Origin: Folioceros fuciformis
Lineage: Eukaryota
NCBI GenBank assembly: GCA_049999805.1
Contig: JBNGIO010005494.1
Location: 62,001 to 82,314 of the forward strand
DNA: 20,314 bases
Direction of reading: 5' to 3'
Shown piece after piece: positions 1-20,314 of the stretch. A program made the position numbers and the translations under genes. The notes under the pieces were generated by a model, which searched no databases, was not told the origin of the DNA, and saw only the letters and a program-made list of their open reading frames with translations. Numbering within the stretch: position 1 is the first letter of the stretch; each line of letters begins with the position of its first letter.

Positions 1-3000
1 CTGAGATTGTCCCTTTCCCAGATCGAACCAGGTATGGAGACTTTGATGATGGGGATCCTGCTCCTTGTTCTGCACGTTTTATCATCACACACCCATCTTG
101 GATGCTGTAGGCGTGTTATGGACTTCCGGGCCAACTTCATAGCTGAATCCGAGCTAGTCAGCCCCTTGGACTTGGCTGCTTATGGACCTGAGTTCACCGT
201 CGTGCAAGTTGGAGGAAATTTCCAGGCAACTTCTAGGATGGAGAATCTGACTTTTACCCTAACGAAAAGCAACAACTCAACTGATGGTCCCATCGTGAAT
301 GCTTATGAGGCTTACCTGGTCTTGGATGTGGTTCCGGGTACAAACGCAGGAGATGGTGAGGTGGACTTCTCAATAGTTCCTGCCTTTGTAGCATGTTCTG
401 CGTTTTCTGCATCTCCTGCCACTCACAGCGGTTCACTTCACAACAGTAACGGCACTGACTGCCCTCAAGCCTGCTCTTGGATTCAATAACTGGGCTGGTG
501 ATCCTTGCTTGCCTGTACCATGGGATGAGCTGATCTGTAACATGAGTGATCGAGTGACATCTTTGTAAGTAGCTTCATTCTAGGTTTTGGGGAGGGAGAG
601 AATATTTTTCTCTGCATGCTGGTGGTCTCACTTCTTCGGCATTTGCTTGCAGGGATCTTTCCGGCAAGGGCCTCAACGGCTCCATTCCTTCCGAGATATC
701 TGGTCTAGAAGCACTCACCCTGCTGTGAGTATGCTTGGGCAGTGCTGTTGAAGTTCATCTTGGGATGGGAGGGTGATAGGCCAAATTCGAAAATCTGACA
801 GTACTTGCTGGATTTGCAATGAGCCCAGGAACTTATCTAATAATGCTTTCACCGGTGGCCTCCCAAGTTGGATTGCAGAGCTGAACTCCTTGCAGACCCT
901 GTGAGTGGGTGGGGCTTCTATTTGTTTCTTATTATTTTTCAGTATGTGTCATGAACCTCGAACATCCTAATCCAGTGATCGAAGCCGTTGCTGTCTCTGT
1001 CAGGGATGTTTCCAACAATCAGCTGAGCGGTAACTTTCCTGCAGCATATATCACTCACATCCCTCAATTCAGGTAAGAAGGTTGTCGTCTCATCAGTCCC
1101 TCTGTTAAAAGTGAGCTGTTGAAAGCTATTCACCTACGTAACCGAAAAATTGCAGGTACTCAGGTAACCTGCAGCTCAACTGCGTACCTTCAGATAATGC
1201 AACCTGCCCACCAGCCCCAGCAGCACTTCCAGCACTGTCTCCAGTCACACAAAGTCCACTACCTCTTTCATCAAACTCAGCAGCAAGGTCCAACGATCGA
1301 AATCAAGGGTCTCACATCTGGGTCATTGCTGGGAGCATTGCTGGAGGCATTCTTATCCTTTTTGCTGTTGGAGGACTCGTTCTCTGGTTCATTTTTTACA
1401 AACTGTCCTATCAGAGTGACTTACAAGCTCCTGATACGTCAGCAATACCGCAAGTGCACACAAGTGGTACCTCTTACCTTCCTGCGCCGTGGGTCATGGA
1501 GTGCACATCTGTCAGCAAGTGAGTGCTGGTTCACTAGTTTCTCATGAGGTACAACGTGTGGGTGTTCCATTCCTGGTCTCTGCAGACTCGAAGATGGTCT
1601 CTAATATCAGAGGAAGGGCTCAAGCGTTTAGTCTCCAAACCATTGAGGAAGCAACGAATAGGTTTGCTCATAGGGTTGGAGAATGTGCGTCTGGATCTGT
1701 CTTTCACGGAATCCTGAAAGACAGTTCGCAGCCAGTGGCAGTGAAGATCTTCTCAGGAAAGCCCGACAGAAGCCTGACTCAGTTCTCAGAAGAGGTAAGG
1801 AATCACTACCGAGATCCAGCTGCTTAGCCGCATTCCCAGAGGCCGTCAGGGAACTACATGTGTTCGCTGTATGTGCTTGCTGGCTGATGGACAACCACTG
1901 GCGTTGCCAGATTGATCTTCTGGCTACAGTTTGCAGCGACAAGTTGGTATCCCTCATTGGTTACTGCATACAAGGCGAGAATCTCATGCTTTTGCTCTCT
2001 CACGTGTCGGGAGGAGCTCTTCGTGATCATCTGTATGGTATGTCCAGAAAACTGATACCCTGCTTCAGACAACTGTCCTAAGGATAAGTGTCAAGTTTCC
2101 GGCATGAGACAGTTCTGTCCCAGAGGTGTTCGGGCCAACGTGTCATCCACAGGGGAAGTGGGGGTGGATTAGACATTGTTCGATCGAGTAATGTTGCGCC
2201 AGGTCTGTGAAAGGTAGGGGCTTGAATGGCTTAGCTCATTAGGGTGAACGAAATACAGGTGAGAAGGCTACAGGAGCTCCTCTGACATGGAGCCAGAGGC
2301 TGAAGATCGCCACCGACGTTGCGAAGGGTGAGGTGTTCGTTTCGTTTCAGTTGCCTGTTTGGCTGGGAAGGGGACAGGACGGTTCCACTGTCTTATGCAC
2401 CCTTCCCAACTGTGTGTGAGCAGGCCTGGAATACCTCCATAGTTGGAACCCAGCCATCCTCCACGGGAAGGTGAAGAGCAGCAAGGTTCTCCTTACCGAA
2501 GGACTCGAGGCCAAGTTAGCTGGATTTCATGCTACCAACCTGAGTTACAACCGAAGATCCCGTGGCATGGCGGAGGAAACTACGGGATACTTGGACCCAG
2601 AGTAGGACCTTCTCCAAGCCAACGTTCTTGTCCAACAGAAAGCTTAGCACAGTACTTTCTCCCTAAAGCCTGAAGGATCCGTGCAGGTACGGCACGAGTG
2701 GGATGCTGACAGAGACGACCGACGTCTTCAGTTTCGGCGTTGTGCTTTTGGAAATCCTGTGTGGACGGCCTCCCGTATCCAAGGACGACCCCACATACGT
2801 TCTTGCAGAACAGGCAAGCCACTCCAAGATTGAAGTTCCACCCTGTCTTGCCGCGAAGCAGTGAGCTGTCGTAGGGGTATCAGATCGAATAAGACCTCTC
2901 TCACACCCGCAGGCTGTCTCTGCTGCGTTGCCCGTCCTCCGCAGGTGCCGGCTGCCATGAATACAGGAAACCTGCAGGCGATGGTAGATCCCAAACTAGT

Positions 3001-3187
3001 CGAGAAGTACAAGGTGGGTTCAGTCTGGAGGTTCGCCGAGGTAGCTGTGAGCTGTGTGCAACTGACCCCGTCCCTGAGGCCAAACATGAGCCAGGTGGTG
3101 GTGGGTCTAGAGGAGGCCCTGGCACTGCAGTTGGTTGGAAAAGGCGAGAAGGCTTCTCCTGGCCACTCAAATGACATCACCAACTGA
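1..3187 (+). CDS. Malectin-like domain LRR receptor-like pseudokinase (LRR-I type), 5' end outside window. Exons: <1-31, 111-355, 447-564, 653-724, 829-900, 1004-1072, 1156-1466, 1586-1794, 1911-2037, 2259-2327, 2424-2601, 2687-2813, 2945-3187
   Basis: Manual splicing gives one continuous frame. It reads: malectin C-terminus ([13 protein letters not shown]), LRR N-cap ([17 protein letters not shown]), 72-nt LRR exons ([32 protein letters not shown]), a Pro/Ser-rich linker, TM helix [28 protein letters not shown], and a kinase fold ([55 protein letters not shown]). Introns are GT-AG except one GC-AG. Confidence 0.92.
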
Positions 3188-3845
3188 CCAAAGTGTGGAT
3201 ATGACACAGACATTCCAACCAACACCACCGTAATAGCAATCCTGCAGTGCTGCAGCGATCCTTTCTGTGACCTGGTCCGTAGCTGTCATGGAGCTCTGAC
3301 TCCTTCTGTGTGTGCACCTCAACCTGGCCACCATGCTATCCCGAGAGAGTTGTACAAAAATGCGACAGCGTAGCTGGATGGCGCAAGTGGGCATGTGTTA
3401 TCTGCACAGCAATATCTGAAAGTCCGTGCAAGCACACGGCACTGGCGCCCCTCGCTGTGTGCCAGCATCTGCAGCCCATTGGCTCTGCCAACCCACGGTC
3501 GCCGCATCAACGACCCGTGCCGGCTTGCAAATTGCCCTTTAGGCGGGCCTGTCTGCCACTGTAATTCGCATTACCCGGTCTGGTTTACAGGGTCAACGCA
3601 CAGCGGGCCTTGATGAGGAAGCAACATCACGGAAGCTGCGAGGTAGAGCGCACGCGTTACTGCCACCCAATCCGAGGGGAGGCGGGTCCACGGCAAGAGT
3701 CTGGTAAGCTGCGGGATCAGCAGCGGCGGGAAGCATGGCGGCTGGGGCTGGGTGAAGCATTTCCGGATTGCAGCTGCTTCTAGATCAGAGATTGAGGACC
3801 TCTCCGAGCGAGGAGGCGGCTCTGGCGGTCGTCCACGTCCCGGCG

Positions 3846-4819
3846 ATGGAATCTCTGGCTCGTAGCCTGCGCGGCCGGAGGCTGTGGTTGCTGTGGCTTG
3901 TTGGCGTTGCGCTGCTGCAACGCCTTGTCGGCATTGCCGATGGGCAGACCGGAGGTGCGTGCTCTGCTGCTGCTTCCTGCAAAAGCTTCCTTCCTTACTT
4001 CCTGCTTTCAGCGCAGCTTTGCCCAGCAGCCCACAAGGCCAGGATCTATCGGTGCCTGAATCCTGAAACGCGCGTGTGCAGGGTTCATCAGCATCGACTG
4101 CGGCGCGGATGCGGATTTCATTTACACGAATCCCGACACCGACCTCTCCTTCGTCAGCGACGCGAGCTACATCTCCACCGGGGAAGTGGCGTCCACGTCG
4201 GACGCCCAGGTCACGGATCTCACCTCGCTCAGGTTCTTCCCCGCCTCATCGCCCGTGAAGAACTGCTACGACCTGGTCGTCGTCAACAACACGCAGTACA
4301 TGGTGCGAGCCTGGTTCTACTTCGGGGGCTACACCACTGTGCCAGCAAACGGCATCAACTTCCAGGTAGTGCGTCCATTTTCCCCGGTCTCGGCAGAGGC
4401 GCGTGTGTGGCTTGGTGCCTGGCTGGAGTGCTTAGCCTGAGAGACTGTGTGGCAGCAGATTGCTGTGGATGCTACGGTGTGGTGGCACGTCACCATCGAC
4501 ACCACTCCGAACGCTGTGACCTATTACGAGGTCATGGTCATCGCCACCAAGCCCAGCATGAGTGTCTGTTTGATCCGGCTGGACAGCAGCGACCCTTTTA
4601 TCAACACCCTGGAGCTCAGGCCGGTCTCTAGCTCCTCGTACAACGCAAATTTGGATGAGGACAGAACCATCATGCCCCTGCTCCTGCGGCGTAATTTCGG
4701 GGAGCAGACAACCACGTACAGGTTGGATATCAATGTAGGGATCCCCTGTGAGCCTGAAAGTGCAGTCTGCAGCTTAGGCGGCCTTGACATGGCCGATCTG
4801 TGTGCTTGTAGGTATCCTT
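3846..4819 (+). CDS. Second malectin-like receptor kinase, N-terminal part. Exons: 3846-3954, 4082-4365, 4459-4721, 4812->gap
   Basis: Signal-peptide exon MESLARSLRGRRLWLLWLVGVALLQRLVGIADGQ, followed by hallmark malectin-like motifs GFISIDCG, SLRFFP, KNCYDL, YMVRAWFYFG, SVCLI...PFINTLELRP, RRNFG and RYP. Splice sites are in phase. Confidence 0.9.
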
Positions 4820-4829
4820 NNNNNNNNNN
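4820..4829. other. Assembly gap (10 N) hiding the middle of the RLK gene
   Basis: The left side is mid-malectin domain (RYP) and the right side is kinase subdomain VIII-IX. The equivalent stretch of the first paralog is longer than 2.6 kb. Confidence 0.95.
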
Positions 4830-5394
4830 ACAACAGGCATGCTCACCGACAAGAGTGATGTCTACAGTTTCGGAGTGGTGTTGTTGGAGATCCTGTGTGG
4901 GCACCCACCCATTCTACAGGAGGGTCCTCAAAGGTTCATCGTGGAGAGGGTGAGAGTCCTCATCCTCTCTTAACCTGCCATTCCAACATTCACAGCACAA
5001 AACTCATCGTTGTGTGTGCCGATTTGAGTCACAGGTGAAGGCCGCCATGAACACTGGAAGCCTTGCATCCGTGGTGGATCCCGCTCTCAAAGGGGACTAC
5101 AAGCAGGAGTCGTTGTGGAGATTCGCAGAAATCGCCATGAGCTGCGTGCAAATTTCTTCCTCTGTCAGACCGGGCATGAGCAAGGTGGTGGCCGGACTCA
5201 CCCAGACTCTGGAACTGGAGTTCGGAGGGCAACAAGCACAATGGGTCCAGTCCAGCGGCGGGAAAAACAGCGACAGCATTACCCTAAATACCTCGGACAA
5301 CCCCGGCCCCCCTAGCACCTCCAGCTATTCCGGCTACAGCGCAGAGCAGCCTTCCCTAATTTTGTATGCTGATGACGGGCCTCGTGCATACTGA
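4830..5394 (+). CDS. Receptor-like kinase C-terminal part. Exons: gap<-4949, 5035-5394
   Basis: [27 protein letters not shown], then a GT-AG intron at 4950-5034, then [39 protein letters not shown]...RPGMSKVV and a Ser-rich tail ending DDGPRAY*. Clearly paralogous to 2687-3187. Confidence 0.9.
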
Positions 5395-5754
5395 GGCTCT
5401 TGAGCCTTTGTTCTCCATTAGTCTTAATCTTTCACCATGCTCAACTGTTCAGGCAACTCGCTCGTTCTAACTGGCGGGCACAGTGTTGAGGATGCCACCA
5501 TATTTTGTAGGATGCCAGCCACCATGGTGTACCTTTCACTCAGTCGTCTGCCCGCTCGCGAACTTTTAAGTCCGACATGAAGCTGCACTGCAGTCTTTGG
5601 GAAGGAATACGGATTTCGGTTTCACACGGTTTGAGCACGGTTCATCCTGCATGGGAGCTTTACTTCTATAGGGCCCTTCATAAATCTCTTAACAAGGGGG
5701 GGAAATTTGCAAAGGCTCTCACACTTGCTGATGGTGACGCGCTAGTGATGGCGG

Positions 5755-5850
5755 GTACTACACAACTGGCATGCTCACCAACAAGAGGGATGTCTTCAGT
5801 TTCGGGGTTGGGCTTGTTGGAGACCTTGCGTTGACAGGCACCTACGGTAT
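5755..5850 (+). pseudogene. Relic of a third RLK paralog (kinase subdomain IX exon)
   Basis: YYTTGMLTNKRDVFSFGV, then a frameshift to LLETL. The nucleotide sequence is similar to 4830-4900. No neighbouring exons are recognisable. Confidence 0.75.
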
Positions 5851-6145
5851 TCCACAAGCACCTATGGGGCTTTATAGGTTCATTGAGGGAAGGGTAGAAT
5901 CCTCGTATTCTCTTACTTTCCTCTCGAAACGTTGGAACTTTGTTAGCGGCGGTGGAATCGGTTTTCCAAGAATCCTTCAAAGTGGACTTGGTGTGGAACT
6001 CCGCCGAACATCAATGAGCAAGTGTTCCTGGCCCCATTTTCTTTTCATAGCTCAGCAATCTGCTTTCATCGAGCTGTGGGTTGATCATATCCTGTCCCAG
6101 GCGAAAGTGGTTCATCACCGCAAAGGTCAGTGGAGCAGTCTGAGG

Positions 6146-6295
6146 TATGGCATACCAAAGCGGACACTCTCTTACTAACCATTTTTTAAGGGTTTTTCAT
6201 GGGGTATCTTTCAGAATATTCGCTTTTGATGCCCATATTTTTCATGTCCCTTTTGGTAACTCTCCCAAAGCGGACGACGCACGAAACCGGACACA
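6146..6295 (+). mobile_element. Left terminus of a TATGG-ended DNA transposon (same family as the 16498 MITE)
   Basis: TATGGCATACCAAAGCGGACAC matches the MITE TIR at 21/22. About 130 bp more aligns with 16520-16650. No right end followed by the expected CTGAGG duplication was found. Confidence 0.85.
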
Positions 6296-6759
6296 GAAAA
6301 AACACCACATTTTCTCGTTTTCGGGTTCACGCTACGTAAATTTGTCACCCAGGTTTTTAGTTTCTTAGGGTTAGATCTGCAGGGAATATTCTCATTTTGG
6401 GATGGAATATGCACAGAATATTCCTTTAGGGTTTAGGGTCTTCCCAGAATATTCTTCGTCACCCGTTTTTCGCGAGCTCTCATAGTCACGGGCTCGTTGG
6501 CAAGAAGGGAGGGGGGGCTGAGCGGATGAGCTCTTGCTTGGGGGTTCTCGAGCATGGAAATCATGCTAGATCCAGATTTTGAAGCCGCTCTTGCTGGTCT
6601 CCTCATATGAACTTAGATTGGCCGTAATGGATACGCTCTGCAGGAGCGACAAGCGTAGGCGCTTGTAGGAGCAAGCTCTAATAGCCATCACAGTGGAAGA
6701 GTGTATCAAGCGGTGTGCAATTTCTGTTGTGCCATTGCTTCCGCACTGCTAAACCCTAT

Positions 6760-7773
6760 ACACGACTCGCAGTGTGCTCTTGTGATGGGCAGATGCCTTC
6801 GAGCGACTCTACTGGCGCAGCAGACTGTTCGACCACAGTCTCTTCATAGCCATGCTCTACCTCATGCTCAACTCCAATAGTTGTATCTTCCTCAGGGTGC
6901 ATCAGCCGGATCCAAGTCAGCTGCACCAGCCACATCCGCCTCAGCTGCAGAGGCCACATGTACGTCACCTGCAGATTCATCTCCTTCCACAGCTTGCGCC
7001 AACAGTGCAGTGATGTTCAGGGTTTCATGAAGTCATCACTTTCATCCAAGCCCTTGACAACCTTCGGTGCAGCGGTCACACAAGCAGCCTTTCTTGGCTC
7101 TCCGGCATGTACACTCACAAGCGGATCCCACAGTGTGGGGACATGGAAGAGGAGTTCATCACACACCAGAGTGCCATCTGCCTCACAACGCTCCACATAA
7201 ATGCTGCCTTTACATGTATTCCTGCGTTTGACTTCACGTAGAAGAGCTGACCTAAGGAAAAAACATGTCCCTTCGGGTAGAGACCAAAAGGGCTGCGGTC
7301 GACAACAAACCTGATTGACACGCACTGCATACCATACGAGAACAATGGGCACAATACTGAGGTAAGCTACTACCTGCCATTGTAGGAAATAGAAGCCTTT
7401 GCACATTCCGGAGTCAGACCTCGGCCCGTGGACAAATTTGCAGCATCGTTGGGTGCCCTTAGCTCCATCCCATTTGCAGCACCACTGGTCAGCACAATGT
7501 TCCTCCCCCCTTGTCCAGCCTTGCAGCATACGCAGCTCACCTCCCAACATAGTCGCATAACACGGCCCCACGACATGGCGATGTAGGAACAACCAGCAGA
7601 CAAGACATTCCGAAATAGTCACCTTACCTGAGCTTTGCCAAAGACTTCTCTCCTACCTCGGGATCAAATATTGCCCGCCCGTACTTAATCTCAAAGACGA
7701 TGCTGCGCAAGGAAAAGCATGATTCAGAGTCCGTCCAGGTGTCTTTGGCTGAAGGCCGCAGACGAGTGAGCAT
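6760..7773 (-). pseudogene. Degraded coding sequence of unknown function, possibly internal to the 6146 transposon
   Basis: ATG at 7773 opens MLTRLRPSAKDTW...KSLAKL, ending at a strong donor AG|GTAAGG near 7628. Downstream protein-like pieces lie in shifting frames: YCAHCSRMVCSAC, GHVFSLGQLFYVKSN, YVERCEADGTLVCDELLFHVP, and an acidic stretch EEDTTIGVEHEVEHGYEE. Confidence 0.35.
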
Positions 7774-8769
7774 GGCGTCTTCGGAGTGACATCCGTCAGC
7801 CGTTGTCGTCGTAATTAACGTTAAGCTTCTCGCCTGCGAGGGTCCCGACCCGCTACTCGTGGGTGGAAAGCCGAACGCTAATTATGGCCACAACGGAGGA
7901 GTGCAATCATCCTAGCTCCAATCCATAGCAGGATTGCAAGCCATGGCTCACGGACGACCTTGGATTGCCCTCCTTAACTGCTCCAAAATCCGCCGGCACA
8001 CTGCCTGCCTGCCTTCATCCTGCCCACCCCCCATCTGCCGCCAGGCCGCCTCCCGACCACGTTCCGGCCAAGCCTGGGCCTGATCCTCCTCTGTCCAGCT
8101 GGCTGCACTCAAGGTCCTCAGCCCCTGGCGCACCTGGGGCTGAGGCCAAGGCAAGGGTTGGCACCCCCATGCCTATCCCCATTCTCCACCAGCAAGCTCC
8201 CGACGCCCCAACTCGCCCTCACCCGTCCGACGTTTTTTGACGTCGGGCTTGGTACTGGCCACGGGCAGCATGTCATAAGACCCTGCGCCACACGCAAAAT
8301 TTTGAAAATCAAGTTCAATCACGCACCTGCCAGACGCGAGTGCAGAAGAGTGCACAGATTGACGTGAGTGTAGAAGAGTCCAAAGAATGATGTAGATCAC
8401 TCGCGTCTCGCAGGTGCTGTCTCTCCACAACATCCACTGTCAATCTTGCAAAACTGAGGGTTTAGGGTTTCACAGAGCATATCCACGAGCAACCATCAGC
8501 GACACAATTGGGTGCTCAACGTTCAGGGTTTATGTGCCAGGGTTGGGTTGCATAGTCCATCTATCGGCCCTATCGGCCCAGGACGGGCTGCCATCCTTGC
8601 CCGTTGGACTGCTTGCTACTCTGATGTTTATAGCTGGTTGTCACACATATCCCCGAGATGTATCACCTCCTGTTATTACGCCATTTCCTTTTTCTTTTGC
8701 ACCAAATACATTGGCATGTAACCCCGTACCCACATCCCGTCATGCCCTACGCCCCCGTCTCATCAGGCC

Positions 8770-9010
8770 TTCCCGCCGAATCGCCTAATCGTGTTTCCAG
8801 CACATGTCGTGGCCCACAACCGACTAGATCCAGCCCCTACCTAAACTCGAAATCTGTTCAAGAACGGACCTCCTTGCCATCCACCACCTTCCCCACGGGT
8901 CGCACTATGTCCTGCATTCTTGCAATGCTTGTTGCGCACATACAAGATTGTGCGGGAGGTGTCCATATCCCTCACGACTGCCACAAGTTGGAACTCACAC
9001 CCAATTACGG
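8770..9010 (-). pseudogene. Possible Mutator/MULE-related N-terminal domain remnant
   Basis: The minus strand reads GCEFQLVAVVRDMDTSRTILYVRNKHCKNAGH, which resembles the GC...Y...H...H pattern of WRKY/FAR1-like MULE DNA-binding domains. It is flanked by stops and frameshifts. Pattern resemblance only. Confidence 0.2.
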
Positions 9011-9529
9011 GACCGTCTCGATGGATACTGCCTCCTCAAACACACGAATCGCCCACGTGTCCTTCGTTGTGTCGCTGCTTCCAGGATTGCATGCTTCCCG
9101 AGAAGGGTTTCCCCATCCATTGTGCCGCCGTAGTCCCGTTGGTGGGGCTGTTCAGCGGGAACATGTCATTGCCCGCAGCTCGTTCCCCCCCACACCGTTC
9201 AGCTTCACACGCCTTCTCCCGCAGTGGGGCTTATCTTTTTATATACTACGCTATGTCACTGAATACTGGCATACAGCTGTCCTTCACGCCTCGGTGGCGG
9301 CTCCGTCTACCCTCACGTGGCGTAAAACGCATGCCTTCCTACCTACCTCTCCACCCCCCATCCCCGCCCCATGTCCATCACATGTCTTCACTACACACTT
9401 TCGGTTCAAACATCGTGACTTGTGCCCTTCTCAACCCTCCACTACACCCTTCAACAATATTCTCATTTGTATACCAATATATATACATATGTGCAGCACA
9501 CCTTGTTTCAAGTGTGCTCGGTTGTGACA

Positions 9530-9811
9530 TGACATGCACAGTCCTTGTTGGGCCATCAATATAGCATAGTTTTTGTTTGTGGTGCTTGCAAGAATGCCTT
9601 GGTGTAGTGTGTATACAAATGGGTTGCTTCCAACAAAGGGTATACACTTGCGAACTTATATGTAGCTACAGTCCTTGGCCATCGACGCTTCTGATTGATC
9701 CCACCTCGCAACCTAATACACAAATATTGTCCTTGGCCATTAATGTTTGTTATTCATAGTAATTTGCATCATTGAGCTCCGTTGTGGACATTGGGTATCG
9801 CCCCCTTTTTC
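9530..9811 (+). repeat. Degenerate ~175-bp tandem repeat, left of the copia insertion
   Basis: Motifs AGTCCTTGGCCAT, TTCTGATTGATCC, GCATCATTG and GCCCCCTTTT recur in the same order at 15930-16190. Confidence 0.65.
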
Positions 9812-10044
9812 TGACGCTGATCGAGCGAGCACGCACGCAAGCCAGTAGATCGCATAAGATAATGTATTCAGCCCCCGAAGCACGGGAACATACAGGTGGT
9901 TTCCATACGGCATGTTCATGTCACTTGACATCTCGGTAGTTAAAACAAATAATTGTCCTAACATGTAAACCCTAACTACTTCCTAGATATACGTTTATAG
10001 ATAGAAAAGTTTTAGGGTAGGTGAAACAAAACAATACGCCATCA
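9812..10044 (-). repeat. 3' LTR (233 bp, complete)
   Basis: On + it starts TGACG and ends CATCA (TG...CA with short inverted ends). The first 177 bp match 15720-15896 at 167/177. It contains a minus-strand TATAAA (9994-9999) and a telo-box AAACCCTA. Confidence 0.9.
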
Positions 10045-10056
10045 CCCCCACTTGAG
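10045..10056 (-). promoter_or_regulatory. Polypurine tract
   Basis: Minus strand reads CTCAAGTGGGGG immediately before the TG of the 3' LTR. Confidence 0.75.
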
Positions 10057-10087
10057 TTTCACGAAAAAAAAACTTGTACTTAACGAC

Positions 10088-10297
10088 ATGATTCTGCTGA
10101 CCTACTTCCTCTCAATTTGTCGGCTGCAGCTGAAGAAACTTATTGCAACTCTTGCCTGGATCATCTCTGCCTTGGACCGTGTCATCTGTGAGCTCGAAGC
10201 CGACCAAGATGCTGTTACGCATGCCGATTTCCCGCCACCTCAGCTAACAGCAGCGGACCGCCTCTCATCTGCAGGAAAACAGGTTTCTACCTTCTGA
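10088..10297 (+). CDS. Putative 69-aa antisense ORF in the copia 3' UTR
   Basis: MILLTYFLSICRLQLKKLIATLAWIISALDRVICELEADQD...; open ATG to TGA and fills most of the RNaseH-PPT interval. It is short and could be chance. Confidence 0.3.
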   Translation: MILLTYFLSICRLQLKKLIATLAWIISALDRVICELEADQDAVTHADFPPPQLTAADRLSSAGKQVSTF

Positions 10298-10388
10298 GAG
10301 TTGGAATCAACACCGAATCAACACCTAGCCTCTCCCGGAATTACTACACAACTGCGACATAGCCCAAGATGGAGTCAGGCAGTAGTAT

Positions 10389-13300
10389 TCAGTCTTCACT
10401 GCAGGCTGATATGCCCAGTCTAAATGCATGTTTGTTATGCTGCTCCTTAGACAGGGCCTTAGTAAGTAGATCAGCTGGATTTTCAGCAGAAGGTATGTAG
10501 GTGACTGCAATTTGTCCATTTCCTACCACTTCTCGTATAAAATGATGATGTATCTCCATGTGTCTAACCTTGGAGTGGAAGACCGAATTGCGTGATAGTG
10601 CAATGGCTCCTTGGTTGTCGCAATGGAGAATGGTTGCCTCCCTCTGGGTTACCCCTACATCTGCCAGGTTTCTTCTCACCCAGATCGCTTCTTTTGCTAC
10701 CACTATCAAAGCCTTATATTCTGCTTCTGTGCTGGAAGTGGAAATGGTGGCCTGTTTCTTGCTGGTCCAAGAAATGGGACCTCCAGCAAGCATAAATACG
10801 AAGGCTGACATTGACTTTCGACTATCCAGGTCAGAAGCCCTGTCAGAGTCGCAGAAAACCCTCAAGAGTAAGCTCCTTGTCCTCTGTTCCCACATAGGTT
10901 ATGCCATGATTTGCAGTGCTCTTCAGGTAACGAAAGGTTCTTTTTACCTGACTCCAGTGCTCTAGATGTGGACTATCCAGGAATTGGGATTCCAAGTTGA
11001 CTGAAAGGGCTATGTCAGGCCTTGTAACATTTGAGAGATATATCAAGGTGCCAAGAGCATGCCTGTATGGCCTCCTTGACATTTCTTCCGCTTCCTCTGA
11101 GGTTATCTGTACCATGTTCTTCTGCAGTCTTAGCCCTGTAGCAAGAGGGGTGGCACTCCCGTTTGCTTCACTCATGTTAAACTTCTTAAGACTGTCTCTT
11201 ACATATTTCCTTTGAAATATGGACAGTGTCCGTGCTCTCTTGTCTCGTTTGATCTCTATGCGTAGGCACTAGGTCAATTCACCAAGCTCGGTCATCTCGA
11301 ATTCTCGCTTCAGCAGTTCTTTCACTTTCTGGAGAAGACTTCCCTTGCCCTTGGTGGCTGCTAGAATCAAGTCATCAACATATAGTAGCAAAATCAGAAA
11401 TTCTCTGCCTTCTTGCAGCACATACAAGCCAGGGTCAGCGGTGCCCTGCTTGAAGCCCAGCTTCTTAAGGTGTGCATCTATCCTTTGACTCCAGGCTCGA
11501 GGGCTCTGTTTGAGCCCGTACAAAGTCTTCTGTAATTTGCAGACCAGATGACCAGAATTCAGCTTGACATAACCCTCTGGTTGCTCCATGTACAGGTCTT
11601 CCTCTAGCATGCCGTGCAAAAACGCTGTTTTCACATCCATTTGTTCCAAGTCCAAGTCCATGTGAGCAGCCAGAGCCAAGACCATACGCAAGGTAGAAAA
11701 TTTGACAACTGGTGCAAAGGTGTCGAAGTAATCGACTCCTGGAATCTGCGAGAAGCCCCTTGCAACCAAGCGGGCCTTGTACCTTGCAATGCTCCCGTCA
11801 GCATTCATCTTACGCTTAAACACCCACTTGCAAGTTATGGGCTTCCTTCCCTCTGGTAACTCAGCTAGAGTCCATGTTCCATTTTAATGATTGAGGAATA
11901 CTCCTCATCCACTGCTTTCTGCCAGTATTTTGCTTCAGGACCTGAATAAGCCTGCTGCATGTTTGCAGGTTTCGTGGAGTCAGTGGTAGCTGCAAGCAAA
12001 GCCTGTACATAGGCTGTAGACGGGGCTGCGTCCTCTTCTGAATGGCCAGCACTATGTAACTCTCCACCAGCTCCAGGTGCCCCCACTGGATGTATATCAA
12101 TGGCAGCAAGGGTGCTATCTTGATCCTTGCTGCCTTTTTGCTTTCTCGTCTTAGACTTGCTCGTAGCTGCAGGTCTCCAGTTCTCCATCTCCAAAGGAGG
12201 CTCCTTCCATGGTCTATTCTGCTCTCTTAAGCTGTATCTTCGGGGCTGCTCTACAGGTGGCTGTTCAGCTGCATCAAGACCCCCAGCTACATCGATTTCA
12301 ACCCCTACTTCAGCTGCATACTCCAGATCTCCAGGGTCATGTTATGAAGGTAAGAGATTGTCTTCACCTAGAGATTCCAGCATGCTTTCATCTTCCTCAC
12401 CTGACTGGTCAAAGCGAGCTACTTCCAGGGTGTCCACATCAGCTTGACTCATCACCTGGAAGTCCTCAAACGACTCTTCTTCTTCATCAGCTTCAACAAC
12501 CACAGTTGGTATTTGCTCAACACTGCTGCCAGTATTGAGAGTGGCTGTGGGCGGTCGCATTACACTTCGTTCATCGAACACCACACTCCTAGCATGACTA
12601 ACATCACGTGTTGCAGGGTCATACAATTTGTAGGCCTTTATACCATCTGTATACCCTATGAACACTAACTTATGTGCTCGATCATGCAGCTTGGTTTCTC
12701 TCTTGGGCTTTGGAACAAAAGCATAAGCCGGTGCGCCAAAGATACGAAGGTGTTGAAGTGTAGGCTTCCTGCCCCACCATGCCTCAAAAGGAGTCTGACC
12801 AGGTACAACCCGAGTAGGTAACCTGCTCAGTAAATAATTTGCTGTGTTAATGGCCTCGGCCCAATACCCTCGAGGTAGACGGGCTTGCTTTAGCAACGCT
12901 CTAGCAGTCTCTTGAAGTAGTTGATTTTTCTTCTCAGCCACGCCATTGAGTTGAGCTATATGCGGGACTGTAAGCTGCCTCTGGAAGCCGAGAGACCGAC
13001 AATATGCCTGAAAAGCACCTGAGGTATACTCCCCACCATTGTCAGATCTTAGGCATCGAAGTTGGTGACCAGTCTGTCGTTCTCCCATTGGCAAATAATC
13101 TTTGAATCGCTGAAGTGCCTCGCTCTTGTGTCTCAAAATGTACAAAATGCAATAGCGGGTGAAATCATCAATGAACGTCAGAAAATATTCACCTCCACCA
13201 ATCGAAGGCACTGAGATAGGTCCACAAATGTCCGAATGGACAAGCTCCAAGGGTACAGAGGCACGATGAGCTCCATCTTTGTCAAACGCAAACTCATGGT

Positions 13301-13937
13301 GTTTGCCATAAATGCAGGATTCACACAAAGGTAGAGCCCCCACTGAACCTAATATGCCATCTGAATAGAGAGAACTCTTGGCCATCGACAATAGCTTTCT
13401 TTCATGTGGGTGGCCATAGCGCAGGTGCCAAAGCATGGCAGTCTCGCTAGGGGTGAGGTTTGCAGAAACATCAGCAACATGTAAAGTGGGCAAGCGACTT
13501 CCAACTACACTCAACTGGTAAATGTCGTTGACCGGATACCCTTCAGCCAACACCTCATCTGATCTTGCACCATTGGTGATTGTACACTTCTCGCCACGGA
13601 AGGAAACTTGCATGCTTGTATTTGATGTAAGCCTACGAACAGATAACAAATTTTTTGTCATTGCAGGAATGTGGAGAACATTCAACAGCTCCAATTGTTT
13701 CCCATGATGTAGCTGCAAGGTAACCTTCCCTGTCCCCACAATTGGAAGGGTGCTCTCATCTCCAAGGAGAACAGACTGAACATCTTGATAATGCTGGTAC
13801 TCATGAAATTGTGCACGATCATGGCAGATATGCACCGATGCACCCGAGTCTATGAACCATGCAAGGGTGTGGGTCCCGGATGTGGTGAGACACACAGTCA
13901 AGATGACCTGTGTCGACTTCTTCCTAGAGGTTTGCAC
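10389..13937 (-). pseudogene. pol: Copia pol (protease, integrase, RT, RNase H), fragmented
   Basis: PR: WFIDSGASVH. Integrase zinc finger: LWHLRYGH...CESC. Integrase core: LVHSDICGP, FIDDFTR, LRSDNGGEY, NGVAEKKN. RT: YKARLVARGFSQ, QMDVKTAFL, LYGLKQSPR, LLYVDDL. RNase H: FCDSD, STEAEY, CDNQGAI, ADLLTK. Confidence 0.97.
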
Positions 13938-13939
13938 AG

Positions 13940-15050
13940 AATGTGCTTCCGGAGAGCCAGCACTCTCCTTCCGCGGCTCACCAGCCTTTCGCTTGCGACA
14001 GTTTCGAGCCCAGTGGCCAGGTATGCCACATTAGTTGCAATGACCCGACTTTTTCTGATTGCTTGAGGTCTGACCCGGTCCACTGGAATTGGACCTGCCG
14101 CCCCTGTTTGCATTCCAGCCTCCTCGTCGTCCTCTGTAGGGCTTGCCCCTACCAGCAAATAGGGCTTGCTGGCCCTGAATTTGTTGTTTCCCAGAGTGAG
14201 GACAGCCGGGTTGCTTCCTCTTAGAGCATAGCCCCCACCACACCGTTAAATGTAAGGGGATCAGCTTCAATCTTCAAAGCCTTTGCAAGACGAGCTTCGA
14301 CCTTCGCCATGGCTTGCTAGCCGGTGACAAAGGGCCCGTAGCTCGGAGGTAGTGATTTCAGTAATTTGCAACTAGCATCATAGTCGGTAATCTTCGTTCC
14401 TGTAGAACTCAGCTTGGCTCGGGCAATGCGAAACACCCGATGTAGTGTTCTACTGTTTCACCTTCCTGCATTCTAAGAGAGTAATATTTTGCTGATGCAG
14501 CCATGGACGCCACCATATCGTGGGATGCAAACATCATCGCCAGATGCGTCCACATATCCATGGCAGAGTCCCCCGGCCCATCGGAGGCTTGCCTCATCAT
14601 CTCTGGGGACAAACCTGATCTAATCAGGTTCTTTTCTCGAATGTCCGCCAAATGCCAAATCGGCATGTCAGGAGAGGTTTCTTCAGGTTTCACAGTCTCG
14701 CCATTCACCATGTGCCATAAATTCTTTTCTTCAAGTGCGCCTTGCATGTGCATTACCCATATATCGTATTCACTTCCAGTAACAAGGCGGTCCTTTTCCT
14801 TGAACCCGCCACTAGTAAGAGATTGAAGTGCTTGGAGCACATCCTCCCTCGCTTTTTCGTCTAACTCCGACATGCTTCTGTTTGTGTCTGACCAGTTGGT
14901 AGTTACTGACACTCGTGCTGAATCCACATCCATGCCCCTGGCAGACCTTGTGTCCGAGGATAGATCTTCATCATCAAAATCTATCAAACCAACTTCTCTT
15001 GCAAGATGCTGCAACCCGATGGGCGTTCTATATGGTCGTTCTTCACTCAT
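13940..15050 (-). pseudogene. gag: Copia gag with CCHC zinc knuckle, fragmented
   Basis: GSEYDIWVMHMQGALEEKNLWHMVNG, LRMQEGETVEHYI, LLKSLPPSYGPFVT, an RG-rich tract, and knuckle CN*CGIPGHWARNC at ~14000-14040 with an internal stop. Confidence 0.9.
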
Positions 15051-15076
15051 CAGCAACTGTCATTTTTAGACTCGAC

Positions 15077-15586
15077 TTATTGTTGTTGACACTGTGTGCA
15101 AATAGTGTGATTTTGATGGGTAGCAAGTGACTCTAAAACTTTGGTTTGTTCCTGGATGTGCGGTTTTGCAAGAATAAACAACTTAGCATCTACTTGCTGC
15201 AGGTGGGAGTCAAGTCTAGCGATTTGGTCAGTGAGGCTGTCCAAAGTTGACAGGATATGTTGGGTGCGATAGAGTGCAGTGCCGTTTATATTATCCAGAT
15301 GCTGAGTAAGGTGCTGAACGAAGGCTGTGAGAGACTCTTCCCTTTCCCTTGTCAAAGACTCAACCCGACGACAGGGTTCTGACTCCCTACATCTGTTTGC
15401 TAGAGACCTGCGGTAAGCGTGGATGCTTGGATTGGCATTGACAAGATGTGGGATCCTCTCAAGAAAGTTGTGCAGCCTACTAACGTGTTGTCCCCATGGC
15501 GAAGGAATGTTTGTAACTTCGTAAGGTGGGACAGCATGAAAGACTCTTCGCTGATTTCCCCGGCTGCGCCTTTGGCATTGTGCCAT
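15077..15586 (-). CDS. Extra 169-aa ORF between PBS and gag (unknown product, predicted coiled coil)
   Basis: ATG-initiated 510-nt open frame on the element's sense strand. Leucine periodicity in ILSTLDSLTDQIARLDSHLQQVDAKL and a C-terminal HxxCxxC. It is in a different frame from gag. Confidence 0.55.
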   Translation of the reverse strand: MAQCQRRSRGNQRRVFHAVPPYEVTNIPSPWGQHVSRLHNFLERIPHLVNANPSIHAYRRSLANRCRESEPCRRVESLTREREESLTAFVQHLTQHLDNINGTALYRTQHILSTLDSLTDQIARLDSHLQQVDAKLFILAKPHIQEQTKVLESLATHQNHTICTQCQQQ

Positions 15587-15704
15587 CTTCAGGAGCCAGA
15601 CTAATTCTTGTTCGTCATTTGTGCAGGCACAATTGCGCTCGCCCTCATCTCCGTAATTCCTCTTCTTGCGCGCTTGCAGGCGCCAAAGAATTCAAAGTTT
15701 TAAT

Positions 15705-15719
15705 CCGGCTCAAATACCA
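15705..15719 (-). promoter_or_regulatory. Primer-binding site (tRNA-iMet-like, degenerate)
   Basis: Minus strand reads TGGTATTTGAGCCGG directly after the LTR CA. The canonical plant iMet PBS begins TGGTATCAGAGCC. Confidence 0.8.
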
Positions 15720-15896
15720 TGATGCTGATCGAGCGAGCATGCACGCAAGCCAGCAGATCGCATAAGATAATGTATTCAGCCCTCGAAGCACAGGAACGTA
15801 CAGGTGGTTTTCATACGGCATGTTCATGTCGCTTGACATCTCGGTAGTTAAAACAAATAACCGTCCTAACATGTAAACCCTAACTACTTCCTAGAT
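15720..15896 (-). repeat. 5' LTR, outer 56 bp deleted
   Basis: Identity to the other LTR stops abruptly after TTCCTAGAT. The CATCA end and the TSD are absent. Confidence 0.9.
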
Positions 15897-16190
15897 TGTT
15901 CTTAGCTTCAGAACTTGTGGGACCCTGCAGGCTAAAGCCCTTCAAAGCTTCTGATTCATCCAAACTTGCGACCTTATACACGAATGCAGTCCTTGGTCAC
16001 CAACATTTACGGTTCATATGACCTCGCATCATTGTACTCCGCTAATGTGCACAATGGCATTTGCCCCCTTTTCATGGTCCTCTCTCGGGCACTTATAGTA
16101 CTTGGTAGTCCTTGGCCATTGACGATTCTGATTGATCCAACATTGCGTCCATCCTATCCTTTACAGACATTGGCCTTCGCCCATTGTCGG
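15897..16190 (+). repeat. Continuation of the degenerate ~175-bp tandem repeat
   Basis: TTCTGATT(C/G)ATCC occurs at ~15950 and ~16125. 15940-16073 aligns with 9685-9811. Confidence 0.65.
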
Positions 16191-16294
16191 GTTCCCAAGT
16201 CGCACCCAACTCTATCACATGCACGTGTACACTCTGAATCACACGGAATACTGTCCTGTTACGGTCTACGATGTGACTTCCACCTAGAGTTGTA

Positions 16295-17500
16295 GAAAAA
16301 TAGGCAAGGGTAGGAGCAAGCTGGCAGGGCGTTGGTGTCATACTTTGTTCCATTGACATAATTCGGAAAAAAAAAGCGTTTGTCTCCAACGTCCTGATTA
16401 GGGTGTAGGCCACAAGTAATGTTCACTCAGGGTGGTTGTAGTACGATTCATAGCCTGATGCCCTGCAGATGGGCCATCGTGGCCCGAGGCAAGGAAGTAT
16501 GGCATACCAAAGGGGACACTCTCTCACTATACTTTTTTTAAGGTTTCCCAAGGGGTATCTAGCCAAATATTCCCTTTTGATGCCTATATTTTTCCTGTCC
16601 CTTTTGGTAAACCAACCAAACCGGATGCTGCACCAAAGGGGACATGGCTTTACGATTACAGCCCGTTTTGGGCTGAATGCCGGGCGACCGTAGGGCAGAA
16701 AGCCCAAACACCCCTCCTTAACCATAGGTGGGGGCGCGCCCGTGCTTGGGCAAGACATGCTTGCGAAGCGCAAGCATGTCTGATTTGGTTTTGGCCTTCA
16801 AAGTCGCGTACGCGCCCCATGGGACGCATAATGGGTGTGTTTGTAAAAAATCCTAGAGAGAGGGGGCGTGTCCCCTTTGGTATGCCATAAGGAAGACCCA
16901 GCAGATATTGGTACCTGTGGAATGAAGAGTCGATGGCGAAACCATAGCTGGCCATCCCCCTTAGTTCTATCAGTGTTTACAACTCGAACGGCCTGAAGGG
17001 CACATCTGTCATCCGCATCTTGGACACGAGCCCTGGCAATTCCATCCCGCCAGTCGGATGGAATACGTAACTCCTTGAGTGCGATCGTTTGCACCACACT
17101 TAACGCATCAGCAATATGGTTTTGATGGCCTTTGATGTAACATATCTCATATTGGTATTGCTGGAGCATCTCAAGCTATCGGGCTCCTTGCATGAGATAG
17201 TCGTCAGCTAATAGACATAAATACGAGGGCAGTGGTCTGTCTCCAGTTCGAAAGGGGCACCTTCTAACAATGAACGCCATGGCTTGACTGTCAAGATTTG
17301 AGCGAAGGACTCCTTCTCGCTTGTTCTCTGTAGATGAACTCGGCTCCCATCAACCTCCGCGAGAAGAAAGCAATAGTCTGCCGGCCTGGGTCTCCAGTTC
17401 TGTGGCAAGACCACACCAACGACCAGGTTGGAGACATGGGTTGTAATATTAACAGGTACGGCTTGGTTTGGGTGTGCTAACATAGGGGCATTCCCCAAAG
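16295..17500 (-). mobile_element. pol: Degenerate Ty3/gypsy pol fragment (RNase H to integrase zinc finger), interrupted by a MITE
   Basis: RNase H: APMLAHPN...VGVVL, SEKE...WRSLLEGAPFELETDH, LQQYQYEICYIKGHQNHIADALS, GDGQLWFRHRLFIP. After the MITE: HDGPSAGH...HYLWP and CQWNK...RPASLLLPLPI. RNase H preceding integrase is the gypsy order. Confidence 0.88.
16498..16889. mobile_element. Complete 392-bp non-autonomous DNA transposon (MITE), 22-bp perfect TIRs, 6-bp TSD
   Basis: TATGGCATACCAAAGGGGACAC (16498-16519) and its exact reverse complement (16868-16889). AGGAAG lies on both flanks (16492-16497, 16890-16895). Gypsy coding sequence is present on both sides. Confidence 0.95.
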
Positions 17501-17649
17501 CAGTCTGCCTATCACGAACTTGGTTGTCTTGAACAGCACCTCAAGTCTAAACCTAGCAGGAGGCATGCCCAAGTGCACGCCTCCCCTCCCCATACATTTG
17601 TTTGCACACATAGGCTCTACGCATCCCCTGTGGTTTGTACACGAGTTTG

Positions 17650-17938
17650 AAAACCAAACCGGACATTTGGCAAAAGCATGGTCAAACGGCGTGTGTGCAC
17701 GGTTAGAACCATGTTCCAGGTGTTTGAGGCTGGAACACGGTCAGCCTTGGGGTTGAAAGCTGAAACACCACCTGTAACCATGGGTGGGTGCACACCCGTG
17801 CTTGGGCAAGGTTTGCTTGCAAAGTGCACGCATGTCCTGTTTGGATGTGGCTCTCAAACTTGCATACGCATGAAAGTGGATGCGTAAACCATGTATTCCA
17901 CTTAAAGAGAGGGGACGCGTCCCCTTTGGGTTGCCTTA
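17650..17938 (+). mobile_element. Diverged right-hand part of the same MITE family
   Basis: 17762-17845 aligns with 16705-16790 (AACCATRGGTGGG..CCCGTGCTTGGGCAAG..TGCTTGC). It ends in GCGTCCCCTTTGGGTTGCCTTA (18/22 to the TIR). Confidence 0.7.
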
Positions 17939-18461
17939 ATCATGTATTCAGGGACTCCAGTTCAGGGTCGGTGTTGTCACATTCCATGTTTGTTCAAGCT
18001 GGTGCCAAAGTCTGTACAAGTCATGGCAATGACGCTGCCTCTTCTCCAAGCCCAGTTCGTACATCATGCATCCCCTTTGCAGCGTCCACGCCCCCTTCTG
18101 AAAGACATGAAGGTGTTTTATCTCATTCATAAGAAAGGAACCCACAATAACTCGCAAGTGTTGTCCTTGGAATCCCAAAAACTGCACAAATAGTGTGTAG
18201 GGTGAGTTTAGGGTTCTACATGTACCATATTACATAATATACGTACACAAATTTTTAATACATTTATCTCAAGAGTTCTGCTAATGGTACCCAATGCCAT
18301 ACTCTAAGGATGTGCCATTTACCGTACACAGTCAACTATGTTTGCCTCAATGGATGTAAGCAATGATGATGCAAAGGAGAACTTTGCTTTCAGAGCTAAG
18401 GAACCATGCCTCCATATATGGGTTCATGAGTACGCATGCATGGCATGCAAAAGAGGACACG

Positions 18462-18580
18462 TATGGCATACTAAAGGGGACACGGGCCCTCTCTCTAGGA
18501 TTTTTTACAGACACACCTGTTATGCATCCTATGGGGCGCGTACGCGACTTTGAAGGCCAAATCCAAACCAGACATTTGAC
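18462..18580 (-). mobile_element. Inverted, truncated right end of the same MITE family, preceded by an older TIR at 18439-18460
   Basis: Reverse complement of ~16775-16889, with TIR 21/22. The adjacent CATGGCATGCAAAAGAGGACAC matches the TIR at 18/22. Confidence 0.88.
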
Positions 18581-18659
18581 AGATGCATGTGAAACAACTT
18601 GTGTGGAGGGCACTTGAAAAACGCTCTTAACCCTAAGCCCTAAATCCTAAACCCAAATA

Positions 18660-19080
18660 CGCCTGTCTGGTAGGTGTATAGCTGCACAACGCAACCCGAT
18701 ATCGTATCCCCTAAACTCTGTTGGGCGAAACCTCTCGCCATTAAATTGTTGCTCACACCATAGTCAAGGAAAATGTGACAAGGGTGACTACTTCTTTCTG
18801 CCTGCAACGGAGGCCTTGCAAGAGGTCCTCCTTCCATTGTTGTTGAGTACGGGGATGCCATCATTACTATTCTGAGGCAATCTTTGATTCATAAATGGAG
18901 GAGTAAGAATTGGCATGGAGTGAGGGAGAGCTTGTATGGTACCCCAGCAATAGACGACTGGATGTGGGAAGGAGCACCCCTCAACGGGGCCCACGTACGC
19001 CGGACATGAAAAGGAGTGGCCTATGTCGTAGAAACACAAACCGGTTGTAGAGGCAACCGTGGTCGTCGAGTCCCCAACCT
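18660..19080 (-). pseudogene. Degenerate gypsy zinc-knuckle/aspartic protease remnant
   Basis: GLCFYDIGHSFSCP (decayed CCHC), followed by HPCHIFLDYGVSNNLMARGFAQ (decayed DSG protease motif). Same strand and expected order relative to the RNase H fragment. Confidence 0.55.
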
Positions 19081-19264
19081 CTGTCGTGGCACAAGACTTG
19101 TTTTACAAGAATATATATAGTAGCCTAGAGGTAGGCTGGCTATATATGTGATTTTGGCCATTTGGAAATAGCTATTAATTAGCTGACCCCATATGAAGCT
19201 ATGTAGCTGACATTATGAGGATAGGTTATTAGGCCATTTCTAGAATCAGGGCTGCAAACCCGGC

Positions 19265-19600
19265 AGGTGGCTCGTGGGCTACATCATGCAGCCCGCTGCT
19301 GCAACGGCCAAAGGATCACGCAAGGTGGTGGCCTCATCACACGGATAGGGAGGTGCTAGCTCATGATGGCGGTCAAGACCTCAAGACTGGCGATGGCAGC
19401 TGCAACAACCAATTGTCGAAGTCTGTGGAAAGGGAATGTTGCTGAATTTCTGATTGGATTGCAAGGTTTTGGTGTGCATGTGGCTTAGAACGATTGCTAT
19501 GTGTGTGGGTGCTATGGCAGGTCACGGATTTACCAACTCCAGGCAACCCTTGGAGGGCAGCCCTTTTGATTCGTATTTGCACCGAAGTGCACCACAACAC
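19265..19600 (+). pseudogene. Possible L1-like LINE ORF2 post-RT remnant
   Basis: WATSC..LQRPKD / GGGLI and WVLWQV...PGNPWRAALL loosely resemble the WxxxxxPKxxGGLG ... KW...PW region of L1-clade ORF2. Heavily decayed. Confidence 0.2.
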
Positions 19601-20089
19601 ACGTGAGCGCTGCTGGCATGTCTCTGGGGGTGTGGCATGGACAGAATTTTCTGTTTGTTTTGGGTTTATGGGTTTAGAGTTGTGTGAAATGTTTGCTTGA
19701 ATCCAGGAAGTGGTGGTGTTCTGTTTTTGGGTGTTTACAATTGAATAAGAGGAAGATATCATACTGCACAATGCATGAATGGCATATCATACGTTTTGTG
19801 GAATTAATTTTGAGGAAAAAAATATACACTTCCATGTTTGACCTCTATATATGTCAGTATTCACATGACGATTTTACATGTTCAAATAGTTGTATACTGA
19901 TAATCCAGAAGGGCAGCCGTGAGATTTCCAGCAAATATCCTAATCCCATCAAACGTGGGTACCCAACAACCAATACAATAATGAAGAAAGGGTTACCCTA
20001 TACCCAAGTACCCGTATGGTACACCTCACCTTCATTCCGGTGTTGTAGCAGTGGGTCAGGGATCCAGCGCATGCATGTGTTTGTGGTTG

Positions 20090-20230
20090 TGCGGAACTAG
20101 GGTTCCAATCCCACGAACCTGTCATTCCTCTTACGAGCTGTCCATATGTATCGGGATTCGCCCAGGTCGGGCTGCAAACCATTCCAGTAAGCCGAGCGCT
20201 CCATCACGATGTTGTGCAGGGGAGGGTGGG
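20090..20230 (-). pseudogene. Possible gypsy gag capsid remnant
   Basis: The minus strand reads VMERSAYWNGLQPDLG, resembling the (F/Y)xxGLxPxL gag motif. It lies upstream of the knuckle/protease remnant. Confidence 0.25.
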
Positions 20231-20314
20231 AATTGTGAGCGCATCTCTTACGACTGGCGGGTTCTAGGGTTAAGGGTTGCAGTGAGCGGGGGTGTGGTCC
20301 ATCACATGTGGGAG

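Follow-up and report, generated by a model that had tools for sequence, protein, structure and literature searches.

A 392-bp MITE of probable IS3EU/GingerRoot affinity in a hornwort genome

IS3EU and GingerRoot group together as a single lineage with 99% bootstrap support, the members of which have TA..TA ends and 6-bp target-site duplications (TSDs) (Kojima and Bao 2023, PMC10045372). The ends of fungal (rust) IS3EU elements read TAYGG..CCRTA and their terminal inverted repeats (TIRs) are over 30 bp long (PMC12730594), whereas GingerRoot TIRs are 100 - 150 bp long; thus TIR length varies in the lineage. The plant in which GingerRoot was originally recognized is Selaginella lepidophylla (Cerbin et al. 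2019, PMC6839031). In the survey of that paper, 18 mosses and 3 lycopods yielded GingerRoot reads; charophytes and seed plants yielded none. According to the same source, GingerRoot TSDs are 61.2% GC, the elements co-locate with Gypsy, and fragments of host genes, introns included, are present in 22 of 77 elements, mostly in ones without a DDE motif. A later paper counts GingerRoot among the plant superfamilies (PMC9804982). The words 'Hornwort' and 'Anthoceros' do not occur in the main text of PMC6839031, the tables S5-S6 of which could still contain a hornwort entry. No report of IS3EU/GingerRoot in hornworts was found among titles and abstract openings.

The window analyzed here, a stretch of 20,314 nucleotides, contains a miniature element (MITE) of 392 bp that an earlier note, made from the sequence alone, had called IS3EU-like and considered unexpected in a plant lineage. 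The classification has held up, whereas the surprise was misplaced because GingerRoot, of the same lineage, had already been described in Selaginella and mosses. The MITE is a real element and, with a probability of about 90%, a non-autonomous member of the IS3EU/GingerRoot superfamily, residing in a hornwort. This reading is supported by the 6-bp TSD, by the TATGG..CCATA ends and by a PF24764 transposase in a sister element that is bounded by TIRs and a TSD.

The anatomy of the MITE is as the earlier note described it (Table 1). The pairing of the two 22-bp TIRs was not matched in any of 100 shuffles, the AGGAAG duplication is present on both sides, and the TIR core recurs twice in the interior, once inverted and once direct. 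The TIRs can be extended to 31 bp at 87% identity, only 22 bp being perfect, and position 16889 is also the common end base of the other copies (11 contigs in run X1 and 11 in run X2). The internal core copies are putative extra binding sites for the transposase. The folding of the MITE strand (z -9.3) results from the inverted repeats and carries no weight as evidence. Pfam matches on its two sides place the MITE inside the remains of an old Gypsy-type pol, which agrees with the target bias published for GingerRoot. No contig spans the MITE junction in four runs, which consist of contigs only and tell neither way about an empty-site allele, and no RNA record is listed for 15900-17900.

Table 1. 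Positions of the elements, repeats and coding remnants discussed in the text. Coordinates refer to the window unless a locus and contig are given.
Feature	Position	Strand	Basis or remark
Long member sharing the left end of the MITE, TIR 21/22	6146..8530	+	homology to other copies to ~8530
Captured 3' fragment of RNase P/MRP p30 gene, exons and introns	6793..7735	-	frameshifted
Integrase H2C2 zinc-finger piece, decayed Gypsy-type pol, left flank	16401..16493	-	PF17921, E 4e-5, just under cut-off
Left TSD, AGGAAG	16492..16497	.	direct reading; family TSD 6 bp
MITE, non-autonomous, probable IS3EU/GingerRoot type; no coding similarity seen	16498..16889	+	TIRs, copies
Left TIR	16498..16519	+	22/22 vs right TIR; repeat comparison
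Internal inverted copy of TIR core, 13/14	16596..16609	-	direct reading
Internal direct copy of TIR core, 13/13	16632..16644	+	direct reading
Right TIR	16868..16889	-	22/22 vs left TIR
Right TSD, AGGAAG	16890..16895	.	direct reading
RT RNase H-like piece, same decayed Gypsy-type pol, right side	17211..17540	-	PF17919, E 6e-10
Older right-type family end, 18/22; no left partner found	17917..17938	-	end search
Two tandem family ends, 18439 (18/22) and 18462 (21/22)	18439..18623	+	end search
HECT E3-ligase-like ORF	L096:2376-2876 (C5252)		also C2187, C2059, C6165, C302, C2292, C5869

All six family ends that had been noted in the window, with identities of 18/22 to 22/22 to the TIR, are present. 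They are located at 6146 (21/22), 16498 and 16889 (22 each), 17938, 18439 and 18462, the last being the start of a right-type end that long members have in common over ~160 bp. The exact TIR 22-mer has 40 matches in the 87-Mb genome and a relaxed 20-mer has 177, with none for either reversed control. A search with the MITE DNA gave 62 matches from the best 40 of 106 candidates, and these include 17 near-full-length copies besides the MITE. The copies are only 70-88% identical to the MITE, so that the repeated activity proposed earlier is upheld as activity spread over time, but a very recent burst is not shown. The smallest member seen, 113 bp long with an exact 6-bp TSD (L129:2876-2988 on C5800), gives a rough lower size for the mobile unit. 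Of 148 distinct family ends, 114 start with TATGG and 8 with TGTGG, in a search the pattern of which favors these two starts, though it allows three mismatches. At L001:589-677 (C147) and L107:8206-8332 (C6164) the TIR core forms tandem arrays at element ends, which suggests subterminal binding-site repeats in related families.

The length of the TSD was tabulated, as the earlier note had proposed, by pairing adjacent ends that face inwards. The 36 pairs come from loci picked by TIR matches, MITE matches, unpaired ends and transposase matches, and represent a sample, not the whole genome. A 6-bp TSD is exact in 13 pairs and present with at most one mismatch in 23 (18 of 25 in an earlier subset); a shuffled pairing control gave 0.41 on average and 3 at most. 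With one mismatch allowed, lengths of 5 and 7-12 bp still fit none of the pairs, which excludes for the family the 7-bp reading (AAGGAAG) that had been entertained for the MITE and leaves 8 bp at 0/36. The TSDs of MULEs are 9-11 bp long, and this length likewise fits none of the 36 pairs. The other exact duplications are of 2 bp (five pairs) and 4 bp (one pair). The 13 pairs without a 6-bp TSD are decayed or combine ends from different elements. Across the 23 TSDs the GC content is 61% and no base is fixed.

The genome contains 31 matches to the transposase domain PF24764 (rva_4), spread over 23 contigs; 27 are over the cut-off, and the domain is split by an intron. All copies seen are broken, truncated or cut at a contig end, and none is intact. 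The N-terminus is HTH-like (E 7e-4, below the cut-off), no HHCC motif was seen before the core, and the motifs include WHMD before the first intron, RSD and RIEHFW. The core, YDK..HAAIDG..RSD..EHN..GPS.HNQ-RIEH.W, matches the SL_GR rows of the GingerRoot supplement (PMC6839031) when compared by eye. The row SL-Gypsy-003 in Supplementary File 1 of the same paper also looks, by eye, like a GingerRoot DDE and not like a Gypsy integrase; such a misplacement may explain why a Gypsy element was grouped with GingerRoot there. The sole homolog found for the transposase exon (56%) belongs to the P0001 cluster, which has 16 members from metagenome contigs of 1-10 kb. For the transposase relative P0015 there was no match among solved structures.

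A complete pair of TIRs with a TSD was found at one of the 19 transposase loci examined. This element, C4167:4273-9426, is 5154 bp long, both of its TIRs match the MITE TIR at 18/22 positions, its TSD is GAAGAG/CAAGAG (5/6), and it contains a decayed PF24764 DDE transposase. Four more loci (L107, L145, L149 and L153) have a single TATGG/TGTGG-type end that faces the transposase. The MITE and the C4167 element have no blastn match to each other, and the C4167 element is therefore a sister family and not the parent. Their ends show weak similarity. The left subterminal region of the MITE is 51% identical to the C4167 3' end (z 3.3, with 1 of 300 shuffles as good) and 59% identical to a bridging end on C6191 (z 6.7); over 138 bp, this bridging end and the C4167 3' end are 75% identical. 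The right end of the MITE also scores against that 3' end (z 5.0). On C3981 a long relative continues directly into a transposase C-terminal exon that is 92% identical to a transposase locus on C6165; this junction may reflect a genuine link, but equally a nested insertion or a join made during assembly. In a second transposase subfamily the 3' ends are different, with TATGG followed by another core (L097:7101, L102:3628 and L164:6472), and at least two IS3EU/GingerRoot lineages therefore coexist in the genome.

It had been proposed that the transposase in the longest copies should reveal the superfamily. This was borne out by the PF24764 domain of the sister element, but not by the MITE's own long members, in which no transposase was found. 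Profiles built on transposase exons of this genome detected a DDE core neither in the window nor in the long left-end elements, and 20 regions extending inward from family ends were likewise devoid of a DDE match. No direct master was found in 17 regions around the HECT matches described below and the transposase flanks. An element that combines the MITE's own subterminal ends with a DDE core was not found, and many ends abut N gaps. On C6165 a right-type end lies 16 kb from a HECT/transposase remnant, with an LTR insertion and N gaps in between, and no left end was found.

DDE enzymes work by cut-and-paste, with staggered strand transfer followed by repair. The MITE would have been mobilized in trans by a PF24764-type transposase, encoded by a master copy that is now decayed or missing from the assembly. 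The HTH of the enzyme would bind the 22-bp TIRs, perhaps aided by the internal core copies. The excised MITE would then have been joined to its target, in the old Gypsy-type pol remnant, with a 6-nt stagger, and gap repair would have created the AGGAAG duplication. The long family members would have lost the transposase and gained pieces of host genes, as in Selaginella GingerRoot.

The long member at 6146 is an example. No transposase was found in it, and its right end was not identified. The p30 fragment that it carries is 943 bp long and 88.6% identical to its likely parent on contig C6647; the parent locus includes the N-terminal portion of the domain as well, and no family end is seen there. 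The same fragment is present on four other contigs; the copy on C5412 is 97% identical to the window member, flank included, and is therefore a segmental duplicate or the second haplotype. Compared to the parent, the fragments have dN/dS ratios of 1.0-1.5, with the window copy at about 1, and by this measure the captured fragments evolve neutrally. The captured gene has its best relative in the hornwort Nothoceros aenigmaticus, and the protein atlas had no usable match to the fragment. A minus-strand ORF at 7020-7652, considered as a second gene encoded by the element, was rejected because it is the captured p30 fragment. Contigs of run X4, which is guessed to be RNA, comes from another sample and is available as contigs only, cover 6344-9197 without differences at depths of 3-108, with one 72-nt skip that has CT..AC ends; depth is zero across bins 9328-16824. 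This one run of contigs suggests that 6344-9197 is a minus-strand, partly spliced transcript.

In its 6-bp TSD, its GC-rich targets (~61%) without sequence specificity, its TA..TA ends (TAYGG..CCRTA) with an occasional TG..CA, its integrase-like DDE core, found here in the sister family and not in a direct parent, its insertion among Gypsy elements, and its host gene fragments with introns in members without transposase, the hornwort family is like Selaginella GingerRoot as published (PMC6839031). It is unlike GingerRoot in its host, in the length of the MITE (392 bp compared to 3.9-12.9 kb for intact GingerRoots), in a perfect TIR of only 22 bp where GingerRoot has 100-150 bp, in the HECT ORF beside some transposases, and in one gene-carrying member that seems to be transcribed. 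IS3EU elements share with it the TAYGG..CCRTA ends, the 6-bp TSD, an HTH-like N-terminus, the lack of a visible HHCC motif and the existence of non-autonomous families (28 of 45 in Repbase). The TET+ IS3EU elements of rust fungi carry an alpha-kinase gene in opposite orientation, whereas the companion here is HECT-like and has the same orientation as the transposase. Long non-autonomous members with host gene fragments are also known as Pack-MULEs (PMC6839031), which belong to another superfamily and differ in TSD length.

The earlier note named a hAT subgroup with 6-bp TSDs as the main alternative. Such a group, hAT6, exists but is placed among animal Blackjack-like families (PMC12730594). 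The genome contains nine PF05699 matches, several in long open frames, and the missing direct master of the MITE can be counted for hAT6 as well. Nevertheless, no hAT transposase was found inside an element with family ends within 1.5-kb flanks: seven of the nine loci have no family end in this range, and the other two have matches with four mismatches that do not start with TATGG and are no more frequent than expected by chance (1.0 per shuffle on average). When 17 long ORF pieces from the hAT loci were compared with 11 long elements or element-bearing stretches, the sole tblastn match was that of a piece without a visible hAT motif, in the far flank of L107. The nine loci thus lend no support to hAT6, and movement of the MITE by this group is very improbable. 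Only slightly more credible, and still unlikely, is an unclassified superfamily with convergent IS3EU-like ends, the transposase of which would be the ORF in L123 (C6038:94744-100972). A left-type and a right-type end lie 6.2 kb apart there and enclose broken coding-like sequence without a meaningful Pfam match. However, the ends are old, their TSD matches at only 4/6 positions, the interior is not common to the other long members, nested insertions are everywhere in such loci, and PF24764 elements bear the same terminal motif. L123:3445-9673 (C6038) is perhaps a nested, unclassified DNA transposon.

Least probable, with next to no weight, is an origin from Ginger2/TDD, from a Polinton or as a solo LTR, although all these groups are given 6-bp TSDs in PMC6839031. 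Their termini are TG..CA (Ginger, LTR) or AG..TC (Polinton), compared to TATGG at most ends here, and the terminal repeats of the MITE are inverted and not direct. The TATGG termini therefore refute these origins.

Some of the IS3EU/GingerRoot transposases have a neighbor. A HECT ORF (PF00632, E 1e-11), which has 14 matches in the genome, 7 of them at 62-100% identity, is located upstream of the transposase and on the same strand on four contigs, C5252, C2292, C5869 and C6165. Its longer N-terminal part (L104:5683-6648) has no Pfam match. The ORF retains a Cys at the position of the HECT catalytic motif. Between subfamilies, pN is ~0.2 and pS 0.7-0.8, like in the DDE exon, and in the young subfamily dN/dS is 0.2-0.5, again as for the DDE exon; these values come from a simple counting method in which saturated pairs yield no ratio. 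The ORF is thus under purifying selection between subfamilies, unlike the neutrally evolving p30 fragments. The ends of the HECT-bearing copies were not found, and the one TIR-bounded copy, C4167, has no HECT match. No report of an IS3EU/HECT association was found in the literature, by title or abstract in wider listings, and 'HECT' and 'ubiquitin' do not occur in the main text of PMC6839031; Repbase entries could already record a HECT companion. This, the missing ends and the lack of a HECT match on C4167 count against the two-gene interpretation. Tentatively, and at somewhat less than even odds, the hornwort IS3EU/GingerRoot elements may be two-gene transposons, in which the predicted HECT E3, kept under purifying selection, would remove a host silencing factor or control the element's own transposase.

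The identity of the host bears on the distribution of the group. TIR1/COI1-type domains are known only from land plants, and five were found in the genome, in addition to at least 150 DYW domains (the best 150 of 488 candidates). A charophyte host is rejected by these two domain types. As the host is a land plant and not a charophyte alga, the published absence of the group from charophytes is not overturned. Ten DYW tails from the top of the list comprise seven DRH, one DRQ, one DGH and one canonical tail, DRH being a hornwort variant (PMC9478123). Two exon-sized matches to LCIB, reported among land plants in hornworts only (PMC8075897), are just over the cut-off. With the Nothoceros relative of the captured p30 gene, these features make a hornwort the most likely host. 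A homolog search with the malectin domain gave one 38% match, from flax, and was of no help in placing the host.

The rest of the window is occupied by genes and other repeats. Malectin-like receptor kinase genes and fragments are clustered in 1-5900, with PF12819 at 4060-4437 and three kinase-like repeats at 2700, 4836 and 5768. The minus strand of 9812-15896 holds what is left of a Copia-type LTR retrotransposon, with 177-bp terminal repeats that are 94% identical, and with gag, integrase and RT Pfam matches in broken frames. A 40-bp unit repeated five times is present on both sides of this remnant (9670-9810 and 15930-16150), and the Copia element seems to have inserted into a repeat of such units. 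On C6165 (L156) there are several stretches that resemble the unit.

Taken by itself the MITE is ordinary; what stands out is the extension of the range to hornworts and the HECT lead. If the HECT ORF is truly part of the element, it would represent a transposon-borne ubiquitin ligase and suggest an anti-silencing role that can be tested in plants amenable to experiment. IS3EU/GingerRoot makes MITEs in plants, and pipelines that apply angiosperm TSD rules would probably leave such MITEs unclassified. Hornworts join mosses and lycophytes as hosts, which extends the known group and fits the published idea that it was present in early land plants and was later lost from the line of ferns and seed plants.
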